In this document: positions 1 to 64,000 of the stretch, in pieces
How the letters are laid out: every line of letters begins with the position of its first letter
Position numbering within the stretch: position 1 is the first letter of the stretch
Source: Flavobacteriaceae bacterium
Lineage (GTDB): Bacteria > Bacteroidota > Bacteroidia > Flavobacteriales > Flavobacteriaceae
Direction of reading: 5' to 3'
Length of the DNA: 64,000 nucleotides
NCBI GenBank assembly: GCA_035705295.1
Contig: DASSWG010000006.1
Location: 3,327-67,326, forward strand
The notes under the pieces: generated by a model
Told to the model about the DNA's origin: nothing
Seen by the model: only the letters and a program-made list of their open reading frames with translations
The model's database searches: none
Program-made: the position numbers and the translations under genes

Positions 1-464
1 TGATAGGGTTCGTTTTTCAAAATTGTGAACGCCCGATAAAGTTGTTCCACAAAAAACAAGCGCACCATTTGGTGCGAAAAAGTCATTTTCGACAAGCTGA
101 TTTTTTGATTGGCACGTTCATAAACTTCCTCTGAAAAACCATAGGGACCGCCGATTGCGAAAACCAACTGTTTTTTTCCGCTGTTCATTTGTTTTTGAAT
201 GAACCCCGAAAAACCTTCCGAAGAAAAAGAAGCGCCGTTTTCGTCCAACAAAACCAAGTGATCAGAAGAATTTATTTTCGCTAAAATCAACTCGCCTTCC
301 TTTGTTTTTTGCTGGCTTTCGCTCAATCCTTTTGTTTTTTTCAAATCGGGAAGCAATTCCATTTCAAAACGGGAATAATGCGTTAACCGCTTACGGTACA
401 GATCAATCAGATTTTTCAGTTCCTTGTTGTCGGTTTTCCCGACCGCTGTTAATTTTATGGTCAT
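1..464 (-). CDS. rlmH: 23S rRNA (pseudouridine1915-N3)-methyltransferase RlmH; C-terminal end cut by window edge
   Basis: Not in the ORF track because there is no stop inside the window. Manual reverse translation from ATG (464-462) gives [27 protein letters not shown]...[57 protein letters not shown], the typical SPOUT RlmH sequence. Confidence 0.85.
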   Translation of the reverse strand, partial: [154 protein letters not shown]

Positions 465-514
465 CGTACAGGTTTGCGATTACTTTGCTACATTAGCAAA
501 AATAACCTTTGAAA

Positions 515-1372
515 ATGATACACAGTTCTAAATTTAAAAAAGAATTGGATTTGGTGATCACCAACGCAGTTCGCGAAGATGTTGGCACCGGCGATCACAG
601 TTCGTTGGCATGCATTCCCGAAAATGCCAAGGGAAAAGCAAAATTATTGGTTAAGGACAAAGGCATTTTGGCGGGCGTGGAATTCGCCAAAAAAGTGTTC
701 GAATACATCGATCCCAATTTGAAAATGGAAATTTTCATAAAAGATGGGGAACCCGTGGAAAAAGGGGAGGTGGCTTTTCACGTTTCCGGAAATAGTCAAT
801 CCATTCTAAAAGCCGAACGCTTGGCGTTGAACGGAATGCAGCGTATGAGTGCGATTGCGACCAAGACCCATAAATTTGTGGAGGTTTTGTACGGAACGGA
901 AACCAAAATTTTGGATACCCGCAAAACCACGCCGGGGATCCGGGTGTTGGAAAAATGGGCGGTAAAAATCGGCGGCGGAGAAAACCACCGTTGGGGCTTG
1001 GACGATATGATAATGCTCAAGGACAACCACATCGATTTCGCTGGCGGAATTACCCCGGCCATCGAAAAGACCAAAGCCTACCTAAAAGAAAATCAACTCG
1101 ATTTAAAAATCATTTTGGAAGCCCGAAATTTGAAAGAAATAGAAACTATCTTGGAAAGTGAGGGCGTGTATCGCATTTTGATCGATAATTTCGATTATGA
1201 AACCACAAAAAAAGCCGTCCGACTGATCGATGGAAAATGCTTGACCGAGTCCAGCGGGGGCATCACCTTGGAAACCGCAAAAGCTTATGCCGAGTGTGGT
1301 GTGGATTTTATTTCCAGCGGTTCGTTGACGCACTCGGTGCACAACATGGATTTGAGCCTAAAAGCAATGTAA
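515..1372 (+). CDS. nadC: nicotinate-nucleotide diphosphorylase (quinolinate phosphoribosyltransferase)
   Basis: ORF 509..1372. Position 509 is TTG and the first ATG is at 515. The sequence is NadC-like throughout (..AERLALNGMQRMSAIATKT.., ..ILDTRKTTPGIRVLEKWAVKIGGGENHR.., ..MLKDNHIDFAGG.., ..SSGSLTHSV). Confidence 0.9.
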   Translation: MIHSSKFKKELDLVITNAVREDVGTGDHSSLACIPENAKGKAKLLVKDKGILAGVEFAKKVFEYIDPNLKMEIFIKDGEPVEKGEVAFHVSGNSQSILKAERLALNGMQRMSAIATKTHKFVEVLYGTETKILDTRKTTPGIRVLEKWAVKIGGGENHRWGLDDMIMLKDNHIDFAGGITPAIEKTKAYLKENQLDLKIILEARNLKEIETILESEGVYRILIDNFDYETTKKAVRLIDGKCLTESSGGITLETAKAYAECGVDFISSGSLTHSVHNMDLSLKAM

Positions 1373-1451
1373 TGGTAATCGGTTAATTGGGGATCAGTGA
1401 TCAGTTTTTATTCGGGTTAATTCGATTTAATTCGCACATATTCGTAGCTAA

Positions 1452-2387
1452 ATGACCAAAGAGGTAGAAGATAAATTAAAAAAAATTCCCGTTTTGGGAT
1501 GGATCGTGCGTAAAAGCAAGCAGATCATCCTTCCGGGAATGGAAGGTTTGTCGCTATATGATCTTTGGGAAATCTACTCGCTCGGAATTATAAAAGGCGC
1601 TTTTTCGTTACGGGCCAATTCCATTTCGTTCAATTTTTTCATGGCAATTTTCCCGTTTTTGTTGTTTTTGTTGAATTTGATCCCTTTTATTTGGTTCATC
1701 GACGATTTTCAATTGAAATTTTTGGTGTTTGTGGACAAGTTGCTGCCTCCACAAACCCACGAATTTTTTGGCGATATTTTCACAGATATTGCCAGCAACC
1801 AGCGTGTGGGCCTTCTTTCTTTTGTGTTTGTACTGTCCATTTTTTTGATGGCCAACGGCATCAATGCTATTTTTGAAGGATTCGAATCTTCTTACCACAC
1901 CCAAATCAACCGTTCGTTCGTTCGGCAATATGTGGTCGCCATTGGGGTTTCCATTATCGTGGCATTGTTGTTGTTGTTAACGGTGATAGCAACCATTTAT
2001 TTAACCTACATGATCGAAAACCTGCGGGATTTCGGGCTGTTTTCCGACAGTGTTGTTTGGGCGGAAATTGGTCGTTATGCCGTGTTCGTTGTAATGGTTT
2101 ATATCGGGGTCGCCACGCTCTATTATTTGGGCACCCGCGAAGGAAGGTTGCACAGGTTCTTTTCAGTGGGCGCGTTGTTCACGATGCTGCTGATCGTATT
2201 GACCACATTTTTGTTCGCGATTTACATCAACAATTTCAGTACCTACAACGAATTGTACGGATCCATTGGGGCATTGTTGATTTTGATGGTTTATATTTGG
2301 CTAAATTCGAACATTTTATTGTTGGGGTTCGAATTGAACGCATCTTTGAACAAAATGAGAAAAAAACACAATAACCAAACAATCTAA
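1452..2387 (+). CDS. YihY/BrkB (ribonuclease BN-like) family inner-membrane protein
   Basis: 311-aa ORF with about 6 hydrophobic helices and the YihY-like N-terminal region (..LRANSISFNFFMAIFPFLLFLL..) and C-terminal region (..YGSIGALLILMVYIWLNSNILLLGFELNA). Confidence 0.8.
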   Translation: MTKEVEDKLKKIPVLGWIVRKSKQIILPGMEGLSLYDLWEIYSLGIIKGAFSLRANSISFNFFMAIFPFLLFLLNLIPFIWFIDDFQLKFLVFVDKLLPPQTHEFFGDIFTDIASNQRVGLLSFVFVLSIFLMANGINAIFEGFESSYHTQINRSFVRQYVVAIGVSIIVALLLLLTVIATIYLTYMIENLRDFGLFSDSVVWAEIGRYAVFVVMVYIGVATLYYLGTREGRLHRFFSVGALFTMLLIVLTTFLFAIYINNFSTYNELYGSIGALLILMVYIWLNSNILLLGFELNASLNKMRKKHNNQTI

Positions 2388-2398
2388 ATTAGATAACT

Positions 2399-2959
2399 AT
2401 GAAAAATGTTTTTTTGATTTTTTTGAGCCTTTGCGCCATAACTTTTACTTCGGCGCAAACAGAAATTGGCGATGCCGTTTTGCCCAATTCAGAAACTTTT
2501 GGAGAACACCAATTGGTATTGAACGGAGCTGGTGTACGCGAAAAATTTTGGATCGATATGTATGTGGGCGCACTGTATTTGCCCAAAAAATCCACCGATG
2601 CAAAAGCAATTTTGGAAAATGGGCAACCCGTTGCCGTTAAATTGTATATTGTTTCAAGGTTGATCAGCAGCGAACGAATGAGCGATGCAGTTGATGACGG
2701 TTTTCGAAAATCCACCAAAGGAAATACCGCGCCTTTCAAGAAGAAAATCGACAAGTTCAAAACCTTTTTCAGCGAAGAAATCAACAAAGACGATGTTTTT
2801 GACATCACCTATCAACCCGCACTTGGGGTGGTGGTATACAAAAACGGCAAAAAATTGGGCGAAATACAGGGCGAAGATTTCAAAACCGCGGTATTCGGTA
2901 TTTGGCTTTCGGAACATCCAGCAAATGAAGACCTCAAAAAAGCAATGTTGGGAATGTAG
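2399..2959 (+). CDS. secreted chalcone-isomerase-like family protein
   Basis: 186 aa with a signal peptide (MKNVFLIFLSLCAITFTSAQ) and the motif LVLNGAGVREKFWIDMYVGALYLP, typical of bacterial chalcone isomerase-like proteins. Confidence 0.75.
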   Translation: MKNVFLIFLSLCAITFTSAQTEIGDAVLPNSETFGEHQLVLNGAGVREKFWIDMYVGALYLPKKSTDAKAILENGQPVAVKLYIVSRLISSERMSDAVDDGFRKSTKGNTAPFKKKIDKFKTFFSEEINKDDVFDITYQPALGVVVYKNGKKLGEIQGEDFKTAVFGIWLSEHPANEDLKKAMLGM

Positions 2960-3008
2960 ATATTCCTAACGATCAGCAGAAAATCATCAACAACTATTTT
3001 ATTTTCCA

Positions 3009-3431
3009 ATGAAGAACCTAACGATTATTTTTTTCTTGTTTTTTGTTTCGATTGTGAACGCCCAAAGTGTTTTCGGAAAATGGAAAACCATGGACGACGA
3101 AACCGGAAAGGCCAAAGCCATTGTGAACATTTATGAAAAAAACGGAAAAATTTTTGGCGACATCGTTCGTGTTTTGAAAGAATCCGAGCGCGGTAAATTG
3201 TGCACCGAATGTGAAGGCAAACGAAAGGGTCAAAAAATCGAAGGGATGACAATCATTGAAAACATGGAAAAAGACGGAGATCAATTTGAAAATGGAACCA
3301 TTTTGGACCCGGAAAACGGAAAAATATACAAAGCAAAAATCTGGTTGAACGAAGACAACCCCAATATTTTGAACGTTCGCGGATATATTGGGTTTTTGTA
3401 CCGTACACAAAATTGGGTACGGATGGAGTAA
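3009..3431 (+). CDS. DUF2147 domain-containing secreted protein
   Basis: 140 aa with a signal peptide, then GKWKTMDDETGKAKAIVNIYEKNGKIFG...ILDPENGKIYKAKIW, the DUF2147 pattern. Confidence 0.75.
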   Translation: MKNLTIIFFLFFVSIVNAQSVFGKWKTMDDETGKAKAIVNIYEKNGKIFGDIVRVLKESERGKLCTECEGKRKGQKIEGMTIIENMEKDGDQFENGTILDPENGKIYKAKIWLNEDNPNILNVRGYIGFLYRTQNWVRME

Positions 3432-3490
3432 AATCAGTGGTACTTCATTAAAAAAAATGATTTTCAAAATAAATTTCGAACATTAATTAG

Positions 3491-3498
3491 TATTTTTG
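3491..3498 (+). promoter_or_regulatory. putative -7 promoter box (TAttTTTG) of the toxin-antitoxin pair
   Basis: Exact match to the Bacteroidota sigma-A -7 consensus TAnnTTTG, 18 nt upstream of the ATG at 3517. Confidence 0.45.
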
Positions 3499-3516
3499 AG
3501 ATAAATATAATTTGTG

Positions 3517-3738
3517 ATGAATATTCAAACTGAGAAAATACATTTAGCCAAATTGCTTTTGGAAACTGAAAACCCCAAAATAATTGAGTCTATTAAAAAG
3601 ATTTTCAAAAAGGCCAAATCAGTAGATTTTTGGAATGATTTATCTTTTGATCAAAAAGAGGAAATAGACAAAGCTTCAACGGAAATTAAAAATGGAGAGA
3701 TAACAGACTATGAGTCGTTTATGGAAAAGCATCGATAA
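3517..3738 (+). CDS. putative antitoxin (addiction-module partner of the ParE-like toxin)
   Basis: 73-aa acidic/helical ORF (3514 is GTG, ATG at 3517). Its stop abuts the toxin ATG (TAAATG). The size and position are typical of a type II antitoxin. Confidence 0.6.
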   Translation: MNIQTEKIHLAKLLLETENPKIIESIKKIFKKAKSVDFWNDLSFDQKEEIDKASTEIKNGEITDYESFMEKHR

Positions 3739-4041
3739 ATGAACAGAAAAGTTGTCATTTCAAAAACAGCAGAAAAGAAATTAGAGAAACTTTTCGATTA
3801 TCTAATTGAAAAATGGTCGCTGAAAGTTAAATATGAATTTGTAAAGAAATTAGATGACTGCATTGATACCATAAAAGATCAACCTGAAATATTTCCTGAA
3901 TCCCAAAAAAGGAAAGGGTTAAGAAAATGCGTGGTAACCCCACAAACTATTTTGTATTATCGTTTTACTTCCAAACGAATCAATATAATTACAATATTTG
4001 ATTCGAGGCAAAACCCAGATAAACTGTACAAAGAAATATAA
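3739..4041 (+). CDS. type II toxin-antitoxin system RelE/ParE family toxin
   Basis: 100 aa. Sequence MNRKVVISKTAEKKLEKLFDYLIEKWS...ILYYRFTSKRINIITIFDSRQNPDK matches the Bacteroidota ParE-like toxin pattern. Confidence 0.75.
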   Translation: MNRKVVISKTAEKKLEKLFDYLIEKWSLKVKYEFVKKLDDCIDTIKDQPEIFPESQKRKGLRKCVVTPQTILYYRFTSKRINIITIFDSRQNPDKLYKEI

Positions 4042-4102
4042 TCGTAAAAAACGAAGTTGGCTATGACCAGACGGTAAAAAGAGCTTCGGTTGAAAATTTA
4101 CG

Positions 4103-4122
4103 TACCTGCCGGTAGACAGGTA
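4103..4122. repeat. short hairpin repeat TACCTGCCGGTAGACAGGTA (member of the CCTGCCGG..GGCAGG family)
   Basis: 6-bp stem tacctg/caggta. Related hairpins occur at 9464-9483 and 30069-30088. Confidence 0.5.
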
Positions 4123-4342
4123 AAAGAAATATTCATTTTTTCAAAAAAACAAAACAAGAAAAGCCCTGCCAGCCTACCGTCTGAAAGTTTTTAGAAACTG
4201 CTTAAAAAATCTATCAAAAAAAGTTTGTTTATATAGGTAACCTTTTTGTTGTTAAGGATTTAATCTCTTCAAAAAATGGATTTTTGGACGGTATCCCACA
4301 AAAATGATCCTCCGCACACAATGGCAAAACGAAAACATAAAA

Positions 4343-4380
4343 GCCTGGAACTTACAATTGTTTCGGGCTTTTGTTGTTTT
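4343..4380 (+). terminator. possible rho-independent terminator with no CDS directly upstream
   Basis: gcctggaac-ttacaatt-gtttcgggc forms a 9-bp stem that includes 2 G-U pairs, followed by ttttgttgtttt. It lies ~300 nt downstream of the toxin stop and upstream of the priA promoter. Confidence 0.4.
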
Positions 4381-4406
4381 CGGGCTTGCTACTTGAAAAA
4401 GAACCC

Positions 4407-4414
4407 TAACTTTG
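4407..4414 (+). promoter_or_regulatory. putative -7 promoter box (TAacTTTG) of priA
   Basis: TAnnTTTG match 24 nt upstream of the ATG at 4439. Confidence 0.45.
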
Positions 4415-4438
4415 TGTTGCCCGTTCCAAAAACGAAAA

Positions 4439-6889
4439 ATGGACCATTTTATCGACGTCATTTTGCCGCTTCCGCTCGAAAAACACTTCACCTATAGCGT
4501 GTCGGTTTCCGAAGCAAAAAAAATCCAACCCGGAATGCGGGTCGCCGTTCCGTTTGGAAAAACAAAAGTTTATACCGGCATTGTTTCCAAAATCCATCAA
4601 ATTCCCCCAGAAGTTTACCAAGCAAAACCCATTGAGCAAATTTTGGACGAAGCCCCGATCGTTACGGACCAACAATTGAAATTTTGGAGATGGATCGCAG
4701 ACTACTATATGTGTTCCGAAGGAGAAGTTTTGCGCGCCGCGTTGCCGAGTGCTTTTTTGCTGGAAAGCGAAACCGTTATTGAGTTGAACCGTTCTGCGGA
4801 AATCGAGGAGGAGAATTTAAAAGACGATGAATATTTGATCTACGAAGCCCTTCAAAACCAATCCTTGTTGAAAATTCAAGAGGTGATGAAGATTTTGAAC
4901 AAAAAAACAGTGCTTCCGGTCATTAATTCACTGGTGGCAAAAAATGCGATCATCGTCAATCAAGAACTGCACAAACAATACAAACCAAAATTGGTCCGTT
5001 ACGTGCGTTTGCATTCGGAATATGCAACCGAGGGCAAATTACGCGAGTTGTTGGAAGAACTGAACAACGCGCCGAAACAACGCGAAGTTATTTTGCGGTT
5101 GTTTTCGTTGAAGTCGAATTCCACAAAAAATATCAAAGCCAAAGAGTTGGCAAAAAAAAGTGGGGTTTCTTCGTCGATTATCAAAGCTTTGATCGATAAA
5201 AATATTTTGGAAGAATACCACCAAAAAACCGATCGGGTAGGGTTTGAAGGTGAAATTTCTTCCCATGAAATTCATTTCAACGAAGGGCAGCAAACCGCTT
5301 TTTCGGAAATCAATTCCGTTTTTTCTGAAGAAAACGTGTGTTTGTTGCACGGGGTCACTTCTTCCGGAAAAACGGAAATCTACATCAAGTTGATCGAAAA
5401 AGTCATTGCCAAAGGCCAACAAGTGTTGTATTTGCTGCCCGAAATTGCCCTAACCACACAGCTTATTTCAAGGCTCCAGGCCTATTTTGGTGAGGAAATA
5501 TTGGTGTATCACAGCCGCTATTCGGTAAACGAACGCGTGGAAGTATATCAGCATATTTTGCAGCAAAGCAAGGGGAAAATTGTTGTTGGAGCGCGCTCCT
5601 CCATTTTTTTACCGTTTGTTGACCTGGGCCTGATCGTTATCGACGAATCCCACGAATCGACTTTCAAACAATACGATCCCGCGCCGCGATATAACGCCCG
5701 CGACGCCTCGGTCGTGTTGGCTTCGCTTTTTGGGGCAAAAGTGCTGATGGGTTCGGCCACGCCAAGTTTGGAGAGTTTTTACAATGCCAACCATCAAAAA
5801 TACGGGTTGGTTTCGTTGCGCTCGCGGTTTGGAAATGTAAAACAACCGGTGACCGAATTGGTGGACATCAAAGAAAAACATCGAAAAAAGCAAATGACCG
5901 GTCATTTTTCGGACACGCTTTTAAAAGAAATGAAAGCCACTTTGGAAAACGGCAAACAGATTATTTTGTTCCAAAACCGGCGCGGATATTCCCCAATTTT
6001 GGAATGCAATACTTGTGGCCACTCGCCGCAATGTCCAAATTGTGATGTGAGCTTGACCTATCACCGGCACAACAACCAATTGCGTTGTCATTATTGTGGC
6101 TATAATATGTCCATGCAAACAAAATGCATGGCTTGTGGAAGCAATGAACTGACCACCAAAGGTTTTGGCACCGAGCAAATAGAAACCGAATTGAAAGCTT
6201 TGTTTCCCGAACATAAATCGGGGAGGATGGATATGGACACCACCCGAGGGAAATATGGCTACGAACGCATCATCAATGCTTTTGAAAACCAAGAACTCGA
6301 TATTTTGGTCGGCACACAAATGCTCACCAAAGGCTTGGACTTTAGAAATGTGGATTTGGTGGCCGTGATGAACGCGGACAGTTTGTTGAATTTTCCCGAT
6401 TTTAGGGCGCACGAACGCAGTTTTCAATTGATGTTGCAAGTCGCCGGAAGGGCCGGAAGGACCAAAAACCAAGGAAAAGTGCTGATACAAACCTACAATC
6501 CGTACCATCAAATTTTACAACAAGTTTCGACCAACGATTATTTATCGATGTACAAAGAACAATTGGACGACCGCCATAATTTTAATTACCCGCCCATTTA
6601 CCGCTTGGTAAAATTGAGTTTTAAAGGAAGGGACTACAACAAAGTGAACGAAGCAGCGGATTGGTTCGCGAAAGTGCTTCGACAAACCTTGAAAGAAAAT
6701 GTGTTGGGACCTGAATTCCCGCCAGTGGCACGTATTCGCAACGAATATTACAAAAACGTGATGGTCAAAATCCCTCCCAAACAATCCCTAAAAAAAACAA
6801 AAGCATTTTTGGAGAAAGTGATTTCGAGCTATCGTTCCATCGGCTCGTTCAACCGGGTGCGCATTATTTTGAATGTGGATCCTTATTGA
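4439..6889 (+). CDS. priA: primosomal protein N' (replication restart helicase PriA)
   Basis: ORF 4412..6889. The conserved N-terminus MDHFIDVILPLPL starts at 4439. Features include Walker A GVTSSGKTE, DEAH-type IVIDESHE, the Cys-rich zinc region CNTCGHSPQCPNCDVSLTYHRHNNQLRCHYCG, and ..QVAGRAGR. Confidence 0.95.
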   Translation: MDHFIDVILPLPLEKHFTYSVSVSEAKKIQPGMRVAVPFGKTKVYTGIVSKIHQIPPEVYQAKPIEQILDEAPIVTDQQLKFWRWIADYYMCSEGEVLRAALPSAFLLESETVIELNRSAEIEEENLKDDEYLIYEALQNQSLLKIQEVMKILNKKTVLPVINSLVAKNAIIVNQELHKQYKPKLVRYVRLHSEYATEGKLRELLEELNNAPKQREVILRLFSLKSNSTKNIKAKELAKKSGVSSSIIKALIDKNILEEYHQKTDRVGFEGEISSHEIHFNEGQQTAFSEINSVFSEENVCLLHGVTSSGKTEIYIKLIEKVIAKGQQVLYLLPEIALTTQLISRLQAYFGEEILVYHSRYSVNERVEVYQHILQQSKGKIVVGARSSIFLPFVDLGLIVIDESHESTFKQYDPAPRYNARDASVVLASLFGAKVLMGSATPSLESFYNANHQKYGLVSLRSRFGNVKQPVTELVDIKEKHRKKQMTGHFSDTLLKEMKATLENGKQIILFQNRRGYSPILECNTCGHSPQCPNCDVSLTYHRHNNQLRCHYCGYNMSMQTKCMACGSNELTTKGFGTEQIETELKALFPEHKSGRMDMDTTRGKYGYERIINAFENQELDILVGTQMLTKGLDFRNVDLVAVMNADSLLNFPDFRAHERSFQLMLQVAGRAGRTKNQGKVLIQTYNPYHQILQQVSTNDYLSMYKEQLDDRHNFNYPPIYRLVKLSFKGRDYNKVNEAADWFAKVLRQTLKENVLGPEFPPVARIRNEYYKNVMVKIPPKQSLKKTKAFLEKVISSYRSIGSFNRVRIILNVDPY

Positions 6890-7611
6890 TTTTCTGCCGA
6901 AGAAATGTCGTTCAACGCTTCTTGGAGCGACTCCTTTTTGTTGCGGCTGAGCGGAAGTTCATCTTCTTCGAGCTGCACGGTTCGGCTGGCATAACTTTTC
7001 ACTTTGGAAAGGTTGACAATATAGGATTTGTGGATGCGGAGAAATTTTCCTTCGGGCAATTTTTCACAAAAAGCTTTCATGGTGGTGAGCACCGTATAAA
7101 AATCACTGTTGTTGGTCACCACTTTCACATAATCGCCCATGGCTTCAATATAGCGAATATTGCCCACATGGACTTTGTGTTTTTTCAGGTCACTTTTTAT
7201 GAAAATATAATTATTTGGGTCAGTTTCCTCTTCGTTTTCTTTTGCTTTCAAAAAGGAAACCGCTTTTTCTATTGCCCGTTCAAACCTTTTCTTTTCCACG
7301 GGCTTTTGAAGAAAATCAATCGCTTCATAGTCAAATGCCTTGAATGCATACTGCGTTTTTCCAGTGATAAAAATGATTCCCGGCTTGTCTTTTAAATTGT
7401 CCAATAAATCGAACCCCGACAAAATGGGCATTTCAACATCCAAAAAAACCAGGTCGATTTGTTGCATTTGCAAATATTCTTTTGCCCTTGGCGCATTGCT
7501 GAACCCGCTCAAAAGCTCCAAACGAGGATCGTCTTTCACCAATTTTCCGATGGAAAGGCGTTGCAGGGTCGAATCATCGACAATAATACATTTTAAAGGC
7601 AAATCGGACAT
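6883..7611 (-). CDS. LytR/AlgR-family (LytTR DNA-binding) response regulator
   Basis: Receiver domain (KCIIVDDS...DLVFLDVEMP) plus a C-terminal LytTR domain (..IRYIEAMGDYVKVVT...FLRIHKSYIVNL). The likely start is MSDLPLK at 7611. No histidine kinase gene is adjacent. Confidence 0.85.
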   Translation of the reverse strand: MSDLPLKCIIVDDSTLQRLSIGKLVKDDPRLELLSGFSNAPRAKEYLQMQQIDLVFLDVEMPILSGFDLLDNLKDKPGIIFITGKTQYAFKAFDYEAIDFLQKPVEKKRFERAIEKAVSFLKAKENEEETDPNNYIFIKSDLKKHKVHVGNIRYIEAMGDYVKVVTNNSDFYTVLTTMKAFCEKLPEGKFLRIHKSYIVNLSKVKSYASRTVQLEEDELPLSRNKKESLQEALNDISSAENQ

Positions 7612-7747
7612 TGTAAATAAATTGCGGTACAAACTTCAAATATAGGGAAATATTTTTTTGAAATTAAGAACCAACCTAAAAGAAAATCAAAGGAACCTGC
7701 TAAAAAAATGTATTGCAGACTTTGTTTGCGGATAATTAAAAAAGATG

Positions 7748-7755
7748 TATTTTTG
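7748..7755 (+). promoter_or_regulatory. putative -7 promoter box (TAttTTTG) of the rpsF-rpsR-rplI operon
   Basis: TAnnTTTG match 24 nt upstream of the rpsF ATG at 7780. Confidence 0.5.
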
Positions 7756-7779
7756 CAGCCAATTTTAAACCGAATTTTT

Positions 7780-8118
7780 ATGAATCATTATGAAACTGTT
7801 TTCATCTTGAATCCCGTTTTATCTGAAGACCAGATAAAGGAAACAGTTAAGAAATACGAAGATTTTCTTGTTTCTAAAGATGCCAAGATGGTGAACAAAG
7901 AAGATTGGGGCCTGAAAAAAATGGCCTACCCGATCCAAAACAAAAAAAGTGGTTTTTACCATTTGTTGGAATACACCGTTGACGGACAAACAATTGCCCC
8001 GTTGGAAGTGATGTTCAAACGCGATGAACGCATCATGCGTTACTTGACCGTTAAACTGGACAAGCACGCCGTCGCTTGGGCCCGAAAAAGAGAGAAACGA
8101 AACAAAGAAAAAGCATAA
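7780..8118 (+). CDS. rpsF: 30S ribosomal protein S6
   Basis: MNHYETVFILNPVLSEDQIKETVKKYEDFL... is the canonical S6 N-terminus. The ORF-track start at 7708 is an upstream extension. Confidence 0.95.
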   Translation: MNHYETVFILNPVLSEDQIKETVKKYEDFLVSKDAKMVNKEDWGLKKMAYPIQNKKSGFYHLLEYTVDGQTIAPLEVMFKRDERIMRYLTVKLDKHAVAWARKREKRNKEKA

Positions 8119-8121
8119 GAT

Positions 8122-8418
8122 ATGTCATCAATTGAACAACAAGCAAAAGGACAAAAAGAGGGCGAAATCAGGTATTTGACCCCTTTGAACATCGAAACGT
8201 CCAAAACAAAAAAGTACTGTCGTTTCAAAAGGGCCGGCATTAAATATATCGATTACAAAGACCCTGATTTTTTGATGGGCTTGGTGAACGAACAAGGAAA
8301 ATTGTTGCCGCGCAGACTTACCGGAACTTCCTTGAAATATCAGCGAAAAGTGGCTGTTGCCGTTAAACGCGCGCGCCATTTGGCCTTAATGCCCTACGTT
8401 GGCGATTTACTAAAATAA
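8122..8418 (+). CDS. rpsR: 30S ribosomal protein S18
   Basis: 98 aa. ..[21 protein letters not shown]...[10 protein letters not shown]... is the S18 signature. It sits between rpsF and rplI. Confidence 0.95.
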
Positions 8419-8431
8419 AAACAACAACACG

Positions 8432-8881
8432 ATGGAACTGATTTTAAAAAAAGACGTTGAAAACCTAGGGTTTGTAAATGATGTTGTCAAGGTGAAAAAT
8501 GGGTATGGAAGAAACTTCCTGATCCCACAAGGCTTTGCCCAACTTGCAACCCCTTCTGCCAAAAAAGTATTGGCAGAAACCTTGAAACAACGTGCTTTCA
8601 AAGAGAAAAAAGAAGTGGAATCCGCTCAAAAACAAGCGGACAAACTGAATAAAATTGAATTGAAAATGACCGCCAAAGCAGGCGCCGGCGACAAAATGTT
8701 CGGAAGTATTTCGACTGCCGATTTGAGTGAAGCACTTGCAAAAGAAAATATTGAAATCGATAAAAAATACATCAATATTTTGGGCGGGAACATTAAACGT
8801 TTGGGCCAATACGAAGCCACGCTGCGTTTTCACCGCGAAGTGATTGCAACCTTGACCTTCGACGTTGTAGCCGAAGCATAA
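8432..8881 (+). CDS. rplI: 50S ribosomal protein L9
   Basis: MELILKKDVENLGFVNDVVKVKNGYGRNFLIPQGFA is the canonical L9 N-terminus. Confidence 0.95.
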   Translation: MELILKKDVENLGFVNDVVKVKNGYGRNFLIPQGFAQLATPSAKKVLAETLKQRAFKEKKEVESAQKQADKLNKIELKMTAKAGAGDKMFGSISTADLSEALAKENIEIDKKYINILGGNIKRLGQYEATLRFHREVIATLTFDVVAEA

Positions 8882-8900
8882 GCTTCTTTTTAAAGCAAAA

Positions 8901-8934
8901 AAGCCCACCTTTTTAATTACAGGTGGGTTTTTTC
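8901..8934 (+). terminator. rho-independent terminator of the rpsF operon
   Basis: aagcccacct / aggtgggttt stem followed by a T-run, 20 nt after the rplI stop. Confidence 0.75.
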
Positions 8935-8970
8935 ATTTTCAAAACCCGGTAATTTGAAATCCTACCAATT

Positions 8971-9438
8971 ATGAAATACACCCGCCTCACCAAAGAACAA
9001 TTCGAAGAACTGCAACCTGAATTTGTGAACTTTTTGGCCACACAATCCATCACGGCCGAAGAATGGAAACAACTCAAAACCGAAAAACCCGAAGTCGCCG
9101 AAGAAGAATTGGACCTTTTTAGCGATTTGATTTGGGAAGGGGTGTTGAAAAAAGCGGAATATTTGGAACATTTTTCAAAACAACAACTATTCCTTTTCAA
9201 AATTGGGGAAACAACGATGCAACTCATCGCCCTGAAGGTTGAAAACGAAGCCATCAACATCACTACCAAAGAAGGTTATCAGTGGTTGCGCGACAATTTA
9301 TTGCACGACGACGTGACGATTTATACCTCAAAAAAAGCCATTTCTGAAGACAGGAACCAAGATATTTTTGCGCTGATCAAACAAGGGGCGAACATTACCA
9401 AAGGGGAGTTGTTCGGGTATTTTGAAAAAATGGTCTGA
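8971..9438 (+). CDS. conserved hypothetical cytoplasmic protein (Flavobacteriia-type; possibly the DUF6495 family, from memory only)
   Basis: 155-aa ORF with clean coding character and no signal peptide (MKYTRLTKEQFEELQPEFVNFLATQSITAEEWKQLK..). Confidence 0.6.
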   Translation: MKYTRLTKEQFEELQPEFVNFLATQSITAEEWKQLKTEKPEVAEEELDLFSDLIWEGVLKKAEYLEHFSKQQLFLFKIGETTMQLIALKVENEAINITTKEGYQWLRDNLLHDDVTIYTSKKAISEDRNQDIFALIKQGANITKGELFGYFEKMV

Positions 9439-9444
9439 AAAAAC

Positions 9445-9503
9445 AAATTTCAAGCATCAAACTCGCCTGCCGGACGGGCAGGTTCCAAGCACCAATTCCA
9501 ATA
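9445..9503. repeat. dispersed intergenic repeat cluster (AAATTTCAAGCAyCAAA + CCTGCCGG hairpin + TTCCAAGCACCAATTCCAA)
   Basis: Shares caaatttcaagca(t/c)caaa with 41355-41372, and the hairpin/ttccaa motifs with 30021-30100 and 36229-36295. Confidence 0.55.
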
Positions 9504-9611
9504 AAAGTTATGAGTGGTGGGTTGTGAGTAGTATTGTATATTGTATGACTGTATAATGTAATAATTTCGAATTTAACCGCTCACCAAATTAATCAATCAC
9601 CGATCACCAAA

Positions 9612-10853
9612 TCACTCATACCGTAATGATTCGATCGGGTCTTGTTTTGCGGCCTTTGAGGCCGGGTAACTTCCCGACAAAACCGCAATGATCAGCGAAA
9701 TGACCGTGGCCCAAATAATCGCGGCCCAGGGTGTGTCGAACGTAAAATCGGCCGCTGAAGCCACGGCATACCCGATCAAGATTCCAAAAATAATCCCGAG
9801 GATACCGCCCAATTGACCGATGATTAGCGTTTCCATAAAAAACTGGGAAGCAATGGTGTTTTTTCGTGCGCCCAAAGCTTTTCGAACCCCAATTTCGCGG
9901 GTGCGTTCCGTGACCGAAACCAGCATAATGTTCATCAAAGCGATGGAAGAACCAAAAATGGTGATGATGGAAATTACCCAAGCGGCAACGTTCAAAACGC
10001 TGGTCAACTGAAAAATTTGGTTCAGCAGACTGTCGCTTCTTTCAACTCCAAAATTGTTTTTTTCCGAAGGGTTCAACCCGCGAATGTTCCTGAAAGTAAT
10101 AATGGCCTCGTCTTGGGCGGCTTCCAGCAAATTTTTATCGGCCACTTTGATGCTGATGTTGTAATTGATGTTGGGAGCAGTGAACAGTGAACGCGCTTTT
10201 TGGATCGGAATCAACACCCGCAGGTCTTCATTGTTCCCAAAAGTGGAGCCTTTGCTTTCCAACACCCCAATGACTTTGAATTTTGCGCCACGAACACTAA
10301 TGATCCTGTTGATGGGGCTTCGGCCGTCGAACAAACTTTTTTTAATGTCTGATCCCACCACACAAACATTGGTGTTGTTTTGAATGTCAAAATAGGAGAA
10401 GCCCCTTCCTTCTTGCAATTCGAGTCCCGAATTGGACAAAAAATGTTCGTTCACGCCCAAAACGTTCGCTTCGGGGTCGGTTTCTTCTTCACCATATTTT
10501 ATTTCGGCGGTGCTCGTTCCAGTAAACGAAATCGAAGTTTGTGTGGATGCAAAATCGTAGGTTTCTTTGAATTCGCGTACTTCACGATAACCAATAACCG
10601 GGTGCACATCGCGCACTTCGCCGCTGCCTTGGGTCTGAATGGTGAATTCGTAGCGTTGCAAGGTGAAGGTATTGGCGCCCATCGAAGCAAAATCGTCACT
10701 GATCGTGTTTTCCAACGCGTTGACGGCGCTTAAAATACCGACCAAGGCCGTGATGCCGATCGCAATGATCAACACGGTCAAAATAGTGCGCAACAATTGG
10801 CTTTTGATGCTGTCGAAAGCAATTCGGATATTTTCCCGAAACAATGAAAACAT
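9612..10853 (-). CDS. ABC transporter permease, MacB/FtsX-like
   Basis: 413 aa with an N-terminal TM helix, a large periplasmic domain and C-terminal FtsX-type helices (..VTERTREIGVRKALGARKNTIASQFFMETL..). Confidence 0.85.
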   Translation of the reverse strand: MFSLFRENIRIAFDSIKSQLLRTILTVLIIAIGITALVGILSAVNALENTISDDFASMGANTFTLQRYEFTIQTQGSGEVRDVHPVIGYREVREFKETYDFASTQTSISFTGTSTAEIKYGEEETDPEANVLGVNEHFLSNSGLELQEGRGFSYFDIQNNTNVCVVGSDIKKSLFDGRSPINRIISVRGAKFKVIGVLESKGSTFGNNEDLRVLIPIQKARSLFTAPNINYNISIKVADKNLLEAAQDEAIITFRNIRGLNPSEKNNFGVERSDSLLNQIFQLTSVLNVAAWVISIITIFGSSIALMNIMLVSVTERTREIGVRKALGARKNTIASQFFMETLIIGQLGGILGIIFGILIGYAVASAADFTFDTPWAAIIWATVISLIIAVLSGSYPASKAAKQDPIESLRYE

Positions 10854-11218
10854 ACTGGATAAGATTGGTTCAATTTCGTAAATAAGACGTTTTTCAAGGG
10901 CGAAAGTTACCGAAAAAATGAAATTTGTTTGGTTATCTTTGCTTTTTAAATGAACGCCTATATAATTTTGATTTTAAAACCTAAATAGAACTAACCGAAA
11001 TAGTTGAATTTTAAGTGTTAAAAGTTATTCAGTTATTGGGTTATTGATTTTATAGTGTTTTTTGGTTGCTTAAAAACTTCGATATTCGATATTTGAAATT
11101 CGGAGTTGGATATTCTTGATTTTCGCTTCTTGACCAGGCCTTGCCAAAACATACACAAAATAGTATTGATAAACTACTAAAACCCACCACCGACCAACCA
11201 GCACCTAATTACTAATCA

Positions 11219-12589
11219 ATGGCACAAAAACCAAGTATACCCAAAGGAACGCGCGATTTTTCATCACAGGAAGTGGCAAAGCGGAGTTATATTATCGAAA
11301 CCATAAAATCCAATTTTGAGCGGTTTGGATTTCAGCCCATCGAAACACCGAGTTTCGAAAAAAGCGAAACCTTATTGGGGAAATATGGGGAAGAGGGTGA
11401 CCGGTTGATTTTTAAAATTTTGGATTCGGGTGGATTTTTGAAAAAAGTGGACGATCGACTTTATGCTGAAAAAGACAGTTCAAAAATCAGTTCGAAAATT
11501 TCCGGGAAGGCCCTCCGTTATGATTTGACCGTTCCATTTGCGCGCTATGTGGTGCAGCACCAAAACGAATTGGAATTTCCGTTCAAACGCTATCAAATAC
11601 AGCCGGTTTGGCGTGCCGATCGCCCGCAAAAAGGAAGGTTTCGCGAGTTTTTTCAATGCGACGCCGATGTGGTGGGCAGTCAAAGTTTGTGGCAGGAAGT
11701 GGAATTTGTACAATTGTACGATGCCGTTTTTTCCGATTTGAGTTTGGAAGGCACCACCATCAAAATCAACCATCGAAAAATTCTTTCAGGGTTTGCCGAA
11801 ATTATTGGGGAAAGCGACAAGCTGATCGATTTCACGGTAGCCCTGGACAAACTCGATAAAATAGGGGAGGACGGCGTGAAAAACGAGCTTTCCGAAAAAA
11901 GAATTTCCAACAAAGCGATTGAAAAATTGGAGCCTGTTTTTAGGTTGAAAGGAACCTTTTCCGAAAAAATAAACGCTTTGAAAGAAATTCTTGCAAATTC
12001 CGAAGTTGGAAAAGCGGGAATAAAAGAATTGGAATTCATCCAAAAAGCCATTGAGGCCGTTCCGCTAAAAACCGCGCGATTGGATTTGGACGTGACTTTG
12101 GCGCGCGGGCTCGAATATTACACCGGGGCAATTTTTGAAGTCACCGCGCCCGAAAAAGTGAAAATGGGATCCATCGGTGGTGGTGGCCGTTACGACGACT
12201 TGACCGGAATTTTCGGTTTGAAAAACATGAGCGGCGTGGGAATTTCTTTCGGTCTGGACCGCATTTACTTGGTGTTGGAAGAACTGGATTTGTTTCCAAA
12301 AACACTTTTGGAAACCACCAAAGTCCTTTTTCTCAATTTTGGGGAAAGCGAAGCTTTGTACTGTTTAAAAGCGGTAAAAAAATTGCGTGATAATGGGGTT
12401 TCGGCAGAACTCTACCCTGATTCCGCAAAAATGAAAAAACAAATGAACCACGCCAACAAACGCAACATTCCGTTCGTGGTTTTGGCTGGAAATCAAGAAA
12501 TGGAAGCGGGAATATTTACCTTAAAAAACATGAAATCGGGAGAGCAGTTTGAAGTAAATTTTGAGGAAATGAAAGAAAAATTGTTGTAA
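11219..12589 (+). CDS. hisS: histidine--tRNA ligase
   Basis: 456 aa with class II aaRS HisRS motifs (..PKGTRDF.., ..[13 protein letters not shown].., ..[13 protein letters not shown].., ..GGGGRYDDL..). Confidence 0.95.
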
Positions 12590-12618
12590 AATCTTCCTCT
12601 CAAAAAAGTCCATTAAAA

Positions 12619-12654
12619 AAGCCGATCATCAAACAAAAGATAATCGGCTTTTTC
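12619..12654 (+). terminator. rho-independent terminator after hisS
   Basis: aagccgat...atcggctt stem (extendable by 3 bp after one mismatch) followed by ttttt. It abuts the 3' end of the convergent tRNA. Confidence 0.6.
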
Positions 12655-12655
12655 G

Positions 12656-12729
12656 TAGCGAGGACGGGATTTGAACCCGTGACCTCCGGGTTATGAATCC
12701 GACGCTCTAACCACCTGAGCTACCTCGCC
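12656..12729 (-). tRNA. tRNA with anticodon CAT (elongator tRNA-Met type; a lysidine-modified tRNA-Ile2 cannot be excluded)
   Basis: Reverse complement is GGCGAGGTAGCTCAGGTGGTTAGAGCGTCGGATTCATAACCCGGAGGTCACGGGTTCAAATCCCGTCCTCGCTA. It has an acceptor stem, D arm GCTC/GAGC, anticodon loop TTCATAA and T arm ACGGG-TTCAAAT-CCCGT. No CCA is encoded. Confidence 0.9.
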
Positions 12730-12749
12730 ATTGTTTTTTCAATATGTTT

Positions 12750-12836
12750 GCGGGTTTGAACCCGTGTCCGCCTCGGGCGGATATGAATCCGACGCGCTAA
12801 CTCTCGATCACTATCGGCGATGAGCTACCCTCGTGC
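12750..12836 (-). pseudogene. degenerate tRNA(CAT)-like copy with insertions, immediately upstream of the intact tRNA
   Basis: Reverse complement is GCACGAGGGTAGCTCA[TCGCCGATAGTGATCGAGA]GTTAGCGCGTCGGATTCATAT[CCGCCCGAGGCGG]ACACGGGTTCAAACCCGC. Blocks GGTAGCTCA, GTTAG.GCGTCGGATTCATA and ACGGGTTCAAA.CCCG match the neighbouring tRNA. There is no 3' acceptor strand. Confidence 0.6.
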
Positions 12837-12869
12837 TTCATCAAGCAGGAAATCCTGTGAATTCGGCTG

Positions 12870-12877
12870 CAAATATA
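12870..12877 (-). promoter_or_regulatory. putative -7 promoter box (TAtaTTTG on minus strand) driving the tRNA transcript
   Basis: The plus-strand sequence caaatata is TAnnTTTG on the minus strand. It lies ~140 nt upstream of the mature tRNA 5' end, so the decayed copy falls within the leader. Confidence 0.4.
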
Positions 12878-12988
12878 AACTTATTTTGCGCCGTCACAAA
12901 CATCTTTATTGAATAAATTTTTGGGGTTTCCTTTCCATCTTAGCGATTAAGTTTCTATATTGCTCCACATACAAAAACGAACCCACCC

Positions 12989-13378
12989 ATGAGCGAAAAA
13001 ATAAAATTTGAGATGGAGATTCCGATTCACGCCTCGCCATCTTTGCTTTACAATTATATTTCCACTCCTTCCGGATTGAGTGAATGGTATGCCGACAACG
13101 TGAATTTTCGCGGCGAAGTCTATACTTTTATTTGGGAAGGCGGAACCGAGGAACAAGCTAAATTATTGAGCAAAAAAACAGGGGAACGCATCAAAATGCA
13201 ATGGGTGGACGATGAAGATGACCCCTATTTTTTTGAACTGCGCATTCAAGTGGATGAAATCACCAAAGACGTTTCGTTGATGATCACCGATTTTGCGGAA
13301 GAAGACGAAGTGGAAGAAACCAAAATGTGGTGGGAAAATATGATTTCAGAACTAAAACAAGTGCTCGGTTCGGTTTAA
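12989..13378 (+). CDS. START/SRPBCC-like (AHSA1-type) domain protein
   Basis: 129 aa. ..IHASPSLLYNYISTPSGLSEWYADNV...YTFIWEG.. is the pattern of small Flavobacteriia START-like proteins. Confidence 0.65.
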   Translation: MSEKIKFEMEIPIHASPSLLYNYISTPSGLSEWYADNVNFRGEVYTFIWEGGTEEQAKLLSKKTGERIKMQWVDDEDDPYFFELRIQVDEITKDVSLMITDFAEEDEVEETKMWWENMISELKQVLGSV

Positions 13379-13388
13379 AAAAAACGAT

Positions 13389-13553
13389 TAGGGCGTGTTA
13401 ACACTAAAACGAAAGCATGGATTTTTTAGTTATTTTTTCGTGTTTCGAGGCTGTTTTTGCAGAACATAGCCAAGCTACGTTTAAAAAAACGAACGAAGAA
13501 AGACGGAAAAAGAGCAAAAAAGACACTTTTGGGCTTAGCGTTAACACGCCCTA
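13389..13553. repeat. ~165-bp non-coding element closed by 14-bp perfect inverted repeats (TAGGGCGTGTTAAC / GTTAACACGCCCTA)
   Basis: Left arm 13389-13402, right arm 13540-13553. Pairing extends 4 more bp after one mismatch. The interior is A/T- and purine-rich with no ORF. Confidence 0.6.
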
Positions 13554-13558
13554 GTTGC

Positions 13559-13566
13559 TATCTTTG
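13559..13566 (+). promoter_or_regulatory. putative -7 promoter box (TAtcTTTG) of the class IV aminotransferase gene
   Basis: TAnnTTTG match 32 nt upstream of the ATG at 13599, directly after the inverted-repeat element. Confidence 0.45.
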
Positions 13567-13598
13567 CCGTTGATTAAAAAAGAAACCAAATTTTTTAT

Positions 13599-14444
13599 AT
13601 GGTCAATCAAAACGGAAAGGTTCTACACGAAAACGACGCACATTTATCAATAAGAAACCGTGGCTATCTGTACGGCGACGGTTTGTTCGAAACGATCAAA
13701 GCCGTAAACGGAAAAATTATTTTCTGGGAAGACCATTATTTTCGGTTAATGGCTTCCATGCGGATTTTGCGCATGGAAATCCCCATGAATTTTTCCCCTG
13801 AATTTTTGGAACAGGAAATCACCGGTTTGCTCGAAGCCAAGGCTTTGTTGAACAAACCGGTAAAAATCAACATCAATGTTCATCGAAAAAGCGGGGGGAT
13901 GTACTTGCCCGAACACCGAGAAATTGAATATATGATCCGTGCTTCGGAATGGGAACACCCTTTTTATATTTTTGATGAAACCGATTGCGAAGTTGAACTC
14001 TTCAAAGACCATTTTGTCAATAGCGGATTGCTTTCCACACTGAAAACCAACAACAAAGCGCTTCACGTATTGGGAAGCATTTTTGCAGAAGAAAACGGAT
14101 ATGACAATTGCCTGTTGTTGAACGAAAAAAAATCGGTGATCGAAGGTTTGAACGGGAATTTGTTTCTCGTAACCGGAAAAACAATCAAAACCCCACCGCT
14201 TTCCGAAGGTTGTTTGAACGGAATTGCCCGAAAAAAGTTGATCGGAATTTTGAAAAAATTACCGGAATTCACTTTGGAAGAAGTTCCCATTTCGCCGTTT
14301 GAACTTCAAAAAGCGGACGAATTGTTTTTAACAAACGTGCTGCTGGGCATCCGTTCCATTTCAAAATATCGAAAAAAACAGTTCGGAAACGAAGTCGCCA
14401 AATCTTTATTGGCAAAATTGAACGCATCGGTTCGTTTGGGTTAG
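13599..14444 (+). CDS. aminotransferase class IV (aminodeoxychorismate lyase / branched-chain aminotransferase-like)
   Basis: 281 aa with fold-type IV PLP enzyme pattern (..NRGYLYGDGLFETIKAVNGKI...LNGIARKKLI..LFLTNVLLGI..). Confidence 0.8.
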   Translation: MVNQNGKVLHENDAHLSIRNRGYLYGDGLFETIKAVNGKIIFWEDHYFRLMASMRILRMEIPMNFSPEFLEQEITGLLEAKALLNKPVKININVHRKSGGMYLPEHREIEYMIRASEWEHPFYIFDETDCEVELFKDHFVNSGLLSTLKTNNKALHVLGSIFAEENGYDNCLLLNEKKSVIEGLNGNLFLVTGKTIKTPPLSEGCLNGIARKKLIGILKKLPEFTLEEVPISPFELQKADELFLTNVLLGIRSISKYRKKQFGNEVAKSLLAKLNASVRLG

Positions 14445-15001
14445 TTGTAGCTCGGGTATTCGGGCGCATTGGCCCATATCAAATAATCGCCGCCCAATTC
14501 TTTGATTTTGTCTTTCCAAAAATTGGAATAGGGCCGTTCGATCAGTTTTTTTTCATCGTCGTTGTTGGCAATGATCCAGGCATTTGCTTCCAGCTCTTCT
14601 TTTAATTGTTCGTGGTCCCAGCCCGAATATCCCAAAAAGAATTTGATTTCGTCTTGGCCAATGGTTTGGTTGCGGAGCAAGGTTTTTACAATTTCAAAAT
14701 CGCCGCCCCAAAAAATTCCGTTCGCAATTTCAATGCTGTTCGGAATCAGGTCGGGCATTTTATGAATAAAATACAAGTTATCTTGCTCCACCGGCCCACC
14801 ATTGTACACTTTAAAATGATCGGGAACATCTGGAAGAATGTCGCTCAAACTAAAATCGAACACCTTGTTCAAAATAAAACCAATGGAACCGTCCACAGTG
14901 TGATCGGCCAACAAAACCACCGCGCGGTTAAAAGAAATATCGCCCGTCAACGAAGGTTCGGCGATCAAAAGCAGTCCTTTATCTGGTGTAAGTGAGGTCA
15001 A
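14441..15001 (-). CDS. YqgE/AlgH family protein (UPF0301)
   Basis: 186 aa. ..GLLLIAEPSLTGDISFNRAVVLLADHTVDGSIGFILNK...GGPV...FLGYSGW.. is the typical YqgE signature. Confidence 0.85.
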   Translation of the reverse strand: MTSLTPDKGLLLIAEPSLTGDISFNRAVVLLADHTVDGSIGFILNKVFDFSLSDILPDVPDHFKVYNGGPVEQDNLYFIHKMPDLIPNSIEIANGIFWGGDFEIVKTLLRNQTIGQDEIKFFLGYSGWDHEQLKEELEANAWIIANNDDEKKLIERPYSNFWKDKIKELGGDYLIWANAPEYPSYN

Positions 15002-15072
15002 ATTGATTTAACTTTATATTAAAATTAAATCAAATAATGTAAAAAATCAAATAAATTTCAAAAAAAGAAATA

Positions 15073-15104
15073 AAAAAAGCCTTTCGAAAGTGAAAGGCTT
15101 TAAA
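15073..15104 (-). terminator. rho-independent terminator of the HU gene
   Basis: aaagcctttc / gaaaggcttt stem. The A-run on the plus strand is a U-run on the minus strand, about 25 nt past the HU stop. Confidence 0.75.
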
Positions 15105-15124
15105 GTTGTTATCCGTAAATACGA

Positions 15125-15397
15125 TTAATTGACGGCTTTTTGCATATCGGAACCAGCTTTGAACTTCACCACGTTTTTTGCGGCGATTTTGATGGTTTTT
15201 CCGGTTTGTGGGTTTCTTCCTTCACGTGCGGCCCTTCTGGAAACCGCCCAAGATCCGAATCCTACCAAGGAAACACGATCTCCTTTTTTAAGGGACTTTT
15301 CAACGTTGCCCAAGAAAGATTCAAGGGATTTTTTTGCAGCTGCCTTTGAAATTCCGGCGTCTTCTGCCATTCCGTCGATCAAATTTGTTTTGTTCAT
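15125..15397 (-). CDS. hup: HU family DNA-binding protein
   Basis: 90 aa. MNKTNLIDGMAEDAGISKAAAKKSL...GDRVSLVGFGSWAVSRRAAREGRNPQTGKTIKIAAKNVVKFKAG is canonical HU. Confidence 0.95.
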   Translation of the reverse strand: MNKTNLIDGMAEDAGISKAAAKKSLESFLGNVEKSLKKGDRVSLVGFGSWAVSRRAAREGRNPQTGKTIKIAAKNVVKFKAGSDMQKAVN

Positions 15398-15447
15398 AAT
15401 TTTTTGTTTTTAATGAATGTTGGTTAAACTTAAATTAATTCGCTCTA

Positions 15448-15455
15448 CAAATTTA
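15448..15455 (-). promoter_or_regulatory. putative -7 promoter box (TAaaTTTG on minus strand) of hup
   Basis: The plus-strand sequence caaattta lies 50 nt upstream of the hup ATG at 15397. Confidence 0.45.
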
Positions 15456-15581
15456 TACGGTTTTCTGTTTCATGCAAGCAATATCAAGGGAAATGCGCCA
15501 AATTGTTGATAACTTACGGCAATTGTTGATAAAGATTGCTTGTGTTTTCGGTTTTTCGGGCAATTCAGCAGGAATAAGGCT

Positions 15582-16526
15582 TTAGCGCATTCTTGGGTTT
15601 TCTTTCAAGGAAAACCCGTTCAAAAGTTCTTTTACCCCCATTTTTCTTTTTCCGGGAAGTTGGATTTCCTCCAAAACCACAAACCCACCTTTTACCGCTA
15701 CTTTCAAGCTTTTTTCGATTTGAACAATTTCCCCTACCGGAAGTTCGTGCGCTTCCATTTTTATGCTTGCCTTTTGAATTTTCACGCGAACTTCCTCTTT
15801 GCCATGTTCCAAAAAACACCAAGCGGTCGGGTAGGGGCTCAACCCGCGGATTTTGTCATATATCGTTTTTGCGGGCTCGTTCCAATCGATTTTTGTGTTT
15901 TCCGCAGTGAGTTTTGGGGCGTCTTTCAAATTTTCGGTGGGTTGCCGAAATGTTTGAACGTTTCCATTGCGAAGCAATGACAAGGTTTTTACGACCAAAT
16001 CGCCGCCAAGCTCCATCAATTTGTCGTGCAGTTCGCCTGCATTTTCGTTTGGTTCGATTTTGGTTTCTTGCTGAAGGATGATTTCACCCGTATCGATTTT
16101 TTCGTCAATGAAGAAAGTGGAAACGCCCGTGGTTTTTTCGCCATTGACAATTGCCCAATTGATCGGTGCGGCGCCACGATATTGCGGCAACAAGGAAGCG
16201 TGCAGGTTGAAAGTGCCCAATTCGGGCATTTGCCAAATTGCTTTGGGCAACATCCGAAACGCGACCACCACCTGTACATTTGCTTTCAAGCTTTTCAGTT
16301 CCTCATAAAATTCGGGCGATTTTAAATTGACCGGCTGCAATACGGGAATTCCTTTTTCCAAAGCAAATTTTTTCACTGCCGATTGGTTCAATTTCCGCCC
16401 ACGGCCCGCGGGTTTATCGGGCGCGGTAACCACCCCGACAACTGAAAATCCGTTTGCAATGATTTTTTCCAAGCTTGCCACAGCAAACTCGGGCGTTCCC
16501 ATAAAAACGATTCGCAAATCTTTCAT
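15582..16526 (-). CDS. fmt: methionyl-tRNA formyltransferase
   Basis: The true start is MKDLRIVFMGTPEFAV at 16526. The ORF-track N-terminal extension overlaps recQ. Motifs include ..NLHASLLPQYRGAAPINWAI... The ATG overlaps the recQ stop (ATGA). Confidence 0.92.
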   Translation of the reverse strand: MKDLRIVFMGTPEFAVASLEKIIANGFSVVGVVTAPDKPAGRGRKLNQSAVKKFALEKGIPVLQPVNLKSPEFYEELKSLKANVQVVVAFRMLPKAIWQMPELGTFNLHASLLPQYRGAAPINWAIVNGEKTTGVSTFFIDEKIDTGEIILQQETKIEPNENAGELHDKLMELGGDLVVKTLSLLRNGNVQTFRQPTENLKDAPKLTAENTKIDWNEPAKTIYDKIRGLSPYPTAWCFLEHGKEEVRVKIQKASIKMEAHELPVGEIVQIEKSLKVAVKGGFVVLEEIQLPGKRKMGVKELLNGFSLKENPRMR

Positions 16527-18442
16527 TTTTCTTTTTTGTTTTTTGAACGGAGGGCATAGGTGTTGCCGGCCGTGAGTTCTATTGCTCCTATTTCCAACAA
16601 ACTTTTCAGCATATTGAGGGTTTCTTCGCTGGGAAAATCCAATTCTTCGATAATTTTTCGCGAAGAAAAGTTTTTGTTCTCCAACAGTTCCAAAATAGCC
16701 GTTCGGACTTCCTTGTTTTTTTTGCGCGAAAAAGAAGTATTTTTTTGGGAACAAACCGAACAAATTCCGCAAGCTTCGTTTTTTTCCTCCCCGAAATAAT
16801 TCAACAATTGAATGTTCCTGCACACTTTGTCATTATGTACATAGCGCAAAACCGATTCCACTTGCGCTTTTTTTCTTTTTTCTTGTTGAACAATGTATTT
16901 CGCAATGGGGTTGATGGTCAAATCATCTTCCCGAGGCACCAAAAAAGTAATGTTCGCATCATGTTTTGCCAAATTGAAATCGATGATTTCTTCCTTTTTC
17001 AAAGCGTTCAGCAAATGAACGATTTCTTTTTCAGGAAGCCCCGTTTTTGATTTCATCAATTGCAAATTGATCGCCGTTTTGTAATCGAAAACCCCGGGGT
17101 AGGTTCGCAACAGGGTTTTTACCAAATTTTCATATAACCGGTTTTGTTCCAAGAACAACAACAGTTGCTGGTTGGACGCCAAAAATTGCAGTTCCAGCTT
17201 TTTTCGAAATTGTTTGGAAAGAAGCAAAATACTTGCGCGGTCCAGTAATTGCAATGCGTTGTGGGTTTGCAGGGAATTCAATTCATAGGTAATGCAAAAA
17301 TCATTGAAATTGAAATCGTGTGCCGTGTTTTCACCTTCCCCATAAGCGATCGAAAAATAACTTTGTAGTTTTTTGTAAACTTTTTTTACAATTTCCACAG
17401 TGGGCAAAGCGGACAAAAATTGTTTTTCGGTACGTTGTGGGTCCAATTGGTTGCAGAGCACCACGGCTTTTGCTGCTTTTCCGTCCCTTCCGGCCCTTCC
17501 AGCTTCCTGAAAATAGCTTTCCAAACTTTCCGGTAGGTGATAATGAACCACCAAGCGCACATCTGCTTTGTCAATGCCCATTCCAAATGCGCTGGTTGCG
17601 ACCATGATTTGAACTTTGTCGTTCAACCAATCGCGCAAGCGGGTTTTCTTTTCTTCAGAAGAAATTCCGCCGTGGTAGGCTTTCGAAACAAAATCGTGCC
17701 GGTTCAGAAATTGGCTTATTTCCACGGATTCCCTTCGGGTGCGTACATAAACGATCGATGGGCCGGGATTGTTTCTGAGCAAATCCAACAAATAGTGCCG
17801 TTTGTCTTCTTTTTCCAAAACTTGGAAAGCAATGTTTTTGCGTTCAAAACTTTTTTGGACCACTTTGACCGGTTCCATTTCCAACAGCGAACGAATATCC
17901 GCCATCACTTTTTTGGAAGCCGTTGCCGTGAGCGCGAGCCAAGGAGTTTCGGGAAGAATGTTTTTTAGCACCGGAATTTTCAGATAGGCCGGGCGAAAAT
18001 CGTGACCCCATTGCGAAATGCAGTGCGCTTCGTCCACCGCGATCAAGTTCACGTTCATTTGTTCGATTCGCGCGAGCACGATTTCTTGCTGCAAGCGTTC
18101 GGGCGAGAGGTACAAAAATTTGTAATTCCCGTAAATGCAATTGTCCAACAAGGTGTCCAATTCGCGAAAAGAAATGTCGCCGCCCAGCATCATGGCTTTG
18201 ATTGCTTTCGATTTCAATCGATCCACTTGGTCCTGCATCAAAGCGATCAGCGGAGAAACCACAATGCAAATTCCTTCTTGGGCCAAAGCGGGGACTTGGT
18301 AACACAAAGATTTTCCACCCCCGGTGGGCAATAAGGCCAACACGTTTTTGCCTTCCAAAACCGCATCGATGATTTCCTTTTGGGCAGGTTTGAAATTTTT
18401 GTGGCCAAAATGGGCAAACGCTATTTCTTGAGGACTTTTCAT
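16523..18442 (-). CDS. recQ: RecQ-family ATP-dependent DNA helicase
   Basis: 639 aa. ..FKPAQKEIIDAVLEGKNVLALLPTGGGKSLCYQVPA.., DEAH box VDEAHCISQWGHDFRP, ..QEAGRAGRDG.., and a Zn-binding CGICSVC region. Confidence 0.9.
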   Translation of the reverse strand: MKSPQEIAFAHFGHKNFKPAQKEIIDAVLEGKNVLALLPTGGGKSLCYQVPALAQEGICIVVSPLIALMQDQVDRLKSKAIKAMMLGGDISFRELDTLLDNCIYGNYKFLYLSPERLQQEIVLARIEQMNVNLIAVDEAHCISQWGHDFRPAYLKIPVLKNILPETPWLALTATASKKVMADIRSLLEMEPVKVVQKSFERKNIAFQVLEKEDKRHYLLDLLRNNPGPSIVYVRTRRESVEISQFLNRHDFVSKAYHGGISSEEKKTRLRDWLNDKVQIMVATSAFGMGIDKADVRLVVHYHLPESLESYFQEAGRAGRDGKAAKAVVLCNQLDPQRTEKQFLSALPTVEIVKKVYKKLQSYFSIAYGEGENTAHDFNFNDFCITYELNSLQTHNALQLLDRASILLLSKQFRKKLELQFLASNQQLLLFLEQNRLYENLVKTLLRTYPGVFDYKTAINLQLMKSKTGLPEKEIVHLLNALKKEEIIDFNLAKHDANITFLVPREDDLTINPIAKYIVQQEKRKKAQVESVLRYVHNDKVCRNIQLLNYFGEEKNEACGICSVCSQKNTSFSRKKNKEVRTAILELLENKNFSSRKIIEELDFPSEETLNMLKSLLEIGAIELTAGNTYALRSKNKKEK

Positions 18443-18982
18443 TTATCCATTTAGGTGTTGCAGTACAAATTCAGCTCTTTTTTCGATGTTTGTTTTTGGA
18501 ACCAAAATCAACTCGTAGCCAAGGTCTTTATAGGTCTTTGTCAAATGTTCTTGGATTTTCAGGGCTTCTTCGTAAGTTTCGTAGCGCTCGTTGTCCGAGC
18601 TGTATATTTCTTTCCAAATGGGAAGCAGGAAAATTTTGTCGTAGCGGAATTTTTTGTTCGCTTCTGAAAAAAAATCGGGATAATCAAGGTTTGAATAATC
18701 CAAATAAGTCGTCACATCTGGAATTCCACGGTCGATGAACACGATTTTTTTGGTTGAATTTCCCGCTTTTTGAAATTGTTCGATCCGACCTTTCAACAAC
18801 AATTCGCTGAAAAGTAAAGGTTCGGTCAAAAACAATTGATCGATTCCTTTTTTCTGTGCGGCCAAGGTGATTTCGCGCGAAATTTCATGGAGACAACAAT
18901 GGCCTTTTTTTTCCAAGAAGTTGATAAGCGTCGATTTTCCGGTTCCGGGGCCACCGATAAAAAGTATTTTTTGCTGCTTCAC
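18443..18982 (-). CDS. small P-loop ATPase (AAA_28 / NadR-kinase-like)
   Basis: 179 aa with Walker A FIGGPGTGKST. Its stop directly abuts the recQ start. Confidence 0.7.
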   Translation of the reverse strand: MKQQKILFIGGPGTGKSTLINFLEKKGHCCLHEISREITLAAQKKGIDQLFLTEPLLFSELLLKGRIEQFQKAGNSTKKIVFIDRGIPDVTTYLDYSNLDYPDFFSEANKKFRYDKIFLLPIWKEIYSSDNERYETYEEALKIQEHLTKTYKDLGYELILVPKTNIEKRAEFVLQHLNG

Positions 18983-19034
18983 GCAACAAATTTCGACTTT
19001 TTTTGCGCAATTAAAAAAAATCGCCCAATAAGCG

Positions 19035-19042
19035 TATCTTTG
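19035..19042 (+). promoter_or_regulatory. putative -7 promoter box (TAtcTTTG) of the DUF493 gene
   Basis: TAnnTTTG match 30 nt upstream of the ATG at 19073. Confidence 0.45.
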
Positions 19043-19072
19043 CTCCGTTTTTAAAAAAGAAAGGCGAATTTT

Positions 19073-19363
19073 ATGGATGCAAACAGCCCGGAAGAATTTT
19101 ATGAAAAATTAAAAAAGCAATTGGCGGAAACCTCCAATTGGCCCACGGAATATTTGTACAAATTTATTGTGCCGTCAAGCAATCAAAAAATTGCGGAAAT
19201 CGAAGCTGTTTTCGACAATATGGGCGCCGTGATTCATACAAAAAGTTCCGCGCAGGGAAAATACACCAGTGTTTCCATCAATGTTGCCATGCAAAGCCCG
19301 GAAGCGGTGATCCAAAAATACCAAGAAGTAGGGGAGAAAGTCGAAGGCGTTATTTCGCTTTGA
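19073..19363 (+). CDS. DUF493 (YbeD-like) family protein
   Basis: 96 aa. ..WPTEYLYKFIVPS...AVFDNMGAVIHTKSSAQGKYTSVSINV.. matches the YbeD pattern. Confidence 0.75.
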   Translation: MDANSPEEFYEKLKKQLAETSNWPTEYLYKFIVPSSNQKIAEIEAVFDNMGAVIHTKSSAQGKYTSVSINVAMQSPEAVIQKYQEVGEKVEGVISL

Positions 19364-19517
19364 TCAATTGAAGAACGACGATTGTGAAAAGTTTGTTGCC
19401 AGCAAATCCAAGTCGGAACTTGCTGTTTGGTTTCAAAAAAAAATTGTATTTTGCGACATTAATTGTACCGCTATCTTCATAGAGAAAAAACATTCCCAAT
19501 TAATACCTAATATTATT

Positions 19518-20150
19518 TTGACATACGAACTAGAATACAATTCGGAACGGAGTAAATTGTTCATTCCCGAATATGGCCGCCATATCCAGAAAATGGTCGA
19601 ACATGCCGTTGCGATCGAAGACGAAAAAGAACGCAACAAAGTCGCAAAAGCCATTATTTCGGTGATGGGGAATTTGAACCCCCATTTGCGCGATGTTCCC
19701 GATTTTCAGCACAAACTTTGGGATCAATTGTTCATCATCAGCGATTTTAAACTCGACGTGGAATCGCCTTTTCCAAAACCTTCGCCCGAAATGCTTTCCG
19801 AACCGCCCGAACCTTTGGGCTATCCGCAAAATTTTCCGAAATACCGTTTTTACGGGAACAACATCAAGCGAATGATCGACTCGGCCCTGAAATTTGAGGA
19901 TGGCGAATTAAAAGAAGCCTTGATCTACACCATCGCGAACCACATGAAAAAATGTTACCTCAACTGGAACAAAGATTCTGTGGACGATAAAGTGATTTTC
20001 AATCATTTATATGAATTGAGCGATGGAAAAATCAATTTGAAAGAAAAAGAAGAAGACCTTTCCGATGCTTCCAATTTGGTGAAAGAAAATAAAGTTCCCC
20101 GAAAAAACACCGGCGGCAAGAAAAAATACAGAAACCGTAAGCGAAACTGA
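19518..20150 (+). CDS. DUF4290 domain-containing protein (start uncertain; probable TTG)
   Basis: The family-typical N-terminus (TYELEYNSERSKLFIPEYGRHIQKMVEHA) begins at the TTG at 19518. The frame has no ATG before it, and the ORF-track start at 19368 is also TTG. The conserved DUF4290-murA gene order supports the call. Confidence 0.7.
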   Translation: MTYELEYNSERSKLFIPEYGRHIQKMVEHAVAIEDEKERNKVAKAIISVMGNLNPHLRDVPDFQHKLWDQLFIISDFKLDVESPFPKPSPEMLSEPPEPLGYPQNFPKYRFYGNNIKRMIDSALKFEDGELKEALIYTIANHMKKCYLNWNKDSVDDKVIFNHLYELSDGKINLKEKEEDLSDASNLVKENKVPRKNTGGKKKYRNRKRN

Positions 20151-20173
20151 TTTTTTCAAATCCAACGAATCTT

Positions 20174-21487
20174 ATGAGTACATTTCAAATCGAAGGAGGC
20201 CATCAATTACATGGAGAAATCACTCCGCAAGGCGCTAAAAATGAGGCTTTGCAAGTGTTGTGCGCGGTTTTGTTGACCGATGAGAAAATCCGCGTCGGGA
20301 ACATTCCCGATATTTTGGACGTGAACAAACTCATTGACCTTTTAAAAGGTTTGGGCGTTGTGGTGGAAAAATTGGGCGACGGAACCTATACCTTTCAAAG
20401 CAACAAACTCGATTTGGAGTATCTGAAAAGCGATCTCTTCAAACAAAAAGGAAGTGGTTTGCGCGGTTCCATAATGATTGTCGGTCCATTGCTCGGCAGG
20501 TTTGGCAAAGGATATATTCCACGACCGGGAGGTGACAAAATTGGGCGTCGACGTTTGGATACCCATTTTGAGGGATTTGTGAAATTGGGCGCGGAATTCA
20601 ACTACAACCGCGAAAACCGATTTTATGGGGTCGAAGCCCCCAACGGATTGAACGGAACCTCGATGTTGTTGGAAGAAGCTTCCGTCACCGGAACTGCCAA
20701 TATTGTGATGGCGGCGGTTTTGGCAAAAGGAAAAACCACAATTTACAATGCGGCCTGCGAACCCTATTTGCAGCAATTGTGCAAAATGTTGGTTTCCATG
20801 GGCGCAAAAATCGACGGAATTGGCTCCAATTTGTTGAAAATTGAAGGAGTGGAAAAGCTCCACGGTTGCGAACACCGGATTTTGCCCGATATGATCGAAA
20901 TTGGTTCTTGGATCGGGTTGGCGGCGATGACCAAAAGCGAAATCACCATCAAAAATGTCAGTTGGGAAAATCTGGGACTGATCCCGAACACTTTTCGAAA
21001 ACTGGGAATCACCATTGAAAAACGCGGCGACGATATTTTCATTCCGAAACACGAAAACGGTTACGAAGTGCAAAGTTTCATCGATGGCTCCATAATGAAC
21101 ATTAGTGATGCGCCTTGGCCAGGCTTCACGCCCGATTTGTTGAGCATCGTGCTGGTGGTGGCCACCCAAGCCCGTGGAAGCGTATTGGTGCACCAAAAAA
21201 TGTTCGAAAGCCGCTTGTTTTTTGTCGATAAATTGATCGATATGGGCGCGAAAATTATTTTGTGCGATCCGCACCGCGCAACGGTGATCGGCCACGACTT
21301 CCAATCGCAGTTAAAAGCCACAACAATGAGCAGCCCCGATATTCGCGCGGGAATTGCCTTGCTGATCGCGGCCCTTTCCGCAAAAGGAACATCAACAATC
21401 CACAACATCGAACAAATTGACCGCGGTTATGAAGATATCGATGGGCGTTTGCGATCGATCGGCGCAAAAATTGAACGATTGGATTGA
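20174..21487 (+). CDS. murA: UDP-N-acetylglucosamine 1-carboxyvinyltransferase
   Basis: 437 aa. ..GAKNEALQVLCAVLLT.., ..PRPGGDKIGRRRLDTH.., and the C-terminal ..IEQIDRGYEDIDGRLRSIGAKI. Confidence 0.95.
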   Translation: MSTFQIEGGHQLHGEITPQGAKNEALQVLCAVLLTDEKIRVGNIPDILDVNKLIDLLKGLGVVVEKLGDGTYTFQSNKLDLEYLKSDLFKQKGSGLRGSIMIVGPLLGRFGKGYIPRPGGDKIGRRRLDTHFEGFVKLGAEFNYNRENRFYGVEAPNGLNGTSMLLEEASVTGTANIVMAAVLAKGKTTIYNAACEPYLQQLCKMLVSMGAKIDGIGSNLLKIEGVEKLHGCEHRILPDMIEIGSWIGLAAMTKSEITIKNVSWENLGLIPNTFRKLGITIEKRGDDIFIPKHENGYEVQSFIDGSIMNISDAPWPGFTPDLLSIVLVVATQARGSVLVHQKMFESRLFFVDKLIDMGAKIILCDPHRATVIGHDFQSQLKATTMSSPDIRAGIALLIAALSAKGTSTIHNIEQIDRGYEDIDGRLRSIGAKIERLD

Positions 21488-21518
21488 TTTTCAACCTTTA
21501 AATTCACTCTTTTTCCGT

Positions 21519-22766
21519 TTATGAAACTTTCAACTCACCATTACTGGCAAGCTCCGTCGGTTTTTTGATCGTGAAATCAAAAGTAGTGCCTTCTTTTACC
21601 TTTGAAGAAACCTCAATGGTTCCACCAAAATTGTTGATGAGTTTTTTTACCGTGGAAAGTCCAATTCCATTTCCCTTTTTGCCACTTCGATCGGTATCTG
21701 CAGCGGTTGAAAACAAGGTGAAAATCGATGCCTGTTTGTCTTCGGGAATGCCAATTCCGTTGTCGGCAATTTTAAAATGGTAAAAATCTTCGGATTCTTT
21801 GAAGGTAATGTTGATTACGATTTTTTCCTTGTCGTTGTATTTCAAGCTGTTGTTGATCAAGTTCAACAAAATTTGGTTCAACACGATTTTGTTGCAAACC
21901 AATTCCGTGTTTTCATCCGGAAAGTTGATCTCGCAATCATCGGTGATGTTCAGAAAGTCGATAATATCTTCCAATAAATCATGAAGGTCGAATTGTTGTT
22001 CTTGGGAAGCTTCGGAACCCAGCGTGCTGCTTTCGTAATGTTCCAAAATACCGGATACGTAGTCGCTCAAAGAAAAAGAAGAATCTTTTATGTTGTTCAG
22101 CAATTCAAGGATGTGCCCGTTGAGGTTTTTTCCATATTTCGCTTTTAAAAAATCGATGGTTACAATGATGTTCGCAAGCGGCATTTTCATATCGTGGGAA
22201 ACCACGTTGGCGAAATTTTTGAGCAGTGCGTTTTGTTCTTCCAACTCTTTTTGGACTTTGTTCAAATGATTGTTGCGAATCCGCAACTCGAACAAATTCG
22301 ATATTTGTCCGGCCAAACATTTCAATGCATTTTTTTGATGTTGGTCCAATTTTCGGGGCACATGGTCCAACACACAGAGCGTTCCAAGCGCATGCCCATA
22401 ATGGTCCACGATCGGTGCCCCGGAATAAAACAAAATGGGGTCTTCAGCAAGCGTAAACGGATTATCTTTGAAACGTTCGTCTTTTCGGGCGTCTTGAACT
22501 TCCATGATCGAGCCGGGCTCTAAAATTGTGTGCCCACAATGCGAATATTTTCGTTCACTTTGGCCAATTTCGGTGCCAAAAGTGGATTTGAACCAGTTTT
22601 TTTCTTTGCCAACCATGGAGATCAAACAAACCGGGGTTTGACAAATATAGGCCGTCAATTTTGTGATTTCGTCATATTCCTTTTCGGGCAAACTGTCCAA
22701 AATGTTCAATTTGTCCAATGCGACAAGGCGTTGGGCTTCGTTGACAGGTAGTGCTGGTTCGATCAT
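21519..22766 (-). CDS. GAF domain-containing sensor histidine kinase (cytoplasmic, no adjacent response regulator)
   Basis: N-terminal NEAQRLVALDKLNILDS plus a GAF region, an H-box ..FANVVSHDMKMPL.., and HATPase_c (..IADNGIGIP...GNGIGLSTVKKLI..). The likely start is MIEPAL at 22766. Confidence 0.85.
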   Translation of the reverse strand: MIEPALPVNEAQRLVALDKLNILDSLPEKEYDEITKLTAYICQTPVCLISMVGKEKNWFKSTFGTEIGQSERKYSHCGHTILEPGSIMEVQDARKDERFKDNPFTLAEDPILFYSGAPIVDHYGHALGTLCVLDHVPRKLDQHQKNALKCLAGQISNLFELRIRNNHLNKVQKELEEQNALLKNFANVVSHDMKMPLANIIVTIDFLKAKYGKNLNGHILELLNNIKDSSFSLSDYVSGILEHYESSTLGSEASQEQQFDLHDLLEDIIDFLNITDDCEINFPDENTELVCNKIVLNQILLNLINNSLKYNDKEKIVINITFKESEDFYHFKIADNGIGIPEDKQASIFTLFSTAADTDRSGKKGNGIGLSTVKKLINNFGGTIEVSSKVKEGTTFDFTIKKPTELASNGELKVS

Positions 22767-22865
22767 TTCTTTTCGTAAGAATTTCGTTATGGGAGATCGA
22801 AACAAAATTAGAAACAATAAACGAGATTAACAATTTTTTAACAAAATTGAAGTAAGGGGTTTTTT

Positions 22866-23627
22866 TCAGAATTTTTCAATAGCGCCCAGCCCAAAAAGTG
22901 CAAAATCATATTTCACCGGATCGCTTGGATTCAATTTCCGCAAAGCAACATCGAGTTCCGAAACGGCTTTTGCATCGTTCGCTTTTCGGGCCAAAAGGTT
23001 CAATTTTCGTGCGGTATTGCCAGAATGAACATCTAGCGGACAAGAAAGTTGGGCAGGGGAAAGGCTTTTCCAAATTCCGAAATCGACGATGCCGTCATTC
23101 CGGACCATCCATCTTAAAAACATATTGATGCGTTTGGCCGCAGAATTTTTTTGAGGATCGCTCACATGTTTTGTGACCCGCAATGGATGCGGAAGTTCGA
23201 AAAAAATACGTTTAAATCGGTGAATGGCGTATTGAAGGTTTTTTCCTTCTTGTTGTTTTGAGAAAACACTTTCCAATCCTTGGTGGTTGTGGTAGATATT
23301 TTGAAGCGATTTTATAAAATAAATCAAATCTTCGGAATTAAAGGTTCGGTGCACGAACGGCAGCAGTTTTTCCAAGTCCGAAGCCTGGTGCTGTTGCACA
23401 AATTGAAAAGGGGCATTGTCGAACAATTCCATTAATCGAACTGCATTTTTGATGATGCTTTTTCGGTTGCCCCAAGCAATGGTGGCTGTTAAAAACCCCG
23501 CGATTTCAATATCGTGTTTTTCTGAAAATAGATAAGGAACTTGAATTGGGTCCGTTTCTATAAATTTCGGGTGATTGTAATATGCCGTTTTCTCATCCAA
23601 AAATTCTTTGATTTCGGAGGTTTTCAT
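22866..23627 (-). CDS. TIGR02757 (DUF2400) family protein
   Basis: ..FLTATIAWGNRKSIIKNA...LSCPLDVHSGNTARKLNLL... is the pattern of this conserved family. The ATG at 23627 is preferred over the TTG at 23666. Confidence 0.7.
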   Translation of the reverse strand: MKTSEIKEFLDEKTAYYNHPKFIETDPIQVPYLFSEKHDIEIAGFLTATIAWGNRKSIIKNAVRLMELFDNAPFQFVQQHQASDLEKLLPFVHRTFNSEDLIYFIKSLQNIYHNHQGLESVFSKQQEGKNLQYAIHRFKRIFFELPHPLRVTKHVSDPQKNSAAKRINMFLRWMVRNDGIVDFGIWKSLSPAQLSCPLDVHSGNTARKLNLLARKANDAKAVSELDVALRKLNPSDPVKYDFALFGLGAIEKF

Positions 23628-23662
23628 TACAGGTTCCACTTTTTTATTGTGTTTTTGCCCGG

Positions 23663-24355
23663 TCAAAGTTTTGAAAAGTCCACCACGAAACTTTCGGGAT
23701 ATTTAGCTGAAATTTTTTGTTGAAATTTTTCCGCTTTTTCACGAATGTCGAACAAGCCGATCAATACCGAATAAATATTCACCCCTTGAATGTTTTTAAT
23801 CTGTACCATCACCTTTTTCCGATAATCGAGTTGAAGTTTGTTCACCAAGTGTATCAAATTGCCCGAGTTGGCAAAACTTGCCATTTGTACGCCAAAGCCG
23901 GTAGGGGAAAGGGGGGTGGTTTTCAATTCCCAAAATTCGGGATTTTTGGCCATTGTGGGGGCGTTATTTTCTTTGGAAATATCGTGGGGGCCGGTTCCTT
24001 GCGCCGCCACCACTTCCACTGTCACATTGACCACGCCCATATTAATAAAATCCAATGATTTTGCAGCTGATTTTGAAAGATCGATGATCCTTCCGGGAAC
24101 AAAGGGGCCTCGGTCGTTCACGGTGACGATCACCGATTTTCCATTTACCAAATTGGTGACTTTCACAACCGTTCCGAAGGGTAATGTTTTGTGGGCGGCG
24201 GTGGGTTTTGCTTGTGAAAAAATATCACCGCTCGCGGTCAATCTTCCCTCGAACATGTCGTGGTAAAAAGAAGCTTTTCCGGTTTGGACCTTTTCTTGCG
24301 ACATAACGGTGTTGAATGCCATAAGAAACAGGAAAATGGAAAACTTGAGGGGCAT
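23663..24355 (-). CDS. rlpA: septal-ring lytic transglycosylase RlpA family protein with C-terminal SPOR domain
   Basis: Signal peptide; DPBB core [21 protein letters not shown]...[33 protein letters not shown]; C-terminal SPOR-like [11 protein letters not shown]...YSVLIGLF. Confidence 0.85.
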
Positions 24356-24360
24356 ACAAA

Positions 24361-25317
24361 TTACTTTTCGTTCACAATGGCAATGAGTTGTTCGGCAAGT
24401 TCCGTGCCTATTCTATCTTGCGCTTCCACAGTGGAGCCCCCGATATGCGGGGAAAGGGAAATTTTAGGGTTCATCAAAATCTTGATTTCCGGTGAAGGCT
24501 CGTTTTCGAACACGTCCAAAGCTGCGAAGCCCAATTTTCCATCTTCCAACGCATCGACCAATGCCACTTCGTCGATCACCCCGCCACGTGCGGTGTTGAT
24601 AATTCCCGCACCGGGTTTCATTTTTTCGATTTCAGACTTTCCGATTAAATATTCTTTTTTGGCGGGAACGTGCAAGGTAATAAAATCAGCTTTTGCCAAA
24701 ACTTGTTCCAAGGGCATTTTTTGTATATCCAAACTTGTTTTCTGGCCGTTGAAAAATTCCAATTCCACAGCAACTGTTTCAAGTTCGTCGCCGCGTGCGA
24801 TCACGTTCATTCCAATTCCCAAGGCAATTTTTGCCACTTCTCTTCCAATACGTCCAAAACCGACAATTCCCAAGGTTTTTCCACGAAGTTCAATTCCTTT
24901 GGCGTAGCTTTTTTTCAATTCTTTGAATTTGGAATCGCCTTCCAAAGGCATATCGCGGTTGGCGTTGTTCAGAAAACGCACCGCTCCGAACAAATGGGCG
25001 AACACCAATTCGGCAACGCTTCGCGAGGAAGCTGCCGGCGTGTTGATTACCTTAATTCCTTTGTTTTTGGCATATTCCACATCGATATTGTCCATTCCAA
25101 CACCTCCACGTCCAATGATTTTCAAATCGGGGCAGGCGTCGATCAGGTCTTTTCGCACTTTTGTGGCGCTGCGCACCAACAATACTTCGATGTTTTTTTT
25201 ATTGATGTAATCGATCAATTGATCTTGTGCAACTTTCGTTAAATCAACTTCAAAGCCTGATTTTTCAAGTGCTTCGATACCGCTTTGTGAAATACCGTCG
25301 TTTGCTAATATTTTCAT
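24361..25317 (-). CDS. serA: D-3-phosphoglycerate dehydrogenase / D-isomer 2-hydroxyacid dehydrogenase
   Basis: Starts [13 protein letters not shown] at 25317. NAD-binding [13 protein letters not shown]; ..[10 protein letters not shown]..; sits adjacent to serC. Confidence 0.85.
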
Positions 25318-25440
25318 TTTTACACTGATTATTTGGATTTGAAACTGATTGCATGGATTGTTAATATGCGAAATAGCGGCTTGGTGAAGAGGCGAGAGCG
25401 CGACTTTTTGAACTTCAAAGACTGCCACTGCCAACTGAAC

Positions 25441-26505
25441 TCACGCTTTTCGCTCCAATTCGCTCATCACGTCCACCAACACCGCCACGCTTTCCAGGGG
25501 CAGGGCGTTGTACATCGAGGCACGGTAGCCGCCCACACTGCGGTGGCCGTTCACGCCATTGATTCCCGCTTCTTTTAGCATGGTGTCAAAAGTTTCTTTC
25601 AAGTTGTCGTTTTTCAAATTGAAAGTGGCGTTCATCATGGAGCGGTCTTCTTTTTCGGCAAAACCTTTAAAAAGCGGGTTGATGTCGATTTCGGAATAAA
25701 TCAACTGAGCTTTTTTTTCATTTTCTTTTTCGATGGCCTCGACCCCGCCTAATTTTTTGAGCCAACGCAAGGTCAACATCGAAACATAGGTCGGAAAAAC
25801 CGAAGGCGTGTTGAACATGCTTCCTTTTCCGATATGCACCGAATAATCCATCATCGAGGGAATTGCACGTTTTACTTTTCCCAAAACATCTTCACGCAAC
25901 ACCACAAGGGTCGTTCCCGCGGGCCCCATATTTTTTTGTGCCCCTGCGTAAATCAAATCGAATTGTGAAAAATCGATTTTTCGGGAAAAAATATCGCTGC
26001 TCATATCACAAACCAAAGGAATTTCGGTTTTTGGAAATGTTTTCATTTGCGTTCCGACAATGGTATTGTTGCTGGTGCAATGAAAATAATCCGCATCATT
26101 TGGCACGGTATAATTTTTCGGGATATAATTGAAATTTTTATCTTTTGACGAGGCAATTTCAATGACTTCTCCGAACAATTTTGCTTCTTTGATGGCTTTG
26201 CTGGCCCAAGTTCCGGTGTTTAAATAAGCCGCTTTTTTGTTCAATAAATTATACGCGACCATCAAAAACTGAGTGCTGGCGCCGCCTTGCAAAAAAAGGG
26301 CCTTGTAGCCTTTTCCTTCCAAGCCCAAATGTTCCAACGCCAACGCGCGGGCTTCTTCCATCACATCGACAAAATCTTTGCTGCGGTGCGAAATTTCCAA
26401 TAAAGAAAGTCCGGAATTGTTGAAATCCAATACGGCTTGCGAAGCTTCTTTAAAAACTTCTTGTGGCAAAATGCACGGACCGGCGCTAAAGTTGTGTTTT
26501 TTCAT
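25441..26505 (-). CDS. serC: 3-phosphoserine/phosphohydroxythreonine aminotransferase
   Basis: 354 aa. MKKHNFSAGPCILPQEV.., ..YAGAQKNMGPAGTTLVV.., ..GHRSVGGYRASMYNA... Confidence 0.95.
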   Translation of the reverse strand: MKKHNFSAGPCILPQEVFKEASQAVLDFNNSGLSLLEISHRSKDFVDVMEEARALALEHLGLEGKGYKALFLQGGASTQFLMVAYNLLNKKAAYLNTGTWASKAIKEAKLFGEVIEIASSKDKNFNYIPKNYTVPNDADYFHCTSNNTIVGTQMKTFPKTEIPLVCDMSSDIFSRKIDFSQFDLIYAGAQKNMGPAGTTLVVLREDVLGKVKRAIPSMMDYSVHIGKGSMFNTPSVFPTYVSMLTLRWLKKLGGVEAIEKENEKKAQLIYSEIDINPLFKGFAEKEDRSMMNATFNLKNDNLKETFDTMLKEAGINGVNGHRSVGGYRASMYNALPLESVAVLVDVMSELERKA

Positions 26506-26588
26506 TTGTTTTTTGGAATATTGTTGAGTTTAAAAGTTGGGGGTTTTACAAAGATGCTAAAATAAAAAATGCCGTTGCCGATAAAATG

Positions 26589-27650
26589 TTATAGTTTTAT
26601 TAAAAAATCCAAGGTGTCCACGCCATCGGCATAATCCCACAATTGGGGTTGTTGGGTTTTGCCAAATTCAACGTTGTTTTCTACTGTTCCGTTGGAAACA
26701 ACGCATTGCAGTTCGGCTTTGTTTTTTTTCAGCTGATCGTTCAAGTGTTTCAAGTCGGAATAGGTTTCGTAAAAAACGGTGGCAATGGGCGAGCCAAAAC
26801 CGCTATCTTCTTTCAACAACAAAAACCCGTTGTCCAAGATTTTGAAATCGCTCATCAAATACACCGCTTTATTGTAATCGTAATTATTGGCATATTTTGC
26901 GTGGTTCACAATTGAATGCCAATTATAAATAGCTTTAAAAAACAGGTCGAAAGCATACTTTTCCGGAACGTAGAGTTTGGAAACATTCCGGCAGCCCAAG
27001 CCGAAATAGCGAAAAATATCCTCGCCCAAAGCGGTCAGTTCCTCGGTTGTTTCTTTTCCCGAAAGCACGGCGACTGAATTGCGGTTTTTTCGAATGATGG
27101 AAGGTTTTGCTGAAAAATAATGCTCGAAATAACGGGCGGTGTTGTTGCTTCCCGTAGCGATGACCGCGTCGAAATTTTCCAACTTTCCGTCGGTAAATTT
27201 AATGCGGTCGGCAAATTTTGGATTTTCATTGATCAGAAATTCCGCCAACAAGGGCAGCAACAATCGATCGTTCGAAGATTGTTTCACCAACACCTTATGG
27301 CCCGAAAGCAATACGGACAAAAAATCGTGAAAACCGACCAAGGGAATGTTCCCTGCCATTACGATCCCCACGGTTTTTGGGGTGGGTGAATTTGGAAAAT
27401 CATAATTTGAAAGCCACTGCTCCAGGTTGTCTTTGGAAAGTGCGTTGCTCCAATTTTCAAAAGTGAACAACACATTTTCTTTGGTGAACCAGCCGTTGTG
27501 GTGAACCGCTTGTTCGGTTTTTTCCAAGAGGGAAAAATAGATTTTTTGCTGAGATTTGCTCCAAAGGGAAAGTTCGGGGTTTTCCGAAGAAAACAGGGAT
27601 AAAAAGCGGCCCAACTCAACAAAAGCGCGTTTGCGGATTTCAAGTTCCAT
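26589..27650 (-). CDS. acyl-CoA reductase (LuxC-like) family protein
   Basis: 353 aa. The pattern ..[25 protein letters not shown].. and ..[17 protein letters not shown].. matches the Flavobacteriia LuxC-like protein usually found next to a ferredoxin. Confidence 0.7.
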
Positions 27651-27678
27651 ATTATTTGGTAGTGTATGCTTTTGGCGT

Positions 27679-27686
27679 TATTTTTG
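27679..27686 (+). promoter_or_regulatory. putative -7 promoter box (TAttTTTG) of the ferredoxin gene
   Basis: TAnnTTTG match 32 nt upstream of the ATG at 27719. Confidence 0.45.
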
Positions 27687-27718
27687 CACAAAGTTACGCA
27701 AAACAAAAATCAACACAA

Positions 27719-28069
27719 ATGGCCATAATTATCACAGATGAATGCATCAATTGCGGCGCTTGCGAGCCGGAATGCCCGAACACGGCCATTTATGAAGGAG
27801 CGGACGATTGGCGCTATGCCGACGGCACCGACTTGAACGGAAACGTGGTATTGCCCAATGGAAAAGAAGTGGACGCCAACGAAGCGCAAGAACCGGTCAG
27901 TGACGAATATTACTACATCGTGCCCGATAAATGCACGGAATGCAAAGGATTTCATGATGAACCGCAATGTGCCGCGGTTTGTCCGGTGGATTGCTGTGTA
28001 CCGGACGATGATAATGTGGAAAGCATCGATGAATTGTTGAAGAAACAGGCGTTTATGCACGAGGAATGA
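27719..28069 (+). CDS. 4Fe-4S dicluster ferredoxin
   Basis: [21 protein letters not shown] plus a second cluster motif [22 protein letters not shown]. The ORF-track start at 27656 is an extension. Confidence 0.9.
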
Positions 28070-28097
28070 TGAGTTAAAAATCAAAGGGATTTCAATA

Positions 28098-28127
28098 AAA
28101 AAGCCGCTTTTTTGAGCGGCTTTTTTC
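28098..28127 (+). terminator. rho-independent terminator (usable in both directions)
   Basis: aagccgct / agcggctt stem flanked by an A-run and a T-run, between the ferredoxin gene (+) and the convergent 28161..28667 gene (-). Confidence 0.75.
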
Positions 28128-28160
28128 AATTGGGGCAAAAATAAGGGGGTCAAATTGTTT

Positions 28161-28667
28161 TTATTGTTTTAAGTCATCTTCGCTGATGGAGAAACTATCC
28201 ACCACGATCACATCGTTTATGGGGTCGTAGCTTTCCACCACAAAATCGCCTTCGGCATTGAAATATCCAAAAGCGTTCCCGGATTCGGTCACCAATAAAT
28301 AGGCATTTGGGCGTGACATTTTTCGTATTTTCCCGTAATCGCTCTTTTTTCCTTCTTTTACAATGGTGATAACGAAACCTTTTGGATCGGGTTCAATGAT
28401 GTAATCTTCCCCATCGGAAACGAAGGTGGTCGATGTTTCCACCACCACGGGTTTTCGGTTCACGGTTTGGTTGGTGGTGCCGTCTTGTTCCAACGCCAAC
28501 TTTTGTTTGGCGATCCGTTCTTGTTTTTTCACGGAAACTTCTTCGCCAAGGCTTGATTTCACCGTGGTTTTGACAACCGTGGTTTCTTTTACGGTATCCG
28601 TGTTTTCAACTTGGGCAAAACCCATGGTCGAAAATACAAGGGCCGCACCTAAAAATAAAACTTTCAT
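28161..28667 (-). CDS. hypothetical secreted protein
   Basis: Starts MKVLFLGAALVFSTMGFAQ (signal peptide) at 28667. I recognise no family. Confidence 0.6.
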   Translation of the reverse strand: MKVLFLGAALVFSTMGFAQVENTDTVKETTVVKTTVKSSLGEEVSVKKQERIAKQKLALEQDGTTNQTVNRKPVVVETSTTFVSDGEDYIIEPDPKGFVITIVKEGKKSDYGKIRKMSRPNAYLLVTESGNAFGYFNAEGDFVVESYDPINDVIVVDSFSISEDDLKQ

Positions 28668-28889
28668 GATATTATCGTTTTTATTGTCAATACCCACAAA
28701 TTTAAGGCCAATGAATGTTAAAATGAACCAATAAAAACCCAAAATTTGTTTAATGTTTTGGTGCTAGCACGATTGTGTGGTTCGGAAAACGGGTTCCGCC
28801 AAGAAGGTCTCCGGTCTTTCGTCTTCGGGCTTCCGTCTCTACTCTGAAAATTGTTCCTTCCCAAAAAACGTTAAAACCAAACCAATCCT

Positions 28890-28897
28890 TATCTTTG
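28890..28897 (+). promoter_or_regulatory. putative -7 promoter box (TAtcTTTG) of ychF
   Basis: TAnnTTTG match 29 nt upstream of the ATG at 28927. Confidence 0.45.
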
Positions 28898-28926
28898 CGA
28901 CCGTTTAAAAAATAAGCTATATTTTT

Positions 28927-30021
28927 ATGAGAGCCGGAATTGTAGGATTGCCAAATGTAGGGAAATCGACTTTGTTCAATTGTCTTTCCAATGCGAAAGC
29001 GCAAAGTGCCAATTTTCCATTTTGTACCATTGAGCCCAATTTGGGCGTGGTGAACGTGCCCGATTCGCGCTTGTTGAAATTGGAAGAACTGGTGAACCCG
29101 GAGCGCGTAATGCCCGCCACGGTCGATATTGTCGATATTGCAGGATTGGTAAAAGGCGCCAGCAAAGGCGAGGGGTTGGGTAACCAATTTTTGGGGAACA
29201 TTCGTGAAACCGACGCCATTTTGCATGTGTTGCGCTGTTTCGACAACGACAACATCATCCATGTGGATGGGAACATCGACCCGATCCGCGACAAAGAAAC
29301 CATCGATATGGAATTGCAGTTGAAAGATTTGGAAACGGTGGAAAAAAAATTGGACAAGGTGAAACGCGCGGCAAAAACCGGAAACAAAGAAGCCCAGAAA
29401 GAAGAAGCGGTTTTGCTGAAATTAAAAGAAGGTTTGGAAGCCGGAATTTCGGTCCGTGCAATTTCGATTTCGGAAGACGATCGGGAAGAATTTGTAAAAC
29501 CTTTGCAGTTTATCACCGACAAACCCGTGTTGTATATTTGCAATGTGGATGAAGCTTCTGCGGTTTCCGGAAACAAATACGTGGACTTGGTAAAAGAAAA
29601 CATCAAAAACGAACAAGCCGAAGTATTGGTTTTGGCCGTGGGCACCGAAGCCGATATCGCAGAACTGGACGATTACGAAGAACGCCAACTTTTTTTGGAA
29701 GACATCGGTTTGAAAGAATCGGGAGCCGCAAAACTGATCCGCGCTGCTTATAAATTACTGAACCAACAAACCTATTTCACGGCCGGCGTAAAAGAAGTCC
29801 GCGCGTGGACAATTAACGTCGGATCCACCGCACCCCAAGCTGCGGGCGTGATCCATACGGATTTTGAAAAAGGGTTTATCCGCGCCGAAGTTATCAAATA
29901 CGACGATTATGTGCATTTTGGAAGCGAAGCAAAAGTGAAAGAAGCCGGGAAATTGAGTGTGGAAGGAAAAGAATACATTGTGCAAGACGGCGATGTGATG
30001 CATTTTCGGTTTAATGTTTAG
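28927..30021 (+). CDS. ychF: redox-regulated ATPase YchF
   Basis: 364 aa. MRAGIVGLPNVGKSTLFN..., ..DIAGLVKGASKGEGLGNQFL.., and a C-terminal TGS-like ..GKEYIVQDGDVMHFRFNV. Confidence 0.95.
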   Translation: MRAGIVGLPNVGKSTLFNCLSNAKAQSANFPFCTIEPNLGVVNVPDSRLLKLEELVNPERVMPATVDIVDIAGLVKGASKGEGLGNQFLGNIRETDAILHVLRCFDNDNIIHVDGNIDPIRDKETIDMELQLKDLETVEKKLDKVKRAAKTGNKEAQKEEAVLLKLKEGLEAGISVRAISISEDDREEFVKPLQFITDKPVLYICNVDEASAVSGNKYVDLVKENIKNEQAEVLVLAVGTEADIAELDDYEERQLFLEDIGLKESGAAKLIRAAYKLLNQQTYFTAGVKEVRAWTINVGSTAPQAAGVIHTDFEKGFIRAEVIKYDDYVHFGSEAKVKEAGKLSVEGKEYIVQDGDVMHFRFNV

Positions 30022-30200
30022 GCTAAAATTCAAATTCCACCCCGAGGCTTCGGGGCCAAATCCCAAACCCGCCTGCCGGACCGGCGGTTCCAAATCCAAT
30101 GTCATATCGAGCGCAGTCGAGATGCAAATTCAAAAAGCTATCACCCTGAGCTTGTCGAAGTCTTGTCGAAGGGCCGAAACCCGATATCTCCTCGTTGGTC
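30021..30200. repeat. cluster of dispersed Bacteroidota-type intergenic repeat motifs
   Basis: Contains aaattcaaattcc, hairpin ccccgaggcttcgggg, hairpin ccgcctgccggaccggcgg, gtcatatcgagcgcagtcgagatg, and caccctgagcttgtcgaag with cttgtcgaag duplicated in tandem. Related motifs are at 9445-9503, 36229-36295 and 41351-41420. Confidence 0.6.
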
Positions 30201-30232
30201 TGTTCCCCGTCTTTCATAACTTTTGTAAAAAT

Positions 30233-30273
30233 GGCAAAAATAAAAAACCAAGCTGCTAAAAAACAACTTGGTT
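30233..30273 (-). terminator. rho-independent terminator of the fibre gene
   Basis: aaccaag / cttggtt 7-bp stem. The plus-strand A-run (30233-30247) gives a U-run on the minus strand, ~90 nt past the stop at 30360. Confidence 0.6.
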
Positions 30274-30359
30274 TGGGTTGATCGAAGTCGCAGCCCCCGA
30301 CAATATTTTCAGGTTTCCCCTTTCTGCTATCCGATCAACTTACTTGAGAAAATGGTTTC

Positions 30360-33300
30360 TTATTTATTGTTTTTTTCCAATTGCTCCAATCTTTGCTGCA
30401 TTTTCACAACAAGGGCCTGTAGGTTTTCAATGGAAGTTTTTTGCGTTTCGATCATTTTTTGTTGCTCTTGGATGGCCCTAACGGCAATCACCCCAAAAGC
30501 AGAATAGTCCATCGTATAATTTCCTTCCAGGTCACCTTCTTTGTTCGGATTGTTGACCAACGAGGGAAATATTTCCTCAACTTCTTGCGCAAGAAAACCC
30601 ATATATCGTTTATCATTTTTTTGATGTAAAAATTTATAGGTAAAGGCATTGAGTTGCATAAGTTTGGGAAGGATAATTCCCATCGGCTGAAAAGCTGTTT
30701 TCAAGCGGGCATCGGAGGCGGCGGTATACGTTCCGCTCGTGCCGTCAAATGTGCCTATATTCGTGCCGGATTCATCGTATAAATACAAGTTGCCCGAAGT
30801 TGCATCTACCTGGAAATTCCAATATTTATCCGTGGCCCCGTTGCTATTTTCCAAAGTAAAACCATTGGTTCCGGCCGTACTGGCTGCGGCGTCATAAACT
30901 ATATGCAGTTCCGTTGAGGGAGCGCTGGTGCCAATCCCCACCTTTGTCGAAGTTGTAGCATCGTTTATGCCGTTGATACTTCCCAATATCAATGAATTGC
31001 TTTGGGACACTTCGGAATTGGCTCCGATGGCAGTGGCATTTTCCAATGCATCTGCACCTACATCCGCATTGTAACCCAGCGCGGTATTATGATTCCCCAT
31101 AATGTTGGAAGTCAATGCCAGTGTGCCGTGGGCGGTATTATTGCTCCCGAGAGTATTGGAATTCAAAGCTTCACTTCCATAGGCGACATTGCTACCACCA
31201 GTGGTATTGTGCCACAAAGCGGTATATCCGCTTGCGGTATTGCCATCTCCCGTATTGTCTGTTAAAGCCAAGAATCCATTTGCGGTGTTTCCATATGTAT
31301 CGATGTTTGAAAACAAAGCTTTGTATCCGGTGGCAGTATTGTTCCCTCCCGTAGTGTTGGAGTACAAGGCTTGGCTTCCATTGGCGGTATTTTGAAATCC
31401 TGTGGTGTTGGACGTCAAAGCTGCATCCCCGACGGCAGTATTCTCATATCCAATGGTGTTGGAATACAGCGCTCCGTTTCCAGTAGCGGTATTGTTGCTC
31501 CCCGTAGTGTTCGAGAATAAAGCGCTGCTTCCGACGGCAGTATTGAAAGTTCCCAATGTGTTTAAATACAACGCTCCGAATCCCGAAGCGGTATTGTTGC
31601 TCCCCGTGGTGTTGGACAACAAAGCACTACTTCCGACCGCAGTATTAAAAGCCCCTAATGTATTGGAATTCATTGAATTATTTCCGATAGCGACATTATA
31701 ATTCCCTGTGGTGTTTGAATTCAAAGCTCCATATCCGTTGGCGGTATTACCTTCTCCCGTGGTATTGAAATATAAGGCTAAATTTCCACTAGCAACGTTA
31801 AACGAGCCTGTGGAGTTGGAATACAAAGCTTTATGTCCGCTGGCGGTGTTTGAGCCCCCCGTGGTATTGGAATACAAAGTTTGGTATCCACTGGCGGTGT
31901 TAGAGCTTCCGGTGGTGTTGGAATACAAAGCTTTGGTTCCACTGGCGGTGTTAAATTTTCCGGTGGTATTGGAATACATGGCTTCATACCCATTGGCTGT
32001 ATTTTCAAATCCCGAGGTGTTGGAATACAATGCTGAATATCCGCTAGCGGTATTTCCATTTCCATCGATATTGGAATATAAAGCTTGGCTTCCGCTGGCA
32101 GTATTGTTGATTCCTATGGTATTGGAAAACATAGCTTGGGTTCCGGTAGCGGTATTTGCAATTCCCACGGTATTGGAAGCCAAAGCTTCACTTCCATAGG
32201 CAATGTTATCGGACCCTGAGATATTGTGCCACAAAGCTGCATATCCACTCGCGGTGTTTCCGCCTCCATCAACATTGTCTCGCAACGCAAGGAAACCGGT
32301 GGCGGTATTGGCCCCACCTGTGGTATTGGCCAATAAAGCCCTATATCCGTTGGCGGTGTTGTTTACCCCACTGGTATTGGAATTCAAAGCCTCATATCCA
32401 CTGGCAGTATTGTTGATTCCCGAGATATTGGAACTTAATGCGAAAGCACCAATAGCTGTATTTTCGGAGCCCGTAGTGTTGGCATTCAATGTTCGATATC
32501 CGAAAGAAGTATTTGTGCTGGTGGAAGAAATCATTCCGGCCTTTTCATTGTTTACCTTAAACCGCAAAGCTTCAGCATTGGTGGTCCCAATAAAATCGGT
32601 GGCGGTGGCGGAGTTTCCTCCGAGTTCCCAACCCGCATTGTCCGAGCTTGGTAACCAATTAGTGCCATCATATTCCAAAACCTGCCCGCTGATGGCGCCC
32701 ATATCGTCAATTTTTACAGCAGTGACCGCCGCGTTGGCCAAATCGGCAGTAACTATTGTTCCATCGTCAATTTCTGTGGAAGTCACGGCATCTGCAGCAA
32801 TATCATTGGACAAAATGGTTTCGTCCAAAATCTCCGTAGAGGTTATCGCACTGGCGGCGATATCACCGGTAGCGATGGTGCCGTCCACGATTTCTGAAGA
32901 TTCCACATCGGTACCGAGGTCGGCGGTGATTTCATTGGTGGCGGAAATACCGATACCCGTTCCCCCAGAATAGATATCGTTGGTGTCCACGTCGTTTGCC
33001 GGTGCCCAAGTGGTGCCGTTCCATTTCAAGGCCTGTCCGTTCGTCGCGGCCATTTGGTTGATTTTTCCGCCTTGGATATCCGCATCTTGAATATCGTTGT
33101 TGGCGATGGTTCCATCCAAAATATCTGTGGACAAAATGGTTTCGTCCAAAATCTCCGTAGAGGTTATCGCACTGGCGGCGATATCACCGGTAGCGATGGT
33201 GCCGTCCACGATTTCCGAAGATTCCACATCGGTACCGAGGTCGGCGGTGATTTCATTGGTGGCGGAGATGCCAATACCCGCTCCCCCGGAATAAATGTCG

Positions 33301-34496
33301 TTGGTGTCCACATCGTTCGCCGGGGCCCAAGTGGTGCCGTCCCATTTCAAGGCTTGTCCGTTCGTCGCGGCCATTTGGTTGATTTTCCCGCCTTGGATGC
33401 TGGCATCTTGAATATCGTTGTTGGCAATGGTTCCATCCAAAATGTCTGTGGACAAAATGGTTTCGTCCAAAATTTCCGTAGTGGTTACCGCACTGGCGGC
33501 GATATCTGCGGAGGCAATGGTGCCGTCCACGATTTCCGTGGTTGTCACCGCGTTGACTGCAATGTCGGCAGTGGCGATGGTTCCATCCACGATTTCCGAA
33601 GATTCGACGTCGGTGCCAAGGTCGGCTGTGATTTCATTGGTGGCGGAGATACCGATACCTGTTCCTTGAATGTAGGTGGGGCCCGGGACTCCTGCCGGAC
33701 CTTGAGCTCCGGTTAAACCGATTGGCCCTTGTGGGCCAGTAGCCCCGATTGCTCCGGCTGGTCCTGGAATTCCTTGAACACCCGTCAACCCGATTGGTCC
33801 TTGTGGACCGGTAGCTCCAATTGGCCCGGTTGGTCCGGTAGTTCCAGTTGGGCCTGGAACTCCTGCCGGACCTTGAGCTCCGGTTAAACCGATTGGCCCT
33901 TGTGGGCCGGTAGCTCCGGTTGGTCCAATAGCTCCAGTTGGGCCCGGAACCCCTGCTGGGCCTTGAGTTCCAGTTAGACCAATTGGCCCTTGTGGCCCAG
34001 GAATCCCTTGAGCGCCCGTCAACCCGATTGGCCCTTGTGGACCGGTAGCCCCAATTGGTCCGGTTGGTCCAGGATCACCTTGTGGTCCCTGTGGACCTGG
34101 GTTTCCATCCGCGGCATACAAGGCGTATGGCACACTCAAAAGTTCGGTGGTGCCCAAATCCGTATAGATAGTGCCGCCGGTAGGATCTATTCCCACATTG
34201 ATGAATTTGTTGCCGGCGCTCCAATCCACTCCGGCCATTGTTCCCATAACAGGCACTCCCTGACCAATTTGAAGGGTATAAAGGCCAAAATTATTAGTGG
34301 TTACCGTGTGGGTCTCAACATATTCGGTTGTGGAACCGTTGAGAATAGTGATTTGAATTCCCAAAGTTTGATTTGTCAAAGGATTGCCCGCATTATCACG
34401 GGCAATGCCTTGATAATTAAATTTTTCAGGAGCTTGTGCCTGAAGGTTCATGACCATTAACATGGCACTTACAAATAATAGAAGTTTTATTTTCAT
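30360..34496 (-). CDS. 1378-aa secreted collagen-like / beta-solenoid fibre protein with C-terminal Peptidase_S74-type intramolecular chaperone (tail-fibre-domain protein)
   Basis: Signal peptide [22 protein letters not shown]; ~110-aa N-terminal domain; 48 uninterrupted G-X-Y triplets (aa 131-274); three tandem 107-127-aa modules (aa 278-620); ~29 copies of 17-aa NTAxGxxALxSNTxGxx (aa 662-1152); then [15 protein letters not shown]...; then ASDARLK...[12 protein letters not shown]...[16 protein letters not shown] plus a coiled-coil tail. Confidence 0.9.
30363..30716 (-). other. C-terminal intramolecular chaperone / autoproteolysis domain (Peptidase_S74-like), aa 1261-1378
   Basis: SDARLK has Ser1261 and Lys1266 at the same 5-residue spacing as the Ser/Lys dyad of endosialidase-type tail spikes. 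It is followed by the conserved ..[14 protein letters not shown]..., ..[18 protein letters not shown].. and a helical tail. Confidence 0.75.
31041..32513 (-). repeat. ~29 tandem 51-nt (17-aa) coding repeats NTAxG-xxALx-SNTxG-xx
   Basis: Counted by hand from aa 662 ([17 protein letters not shown]) to aa 1152 ([16 protein letters not shown]). One unit is 16 aa long and all others are in register. Confidence 0.85.
32637..33665 (-). repeat. three tandem coding modules (127, 107, 109 aa), with an internal 10-aa xxEIxDGTIx sub-periodicity
   Basis: Units 32812-33132 and 33133-33453 align without indels. By hand I count 20 mismatches in 321 nt, and the first ~85 nt are identical. The third copy is more diverged. 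Confidence 0.85.
33675..34106 (-). repeat. collagen-like triple-helix tract, 48 uninterrupted Gly-X-Y triplets
   Basis: [36 protein letters not shown] ... GPA GVP GPT. Gly occurs at every third residue from aa 131 to aa 272. The DNA shows internal duplication of ~171-nt blocks. Confidence 0.9.
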
Positions 34497-34556
34497 GACA
34501 GTAAAATTATTTGGTTGTTAAATTATTTTAGAAATGTTGAACAATCTAGATCACTG

Positions 34557-35135
34557 TTAATAAGTGCCCAGTTTCAGTATTTTAAAACTGTGTTCATAAG
34601 TCCGTTTCCCTTGTTGCAAATTTGCTTGTAATATATAAGTACCTTCTTGCAGGAAATACAGGTTCAGTTGTTGCCTTTCCATGCCCGTTTGCAAATTGAT
34701 TTTATGTTTCATAATAAGTCGCCCGCGCAGATCAAAAAGACGGAGGGAAAGTTCGCCCCCTCCAGGAAAAGTCGGATGTAGGTATAAAGTATTCGCCACC
34801 GGGTTGGGGTACAAGGAAAGGCCTTCGTCCAAAAGTGGGTTTTCTTCTACATCCAACAAGTCGCCGTGGGCTTGCAGAACACCTTGTGTCACAATGAAAG
34901 ATGCACTTGTTTCCGTACTTATTAGCAGCATTTCGCCAATGGAATAGGCATAGAGGTTCCCAGCGATGTTTGCGCTGCCACCACTGGCGTTCAGGGTGCT
35001 TTGTGCATTTATCCCGTTCGGGAAGAAAACAAACCCCACTAAGGCAAAACCCAAACGGATTTTCCATATTGACGCCTTGGCCCCTCTTGGTTTTGGGGTT
35101 TTTGGCGTTTCAAAATGAAGTAGTTTGTGTTCCAT
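34557..35135 (-). CDS. small T9SS-sorted protein (type A C-terminal sorting domain), upstream partner of the fibre gene
   Basis: Starts MEHKLL at 35135. Signal-like IWKIRLGFALVGFVFFPNGINAQ; a ~55-aa module STLNASGGSANIAGNLYAYSIGEMLLISTETSASFIVTQGVLQ; C-terminal LSLYPNPVANTLYL...LRLFDLRGRLI...GTYILQA, the por-secretion tail pattern. Only 60 nt separate its stop from the fibre start. Confidence 0.8.
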   Translation of the reverse strand: MEHKLLHFETPKTPKPRGAKASIWKIRLGFALVGFVFFPNGINAQSTLNASGGSANIAGNLYAYSIGEMLLISTETSASFIVTQGVLQAHGDLLDVEENPLLDEGLSLYPNPVANTLYLHPTFPGGGELSLRLFDLRGRLIMKHKINLQTGMERQQLNLYFLQEGTYILQANLQQGKRTYEHSFKILKLGTY

Positions 35136-35170
35136 GATTCTTGGTTTTTGATTAATTGACTTAAGCGATA

Positions 35171-35197
35171 ATTTGCTCAAATTGCGTTAAAGCAAAT
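35171..35197. promoter_or_regulatory. 7-bp inverted repeat ATTTGCT-N13-AGCAAAT overlapping the -7 box of the fibre operon (candidate operator)
   Basis: Arms at 35171-35177 and 35191-35197. The right arm overlaps the minus-strand TAcaTTTG box at 35193-35200. Confidence 0.35.
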
Positions 35198-35200
35198 GTA
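35193..35200 (-). promoter_or_regulatory. putative -7 promoter box (TAcaTTTG on minus strand) of the T9SS-protein/fibre operon
   Basis: The plus-strand sequence caaatgta lies 57 nt upstream of the ATG at 35135. Confidence 0.4.
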
Positions 35201-35257
35201 TATACCAACAAGACACCAAAAAATAACCATCAATGGCCATTTTTCGTCAAAAATGCA

Positions 35258-35265
35258 TATATTTG
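35258..35265 (+). promoter_or_regulatory. putative -7 promoter box (TAtaTTTG) of the PAS-LuxR regulator
   Basis: TAnnTTTG match 32 nt upstream of the ATG at 35298. Confidence 0.45.
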
Positions 35266-35297
35266 TTTATCCTGTATTTTTAACCTGTCCTTCAATT

Positions 35298-36062
35298 ATG
35301 GAAAAAACCATTCTTGACGAAGCTAATCAGATTTGGAACAAGGCCACCAAAAACAAGGCTCCTGGGGATTTGCTCCTTGAAATGGAAATTTACAAGAAGT
35401 TGCTCAATATCTTCCAGGTGGGCGATTATTATTATTTTATTTTCAACGTGCCCCAAATGAGGATTGAATATGCCAGCGAATCCATTTCGTCGGTAATCGG
35501 CTGCCGTTCCGAAGATTATACAATTGATTATGTCCTGGATAATATCCACCCGGACGACCTGCCCCGTTTTTTGGATTTTGAAGCCACAGTTGTCGAATTT
35601 TTTTTACAGTTGCCTCCGGAAAAGACCATGAAATATAAATCACGTTACGATTACAGGATCAGGAAAACCGATGGCGACTACATCCATATTTTACAACAAG
35701 GCGTGGCCATTCAAAGTGATGGGGACGGAGTGGTGTTGCGCGCCTTTGTGGTGCATACCGACATATCGCACCTCAAAAAAAACAACAAAACGGTACTTTC
35801 CTTTATCGGTTTGGAAGGAGAGCCTTCTTATCTCGACGTGAAAAGCATCAAACGTATTCGACCGACAAAAGAACCACTTACCAATAGGGAAAAACAGATA
35901 CTTATTTTCTTGGCGAAAAACAAAACCAGCCTTGAAATTGGCGAAATGCTTTTTATAAGTAAAAACACCGTGGACAGGCATCGAAAAAATATGTTGGCAA
36001 AAACCGAAACCGGCACTACCCTGCAACTCGTGATGAAAGCCTTGGAAAAAGGATGGATTTAA
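35298..36062 (+). CDS. PAS domain-containing LuxR/GerE-family transcriptional regulator
   Basis: Starts MEKTILDEAN at 35298. PAS-like core ..IHPDDLPRFLDFEA...YDYRIRKTDGDYIHILQQGVAIQSDGDGVVLRAFVVHTDIS..; C-terminal HTH LTNREKQILIFLAKNKTSLEIGEMLFISKNTVDRHRKNMLAK. Confidence 0.85.
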   Translation: MEKTILDEANQIWNKATKNKAPGDLLLEMEIYKKLLNIFQVGDYYYFIFNVPQMRIEYASESISSVIGCRSEDYTIDYVLDNIHPDDLPRFLDFEATVVEFFLQLPPEKTMKYKSRYDYRIRKTDGDYIHILQQGVAIQSDGDGVVLRAFVVHTDISHLKKNNKTVLSFIGLEGEPSYLDVKSIKRIRPTKEPLTNREKQILIFLAKNKTSLEIGEMLFISKNTVDRHRKNMLAKTETGTTLQLVMKALEKGWI

Positions 36063-36228
36063 CGACAGAACGATCCTTCGGACTTTCTAATTAAGAATTG
36101 AAAGAAAAACCGCTATTTCGTTTTTTTTATAGAAGCTTAACATTCGTTTTATGAAGGAACAAGAGTAAATGATCATATAAATCAAAAGCCTTGTTTTCCC
36201 CGAAAATGTGTTGTGTTCAAAAATATAA

Positions 36229-36295
36229 TTCCAAGCTCCATCCCCAAAGTCTCGAGACCAAATTCCAATCCCAGATCCCCGATTTCCAATCACCA
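36229..36295. repeat. dispersed intergenic repeat cluster (TTCCAAGC.., CCAAATTCCAATCC, TTTCCAATCACC)
   Basis: Same ccaa(a)ttccaa word family as 9481-9503, 30027-30100 and 41361-41382. Confidence 0.5.
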
Positions 36296-36389
36296 TTTTT
36301 GTCGGTTTTAAAAACCTGTTAATATTTTTTGGTCAACTTGTTTCGTAAATAAAGTTATCCTTGTATCTTAGCACAAGAGCAGAATCCTT

Positions 36390-38246
36390 ATGGCAGAAAC
36401 AAAATATACCGAAGAAAACATCCGTTCGCTTGATTGGAAAGAGCATATCCGAATGCGCCCGGGAATGTACATCGGAAAACTCGGTGATGGTTCCAGCGCC
36501 GACGACGGCATCTATATTTTGCTCAAAGAAGTCATCGACAATTCCATCGATGAATTTGTGATGGGCTCCGGCAAAATCATCGAAATTTCCATTCAAGGCA
36601 ACAAAGTCATCGTGCGTGATTATGGCCGTGGAATTCCATTGGGGAAAGTGGTCGATGTGGTTTCCAAAATGAACACCGGTGGAAAATACGATACCAAAGC
36701 TTTTAAAAAATCGGTGGGTTTGAATGGCGTCGGAACCAAAGCCGTGAACGCCTTGTCCGAATATTTTCGGGTGGAATCCAGCCGCGATGGAAAATCCGCT
36801 TCCGCAGAATTTGAGCAGGGAAATTTGACAAACGAAGAATTGCTCGAAGAAACTTCGCGCAGAAAAGGAACCAAAGTTTCGTTTGTTCCCGACGAAGAAA
36901 TTTTCAAAAAATACAAATACCGGAGCGAATATGTAGAGAAAATGCTCAAAAACTACGTTTATCTCAATCCGGGATTGACGATTGTTTTTAATGGCGAAAA
37001 ATTCTATTCCGAAAACGGATTAAAAGATTTGTTGGCGGACAGCATTCGCGAAGAAGACCGCCTGTTTCCGATCATCCATTTGCGCGGGGACGACATTGAG
37101 GTTGCTATTACCTACCACAAATCGCAATACAGTGAAGAATACAATTCCTTTGTGAACGGGCAGCACACCACGCAGGGCGGAACCCACCAAAATGCGTTTC
37201 GCGAGGCTTTGGTAAAAACCATTCGCGATTATTTTGGTAAAAATTACGACTCCAGCGACATTCGAAAATCCATCGTTTCGGCCATCAGTATCAAGGTGAT
37301 GGAGCCGGTTTTTGAAAGCCAGACCAAAACCAAATTGGGCTCCACCGATATGGGCGGAAAATTACCGACCGTCCGGACCTATATTATGGATTTCGTGAAG
37401 CGCGAACTGGACAATTTCTTGCACAAAAACCCAGAAACCGCCGATAAACTGCAACGAAAAGTATTGCAGGCCGAACGCGAGCGGAAGGACCTTTCCGGCA
37501 TTCGAAAACTGGCGCGCGAGCGGGCGAAAAAAGCAAGCTTGCACAACAAAAAATTACGCGATTGCCGCGTGCATTTGGACGATGTGAAAAAAGAACGCAA
37601 CCTGGAAAGCACTTTGTTCATCACCGAGGGCGATTCCGCCAGCGGAAGCATCACCAAATCGCGCGATGTCAATACCCAAGCGGTTTTCAGCCTAAAAGGA
37701 AAACCTTTGAACAGTTATGGCTTGAGCAAAAAAATTGTGTACGAAAACGAAGAATTCAATTTGTTGCAAGCCGCGTTGAACATCGAAGATTCCATGGAAG
37801 ATTTGCGCTACAACAACATTGTCATCGCCACCGATGCCGATGTGGACGGAATGCACATTCGATTGTTGATCATCACATTTTTCCTGCAATTTTTCCCGGA
37901 ACTGATCAAAGAAGGCCATCTGTACATTTTGCAAACGCCCTTGTTCCGCGTGCGCAATAAAAAAGAAACCATTTACTGCTATTCCGAAAAAGAAAAACGA
38001 GCAGCGATCGAAAAACTAACAGGAAAGCCCGAAATTACCCGCTTTAAAGGTTTGGGGGAAATTTCGCCCGACGAATTCAAATATTTTATTGGCCGCGACA
38101 TCCGTTTGGACCCGGTGATGCTGGACAAAGATATGGGGATCGAAGAACTCTTGGAATTTTATATGGGAAAAAACACGCCCGATCGCCAGGAATTTATTAT
38201 CGACAACTTAAAAGTGGAACTGGATTTAATCGAAGAACAGCCATGA
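36390..38246 (+). CDS. parE: DNA topoisomerase IV subunit B
   Basis: 618 aa. ..[16 protein letters not shown].., GHKL ATPase and TOPRIM (..[11 protein letters not shown].., ..[12 protein letters not shown]..). Paired with a ParC-type A subunit downstream, while gyrA lies elsewhere in the window. Confidence 0.9.
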
Positions 38247-38713
38247 GGTTCAGCAACAGCAAATCGATCAAAATTTTGCCCTACATCTGTTTTTTCCTGC
38301 TGATGCTGATTTTGGTTTGTTTGTTTTTAAAACTGGTTTGGTTGATGAGCTCTGTTTGGTTCTATATTTTGGCTGGATTGGCTTTTCTTGGATTGATTTA
38401 CCTTTATTTAAAAGCAAAATACTTCCAATACGACAGTTTCGGGGAAAAACTGCGTTTTGAAAACAAAAAAGCGATTCGCCGGTTTTTTGCCGGTCGGAAG
38501 ATATACAAACTCGAATTCAACAAAAGAAAATTAAAACAGTATACGTTGAAAAATTATGGAATCTACAAATCCTTGGAAATTTCTTTTAGCTCGAAAAAAA
38601 ATAAGCTAAAGAAAAAAATCTTCGACATTACCTATTTAAGCAGCAAAAAAACCAAATTGCTCCGACAGTCGCTCGACAAAACCTTGAATTCCAATACACA
38701 AGCCTTCAATTAA
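38243..38713 (+). CDS. small two-TM membrane protein with Lys-rich tail, wedged between parE and parC
   Basis: 156 aa. The start overlaps the parE stop (ATGA) and the stop overlaps the parC start (TAATG). Two hydrophobic helices ([19 protein letters not shown].., [20 protein letters not shown]) are followed by a basic region. Confidence 0.65.
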
Positions 38714-41349
38714 TGGAAGAAAACAACCCAAATTCACAAAATCCGGCCGAAGAGCCCGCGCAAAACGAAGTGTTGACCAAGGTAACGGGAATGTATAAAG
38801 ATTGGTTTTTGGATTACGCTTCTTACGTGATTTTGGAACGTGCCGTTCCGGCCATCGAAGATGGTTTCAAGCCCGTGCAACGGCGAATTATGCATTCCAT
38901 GAAGGATTTGGACGACGGCCGCTACAACAAGGTGGCGAACATCGTGGGCCACACCATGCAATACCACCCGCACGGCGATGCCAGTATTGGCGATGCAATG
39001 GTGCAAATCGGGCAGAAAGATTTATTGATCGACGCCCAGGGAAACTGGGGGAATATTCTCACCGGCGATCGTGCGGCGGCACCGCGATATATCGAAGCCC
39101 GACTTTCCAAATTTGCGCTCGACGTTGTTTTCAACCCCAAAATCACCCAATGGCAAGCTTCCTACGACGGCCGCAAAAAAGAACCGGTGAACCTTCCTGT
39201 AATGTTTCCGTTGTTGCTGGCGCAAGGCGCTGAAGGAATTGCCGTGGGGTTGAGCACGCGCATTTTACCGCACAATTTTTTGGAACTCATCGATGCTTCC
39301 ATCAAACATTTGAAAGGAAAACGTTTCAAATTGTACCCGGATTTTCCCACTGGGGGAATTATTGACATTGCCAATTACAACGACGGCCTTCGTGGGGGAA
39401 GAATCCGCAGCCGCGCAAAAATCGACCAACGTGACAAAAACACCTTGGTGATCACAGAAATTCCGTTTGGCACGAACACTTCAACTTTGATCGATTCCAT
39501 TTTGAAGGCAAACGATAAGGGGAAAATAAAGATCAAAAAAATCGAGGATAACACGGCCGCGGAAGTCGAGATATTGATCCATCTTCCTTCCGGAATTTCG
39601 CTCGACAAAACCATTGATGCGCTTTATGCTTTCACCAATTGTGAAAACTCGATATCTCCGTTGTGTTGTGTGATCATCGACAACAAGCCCGAATTTTTGC
39701 CTGTTTCAGAAATTTTGCGAAGAAGTACCGATCATACGCTGGAATTGTTGAAAAGCGAGTTGGAAATCAAGCTCGAAGAATTTCAGGAACAATGGCATTT
39801 TGCTTCCTTGGAGCGTATTTTCATTGAAAAACGGATTTATCGCGATATTGAAGAAGAAGAAACTTGGGAAGGCGTGATCGCCGCCATCGACAAAGGATTG
39901 AAACCACATATTTCCCATTTGAAACGCGCGGTGACGGAAGAAGACATTGTCCGTTTGACGGAAATCAAGATCAAACGCATTTCACGATTCGATTTGGACA
40001 AAGCCCAACAAAAAATCGAAGCGCTCGAGGATGAAATAGCGCAAATAAAACATCACCTGGCCCATTTGACGGAATATGCGATCGCTTATTTTGAACGCTT
40101 GAAAAAAGAATACGGCGAAGGAAAAGAGCGCAAAACCGAAATTCGTGTTTTTGAGGACATTGAAGCTTCCAAAGTTGCCATCCGCAACACCAAATTGTAC
40201 GTGAACCGCAAAGAGGGTTTTGTGGGCACTTCGCTGAAAAAAGACGAATATGTCACCGATTGCAGTGACATCGACGACATTATTTGTTTCACCGAAGACG
40301 GAAAAATGATGGTCACCAAAGTGGGCGCGAAAACATTTATTGGAAAAAATATTGTCCACGTCAGCGTTTTCAAGAAAAAAGACAAACGCACCATTTACAA
40401 CCTTATTTACAAGGACGGCAAAGGCGGAAATTCCTATATCAAACGTTTTGCCGTTACATCGGTGACCCGCGACCGAGAGTACAGTGTGGGAAAAGACAAA
40501 CCAGGCACGCAATTGCTTTATTTTTCCGCAAACCCGAATGGCGAAGCCGAAGTGGTGACGGTTTATTTGCGCCAGGTCGGTCGCATAAAAAAACTGAAAT
40601 TTGAAGTCGATTTTGCCGAAATGGCGATCAAAGGCCGCGGGGTGAAAGGAAATTTGGTCACCAAACACCCAATCAAAAAAATCGAGTTGAAAGAAGAAGG
40701 CGTTTCCACCTTGAAACCCCGAAAAATATGGTTCGACGAAACCGTGCAACGTTTGAACATCGATGAACGGGGCGAACTGCTGGGCGAATTCCGAGGCGAG
40801 GACCGGTTGTTGGTCATTTCCCAAAATGGAATTGCAAAAACAATCAAACCTGAACTGACCACGCGGTTTGGCGACGATATAATTGTATTGGAAAAATGGG
40901 GTCCCAAAAAACCCATCTCCGCCATTTATTGGGAAGGTGAAAAAGAACGTTACTACGTGAAACGTTTTTTAATCGAAAACGAAGAGCGGGAAGAGTCGTT
41001 CATCAGTGAGCATCCAAAATCGCAGCTAGAAATTGTTTCCACCGATTATTTGCCGATGGTGGAGGTGGTTTACAACAAACTCCGAGGCAAAGACCAAAAA
41101 GAAAACGACGAAATCAATTTGGAGGAATTTATCACGGTCAAAGGAATAAAAGCGCTTGGAAACCAGCTGTCAACGGAAAAAGTGAAACAAATCAATTTAT
41201 TGGATCCTTTGCCTTTCGAAGCACCCGAAGAAATCCACGCCGATGAAGTGGAAGTAGTTGAGGAAGAAGTGGTTTCTGAAAACGAAACGGAAGCATCCGA
41301 AAATGACAAAGAAAACCCGGAAGGTAGTGGGCAAACTACGTTGTTTTAA
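38713..41349 (+). CDS. parC: DNA topoisomerase IV subunit A
   Basis: 878 aa. ..YASYVILERAVPAIEDGFKPVQRRIMHSM.., ..HPHGDASIGDAMV.., catalytic-Tyr region ..AAPRYIEARLS... Confidence 0.9.
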   Translation: MEENNPNSQNPAEEPAQNEVLTKVTGMYKDWFLDYASYVILERAVPAIEDGFKPVQRRIMHSMKDLDDGRYNKVANIVGHTMQYHPHGDASIGDAMVQIGQKDLLIDAQGNWGNILTGDRAAAPRYIEARLSKFALDVVFNPKITQWQASYDGRKKEPVNLPVMFPLLLAQGAEGIAVGLSTRILPHNFLELIDASIKHLKGKRFKLYPDFPTGGIIDIANYNDGLRGGRIRSRAKIDQRDKNTLVITEIPFGTNTSTLIDSILKANDKGKIKIKKIEDNTAAEVEILIHLPSGISLDKTIDALYAFTNCENSISPLCCVIIDNKPEFLPVSEILRRSTDHTLELLKSELEIKLEEFQEQWHFASLERIFIEKRIYRDIEEEETWEGVIAAIDKGLKPHISHLKRAVTEEDIVRLTEIKIKRISRFDLDKAQQKIEALEDEIAQIKHHLAHLTEYAIAYFERLKKEYGEGKERKTEIRVFEDIEASKVAIRNTKLYVNRKEGFVGTSLKKDEYVTDCSDIDDIICFTEDGKMMVTKVGAKTFIGKNIVHVSVFKKKDKRTIYNLIYKDGKGGNSYIKRFAVTSVTRDREYSVGKDKPGTQLLYFSANPNGEAEVVTVYLRQVGRIKKLKFEVDFAEMAIKGRGVKGNLVTKHPIKKIELKEEGVSTLKPRKIWFDETVQRLNIDERGELLGEFRGEDRLLVISQNGIAKTIKPELTTRFGDDIIVLEKWGPKKPISAIYWEGEKERYYVKRFLIENEEREESFISEHPKSQLEIVSTDYLPMVEVVYNKLRGKDQKENDEINLEEFITVKGIKALGNQLSTEKVKQINLLDPLPFEAPEEIHADEVEVVEEEVVSENETEASENDKENPEGSGQTTLF

Positions 41350-41350
41350 A

Positions 41351-41420
41351 CCCCAAATTTCAAGCACCAAATTCCAAATTCCGTTACCCTGAGCTGTCGT
41401 CCTGAGCTTGTAGAAGGACC
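41351..41420. repeat. dispersed intergenic repeat cluster (CAAATTTCAAGCACCAAATTCCAAATTCC + CCTGAGCTTGTAGAAGG)
   Basis: 17 of 18 nt are identical to 9445-9462. The cctgagcttgt(c/a)gaagg word is shared with 30154-30180. Confidence 0.55.
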
Positions 41421-41468
41421 GTGCTGGATCTTCGCTAAAACTGCCAATTGCGACTACCAACTAACTGC

Positions 41469-41861
41469 CTACTTTTTTGTGGAGTTGCTAACTTTAAACA
41501 CCGTTCCTTGTTGCTTGTTCGCTTCGTTTCCCACCACTGAAAATTCAAATGTGTAGCTGTTTTTGTCAGTGGTCAATATTTTGATGTGCAGGGGTTTTTC
41601 TTCTGCCTTGTTTTTGGGGTGCAGCGCGGTCAAAATATATTCACAATCGTTGATCCACCGCACGGAAGAAGAATCTGCTTCGCCTTGAAAATAATCCACT
41701 TCCAAGGTGTCGTTGCGGGTAAAGGTGGTTTTTACCATTTTTCCGTTCAAATAGGTTTCAAACTCAAAAGTACCGGTTTTGAAATCTTTACAGTTTCGTT
41801 TGGGCGAATAGCAACTTGCGAACAAACTCACCGCAAGAATAGTGGAAAAGACTCTTTTCAT
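41469..41861 (-). CDS. hypothetical lipoprotein
   Basis: 130 aa with a lipobox-like N-terminus MKRVFSTILAVSLFASC. No family recognised. Confidence 0.6.
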   Translation of the reverse strand: MKRVFSTILAVSLFASCYSPKRNCKDFKTGTFEFETYLNGKMVKTTFTRNDTLEVDYFQGEADSSSVRWINDCEYILTALHPKNKAEEKPLHIKILTTDKNSYTFEFSVVGNEANKQQGTVFKVSNSTKK

Positions 41862-41925
41862 AAAATTTTAGCTTCTGCAGCGAAAATACAAAATATTGTG
41901 CAGCATATAAAGGAACGGAAATGAA

Positions 41926-42312
41926 TCATTTGTTCTCAAACGCCTCAAATGTACCATCTTCATAGAACAACACGATTTTTTTTATACGTGTGTTGACGGT
42001 GTTTTTCGGTGAAATAGGGGAAGTGGTTTGCGTTGGAGGGGAAAAAAGATCGATTTCGCTTGATTGTTCGTTGCTTTTTTCCGGTTGTTTCGGAAAATCA
42101 CCTTTTCCATTCAACAACCAATGCAATTCCACTTCCGGGTAGGAAGAAACCACTTTCATCACAAAATCCAAACTCGGTTTGTTCCTTCCCGACAAAATGT
42201 GGGAAATGGAAGAACGCCCAACTTGGATTTCATCAGCGAAAGTTGCGGCCGATAAATCATAATGGTTCAAGATTTTTTGCAGCCTTTTTGCGAATTTTTC
42301 GGAGTTTACCAT
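41926..42312 (-). CDS. XRE-family helix-turn-helix transcriptional regulator
   Basis: 128 aa. ..FAKRLQKILNHYDLSAATFADEIQVGRSSISHILSGRNKPSLDFVMKV.. is an HTH_3-type motif. Confidence 0.8.
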   Translation of the reverse strand: MVNSEKFAKRLQKILNHYDLSAATFADEIQVGRSSISHILSGRNKPSLDFVMKVVSSYPEVELHWLLNGKGDFPKQPEKSNEQSSEIDLFSPPTQTTSPISPKNTVNTRIKKIVLFYEDGTFEAFENK

Positions 42313-42339
42313 TGTGAACGATCAAATTGATAAATTACG

Positions 42340-42351
42340 TTACAAATGTAA
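42340..42351. promoter_or_regulatory. operator-like palindrome TTACAAATGTAA (site 1)
   Basis: One mismatch from the perfect 12-mer TTACAATTGTAA. It lies 28 bp from the XRE gene start. Confidence 0.45.
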
Positions 42352-42374
42352 ATATAAGTTATCTAAAATACAAA

Positions 42375-42386
42375 TTACAATTGTAA
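42375..42386. promoter_or_regulatory. operator-like perfect palindrome TTACAATTGTAA (site 2)
   Basis: Perfect 12-bp palindrome, 35 bp centre-to-centre from site 1. Confidence 0.5.
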
Positions 42387-42519
42387 ACCAAGCTGAATTC
42401 AATAAAACTTAAACTTTATATTAAATGCCATACACGACTAAAAAACAAGTTATTAAGTATTAGTATCTAAATTATTGGAAATACTCCAATTCTGTATTCA
42501 CATTGTGAGGATCGGTAGG

Positions 42520-42531
42520 TTACAAAGGTAA
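42520..42531. promoter_or_regulatory. operator-like palindrome TTACAAAGGTAA (site 3)
   Basis: Two mismatches from the perfect 12-mer, 34 bp centre-to-centre from site 4. Confidence 0.4.
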
Positions 42532-42552
42532 ATTAATTATTAAAGTTTACTG

Positions 42553-42566
42553 TTTACAATTGTAAA
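42553..42566. promoter_or_regulatory. operator-like perfect palindrome TTTACAATTGTAAA (site 4)
   Basis: Perfect 14-bp palindrome ending ~29 bp upstream of the M14 peptidase ATG at 42595. Confidence 0.5.
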
Positions 42567-42594
42567 ATCAAGATTGTTTACTTTTGTGAACGAC

Positions 42595-43761
42595 ATGGAG
42601 GAAATCAAAACAACAAACGACCTGTGGGAAAACCATTCCCTTTTTAAAACCCTGCAATTTGACCATCGCTATCTCATTTTGGGAAAAATGGAAAACGCCT
42701 TGTTGGATTTGCCGGAGGATTTTAATTTGAAAACAGAAGGGTTTTCCGTGCTCAAAAACCCGATTCGTTCCATTTGTTTTGGAAATGGAAAAATCAAGGT
42801 GTTGTTATGGTCACAAATGCACGGAAACGAAACCACGACCACCAAAGCAATTTTTGATTTATTGAACCTGTTTGAAAAAGCGGGCTCAAATGCGCTTTTA
42901 AAAGATATTTTGGCCAATTGCACTTTAAAAATAATTCCGGTGTTAAACCCCGACGGAGCTGAAGCTTATACCCGCGAAAATGCCAACAAGATTGACTTGA
43001 ACCGCGATGCACAAGCTTTGTCGCAACCGGAAAGTCGCATATTGGATGCTGTTTTCAAAGAATTTCAACCCGATTTTTGCTTCAACTTGCACGATCAGCG
43101 TTCTATTTACAGCGTTGGGGACCAAAACAAGTCTGCGACCGTTTCTTTTTTGTCGCCCGCAATGGATGTGGAGAAAACCGTCAACGAAACCCGGAAAATT
43201 TCCATGCACCATATTGTGGCGATCAATGAATGTCTCCAAAAATACATACCGAATCAGGTTGGACGCTACGACGACAGTTTCAACCCAAATTGTGTGGGCG
43301 ATAAATTCCAGTCGTTGGACGTTCCGACCCTGCTTTTCGAAGCGGGTCATTTTCCAAACGATTACCAGCGCGAAAAAACCCGAAAGTTGATTTTTGTAGC
43401 GTTGTTAAAAGCACTTTCCTCCATTTCTTCAAATCCTTTTTCTACTGCAGGTTTTGAGAAGTACAGTACAATTCCCCAAAACAAAAAATTGTTTTTTGAT
43501 GTATTGATCAGAAATGTTTACATAAAAGGGGAAAGTTGCGATATCGGAATACAATTCGAAGAAAAACTGGAAAACGGCCACATAATTTTCACTCCGGTTT
43601 TAAAAGAAATTGGTGATTTGAAAGGCTTTTACGGACACTCGGAAATGGAAGGGGAGGGCAAACCCCTTCTTGTCAACAACTCGACGGAAATCGCCCAAGA
43701 AATGAAAATAATCAAAATCAATTTGGGAAGTTCTGTTATATCGTTAAATTTTGTCAAATAA
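42595..43761 (+). CDS. M14-family zinc carboxypeptidase-like protein
   Basis: First ATG at 42595 (the ORF-track start at 42574 is TTG). Zn-ligand motif ..LWSQMHGNETTTTKA.., ..NPDGAEAYTRENANKIDLNRD.., ..FCFNLHDQ... Confidence 0.8.
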   Translation: MEEIKTTNDLWENHSLFKTLQFDHRYLILGKMENALLDLPEDFNLKTEGFSVLKNPIRSICFGNGKIKVLLWSQMHGNETTTTKAIFDLLNLFEKAGSNALLKDILANCTLKIIPVLNPDGAEAYTRENANKIDLNRDAQALSQPESRILDAVFKEFQPDFCFNLHDQRSIYSVGDQNKSATVSFLSPAMDVEKTVNETRKISMHHIVAINECLQKYIPNQVGRYDDSFNPNCVGDKFQSLDVPTLLFEAGHFPNDYQREKTRKLIFVALLKALSSISSNPFSTAGFEKYSTIPQNKKLFFDVLIRNVYIKGESCDIGIQFEEKLENGHIIFTPVLKEIGDLKGFYGHSEMEGEGKPLLVNNSTEIAQEMKIIKINLGSSVISLNFVK

Positions 43762-43827
43762 TGTTTTTTTGTTGAGATAATTTGATTTTTTTATTTTATT
43801 TTTGTAATTCCCTAAAATTTAATAAAA

Positions 43828-44307
43828 ATGGCAAAGTTTAAATTAGATGAAATAGACCATAAGATTTTGGATATTTTGATCGAAAACACACGTACCCCCT
43901 TTACGGACATTGCAAAGAAACTGAAAGTTTCTGCAGGGACCGTTCATGTGCGGGTGAAAAAGATGGAAGCGAACGGCATTATCACCGGATCTTCCCTAAC
44001 AATTGATTATCAAAAGTTGGGTTATGCGTTCATTGCTTATGTGGGCGTTTTTCTGCAAAAAACCTCACAGACCAAGTTTGTTTTGGAGCGTATCAACCAA
44101 ATTCCTTTTGTGACCGTTGCGCACGTAACGACCGGAAAATTCAATATTTTCTGTAAAATCCGTGCCCGCGACACTTCGCATGCAAAGGATATTATTTATC
44201 AATTGGATGATATCGAAGGCGTTTACCGCACGGAAACCATGATTTCTTTGGAAGAGAGCTTGAACGACAAAAAACGTTTGATGCACTCGATTTTCAACAA
44301 CATGTAG
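43828..44307 (+). CDS. Lrp/AsnC family transcriptional regulator
   Basis: 159 aa. ..LDEIDHKILDILIENTRTPFTDIAKKLKVSAGTVHVRVKKMEANGII.. plus a C-terminal RAM/ASNC domain. Confidence 0.9.
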   Translation: MAKFKLDEIDHKILDILIENTRTPFTDIAKKLKVSAGTVHVRVKKMEANGIITGSSLTIDYQKLGYAFIAYVGVFLQKTSQTKFVLERINQIPFVTVAHVTTGKFNIFCKIRARDTSHAKDIIYQLDDIEGVYRTETMISLEESLNDKKRLMHSIFNNM

Positions 44308-44320
44308 AAAAGTTGTCACT

Positions 44321-44360
44321 AAAAAAAGCTTTCAGAAAAATGATTTTGAAAGCTTTTTTT
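44321..44360. terminator. bidirectional rho-independent terminator between the Lrp (+) and YebC (-) genes
   Basis: agctttca / tgaaagct 8-bp stem flanked by an A-run and a T-run. Confidence 0.7.
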
Positions 44361-44377
44361 GTTTGGTGTTGAGTGGT

Positions 44378-45106
44378 TTATTTCGAAGCTTTTTCGTGTT
44401 CGTCCATGGTGTGGTACACGTTCTGCACATCGTCGTCCTCTTCAATTTTTTCCAGTAATTTTTCCACATCGGCCTCTTCTTCGGCGGTCAAGGTTTTGGT
44501 GGTTTGCGGAATGCGCTCAAAACCCGATGACAGAATTTCAATGTTCCGATCTTCCAATTCTTTTTGAATGGCACCAAAACTTTCGAAAGGCGCATAAATC
44601 AACACGCCATCTTCATCCTCGAAAACTTCTTCGGCCCCGAAATCAATAAATTCAAGCTCCAATTCTTCCACATCGAGGCCTTCTGCCGGAATTCGGAAGT
44701 TACAGGTGTGGTCGAACATAAATTCTACCGAGCCCGAGGTTCCCAAATTTCCGTCGCATTTGTTGAAATAGGAGCGGATGTTGGCCACCGTTCGGTTGTT
44801 GTTGTCGGTCGCGGTTTCGATCAATATTGCAATTCCGTGTGGGGCGTAACCTTCAAAAAGTACGGTTTTGTACTCGCCCAAACTTTTATCGGACGCGCGT
44901 TTGATGGCGCGCTCAATATTTTCTTTGGGCATGTTCACACTTTTCGCGTTTTGGATCACCGCCCGAAGTTTGGAGTTGGCATCGGGATCCGGACCACCTT
45001 CTTTCACGGCCATTACAATATCTTTTCCAATTCTGGTGAATGCCTTGGCCATGGCCGACCAGCGTTTCATTTTTCGTGCTTTTCTGAATTCGAATGCTCT
45101 TCCCAT
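44378..45106 (-). CDS. YebC/PmpR family DNA-binding transcriptional regulator
   Basis: 242 aa. MGRAFEFRKARKMKRWSAMAKAFTRIGKDI..GGPDPDANSKLR.. is the canonical YebC N-terminus. Confidence 0.92.
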   Translation of the reverse strand: MGRAFEFRKARKMKRWSAMAKAFTRIGKDIVMAVKEGGPDPDANSKLRAVIQNAKSVNMPKENIERAIKRASDKSLGEYKTVLFEGYAPHGIAILIETATDNNNRTVANIRSYFNKCDGNLGTSGSVEFMFDHTCNFRIPAEGLDVEELELEFIDFGAEEVFEDEDGVLIYAPFESFGAIQKELEDRNIEILSSGFERIPQTTKTLTAEEEADVEKLLEKIEEDDDVQNVYHTMDEHEKASK

Positions 45107-45209
45107 AAAAAAATTAATTACCGCGTAAAAATAAAAAACCTTTGGTTAATTGCACAGTTTCTGTTTTAGAAGTTTGTGCAATTAAGAAAAGGAGTTCTTC
45201 AAAAGTGTT

Positions 45210-45497
45210 TTAAGGGGTTTCAACAATCGATTCGATGGTTTTGGCAAGGTCGAAATCTTTTTGGGTGACACCCCCAGCGTCGTGCGTCGAAAGCGAAATG
45301 GAAAGTTGGTTGTACACGTTCGTCCATTTTGGATGATGTTGTTGGGCCTCGGCTTCAAAAGCAATACGCGCCATCAAGCTGAATGTTTCCTTAAAATTTT
45401 GAAATTCAAAAACCGTGTGGATCGCTCCTTCGTCATATTCCCAACCGGGAAGTGCTTCAAGTTTGTTTTTGATTTCTTTTTCAGTCAGTTTTTTCAT
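45210..45497 (-). CDS. 4a-hydroxytetrahydrobiopterin dehydratase (pterin-4-alpha-carbinolamine dehydratase)
   Basis: 95 aa. ..LPGWEY.., ..AEAQQHHPKWTNVYNQLSISLSTHDAGGVT.. is the PCD signature. Confidence 0.9.
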   Translation of the reverse strand: MKKLTEKEIKNKLEALPGWEYDEGAIHTVFEFQNFKETFSLMARIAFEAEAQQHHPKWTNVYNQLSISLSTHDAGGVTQKDFDLAKTIESIVETP

Positions 45498-45507
45498 GGA
45501 TTATTTT

Positions 45508-46218
45508 TTAAGATTTTTCATTTTTTTCAAACTTCCAACGTTCGCCTTCGTCCCAGGCTTTTCTGGAATTTCCATAGGCGGGGTAGCCATCTTGGTTTTT
45601 CAACATTTTTGCCAGGTGCAATAAATTGTAGGTCATAAAAGTGGTGTTCCGATTGGTGAACTCGTGATTTTTTGCGTCGGCCTCCGGATCGAGATAACTG
45701 GGGCCTGGGCCGATTTCGCCAATCCATCCGCAATCGGCTTGCGGCGGAATGCTGTAGCCGAGGTGCGACAATGCATACAAAATTCCGCTGGAACAGTGTT
45801 TCACGCCGTCCTCGTTCCCGGTAATGATGCAACCGCCAGCTTTTCCGTAATAGACATATTGTCCTTTTTCGTTTTGTTTGCCGCTCATTGCGTACAATCG
45901 TTCAATAAGCAAACTGGCGACCGCTGAACGTTCGCCCAACCATATCGGCGAACCGACGACCAATATGTCCGCAGATAAAATTTGCCGATAAAGTTGTGGC
46001 CACTCGTCTTTTTCGACTCCCTTTTTGGTCATGTCGGGTTGCACGCCGAACGCCACGTCAAAATCAACCAAACGAATGTGGTCCACTTCAACACCTTCAG
46101 CTTTCATGATGTTCGCGGAAACATCAATCAATCCGCGCGTGTTGCTGATTTCCGGACTTTTTTTCAAGGTACAGTTCACAAAACAAGCTTTCAAATTTTT
46201 AAAATCGGGGTTTTTCAT
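45508..46218 (-). CDS. flavodoxin-like fold NAD(P)H-dependent FMN reductase family protein
   Basis: Starts MKNPDFKNLKACFVNCTLKKSP at 46218. ..ADILVVGSPIWLGERS.. is the typical FMN_red motif. Confidence 0.75.
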   Translation of the reverse strand: MKNPDFKNLKACFVNCTLKKSPEISNTRGLIDVSANIMKAEGVEVDHIRLVDFDVAFGVQPDMTKKGVEKDEWPQLYRQILSADILVVGSPIWLGERSAVASLLIERLYAMSGKQNEKGQYVYYGKAGGCIITGNEDGVKHCSSGILYALSHLGYSIPPQADCGWIGEIGPGPSYLDPEADAKNHEFTNRNTTFMTYNLLHLAKMLKNQDGYPAYGNSRKAWDEGERWKFEKNEKS

Positions 46219-46291
46219 TTGTGCTGAATTTGATTTCAAGGTAATAATAACCCACAACGAAAAAGGACTTAAAAACCTGTTTAGTAAAAGA

Positions 46292-47098
46292 TTAACAGTT
46301 TTTTAGTGCACAATGGCCTACAATTTCAGCAATCGTGGTCTGTAAGTTTTGGGGCAACAACCTGTCTTTGGGCAAAACTGCCAAAAATCGATCTTCGTTT
46401 GAGCTGTAGGCGCGTTTGAAAATGGGGGATTCGATTTTCAACTGCTTGCAGATATCTTCGATCAGTTCGTGGTGGTGCACCAAATCTTTGCTTCCCAAAT
46501 GAAAAATCCCGTGCTTGCCTTGGTTGATGATAAAATGAATTTGTTGGGAAAGTTTTTGATGTGAAGCGGCATTGATCACCACGTTCGGAAAAACCTCGAT
46601 GGCCTCGTGCAAGCCCGCCAGTTGTTTTATTTCTTGGACCCGGGGCGAATTTGCGCCAAAAACCATCGGCAAGCGTGCGATGACGTATTTTTCGGAAGGA
46701 AGCCGAAGCAGGGCGTTTTCAATTTTTATTTTGAACCTTCCATAAACGCTATCGGACAATGTTTTGTCAAATTCGTAGGAAGGATAGTTTGTGAACGCAT
46801 CGAACACATTTGCGGACGACAAAAAGATCAATTTTCCGTCGCTTCGGGTTAGGAAGTCGATGATTTCCTGATGCGCGTGGATTTGTGCTTGAAAACTTCC
46901 TCTTAGCGCAGAAACCACAATGTTGGGTTTTAAATTTTTCAACAAAGGGGCAAGCGGTTCTTTTTCCAAATCCCAAGCGTGGAATTTTTTGTTCTTCCGA
47001 AAATGGGTTTTCGTGGAATAGGTGCCATGAACGTCAAAATAGGCTTGCAGTTCTTTGTACAGCACGTTTCCCAAAAATCCACTTGCGCCGAGGATCAA
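46292..47098 (-). CDS. NAD(P)-dependent sugar-nucleotide reductase/epimerase-like protein (RmlD substrate-binding-domain type); start codon uncertain
   Basis: Rossmann motif ILGASGFLG at the N-terminus. The frame stays open upstream (..KKILILGASG) with no ATG. TTG at 47098 is taken from the ORF track. Confidence 0.7.
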   Translation of the reverse strand: MILGASGFLGNVLYKELQAYFDVHGTYSTKTHFRKNKKFHAWDLEKEPLAPLLKNLKPNIVVSALRGSFQAQIHAHQEIIDFLTRSDGKLIFLSSANVFDAFTNYPSYEFDKTLSDSVYGRFKIKIENALLRLPSEKYVIARLPMVFGANSPRVQEIKQLAGLHEAIEVFPNVVINAASHQKLSQQIHFIINQGKHGIFHLGSKDLVHHHELIEDICKQLKIESPIFKRAYSSNEDRFLAVLPKDRLLPQNLQTTIAEIVGHCALKNC

Positions 47099-47217
47099 TA
47101 TTTTCTTTGAATTTTGGATAATGTTGAATTTAGTATGCTTTCATAGAACGTATGGGAAAGAAAACGCGTATGAACAGCTAAAAAAAGAACCGAATTTTGA
47201 TTGCCGGAAAAGCGGGG

Positions 47218-48300
47218 TCAATTTTTATAAAAAGGCAATTTAACGATTTCCGCAGGAACCCTTTTTTTTCGGATTTGGATGAATATTTTTTCCCCGACTT
47301 TGCTTTTTTCGGTTTTCACATAACCCAAACCAATGGGTTTTCCCAAACTTGGTGACATGGTTCCGGAAGTTGTTATTCCAATGGAGTTGCCATTTTCGTC
47401 AACGATTTCATAATCTTTCCGCGGAATGCCTTTTTCGGTCAGTTCAAAAGCCACCAGTTTTCGTTCCGGGCCGTTTTCCTTTTCCTTTTTTAAAGCCTCG
47501 CAATTGGTAAATTCTTTGGTGAATTTGGTGATCCAGCCCAAACCGGCTTCGATGGGCGAGGTGGTTTCGTCAATATCGTTTCCGTACAAACAGAAGCCCA
47601 TTTCCAAACGCAGGGTGTCGCGTGCGGCCAGCCCAATGGGTTTTATGCCAAAATCGGCTCCGGCTTCCATAACCTTTTCCCAAATTTGTTCCACTTCGTC
47701 GTTTTTGCAATATATTTCGAATCCGCCACTGCCGGTATAACCGGTAGCCGAAATGATAACGTGCTCAATGCCCGCGAAATCGGCCACTTCAAAATGATAA
47801 AATTTTATTTTGGAAAGATCAATGCTCGTTAGCGATTGCATGGCTTCGACAGCTTTTGGGCCTTGTATTGCCAAAAGCGAAAATTCATCGGAAAGGTCTT
47901 TCATGTCGGCATCCATGTCGTTGTGCTGGGAAATCCAATTCCAATCTTTGTCAATGTTGGAAGCGTTCACCACTAACAAATATTTTTCTTCGTTCAAACG
48001 GTAAACGATCAAATCGTCCACAATTCCTCCCGTTTCATTTGGCATGCACGTATATTGTGCTTTTCCATCGTTAAGCTGGGAAGCATCGTTCGAACAAATT
48101 TTTTGGATCAACGCCAGGGCATTTGGGCCGGAAATCAAAAATTCCCCCATGTGCGAAACATCGAAAACGCCCAATTTTTCGCGAACGGTTTGGTGTTCTG
48201 CATTGACCCCTTCATAGGAAACGGGCATATTGTAACCCGCGAAAGGGACAATTTTTGCGCCCAATTCTTCATGTATTTTGGTAAGTGCTGTGTTTTTCAT
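47218..48300 (-). CDS. gcvT: glycine cleavage system aminomethyltransferase GcvT
   Basis: Starts [29 protein letters not shown] at 48300. ..[10 protein letters not shown].., ..[15 protein letters not shown].., ..[17 protein letters not shown]... Confidence 0.95.
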
Positions 48301-48366
48301 ATCCTTTTTTCGACCCCGAATTTCCGGAAATATTTTTGCCGGAAAGTCTTTATTGTAAATGTTTGG

Positions 48367-48374
48367 CAAATTTA
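48367..48374 (-). promoter_or_regulatory. putative -7 promoter box (TAaaTTTG on minus strand) of gcvT
   Basis: The plus-strand sequence caaattta lies 66 nt upstream of the ATG at 48300. Confidence 0.4.
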
Positions 48375-48479
48375 AGTTTTTGATTGGGATTTGCTTGCGA
48401 TCCTTGTGTTTTTTTACACGGCTTTTTAAAACACGGAACTTGTGCTATCTTTACGCTGTAACCAATTTAGAGGAAGCTT

Positions 48480-50027
48480 ATGAAGATTTTGACCGCCAAG
48501 CAATTGAAAACAGCGGATGAAACCACGCTTAAAAACCAAAAAATTTCTTCAGTGGAATTGATGGAACGTGCGGCAACATTGGCTTTTCAAGAAATACATG
48601 CAAGTTTGAACAATGCCCAAACCCAGATAAAAGTTTTTTGCGGCGTTGGCAACAATGGCGGTGACGGCTTGGTGATCGCCCGCTTATTGCTCGAAAATGG
48701 GTACGATGTGACCACTTTTGTGGTAAATTACAGCGACAACCGCTCGGAGGAATTTTTGGCCAACTATGATCGAATTAAAGAAATTGGAAAAAAATGGCCC
48801 GAGTTGTTGACTTCATCCAGTGATTTACCGAAAATTTCGGAAAATGATTTGGTGATCGATGCCATTTTTGGAATTGGATTGAACCGTTCTTTGGATGCCT
48901 GGGTGGCAAATTTAATTTCTCACATCAACCGTTCGAATGCTTTTTTGATTTCGATCGATATGCCTTCGGGTTTGTTTTTCGACAAAATTCCCGTAAAAAA
49001 GGAAGCAGCCATCAAAGCTAATGTGACCCTCACTTTCCAAACGCCCAAACTGGTGTTCTTTTTGCCACAAACCGCTTCTTATGTTGGCGATTTTTATGTG
49101 ATCGATATAGGTTTGGACCGGGAATATCTTCAAAATGTGGAAGCCGAAGCAGAATTGATCGGTAAAGAAGAAGTGTTGCCGATGTACCGGCCGCGCAAAA
49201 AATTTTCACACAAAGGAACCTATGGACATGTTTTGGTAGCGGGCGGATCGTATGGAAAAATGGGAAGCGTGGTTTTGGCTTCGACAGCTGCTTTGCGGGT
49301 TGGCGCCGGAATGGTCACGGCGATGGTTCCAAAATGCGGTTATTCGATTTTGCAAACGGCTTTGCCGGAAGCGATGGTCGTTACTTCCGAAACAGAAAAT
49401 TTTCTCTCCGAAACAGCACCCGGTTTCGAACCCGATGTGGTTTGTTTTGGAATGGGCGCAGAAAAAAACCCGGAAACCGTAAAGGCTTTCGAGAATATTT
49501 TGAACTCCACAAAAAAACCAATGCTGATCGATGCCGACGGGTTGAACATGTTGTCCGAAAACCCGGAAATGTTGAAAAAAATCCCAAAAAATTCAATTTT
49601 GACCCCACATCCAAAAGAACTGGAACGCTTGCTCGGGATTTGGAAAGACGATTTCGACAAGCTGAAAAAAGCAAAAGCATTTTCAAAAAAACACAAAATA
49701 ATTTTGGTGATAAAAGGTGCCCATAGCATTGTTGTGGAAGAAAATAAACTATACATCAACACCACCGGAAACCCCGGAATGGCCACGGCGGGAAGTGGCG
49801 ATGTGCTTGTCGGTACGATCGCCGGATTGCTTTCTCAAGGCTATTACCCATTGACCGCCGCTGTTTTTGGGGTCTATTTGCACGGAAAAGCAGGCGATAT
49901 TGCAGCCGGGGAATATAGTTTCGAAGGAATGATCGCGGGCGATATTCCATTGCACCTTGGCGACGCGGTATTGGATTTGTTCCAACGGGAAAATAACCCT
50001 CCACCGCCGGAAGAAAAACCGGAATAA
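48480..50027 (+). CDS. nnr: bifunctional NAD(P)H-hydrate epimerase / ADP-dependent NAD(P)H-hydrate dehydratase
   Basis: 515 aa. N-terminal YjeF_N (..VFCGVGNNGGDGLVIARLL..) and C-terminal carbohydrate-kinase domain (..HKGTYGHVLVAGGSYGKMGS.., ..NPGMATAGSGDVL..). Confidence 0.9.
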   Translation: MKILTAKQLKTADETTLKNQKISSVELMERAATLAFQEIHASLNNAQTQIKVFCGVGNNGGDGLVIARLLLENGYDVTTFVVNYSDNRSEEFLANYDRIKEIGKKWPELLTSSSDLPKISENDLVIDAIFGIGLNRSLDAWVANLISHINRSNAFLISIDMPSGLFFDKIPVKKEAAIKANVTLTFQTPKLVFFLPQTASYVGDFYVIDIGLDREYLQNVEAEAELIGKEEVLPMYRPRKKFSHKGTYGHVLVAGGSYGKMGSVVLASTAALRVGAGMVTAMVPKCGYSILQTALPEAMVVTSETENFLSETAPGFEPDVVCFGMGAEKNPETVKAFENILNSTKKPMLIDADGLNMLSENPEMLKKIPKNSILTPHPKELERLLGIWKDDFDKLKKAKAFSKKHKIILVIKGAHSIVVEENKLYINTTGNPGMATAGSGDVLVGTIAGLLSQGYYPLTAAVFGVYLHGKAGDIAAGEYSFEGMIAGDIPLHLGDAVLDLFQRENNPPPPEEKPE

Positions 50028-50060
50028 AAAAACCGACCGGTTTTCAAAACGGTCGGTTTT
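50025..50060. terminator. bidirectional rho-independent terminator between the nnr (+) and TlpA-like (-) genes
   Basis: aaccgaccg / cggtcggtt 9-bp stem flanked by an A-run and a T-run. Confidence 0.75.
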
Positions 50061-50078
50061 GGTTGTACAGAATCTTTT

Positions 50079-51437
50079 TTAAATTCCCACTTCTTCAAAC
50101 AAATTAATCAATTCCGGATCGGAGGGGCGAGGGGCGTTCGCCGAAACAATGTTTCCTTGTGGATCCACCAAAATGAACCTCGGAATCCCGTTGATGGCAT
50201 AGTTTTGAACAAACTCGGAATCCCACGCGTTATCGGCGATCAATTGAATGCCGCCCAATTCTTTTTCGGTGACCATTTTCTTCCATTTTTCATAAGCATT
50301 TTCCGTATCGATTGAAATGCTGACAAAATGAATGTTTTTTCCGTGATAGTTTTTTTCAATTTTTTGTAAAGCTGGAATTTGTGCCAAACAAGGTCCGCAC
50401 CACGTGGCCCAAACATCAATGTAAACATGTTTTCCACGCAGGTCTCCCAAGGAGGTTTCACCACCTTTGTAGTTTTCATATGTGAAAGTGGGCGAGGGGT
50501 TCCCTTTTTTTAATTGTTGTATTTTTTTGAAACGAACGGTCAATTCTTCTTTGAACTTAGTGTCCGAAGAACGTTGCATAATGTTGTCGTAAATCTCTTT
50601 GTTGTCCTCGTTTCCGGGACGGATCCGGTAGGAGATACGTTGCAGTCCGGTGGTTTTTATGTTTTCGCTTTCCAACCGGTCAAGGTAGGCAAAAGCTTTA
50701 TCGCTGTAGGAAGCGCTGGTGTCGGTTTGTACGGAAGTGGCTTTCGAAAAATCGATCATCACCAATTGTTGGTATGCGTCGAAATTTTCAAAATCTTCAG
50801 CATTGTCCAAATTGATTTCCGGGCCCACAAAACCCTTTGTGAGGCTGTCTTTCCCCATTCGTTGGTAAATAAAGGCTTGGCGTTCCAATGCCAAGGCTTT
50901 TTTGTAATGAATGGCCTTTTCTTCCATTGCCACAAAACTGGAATCCAATTTATTGGTGTGCAACAAATCCAAATATTTTTGTTCGTTTTTGTCCACGATC
51001 ATTGCCAAGGAATCCAACCCAATTTCATTTTGCATGATTTCTTTTGGAGAAATATCGATTTTTTCCGACAACAGGAATTTTTTCACCAAATAATTGTTTT
51101 CCGCAGAATTGTCACCGGTATATCGAATGCTTTCATCAAACTGTTTCGTGTTCAAACTGATGGATACCCTGGTTTCCGGGACCAGGTACATCCGAGTGAT
51201 TTCCCGATCGACGCGCAATGTGTAGTAACCAGCTATGGGCAAATCCAACGTATCGGAGAACGAGCCGTCTTTGTTCAAAGCGATTTTTTCAACAAATTCA
51301 CCTCGGGAAACCGAAATGCTATCGGTCGTCATATTGTTTATTGTTCCTTTTAAAATGGTGAATTCGGGTTCTTTTTTATCGTCATTACAACCAAAAAAGA
51401 GCATGGTGGCCGCCAAAAGGCAGATTGTTTTTTTCAT
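50079..51437 (-). CDS. TlpA-family thiol:disulfide oxidoreductase lipoprotein (thioredoxin fold with long N-terminal domain)
   Basis: Lipobox MKKTICLLAATMLFFGC. C-terminal thioredoxin domain with the WATWCGPC active site. Confidence 0.85.
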   Translation of the reverse strand: MKKTICLLAATMLFFGCNDDKKEPEFTILKGTINNMTTDSISVSRGEFVEKIALNKDGSFSDTLDLPIAGYYTLRVDREITRMYLVPETRVSISLNTKQFDESIRYTGDNSAENNYLVKKFLLSEKIDISPKEIMQNEIGLDSLAMIVDKNEQKYLDLLHTNKLDSSFVAMEEKAIHYKKALALERQAFIYQRMGKDSLTKGFVGPEINLDNAEDFENFDAYQQLVMIDFSKATSVQTDTSASYSDKAFAYLDRLESENIKTTGLQRISYRIRPGNEDNKEIYDNIMQRSSDTKFKEELTVRFKKIQQLKKGNPSPTFTYENYKGGETSLGDLRGKHVYIDVWATWCGPCLAQIPALQKIEKNYHGKNIHFVSISIDTENAYEKWKKMVTEKELGGIQLIADNAWDSEFVQNYAINGIPRFILVDPQGNIVSANAPRPSDPELINLFEEVGI

Positions 51438-51575
51438 GGAAAGTGTTTTTTAAGTTCGATAAAAGTACGTTGTTTTTTTAAGTGGTGTTTTTTGTTGGGA
51501 ATATTTTTCGAAAATCCTTGGAAAATTTGTTCGATAATTGGACTTTTGGCGTGCAAAACAAATGTAGGCAAAACC

Positions 51576-53087
51576 ATGCAAGACCATCATTATATCAGTA
51601 AGGGAATATTGGACTTGGACATTGTTCAAGACATCCTTGAGACCGGAAAAAAATTGGAATTGAGCGAAGAAGCAAAAACCGCCGTTCAAAAATCAAGGAA
51701 TTATTTGAATGAAAAAATGGCGGTGAACGATCGACCAATTTATGGGATCAATACAGGTTTTGGAGCGCTTTGTAATGTCAAAATCACACCCGAAAATCTG
51801 ACTCAACTTCAGGAAAATTTGGTGGTTTCGCACGCTTGTGGCACCGGGGAAAAAGTTTCCCCAAAAATTGTACGCTTGATGTTGTTGTTGAAAATACAGT
51901 CGTTAAGCTACGGAAATTCAGGAGTTTCGATCGATTTGATTTCTCGTTTATTGGACTTCTACAACCACGATATTTTGCCCGTTGTTTTTGAACAAGGTTC
52001 TTTGGGTGCTTCGGGCGATTTGGCACCATTGGCACATTTGTCGCTGCCACTTTTGGGAAAAGGCGAAGTTTATTTTGAAGGGGAAATTCTTCCTTCGGAA
52101 AAAGTGTTGCAAAAATTCGGGTGGAAACCCTTAAAATTACAATCAAAAGAAGGCTTGGCTTTGTTGAACGGCACCCAATTTATGAGCGCACATGCGGTTT
52201 TTGCGTTGTTGGAAGGCTATAAATTATCCTATTTCGCCGATTTGATCGGTGCGGTTTCCATCGATGCTTTCAATTGCAACATGTCGCCTTTTGATCCTTT
52301 GGTGCATGAAATCCGTCCCCATCGGGGGCAAATCAAAACCGCGGAACGGATTCGGGAATTTTTAGAAGATAGTGAAATTGCCAAAGAGATCAAGCAAAAT
52401 GTGCAAGATCCTTATTCTTTCCGTTGCATTCCACAGGTTCACGGAGCGACGAAAGATACTTTACGGTTTGTGCACCAAACCGTGAAAACCGAAATCAACA
52501 GCGTTACTGACAACCCAAACATTTTTGTGTCCGACGACAAAATTATTTCCGCGGGCAATTTTCACGGACAGCCTTTGGCGTTGGCAATGGATTATTTGGC
52601 CATTGCGATGTCCGAACTTGCCAATATTTCCGAAAGAAGGATTTACCAACTGGTTTCTGGGCTCCGCGAATTGCCGGTTTTTTTGGTGGACGAACCAGGT
52701 TTGAACAGCGGGTTTATGATTCCACAATATACCGCGGCAAGTATTGTGAGCCAAAACAAACAATTGTGCACGCCGGCAAGTGTGGATTCCATTGTTTCTT
52801 CCAACGGGCAGGAAGATCATGTGAGCATGGGCGCAAATTCAGCCACTAAATTGATTCGTGTGATCGAAAATGTAAATTCTGTTTTGGCCATTGAATTGTT
52901 CAATGCTTCGCAGGCGTTGCATTACCGATCTCCGCTGAAAACGTCACCGTTTTTGGCACAAATGATCGATTTGTACCGAAAATCGGTGCCCTTGGTGAAA
53001 AAAGATACGGTAATGGCTCCAAAAATAGCAAATTCCAAAGCTTTTATGAATAGTTTTGAAATCGAAAACGAGTTGTTGTTCGGTTGA
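51576..53087 (+). CDS. hutH: histidine ammonia-lyase
   Basis: Starts MQDHHYI at 51576. MIO-forming GSLGASGDLAPLAHL. Selectivity region LQENLVVSHACGTG has the Ser-His pair of HAL rather than the His-Leu or Phe-Leu pair of TAL/PAL. Confidence 0.88.
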   Translation: MQDHHYISKGILDLDIVQDILETGKKLELSEEAKTAVQKSRNYLNEKMAVNDRPIYGINTGFGALCNVKITPENLTQLQENLVVSHACGTGEKVSPKIVRLMLLLKIQSLSYGNSGVSIDLISRLLDFYNHDILPVVFEQGSLGASGDLAPLAHLSLPLLGKGEVYFEGEILPSEKVLQKFGWKPLKLQSKEGLALLNGTQFMSAHAVFALLEGYKLSYFADLIGAVSIDAFNCNMSPFDPLVHEIRPHRGQIKTAERIREFLEDSEIAKEIKQNVQDPYSFRCIPQVHGATKDTLRFVHQTVKTEINSVTDNPNIFVSDDKIISAGNFHGQPLALAMDYLAIAMSELANISERRIYQLVSGLRELPVFLVDEPGLNSGFMIPQYTAASIVSQNKQLCTPASVDSIVSSNGQEDHVSMGANSATKLIRVIENVNSVLAIELFNASQALHYRSPLKTSPFLAQMIDLYRKSVPLVKKDTVMAPKIANSKAFMNSFEIENELLFG

Positions 53088-53116
53088 TTTTCCTTCTAAA
53101 ATTAGCGCCATCCATC

Positions 53117-53160
53117 AAAAAAGCCCGTTCCGATTTTAAATTTGGAACGGGCTCTTTATT
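53117..53160. terminator. bidirectional rho-independent terminator between hutH (+) and clpC (-)
   Basis: agcccgttcc / ggaacgggct 10-bp stem. The A-run upstream gives a strong U-run on the minus strand. Confidence 0.7.
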
Positions 53161-53193
53161 GCTTGTTTAAATTTTCTATTGGACAAAGCCTAT

Positions 53194-55749
53194 TTATCCT
53201 TCCGTTTTTGTTTTGGGCTTCTCGATCTGGATTTTCAATTCGTTGGAACCTTTGTCGAGGTCCATATAAATGGTGTCACCTTCGGAAATTTTTGAAGTGA
53301 TGATTTCTTCTGCCAAGGCATCTTCAATATATTTCTGGATCGCACGGTTAAGCGGCCGCGCGCCGTATTGTTGGTCAAAACCTTTGTCGGCGATAAAGTC
53401 TTTCGCTTTGTCGCTCAATTTTAGGTCATAGCCCAAACCGTCAATTCGTTTGAACAATTTTTCCAATTCAATATCGATGATTTTATGAATGTCTTCCCGA
53501 TCCAACCCATTGAAGATCACCACATCGTCGATACGGTTCAAAAACTCGGGCGCAAAAGCTTTTTTCAATGCGTTTTCGATCACGCCTTTGGCATGCGTAT
53601 CCACTTGCGCTTTTTGCGCGGCAGTTCCAAATCCGACCCCTTGCCCGAAATCTTTCAATTTTCGCGAACCGATGTTGGAGGTCATTATGATAATGCTGTT
53701 TTTAAAATCGATTTTCCTGCCAAGGCTATCGGTCAAATATCCGTCGTCCAAAACTTGCAACAACATATTAAAAACGTCGGGATGCGCTTTTTCAACCTCG
53801 TCGAGCAAAATAACGGAATAGGGTTTGCGGCGTACTTTTTCCGAAAGTTGACCACCTTCTTCATAGCCGACATAGCCCGGAGGCGCCCCGATCAATCGTG
53901 AAATTGCGAATTTTTCCATGTATTCGCTCATATCGATTCGGATCAGCGCATCTTCATTGTCGAACAGTTCGCGCGCCAATACTTTTGCCAATTGGGTTTT
54001 TCCCACTCCGGTTTGCCCCAAGAAAATAAAGGAACCAATGGGTCTGTCGGGGTCTTTCAAACCGGCCCGGTTGCGTTGAATGGCTTTTACCACTTTTCCA
54101 ACGGCTTCGTCTTGGCCAATTACTTTTCCTTTGATCAATTTTGGCAGTTCCGCCAATTTGTTGATTTCGGTTTGGGCGATCCGGTTCACTGGGATTCCGG
54201 TCATCATGGAAACCACATCGGCAACATTGTCTTCTGTGACGGTTTCTCGGTGTTGTTTGGACTCTTCCTCCCACTGTTTTTGGGCGATTTCCAATTCTTT
54301 TTCCAGTTTTTTCTCATCGTCGCGAAGCTTGGCGGCTTCTTCATATTTTTGTTTTTTTACCACCGAATTTTTCAAACCTTTGACCGCGTCGAGTTCTTTT
54401 TCCAGTTCCAAAATTTGTTTGGGAACATGAATATTGGTGATGTGGACACGCGATCCGGCCTCGTCCAACGCGTCGATGGCCTTGTCGGGAAGAAAACGGT
54501 CGGTCATATAGCGGTTGGTGAGTTTCACGCAAGCAGCGATTGCTTCATCGGTATATTCGACATTGTGGTGTTCCTCGTATTTATTTTTGATATTGTTCAA
54601 AATTTCGATGGTTTCCGGAACGGAAGTTGGCTCGATGATCACTTTCTGAAACCTGCGTTCCAACGCGCCGTCTTTTTCAATGTGCTGGCGATATTCGTCC
54701 AAAGTCGTTGCCCCGATGCATTGTAGTTCGCCAGTTGCCAAGGCGGGTTTGAACATATTGCTGGCGTCCAAACTTCCAGTGGCGCCACCTGCCCCGACAA
54801 TGGTATGTATTTCGTCGATGAACAAAATGATGTCGTCGTTTTTTTCAAGTTCGTTCATTACCGCTTTCATGCGTTCTTCAAATTGTCCGCGGTATTTGGT
54901 GCCGGCTACCAAACTCGCCAAATCAAGTGTCACCACACGTTTGTCGAACAATATTCTGGAAACTTTTCGTTGAATGATTCGAAGGGACAAGCCCTCGGCA
55001 ATGGCACTTTTTCCAACGCCGGGTTCGCCGATCAACAAAGGGTTGTTTTTTTTCCTTCGGCTTAAAATTTGGGAAACCCGTTCAATTTCTTTTTCCCTGC
55101 CGACCACTGGGTCCAATTTTCCTTCGTCGGCCAATGCGGTCAAATCGCGGCCAAAATTGTCCAAAACCGGGGTTTTGGATTTTTTGGTAGTTTTTCCAGG
55201 GTTTCCGGTGTTTCCAAAAGGGGTGTTTTTGGCACTATCACCCGAAGGATTTTCTTCTTCGGAAAAAGATTCGGAAGTGGGCGAGCCCAAATAGCCATCA
55301 TCTTGGGTGATCATGGATTTGAATTCATCTTTTACGTTGTCGTAATCTACTTTCATTTTGTTCAAAAGCTTGGTGGTGGGGTCGTTTTCGTTTCTTAAAA
55401 TGCACAACAACAAATGTGCGGTGTTGATGGAAGAGCTTTGAAAAAGTTTTGCTTCCAAAAAAGTGGTTTTCAATGCCCGTTCCGCTTGGCGTGTCAAATG
55501 CAGGTTTTTCTTTTTGTTGGATACGGTTGCAATGCCTGGGTTCGCCGGACTGAGAATTTCCACTTTCTTGCGAAGGTGGTTCAAATCGATTTCCAATGAA
55601 TCCAATATATCGATCGCCTTCCCACTGCCGTCACGCAGCAGTCCCAGCATCAAATGTTCGGTGCCTATAAAATCGTGCCCCAAACGCAAGGCTTCTTCTT
55701 TGCTGTACGTGATTACATCTTTGACTCGTGGTGAAAAATTATCGTCCAT
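53194..55749 (-). CDS. clpC: ATP-dependent Clp protease ATP-binding subunit (ClpC-type, two AAA+ modules with UVR motif)
   Basis: 851 aa. Clp_N repeats; Walker A GEPGVGKSA and GQTGVGKTQ; UVR-like ..KKQKYEEAAKLRDDEKKLEKEL..; ..RPLNRAIQ... Confidence 0.93.
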   Translation of the reverse strand: MDDNFSPRVKDVITYSKEEALRLGHDFIGTEHLMLGLLRDGSGKAIDILDSLEIDLNHLRKKVEILSPANPGIATVSNKKKNLHLTRQAERALKTTFLEAKLFQSSSINTAHLLLCILRNENDPTTKLLNKMKVDYDNVKDEFKSMITQDDGYLGSPTSESFSEEENPSGDSAKNTPFGNTGNPGKTTKKSKTPVLDNFGRDLTALADEGKLDPVVGREKEIERVSQILSRRKKNNPLLIGEPGVGKSAIAEGLSLRIIQRKVSRILFDKRVVTLDLASLVAGTKYRGQFEERMKAVMNELEKNDDIILFIDEIHTIVGAGGATGSLDASNMFKPALATGELQCIGATTLDEYRQHIEKDGALERRFQKVIIEPTSVPETIEILNNIKNKYEEHHNVEYTDEAIAACVKLTNRYMTDRFLPDKAIDALDEAGSRVHITNIHVPKQILELEKELDAVKGLKNSVVKKQKYEEAAKLRDDEKKLEKELEIAQKQWEEESKQHRETVTEDNVADVVSMMTGIPVNRIAQTEINKLAELPKLIKGKVIGQDEAVGKVVKAIQRNRAGLKDPDRPIGSFIFLGQTGVGKTQLAKVLARELFDNEDALIRIDMSEYMEKFAISRLIGAPPGYVGYEEGGQLSEKVRRKPYSVILLDEVEKAHPDVFNMLLQVLDDGYLTDSLGRKIDFKNSIIIMTSNIGSRKLKDFGQGVGFGTAAQKAQVDTHAKGVIENALKKAFAPEFLNRIDDVVIFNGLDREDIHKIIDIELEKLFKRIDGLGYDLKLSDKAKDFIADKGFDQQYGARPLNRAIQKYIEDALAEEIITSKISEGDTIYMDLDKGSNELKIQIEKPKTKTEG

Positions 55750-55991
55750 TTTTTAAACGCCTTTGTTAGATTTTACATTCTAATTTATTCAAAAACCATA
55801 CCTATTAATCTTGAATAGCTAATTGACAAAATAAAGTTGTGGTTTCAAAATTTTGTTGCCTGAACTTATCAACTAAACTACAACAAAAATTTGTTAATAA
55901 AAACCCGTCGAAAGAACGGGCAAAATGGCATAATAACAGATAATATCCGTAAATTGCCTCGTTAAAAATTAGAATTACAAATCTACTATTT

Positions 55992-58514
55992 ATGGCTGAA
56001 GGAGAAAAGCTGATCCCCATCAATATTGAAGATGAAATGAAGACCGCGTACATCGATTATTCGATGTCGGTCATCGTGTCACGTGCCTTGCCCGACGTGC
56101 GCGACGGTTTGAAACCTGTTCACAGAAGGGTTTTGTTCGGAATGCATGAACTGGGCGTAACTTCCAACCGCGCCCATAAAAAGTCCGCAAGGATTGTGGG
56201 GGAGGTTTTGGGAAAATACCACCCGCACGGCGACACCTCCGTTTATGACACCATGGTTCGAATGGCGCAAGAGTGGAGTTTGCGCTATATGTTGATTGAC
56301 GGGCAAGGAAATTTTGGTTCTGTCGATGGCGATAGGCCGGCAGCAATGCGTTACACCGAAGCACGGATGCGCAAAATCAGTGAAGATATGTTGGCCGATA
56401 TCGACAAGGAAACCGTCGATCACAAATTGAATTTTGACGACACCTTGAAAGAACCCACCGTACTGCCTTCTCGAATTCCCAATTTATTGGTAAATGGTGC
56501 AAGTGGAATCGCGGTCGGAATGGCAACCAATATGCCTCCGCACAATTTATCGGAAGTGGTGGACGGAACCATTGCCTATATCGAAAACAACGAGATTGAA
56601 ATCGATGAATTGATCACCCATATAAAAGCCCCCGATTTTCCTACCGGCGGAATTATTTATGGTTATGATGGCGTGAAAGAAGCATTCAAAACCGGAAGGG
56701 GAAGAATTGTTATGCGGGCGAAAACCCATATGGAAGAAGTTGGTGGAAAAGAATGCATTATTGTTTCGGAAATCCCCTACCAAGTCAATAAAGCGGATAT
56801 GATCAAAAAAACCGCCGATTTGGTGAACGACAAAAAAATTGACGGAATTTCCCTTATTCGTGATGAATCGGATCGAAAAGGAATGCGGATTGTATATTTT
56901 TTGAAACGCGATGCCGTTCCGAACGTGGTACTGAACACCTTGTTCAAACATACGGCTTTGCAATCCTCTTTTAGTGTGAACAACATTGCTTTGGTCAAAG
57001 GAAGACCGGAAATGCTCAACCTAAAGGATATGATCCGTCATTTTGTGGATCATCGACATGAAGTTGTGGTGCGAAGAACGGAATACGAACTTCGAAAAGC
57101 GCAAGAGCGCGCGCATATTTTGGAAGGCTTGATCATTGCTTCGGACAATATTGACGAAGTAATTGCACTCATAAGGGCTTCCAGCAACGCGGACGAGGCC
57201 CGAAGCAAATTGATAGAGCGTTTTGAACTTAGTGAAATCCAAGCAAAAGCCATTGTTGAAATGCGTTTGCGTCAACTTACCGGTCTGGAACAGGACAAGT
57301 TGCGCACGGAATATGAAGAATTGATGAAGACCATCGAGGATTTGAAGGATATTTTGGCAAACAAAGACCGCCGAATGGAGATCATCAAAGAAGAATTGTT
57401 GGAGGTCAAAGAAAAATATGGAGATGAACGCCGTTCCGAAATCGAATATGCAGGGGGCGATTTGAGCATGGAAGATATGATTCCCGATGAAAAAGTGGTG
57501 ATCACCATTTCGCATGCCGGTTACATCAAACGAACTTCCTTGTCCGAATACAAAAAACAAAATAGAGGAGGAGTGGGGCAAAAAGGATCCACCACCCGAA
57601 ACGAAGATTTCTTGGAATATTTGTTCGTGGGCACCAACCACCAATACATGATTTTCTTCACCCAAGCGGGAAAATGTTATTGGATGCGGGTTTTTGAAAT
57701 TCCGGAAGGAAGCAAGACCTCCAAAGGAAGGGCCATTCAAAATTTGGTGAACATTGACCCTGAAGATAAAGTGAAAGCATTTATTTGCACCCAAGATTTA
57801 AAAGACGAAGAATACATCAACAGTCATTATGTCATTATGGCCACCAAGAAAGGGCAAGTGAAAAAGACTTCGTTGGAACAATATTCGCGCCCACGGACCA
57901 ATGGTATCAATGCGATCACGATTCGCGAAGGCGACGAATTGCTTTCCGCAAGGCTCACCACGGGCGACAGCCATGTGATGTTGGGCTTAAAAAGTGGAAA
58001 AGCCATCCGTTTTGAAGAAAGCAAAACCCGCCCAATGGGTAGAAATGCTTCCGGTGTGCGCGGAATCCGCTTGGCGAACGACAAGGACGAAGTGGTCGGC
58101 TTGGTGGCCGTGAACGATATGGAAACCGATATTTTGGTGGTTTCCGAAAATGGCTATGGAAAACGTTCCAGCCTGGACGATTACCGAATTACCAACCGCG
58201 GAGGAAAAGGGGTGAAAACCATTTCCATTACCCCAAAAACAGGGGAGTTGGTTTCCATACTGAACGTTTCCGATCAAGATGATTTGATGATCATCAACAA
58301 GTCGGGAATTGCCATTCGCATGGCCGTGGAAAATTTACGGGTAATGGGCCGTGCCACCCAAGGTGTTCGATTGATCAACCTTAGGGAAGGTGATGCAATT
58401 GCAGCGGTCGCAAAAGTGATGCAAGAGGAAGAAGATGCCGACGAACTGGATGACCTATCGGAAGATCAGACCAATGATGGCACAACTATTGCAAATAACG
58501 ACGAAGAAGAATAA
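55992..58514 (+). CDS. gyrA: DNA gyrase subunit A
   Basis: 840 aa. ..YIDYSMSVIVSRALPDVRDGLKPVHRRVLF.., ..HPHGDTSVYDTMVRMAQ.., catalytic ..AAMRYTEARM.., C-terminal beta-pinwheel repeats and an acidic tail. Confidence 0.96.
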   Translation: MAEGEKLIPINIEDEMKTAYIDYSMSVIVSRALPDVRDGLKPVHRRVLFGMHELGVTSNRAHKKSARIVGEVLGKYHPHGDTSVYDTMVRMAQEWSLRYMLIDGQGNFGSVDGDRPAAMRYTEARMRKISEDMLADIDKETVDHKLNFDDTLKEPTVLPSRIPNLLVNGASGIAVGMATNMPPHNLSEVVDGTIAYIENNEIEIDELITHIKAPDFPTGGIIYGYDGVKEAFKTGRGRIVMRAKTHMEEVGGKECIIVSEIPYQVNKADMIKKTADLVNDKKIDGISLIRDESDRKGMRIVYFLKRDAVPNVVLNTLFKHTALQSSFSVNNIALVKGRPEMLNLKDMIRHFVDHRHEVVVRRTEYELRKAQERAHILEGLIIASDNIDEVIALIRASSNADEARSKLIERFELSEIQAKAIVEMRLRQLTGLEQDKLRTEYEELMKTIEDLKDILANKDRRMEIIKEELLEVKEKYGDERRSEIEYAGGDLSMEDMIPDEKVVITISHAGYIKRTSLSEYKKQNRGGVGQKGSTTRNEDFLEYLFVGTNHQYMIFFTQAGKCYWMRVFEIPEGSKTSKGRAIQNLVNIDPEDKVKAFICTQDLKDEEYINSHYVIMATKKGQVKKTSLEQYSRPRTNGINAITIREGDELLSARLTTGDSHVMLGLKSGKAIRFEESKTRPMGRNASGVRGIRLANDKDEVVGLVAVNDMETDILVVSENGYGKRSSLDDYRITNRGGKGVKTISITPKTGELVSILNVSDQDDLMIINKSGIAIRMAVENLRVMGRATQGVRLINLREGDAIAAVAKVMQEEEDADELDDLSEDQTNDGTTIANNDEEE

Positions 58515-58532
58515 AAACCAAAAACCAAAAAA

Positions 58533-59789
58533 ATGAAAAAGAAAATTTTAACCATCGCACTTTCTTTGGCCACGGTTATGGCATTTTCACAAAAAAAGGA
58601 AATCCGAAACGCGGAAGACGCCATTGAAGAAGGAAACTATACTGAAGCAAAATCGCTTTTGAAGCAAGTGGAAAGTCAAATTTCCGAAGAGAGCGAAAAC
58701 ACCCAAACCGATTATTATTTGGCAAAAGCCCAAGCCTATTTGGGAGCGAACAATGGTTCCGCCACTTCGATGGAGGACCTTATGATTGCTGCCGAAGCCT
58801 ATAACAAAGTGAAAGAACTCGGCGAAGAGGAAGCTGCCGATACCGGGATTATGGCCGTAAGAAACGCTTTGGTGAATTCCGCCATTACGGATCAAAACAA
58901 TAAAAAATACGGAGATGCGGCAAAAAAGTTATATAAAAGCTACCAAATGAACAAAATAGACACTGTTTATTTGTATTATGCCGCAAACCTTTCGTTGAAC
59001 GGCAAGGACTACGATTCCGCTTTGAAATATTACAAAGAATTGATGGAGCTTGGCTACGATGGAAGTGAAACGCAATTTGTGGCCACCGATATTGCAACCG
59101 GCGAGGTGAAAACTTTTTCTTCCAAAGAAGAGCGTGACCTATTTGTGAAAAGTGGCGAATACAACAACCCCCAAACTAAAGCAATTCCTTCCAAAAAAGG
59201 GGAAATAGCCAAAAACATTGCGTTGATTTATATTCAGCAGGACAAATTGGACTTGGCGAAAGAAGCCATGGCAAGCGCAAAAGCAGAAAACCCCGATGAC
59301 ATTGGGTTGCTGCAGGCCGAGGCGAATATGTACTATAACTTGGGAAAAGTTGATAAATACAATCAATTGATGAAAGAGATTGTAAAAAAAGACCCCGAAA
59401 ATGCCACGTTGTATTACAATTTGGCCGTTACCTCGGCAGAACTTGGCGATACCAAAGGAGCGATAGAATACTACAAAAAAGCCATTGAATTTGATCCAGC
59501 TATGGAAGCGGCCTATTTCAATTTGGCGGCGACTATTTTGGAAAAAGAAGATGCAATTTTGGAACAGATGAACAAAGCATTGGCCGACGGAAACAATTCA
59601 AAATACGATGAACTGGCCGCCCAGCGAAAAGAAACCTACCAACAAGCGTTGCCCTATTTGGAAAAAGCAAAGGAACTTGCCCCGGACAATGAAGGGGTTT
59701 TGCGCACAATGATGAATATTTATTATGTGTTGGGAAACAACGAAAAAGCTAAAGAAATGAAAACAAAATTGGATGCTTTGGGCAAGTAA
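58533..59789 (+). CDS. tetratricopeptide repeat (TPR) protein with signal peptide
   Basis: 418 aa. Signal peptide MKKKILTIALSLATVMAFSQ. Repeated A/Y/L-rich TPR helices (..ATLYYNLAVTSAELGDTKGAIEYYKKAIEFDP..). Confidence 0.8.
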   Translation: MKKKILTIALSLATVMAFSQKKEIRNAEDAIEEGNYTEAKSLLKQVESQISEESENTQTDYYLAKAQAYLGANNGSATSMEDLMIAAEAYNKVKELGEEEAADTGIMAVRNALVNSAITDQNNKKYGDAAKKLYKSYQMNKIDTVYLYYAANLSLNGKDYDSALKYYKELMELGYDGSETQFVATDIATGEVKTFSSKEERDLFVKSGEYNNPQTKAIPSKKGEIAKNIALIYIQQDKLDLAKEAMASAKAENPDDIGLLQAEANMYYNLGKVDKYNQLMKEIVKKDPENATLYYNLAVTSAELGDTKGAIEYYKKAIEFDPAMEAAYFNLAATILEKEDAILEQMNKALADGNNSKYDELAAQRKETYQQALPYLEKAKELAPDNEGVLRTMMNIYYVLGNNEKAKEMKTKLDALGK

Positions 59790-59815
59790 GTAAGGTTTTT
59801 AAAATTTAGAGTAAT

Positions 59816-59847
59816 AAAAAAATGCGCTTTAACGAGCGCATTTTTTT
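59816..59847. terminator. bidirectional rho-independent terminator between the TPR (+) and C40 peptidase (-) genes
   Basis: atgcgct / agcgcat 7-bp stem flanked by an A-run and a T-run. Confidence 0.7.
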
Positions 59848-60595
59848 ATATAATTTTTTTGATCACCCGAAGGTTGTGGGAATATTTTTTGGTGTCCACA
59901 TTGAAAATCCCGCTGTGGTCCAACCGGTCGATGCGCACTTTTCCGTGCGCGTGGATGATGTAATTGTTTTCCATAATTATTCCAACGTGGACAATCGCTC
60001 CTTCCGCATTGTCGAAAAAAGCCAAGTCGCCCGGCTCACTTTCTTCAATAAAACTCAACACTTCCCCTTGTTCTGCCTGCTGTGATGCATCTCGTGAAAG
60101 TCTATGGCCGTTCAATCGGTAAACCATTTGTGTCAATCCGCTGCAATCGATCCCAAAAGGGGTTTTTCCACCCCATAAATACGGGGCGTTCAGGTATAAA
60201 GAGGCGGTTTTTGTAAAGTTGGACTTTTCCTTTTTTCCCCTGGTGCTATTACCTTCGTATGAATTTTCGAACAAGGCAATTCCGTTCAAATTGGAACCCA
60301 ACGGAACGGGAACGAGCGATTTGTTTTTGTCGATGGAAAATTCTACCAAATCGGACACTAAAACCGGTTCGCTTTCATTCAATGATTTGTAATTCTCCTT
60401 GGTGATTTCGACAAATTGCTTGTTGTCCGCCCAGCCTTCATAATTGTCAAAAGCAATGCGTATTTTGCTCCAGTTTTTTCGCTGTTCCAATATTTTGAAA
60501 TGATCGCCGTACAAAAGCTGGGAAACCATTTCACTTTTATCGGTAGGGTCCATTCGAACGGCAACAATGCCGAGATTGCAAATTCCGTATTGCAT
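59846..60595 (-). CDS. C40 (NlpC/P60) family peptidase with N-terminal SH3b domain
   Basis: 249 aa. ..YLWGGKTPFGIDCSGLTQMVY.. (catalytic Cys) and ..GDLAFFDNAEGAIVHVGII.. (His). Confidence 0.88.
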   Translation of the reverse strand: MQYGICNLGIVAVRMDPTDKSEMVSQLLYGDHFKILEQRKNWSKIRIAFDNYEGWADNKQFVEITKENYKSLNESEPVLVSDLVEFSIDKNKSLVPVPLGSNLNGIALFENSYEGNSTRGKKEKSNFTKTASLYLNAPYLWGGKTPFGIDCSGLTQMVYRLNGHRLSRDASQQAEQGEVLSFIEESEPGDLAFFDNAEGAIVHVGIIMENNYIIHAHGKVRIDRLDHSGIFNVDTKKYSHNLRVIKKII

Positions 60596-60663
60596 CTATT
60601 GAAAAAAAAATTAACGTGAACCCTGTGTGGGATTATTTTTTCTGCTCATAAAAAACAAAGCCG

Positions 60664-61845
60664 TTAGCATTTTTCGATCACCATTGCCGAAGCGCCGCCA
60701 CCTCCATTACAAATTGCGGCCGCGCCAATTTTTCCGTTGTTTTGTTCCAAGACGTTCAAAAGTGTGATCAATATCCGTGCGCCAGAACAGCCCAGCGGAT
60801 GGCCCAAAGAAACCGCGCCCCCGTTTACGTTCACGTTTTTATCGGAAAGCCCCAAAATTTTCATATTGGCCAAGCCAACCACCGAAAAAGCTTCGTTGAA
60901 TTCAAAATAATCCACTTCGTCCAAAGAAACATTTGCTTTGTCCAAAGCTTTTGGCAAAGCTTTTGCCGGAGCTGTGGTGAACCATTCGGGTTCCTGGGCT
61001 GCATCGGCGAAGCCTTTGATGACTGCCAAAGGTTTCAACCCCATTTCTTCCGCTTTTTCTTTGCTCATCAACACCATTGCCGCGGCGCCGTCGTTTATTG
61101 TTGAAGCATTAGCGGCAGTGACCGTTCCATCTTTGGTGAAAGCAGGTCGCAAGGACGAAATTTTTTCCATTTTCACGTTTTTGTATTCTTCATCTTCGGA
61201 AACCACAATTGGTTCACCACGACGTTGTGGCACTTCCACCGGAACAATTTCATTGCTGAATTTCTCTTCTTCCCAAGCTTTTTTGGAACGTTCGTACGAT
61301 TGCACCGCAAAAGCATCTTGTTCTTCGCGCGAAAAATTGTGTTCCGTGGCACAAAGATCGGCGCAAGTTCCCATTGCTTCCTGGTTATAGGCATCGACCA
61401 AGCCATCTTTTTGCATGCCGTCTTCCATTGTTTTCGGGCCGAATTTTTGGCCATTTCGAAGGTGCATATAATGTGGAATCAAACTCATATTTTCCATTCC
61501 GCCGGCAACCACGATTTCCGCATCGCCGGTCATGATCGCTTGTGCGCCCAGCATCACCGATTTCATTCCGCTGGCACAAACTTTGTTTACGGTCGTGCAG
61601 GCAACGTCGGTCGGAATTCCAGCACCCAAAGCAGCTTGGCGTGCGGGAGCTTGCCCGTTACCGGCTTGGACCACATTCCCCATAAAAACTTCATTGACCA
61701 ATTCGGGTTTTAAATTGATGGCTTCCAAAGCGCCTTTGATGGCGATTGCCCCCAATTTTGTGGCCGGAACGGAAGACAAACTTCCCAAAAAACTCCCGAT
61801 CGGGGTACGTTTTGCACTTACAATTACAATTTCTTTATTTTTCAT
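60664..61845 (-). CDS. acetyl-CoA C-acetyltransferase (thiolase II)
   Basis: 393 aa. ..VNKVCASGMKSV.. (active Cys), ..NVNGGAVSLGHPLGCSGARIL.., ..ICNGGGGASAMVIE... Confidence 0.93.
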   Translation of the reverse strand: MKNKEIVIVSAKRTPIGSFLGSLSSVPATKLGAIAIKGALEAINLKPELVNEVFMGNVVQAGNGQAPARQAALGAGIPTDVACTTVNKVCASGMKSVMLGAQAIMTGDAEIVVAGGMENMSLIPHYMHLRNGQKFGPKTMEDGMQKDGLVDAYNQEAMGTCADLCATEHNFSREEQDAFAVQSYERSKKAWEEEKFSNEIVPVEVPQRRGEPIVVSEDEEYKNVKMEKISSLRPAFTKDGTVTAANASTINDGAAAMVLMSKEKAEEMGLKPLAVIKGFADAAQEPEWFTTAPAKALPKALDKANVSLDEVDYFEFNEAFSVVGLANMKILGLSDKNVNVNGGAVSLGHPLGCSGARILITLLNVLEQNNGKIGAAAICNGGGGASAMVIEKC

Positions 61846-61958
61846 TGGTGGTGTTTTTAGTTTTGGAATTGCGAATTTAAGAATTTTCTCAACAACCCGC
61901 CAAAGCTTCTTCCATTGCCCTTTATTTTTTCATTATATTTGACGTACAACAACAATGC

Positions 61959-64000
61959 ATGAATAATTTCACAAACAACCTTTATAAAAACCAAGCGCTT
62001 GTTTACAAGGTTTTTTTGCTGGCCGTTACCACTTTCGTGATTGTATATTTGTTTCCCAAAGGAAGTCAGTTCAAATATGATTTCACCAAAGGAAAACCAT
62101 GGCAATATGAAAATTTGTACGCCCCGTTCGACTTTGCAATTTTAAAGACCCCTGAGGAAATTGCCCAGGAAAAAGAACAACTATTTCAATCGCACACGCC
62201 TTATTACGAATATAACGAAAATATTCCAAAACAAATAGAAGCAAGGCTTGAAGCCGAAATCCAATCTGTTTTTGCCGATAGCATTTTGCAGGGGAACAAA
62301 AATAGAATTACGCGCTTTTCCGAAAACCTATTGCAAAAAATATATGAAAAAGGGGTTTTGCTTGAAATTGATCCGTTCCAAGCCAACCGTATTGTTTATT
62401 TAAAGAAAGGAAACGAAGCCGAAGAAGTGGTCTATGGGAACATCTTGAAACAAGACGATCTGCAAAATTTCGTGGAAAACCAAATCAATTTGGCAGGGAT
62501 GCACAAATTTAAAAATGGTTTGTTGGAGCTGTTTTTCAACCTGGTCGAACCCAATGTCGATTTGGATCAAGAACTTACGCAAACTGCGCTCGAGGATAAG
62601 TTGAGCGCAATTTCCTATACACGCGGAAGCGTTCCACAAGGGAGCCGCATTATCGTAAAAGGGGAAATTGTTGACGATGCAAAATTCAAAATACTAAATT
62701 CCCTAAAAAAGGAATACGAAGCCAAAGATTGGACAAAATCCAGTTACTTCCTCATCGTTTTCGGGTATAGTTTGTTGGTATCATTGGCTTTGTTGATGTT
62801 GTTGTTGTTCATTCGTAAATATCGACCGTCAATTTTTGAAAACAACACCAAGGTCACTTTTGTTTTTTTCAACATTATGGTAATGGTTTTGCTCACGGTG
62901 TTGGTGATGCGTTTGGACAATGAATATGTGTATGTGGTTCCGCTGTGTATTTTACCCTTGACCCTCAAGGCTTTTTTTGATGCCCGTATGGGTTTGTTCA
63001 CCCACGTGGTCACGGTCGTGATTTTGGGGTTCATTGTTCCCAACAGTTATGAGTATATGTTTTTACAGATCATTGCCGGAATTGTGACCATTCTCACGGT
63101 TTCCGAATTGTACAAACGGGCCAATTTGTTCATTTCCGTGGGGCAGATCACCGGGGTTTACATTCTAGCTTATTTCGCGTTCACCATCATTCAAGAAGGC
63201 GATTTGGGAAAAATAAATTACGAAACTTTCCTGATGTTTTTGTTGGGAGGCGTCGCCACCTTGTTCGCGCAACCCTTGGTGTATGCCTATGAAAAATTGT
63301 TCGGGCTGGTTTCAGACATGTCGCTGTTGGAGCTTTCCGACACCAATTCCAAATTGTTGAAGGAACTTTCCAACAAAGCTCCCGGAACCTTCCACCATTC
63401 TTTGAACGTGGCAAACCTGGGCGAGGCCGCTGCCAATGAAATCGGAGCGAACGCAATGTTGGTACGTGCCGGCGCACTTTACCACGACATCGGAAAAATG
63501 GATAAACCCACGTTTTTTACCGAAAACCAAACCACTTCTGTCAATCCGCATGATGAACTGGAACCTTTGGAAAGTGCTAAAATTATTATCGGCCACGTGC
63601 TCAATGGAATTGAAATTGCCAAGAAAAACAACCTTCCGGACCGGGTGATTGACTTTATCCGAACCCATCACGGAACGACAACCGTTTATTATTTTTACCA
63701 AAAAGAAAAAGAAAACACCGACGAAACCGTCGAAGAAATCAATATTGAGAATTTCACCTATCCGGGTCCCATCCCGTTCAGCAAAGAAACCGCGATTTTG
63801 ATGATGAGCGACAGCGTGGAGGCCGCCAGCAAAAGTTTGAAAGAACCCACCGCATTGTTGATCGATAAGTTTGTTGAAAAAATCATTGACAAACAAATGG
63901 ACGAAGGGCAATTTTTGAACGCCGATATTACGTTCAAAGAAATACAAACCATCAAAAAAGTGCTGAAAAGAAAACTGAACAACATTTACCACCTTCGGGT
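61959..64000 (+). CDS. HDIG-domain membrane phosphohydrolase (7TM-HD, PgpH/YqfF-like); 3' end cut by window edge
   Basis: Not in the ORF track because there is no stop inside the window. Manual translation from the ATG at 61959 gives MNNFTNNLYKNQALVYKVFLLAVTTFVIVYLFPKGSQFKYDFTKGKPWQYENLYAPFDF... The in-frame LYHDIGK (HDIG) motif is at ~63477-63497 and multiple TM segments lie at 62750-63300. Confidence 0.85.
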   Translation, partial: MNNFTNNLYKNQALVYKVFLLAVTTFVIVYLFPKGSQFKYDFTKGKPWQYENLYAPFDFAILKTPEEIAQEKEQLFQSHTPYYEYNENIPKQIEARLEAEIQSVFADSILQGNKNRITRFSENLLQKIYEKGVLLEIDPFQANRIVYLKKGNEAEEVVYGNILKQDDLQNFVENQINLAGMHKFKNGLLELFFNLVEPNVDLDQELTQTALEDKLSAISYTRGSVPQGSRIIVKGEIVDDAKFKILNSLKKEYEAKDWTKSSYFLIVFGYSLLVSLALLMLLLFIRKYRPSIFENNTKVTFVFFNIMVMVLLTVLVMRLDNEYVYVVPLCILPLTLKAFFDARMGLFTHVVTVVILGFIVPNSYEYMFLQIIAGIVTILTVSELYKRANLFISVGQITGVYILAYFAFTIIQEGDLGKINYETFLMFLLGGVATLFAQPLVYAYEKLFGLVSDMSLLELSDTNSKLLKELSNKAPGTFHHSLNVANLGEAAANEIGANAMLVRAGALYHDIGKMDKPTFFTENQTTSVNPHDELEPLESAKIIIGHVLNGIEIAKKNNLPDRVIDFIRTHHGTTTVYYFYQKEKENTDETVEEINIENFTYPGPIPFSKETAILMMSDSVEAASKSLKEPTALLIDKFVEKIIDKQMDEGQFLNADITFKEIQTIKKVLKRKLNNIYHLR

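Follow-up and report, generated by a model that had tools for sequence, protein, structure and literature searches.

Type IX secretion system (T9SS) cargo is currently recognised through a sorting domain on the cargo itself. Two long Bacteroidota fibres linked to this system, SprB of Flavobacterium johnsoniae and GhpA of Aureispira, carry their own C-terminal sorting domain in cis. GhpA, the 'grappling hook', forms a heptamer made up of Ig-like repeats and has PorP/PorE-like anchor genes, and the SprA translocon, about 70 Å wide, passes folded cargo (bioRxiv 10.1101/2024.01.29.577165). The fibre described here, encoded within a 64,000-nucleotide stretch of a Flavobacteriaceae contig (the window), is likewise a long Bacteroidota fibre linked to the T9SS, but it ends in an S74 chaperone, and the lone sorting domain resides on a separate 192-aa protein, P. 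In shaft, tip and chaperone it is homologous to the S74 fibres and spikes of phages, such as the L-shaped fibre of T5, a long-tail-fibre distal subunit (6F45) and the neck appendage of GA-1 (3GUD), with which it shares an S-D-x-R-x-K motif. Unlike these, it begins with a Sec signal peptide and bears a cellular β-sandwich where they have a baseplate-docking N-terminus, and its gene lies among housekeeping genes.

Two further groups of surface proteins bear comparison. A trimeric fibre is expected, and an Asn/Gly-rich short-repeat solenoid is found, both here and in trimeric autotransporter adhesins of the YadA type (type Vc). The 17-aa repeat of the fibre resembles the YadA-head motif, some fibre homologs are named 'trimeric autotransporter adhesin' by JGI, and one homolog, P0005, reaches 26.2 bits against a cut-off of 25 for YadA_head; the window fibre itself has no Pfam match to that family at E < 0.01. 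A trimeric autotransporter with a C-terminal YadA-type anchor was considered and rejected, since the C-terminus is S74 and matches no anchor family. The fibre thus lacks the C-terminal β-barrel anchor of the YadA type, and it runs the opposite way, its N-terminus being the end presumed nearest the cell. With the collagen-like surface proteins Scl1/Scl2, Lcl and BclA the fibre shares a G-X-Y tract in a secreted protein; it has neither an LPXTG motif nor the Lcl C-terminal domain, anchoring would rely on another system, and its scores against collagen-like NCBIfam models all fall far below the family cut-offs (79 versus 325, and similar). An earlier note on this DNA, made from the sequence alone, knew of no characterised system with such a combination, and we found none in the literature searched.

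The host chromosome is of a marine-type Flavobacteriaceae. All 30 flanking ORFs scanned between 4.4 and 58.5 kb, a set comprising the longer ORFs and stopping about 5 kb short of each end of the window, are housekeeping genes, including priA, hisS, recQ, a murA-type gene, serA/serC-type genes, ychF, parE, parC, gcvT, clpB and gyrA. No phage structural, lysis or integrase gene occurs among them, which agrees with the earlier view of a chromosomal locus rather than a prophage, and the check proposed for a prophage remnant likewise turned up no phage gene over this range. The ORF layout described before, with a fibre gene, a small gene and a divergent regulator, held in nearly all details, and the suggested searches of Pfam and NCBIfam returned each of the expected families, namely Collagen, Peptidase_S74, TIGR04183, PAS_3 and GerE.

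The fibre gene (30360..34496, minus strand, as are all features of the fibre and P) encodes 1378 aa, and its full-length product matches 4445 proteins at E ≤ 1e-10. A Sec-type signal peptide of 22 aa (34431..34496), judged by eye, precedes a predicted mature chain of about residues 23-1260. The N-terminal domain, or N-domain, comprises residues 23-130 (34107..34430), about 108 aa rather than the roughly 110 first estimated, and is closed by a conserved 10-residue motif. AlphaFold2 (AF2) predicts a seven-stranded β-sandwich with a mean pLDDT of 89.4; a fold search of the PDB with this model gave no close match (TM ≤ 0.48). Residues 131-274 (33675..34106) form a collagen tract (PF01391, 74.5 bits versus a cut-off of 27.2, E 6e-21) of 48 uninterrupted G-X-Y triplets. 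Three tandem modules follow at residues 278-623 (32628..33665), starting at residues 278, 405 and 512; each is built of ~11-aa 'I.DGTI...DIA' units with 'GQxLxW.GT.W.P' at its end, and Tandem Repeats Finder reports a DNA period of 321 bp, 2.3 copies at 92% identity. Both the triplet count and the three modules are as the earlier note had them. The solenoid (residues 679-1155, 31032..32462) has 17-aa repeats with the consensus 'NTAxGxxALxSNTxGxx' and DNA periods of 51 and 102 bp; the repeats had been put at about 29, and our script counts 28 regular ones. Residues 1156-1260 (30717..31031), immediately before the predicted cleavage site, belong to the portion alignable with phage tail fibres and presumably become the exposed binding end once the S74 domain is removed.

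The C-terminal residues 1261-1378 (30363..30716) constitute the intramolecular chaperone, Peptidase_S74, a family expected to drive trimer folding and then to cleave itself off. PF13884 matches residues 1261-1314 with 47.8 bits (cut-off 22, E 2e-12), and the domain ends in a coiled-coil-like tail. The sequence S-D-A-R-L-K occupies residues 1261-1266, and the Ser and Lys (Ser1261 and Lys1266) are invariant in 12 homologs. A profile of the domain matches the solved chaperone domains 6f45_A, 8jov_1, 7dc3_A, 8hqz_d and 3gud_A, from phage fibres and MYRF, with S-D-x-R-x-K aligned, as seen for 6f45_A and 8jov_1. Judged by this conservation, the domain is a bona fide chaperone of the intramolecular type, as had been recognised from the outset.

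Beyond its N-terminal 135 aa, the fibre matches many PHROGs tail-fibre families. Such families match the three tandem modules, and the solenoid matches a virion structural protein (E 5e-106) and a tail spike (E 2e-61). Residues 661-1357 are 40% identical to a protein of Methylophilales phage Venkman, and a tail fibre of a Pelagibacter phage is 36% identical to the window fibre. Alignments to phage records, 146 of which match, cover the fibre from residue 615 onward only. On these alignments, shaft and tip are homologous to phage tail fibres. The N-domain turned up neither in the phage records searched, where alignments begin at residue 615, nor in IMG/VR contigs; neither P nor the N-terminal 135 aa of the fibre has a match among 38,880 PHROGs, and no family in Pfam, NCBIfam or PHROGs covers the N-domain or the passenger of P. 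The N-domain profile itself matches at least 1000 proteins, and the domain directly follows the signal peptide in 107 of the best 120 fibre homologs.

P (34557..35135) measures 192 aa plus the stop codon, rather than the 193 aa given before, and consists of a signal peptide, a passenger of about 45 aa and the previously noted T9SS type A sorting domain. That domain (residues ~104-189, 34569..34826) matches PF18962 (37.6 bits versus 27) and TIGR04183 (34.7 versus 23) over residues 108-179, and folds in the AF2 model as a β-sandwich with a pLDDT of about 98. The passenger, 'QSTLNASGGSANIAGNLYAYSIGEMLLISTETSASFIVTQGVLQAHG' (residues 45-91, 34863..35003), is the family-defining segment; its profile matches 1050 representative clusters, almost all of 160-195 aa. 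It is as well conserved as the N-domain and varies less than the sorting domain (mean distance 0.45 versus 0.67), but is not confidently folded alone, with a pLDDT of 50-70 against ~98 for the sorting domain of the same chain. A protein identical to P, P0121, belongs to the Flavobacteriaceae, and we therefore assume that the host genome encodes the T9SS machinery. The fibre, as the earlier note observed, has no T9SS tail: no PF18962, TIGR04183 or type B/C model matches it in Pfam or NCBIfam, and PF18962 is listed for none of its best 120 homologs.

We defined a P-N module as a small P gene lying directly upstream, on the same strand, of a gene that encodes a signal peptide and N-domain, with 'GGSA..SIGEM..VTQGVLQ' (~45 aa) as the passenger signature and 'FNYQG.AR...' plus the closing 10-residue motif as that of the N-domain. 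The window pair has this arrangement. Among 98 N-domain genes at 79 genome loci, P lies upstream of 56 and a diverged small sorting-domain gene upstream of a further six, that is, a small T9SS gene directly precedes 62 of the 95 evaluable genes; nine N-domain genes follow another N-domain gene in P-N-N arrays, and 24 of the 95 have no small sorting-domain gene adjoining. In related loci the median distance from P to the N-domain gene is about 38 bp. A metagenome scan seeded by the passenger alone yielded 42 loci, in which 38 of 41 P genes abut an N-domain gene, 34 with that gene 4-61 bp downstream and four with it immediately upstream. Either direction of search thus recovered the adjacency, which spans several orders of Bacteroidota and genomic settings that are unrelated; in five independent contexts P is immediately upstream of an N-domain gene while the flanking genes differ. 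A sorting-domain HMM that also picked up 33 unrelated T9SS cargoes at these loci found the domain in 111 of 115 P genes and in none of 153 N-domain genes. A mirror-tree comparison gave no passenger-specific signal (r of 0.35 for N-domain and passenger versus 0.52 for N-domain and sorting domain; partial r 0.14).

The N-domain genes in related loci end variously in S74 (26 of 104), a 'DHPLDP' type (34) or other C-termini (44), and many lack collagen; proteins of 652 aa (locus L004) and 701 aa (locus L006) combine the pairing with quite different C-termini. The earlier suggestion that the small T9SS gene is syntenic with S74 fibres was therefore right as to a conserved partner and wrong as to what it is tied to. 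On the evidence of gene order, P is partnered with the N-domain, not with S74 or collagen, and it is this domain that marks the fibre family and accompanies the small T9SS gene.

The pairing suggests a previously undescribed route for the export or anchoring of surface fibres, and from it we infer a role for P in one or both. We propose that P and the fibre form one conserved Bacteroidota module building a cell-made, non-viral trimeric adhesin fibre, whose N-domain docks on a T9SS-sorted adaptor for export and/or anchoring, a reading to which we give an even chance. After Sec export, the S74 domain would nucleate a homotrimer in the periplasm and cut itself off at Ser1261, exposing the distal tip. 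The three N-domains, standing in for the baseplate-docking end of a phage fibre, would bind the passenger of P, which probably folds only upon binding. The sorting domain of P would then carry the complex through the T9SS translocon and/or tether it on the cell surface; thus, under this proposal, the sorting signal would act in trans. The fibre would serve as an adhesin, with specificity in its exchangeable, phage-derived distal part. A stricter version, that P is a trans-acting sorting and anchoring subunit and that the folded, self-processed homotrimer hitch-hikes by docking its N-domains to the 45-aa passenger, through which it stays tethered to the cell surface, as the first split-signal class of T9SS cargo, is conceivable, though we hold it only tentatively. 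Against the adaptor reading stand the lack of a passenger-specific mirror-tree signal and the roughly one quarter of N-domain genes with no small sorting-domain gene adjoining; nor do we know of any precedent for hitch-hiking through the T9SS. Hitch-hiker ('piggyback') export, in which a signal-less folded partner rides with a signal-bearing subunit, is known for Tat substrates and for peroxisomal import (PMC9251779); the concept is the same, and for the window fibre it is a hypothesis only. Neither that article nor the literature searched describes it for the T9SS.

Alternatively, P could be an assembly factor that binds the N-domains transiently in the periplasm, for capping or register, and is then disposed of through the T9SS, with the fibre leaving by other means. 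The same synteny underlies this account and the adaptor reading, and a passenger resembling a binding peptide unfolded alone would suit it, as would the N-domain genes without an adjacent P; yet under it the fibre would have no known way across the outer membrane, and it does not explain why sorting domains occur on P but never on the fibres. We regard it as unlikely. Somewhat fainter is the prospect that the fibre is not displayed by the T9SS at all, being periplasmic or released by vesicles or lysis, and that P has a separate role, for instance as a cargo signalling T9SS activity. PorA of Porphyromonas gingivalis, a small sorting-domain protein, has been proposed to be such a signalling cargo. 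The lack of a sorting domain on the fibre, the near absence of a passenger on P and the regulator gene adjoining in the window fit such a role, but the adjacency is tight, bidirectional, operon-like in spacing and found across orders, conservation of the module does not extend to the regulator, and a ~1240-aa collagen/solenoid trimer with a phage-type receptor-binding end seems ill-suited to the periplasm. That the two proteins are functionally unlinked and adjacent by coincidence, as members of a shared mobile cassette, is very improbable: the cassette occurs in differing contexts and so moves as a unit, but nearly all P genes sampled independently lie next to an N-domain gene, and the passenger is strongly conserved while fibre C-termini vary freely. 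A remnant of a prophage, tailocin or contractile injection system, with a virion-type tail fibre, is already largely refuted and scarcely credible, since, for all the homology of shaft, tip and S74 to real phage fibres and the PHROGs tail families matched, the scanned flanks hold no phage genes, a Sec signal peptide opens the fibre, its cellular N-domain occurs in none of PHROGs, phage records and IMG/VR, and the module occupies many unrelated housekeeping contexts.

If the sorting signal does act in trans as we propose, this would alter the reading of secretomes, and of the adhesins, in Flavobacteriia, Chitinophagia and related bacteria: as cargo is at present identified by a sorting domain in cis, every T9SS secretome prediction would overlook long surface fibres of this kind, which form a large class. 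A 45-aa minimal tag might also bring foreign proteins to the Bacteroidota surface. Were the fibre to ride with P, a widespread Bacteroidota fibre family would be recruiting phage shafts and tips as exchangeable adhesin heads. The module shows how cells have taken over phage shafts, tips and the S74 chaperone by replacing only the baseplate-docking end, and offers a clean case in which to study receptor-binding modules exchanged between phages and the adhesins of their hosts.

Divergent to P lies a regulator gene (35196..36062, plus strand) of the PAS-LuxR type previously assigned, with PAS_3 and GerE (LuxR-type) matches in Pfam. Its start is likely Met35, at 35298, the start called on a same-species contig (L002), which leaves a divergent region of 162 bp, in keeping with the ~160-bp shared promoter region described earlier. 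Full-length homologs of the regulator were confined to the same-species contigs L001 and L002; the 79 genome loci held four unrelated HTH-only matches, none adjacent to the module. The suggested synteny of regulator and fibre thus fails outside these contigs, and the regulator is a local neighbour rather than a conserved part of the module. At 35193..35200 on the minus strand, 57 nt upstream of the P start codon, TACATTTG fits the Bacteroidetes -7 promoter consensus (TAnnTTTG); the indication is weak, because a chance match within 162 bp is not unlikely. The 60-nt spacer between P and the fibre (34497..34556) has no terminator-like hairpin and is therefore consistent with co-transcription. About 85 nt past the fibre stop, a terminator-like hairpin of 13 pairs followed by a T run (30245..30274, minus strand) probably ends the two-gene transcript.

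The locus encodes a fibre of 1378 amino acids (30360-34496, minus strand) and a small T9SS-sorted protein of 192 residues (P; ATG at 35135, extending to 34557), whose gene has the same orientation and precedes that of the fibre by 60 nt. A PAS-LuxR regulator gene is transcribed divergently (35196-36062, plus strand), so that the three genes that the earlier note had described are all borne out by the ORF table. A terminator-like hairpin lies 3' of the fibre gene (30274-30245, minus strand), and none was found within the 60-nt gap between P and the fibre gene. A sigma-70 promoter scan, with a model ill-suited to Bacteroidota, returned 14 sites against 10.2 ± 3.4 in shuffled sequences and was thus not above shuffles. 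By Pfam and NCBIfam searches, we found every family that the earlier note had anticipated: Collagen (E 6e-21) and Peptidase_S74 in the fibre, TIGR04183 in P, and PAS_3 and GerE in the regulator.

The fibre carries 48 G-X-Y triplets in a single unbroken run (residues 131-274), three modules, which begin at positions 278, 405 and 512, and a solenoid of 28 regular 17-residue repeats, 'NTAxGxxALxSNTxGxx' (679-1155), as located by script; the triplets and modules agree with the earlier count, and the repeats number 28 where ~29 had been given. Tandem Repeats Finder confirmed the repetition in the DNA, with a period of 321 bp (2.3 copies, 92% identity) and further periods of 51 and 102 bp. G+C content reaches 0.519 at 32-34 kb of the window versus ~0.42 elsewhere, because of the glycine and proline codons. 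Four long antisense ORFs within the fibre gene (156-256 aa; 31708-32199, 32203-32973, 33054-33716 and 33990-34460, plus strand) are by-products of repeats and composition and not genes.

Trimerisation is obligatory for collagen tracts and for fibres bearing S74, a domain that nucleates folding and then cleaves itself off at a conserved serine. The Peptidase_S74 match covers residues 1261-1314 (47.8 bits against a cut-off of 22), and the S-D-A-R-L-K motif starts at Ser1261. With a leader of 22 residues, signal peptides being assigned by eye, the predicted mature fibre measures ~1238 aa, in line with the ~1240 aa proposed before. The last 246 residues gave no match to PDB sequences by phmmer; a 12-sequence profile of the C-terminal domain matched the solved intramolecular chaperone domains of a phage long-tail-fibre distal subunit (6F45, E 1e-16), a putative tail fibre (8JOV), MYRF (7DC3), the T5 L-shaped fibre (8HQZ) and the GA-1 neck appendage (3GUD). 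The serine and lysine of S-D-x-R-x-K are aligned in these matches and invariant among homologs.

With the complete fibre as query, 4445 proteins were recovered at E <= 1e-10, the named ones mostly Bacteroidota entries called 'tail fiber domain-containing protein' or 'hypothetical protein', and their C-terminal domains differ (S74, Lcl_C, C1q, Fib_succ_major). An HMM built on the N-domain, the first ~108 residues of the mature fibre, placed this domain directly behind the signal peptide in 107 of the 120 best of these matches; what the members of this large family share is the N-terminus. None of Pfam, NCBIfam and PHROGs contains a family matching the N-domain, and its profile retrieved at least 1000 proteins (1001 returned), all unnamed or 'collagen-like'. 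It was confidently modelled by AlphaFold2 as a seven-stranded β-sandwich (mean pLDDT 89.4), for which a fold search found no close solved relative (best TM 0.48). The matches were all of a generic β-sandwich kind, the best of them a neck chain of phage XM1 (7kjk_A3, E 3e-3, TM 0.41), and served for no assignment. The most conserved motif, of ten letters, sits where the domain passes into the collagen tract, at an end that was modelled poorly. Many N-domain fibres, among them those at L004:10546-12504 and L006:4243-6348, end not in S74 but in a conserved domain of ~150 aa ('...GGGTFKIDHPLDPENKYLYHSFVESPDMMN.YNG...') without a Pfam match. The window's fibre combines known parts in a new arrangement, together with two undescribed domains.

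P comprises a signal peptide, a passenger of ~45 aa ('TLNASGGSA.I.GN.Y.YSIGEM.LVST......IVTQGVLQ'), a short linker and a type A sorting domain (Por_Secre_tail/TIGR04183, residues 108-179). A word-indexed search recovered 16 relatives, one of them identical and encoded in a metagenome-assembled genome of the Flavobacteriaceae. Among 1.84 billion representatives, a passenger-only profile matched 1050 clusters (E <= 1e-3; 200 at E <= 1e-10), nearly all 160-195 aa long with the passenger right behind the signal peptide, and P defines a discrete family. The AlphaFold2 model has pLDDT ~98 in the sorting domain versus 50-70 in the passenger; the passenger is nevertheless the more conserved of the two (mean pairwise distance 0.45 versus 0.67). 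Low pLDDT combined with high conservation is what one would expect where a segment needs its partner in order to fold, and we infer that the passenger may be such a segment. A diverged branch (L064:5223-5750, L065:3170-3688, L068:5362-5880), with the passenger '...IAGEPVIET..GGN.FFTQGFEQP' before its sorting domain, lies directly upstream of N-domain genes and is missed by the passenger HMM; the P family is therefore wider than counted. In a collection of 5.8 billion proteins, P is present at 100% identity and the full fibre is absent (best match 721 bits), because short-read assemblies of this organism, represented by two contigs of the same species, L001 (2107 bp) and L002 (1900 bp), break in the collagen repeats of the fibre gene.

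The proposal of a T9SS partner for the fibre gained support from synteny in both search directions. In five independent P relatives the next gene downstream is an N-domain gene and the flanks differ every time, as at the Polluticoccus soli locus L004 and on contigs L003, L005 and L006. Seeding a metagenome scan with the passenger gave 41 P genes with enough downstream sequence; in 34 of these an N-domain gene follows after 4-61 bp, in four it lies directly upstream, and three have none. Seeding with the N-domain, at one genome per species, gave 79 loci. Both sets of loci were gathered via short peptide patterns, which biases the samples towards conserved members containing them. The 79 loci span Flavobacteriales (Cryomorpha, Psychroflexus, Mesonia, Haloflavibacter), Chitinophagales (Taibaiella, Edaphocola, Flavipsychrobacter) and Sphingobacteriales, Cytophagales-type and Bacteroidales MAGs. 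Of their 98 N-domain genes, 56 are directly preceded by a passenger gene (median gap ~38 bp) and six by a diverged small sorting-domain gene, nine stand behind another N-domain gene in a P-N-N array, three lie too near a contig end to judge and 24 have no partner that we could find. The sorting domain is distributed in a complementary way, in none of 153 N-domain genes versus 111 of 115 small genes; the HMM is not blind to other cargo, since it also detects 33 unrelated T9SS cargoes in these loci. No natural fusion of passenger and N-domain occurs among 284 collected proteins. By mirror-tree and partial Mantel analysis of 78 non-redundant pairs, the partial correlation is small (0.14), and the N-domain follows the sorting domain better than the passenger, a result to which we give no weight.

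The earlier note had tied the partner to the S74 chaperone or the collagen tract, which did not hold. Of 104 N-domain genes, just 26 end in S74, 34 in the undescribed 'FKIDHPLDPENK...' domain of ~150 aa (a simple motif count) and 44 otherwise, and the partner therefore goes with the N-domain. The two proteins probably function together. We found no description of the module in the literature, a provisional result with subscription journals mostly outside the search; as far as found, the paired P-N module is undescribed.

Type A sorting domains are removed after export, and their cargo is often covalently attached to the surface. They send folded periplasmic proteins through the ~70 Å SprA translocon (bioRxiv 10.1101/2024.01.29.577165). 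The anatomy, the homologies, the complementary sorting-domain distribution and the two-way synteny are direct observations; with them in place, we propose that the fibre would trimerise in the periplasm and shed its chaperone, that three N-domains would bind the passenger of P, whose sorting domain would supply the export signal and/or surface tether in trans, and that the distal phage-derived end would serve as an adhesin head. For this mechanism as a whole we put the chances at even. The window itself contains no T9SS machinery genes. In known T9SS fibres such as SprB and the GhpA grappling hook, by contrast, the sorting domain is in cis (bioRxiv 10.1101/2024.01.29.577165). Tat and peroxisomal import provide documented cases of hitch-hiker transport, in a review silent on T9SS (PMC9251779); trans-sorting, if true, would mean that T9SS is used in a new way. 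With a passenger that may fold only on a partner, P might instead be a transient assembly factor, which we think unlikely. A fibre that itself has no sorting domain might also not be displayed by T9SS, with P in signalling or some other role, and this we regard as quite doubtful.

The fibre matches 146 GenBank phage records solely from residue 615 on, with 40% identity to a Methylophilales phage protein (residues 661-1357) and 36% to a Pelagibacter phage tail fibre (653-1376). Among the 38,880 PHROGs families, its collagen/module and solenoid/S74 parts match many tail-fibre, tail-spike and virion-structural families (E down to 5e-106), while P and the first 135 fibre residues match none; nor was the N-domain found in IMG/VR contigs. 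The fibre is thus a chimera of cellular and phage parts: the cell has retained the shaft and tip of a phage fibre along with the chaperone that folds it, and in place of the baseplate-docking N-terminus there is now a signal peptide followed by a cellular domain with a proposed docking role. The locus as a remnant of a prophage or tailocin, for which these phage-like parts might speak, is highly improbable, since the signal peptide, the cellular character of the N-domain and the flanking genes all contradict it: the 30 ORFs scanned at 4.4-58.5 kb of the window are ordinary housekeeping genes, including priA, hisS, recQ, ychF, parE, parC, gcvT, clpB and gyrA, with no phage gene among them, as the earlier note had held.

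Coincidental adjacency of P and the fibre gene is scarcely credible. Full-length relatives of the regulator occur only on L001 and L002, the 79 genome loci contain four unrelated helix-turn-helix matches, none adjacent, and its place in the module, which the earlier note had put forward, was rejected for want of conserved adjacency; local regulation in this organism is possible, if unsupported.

Several loci vary the arrangement. In a minority (L008:4669-6164, L048, L049, L050, L102, L106, L111 and L124) P comes second, behind an N-domain gene of ~330-380 aa without collagen or S74. The array at L006:2361-8281 holds P, an S74 fibre (432 aa), a collagen fibre with the alternative C-terminus (701 aa) and a T9SS cargo (601 aa), and a single partner gene may serve several fibres. 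Just upstream of P at L003:8194-8709 lies a gene for a 171-aa OMP_b-brl outer-membrane protein, which could be a dedicated anchor there; no such neighbour stands beside the module in the window. Module contigs assigned to MAGs labelled Azovibrio, Bifidobacterium or Methylotenera (L022, L027, L029, L052, L084) most likely reflect binning contamination by Bacteroidota contigs and not real presence outside the phylum. Elsewhere in the window, a 193-aa ORF (28161-28742, minus strand) that has a hydrophobic N-terminal leader and matches no Pfam family is flanked by ychF and a ferredoxin-like ORF.
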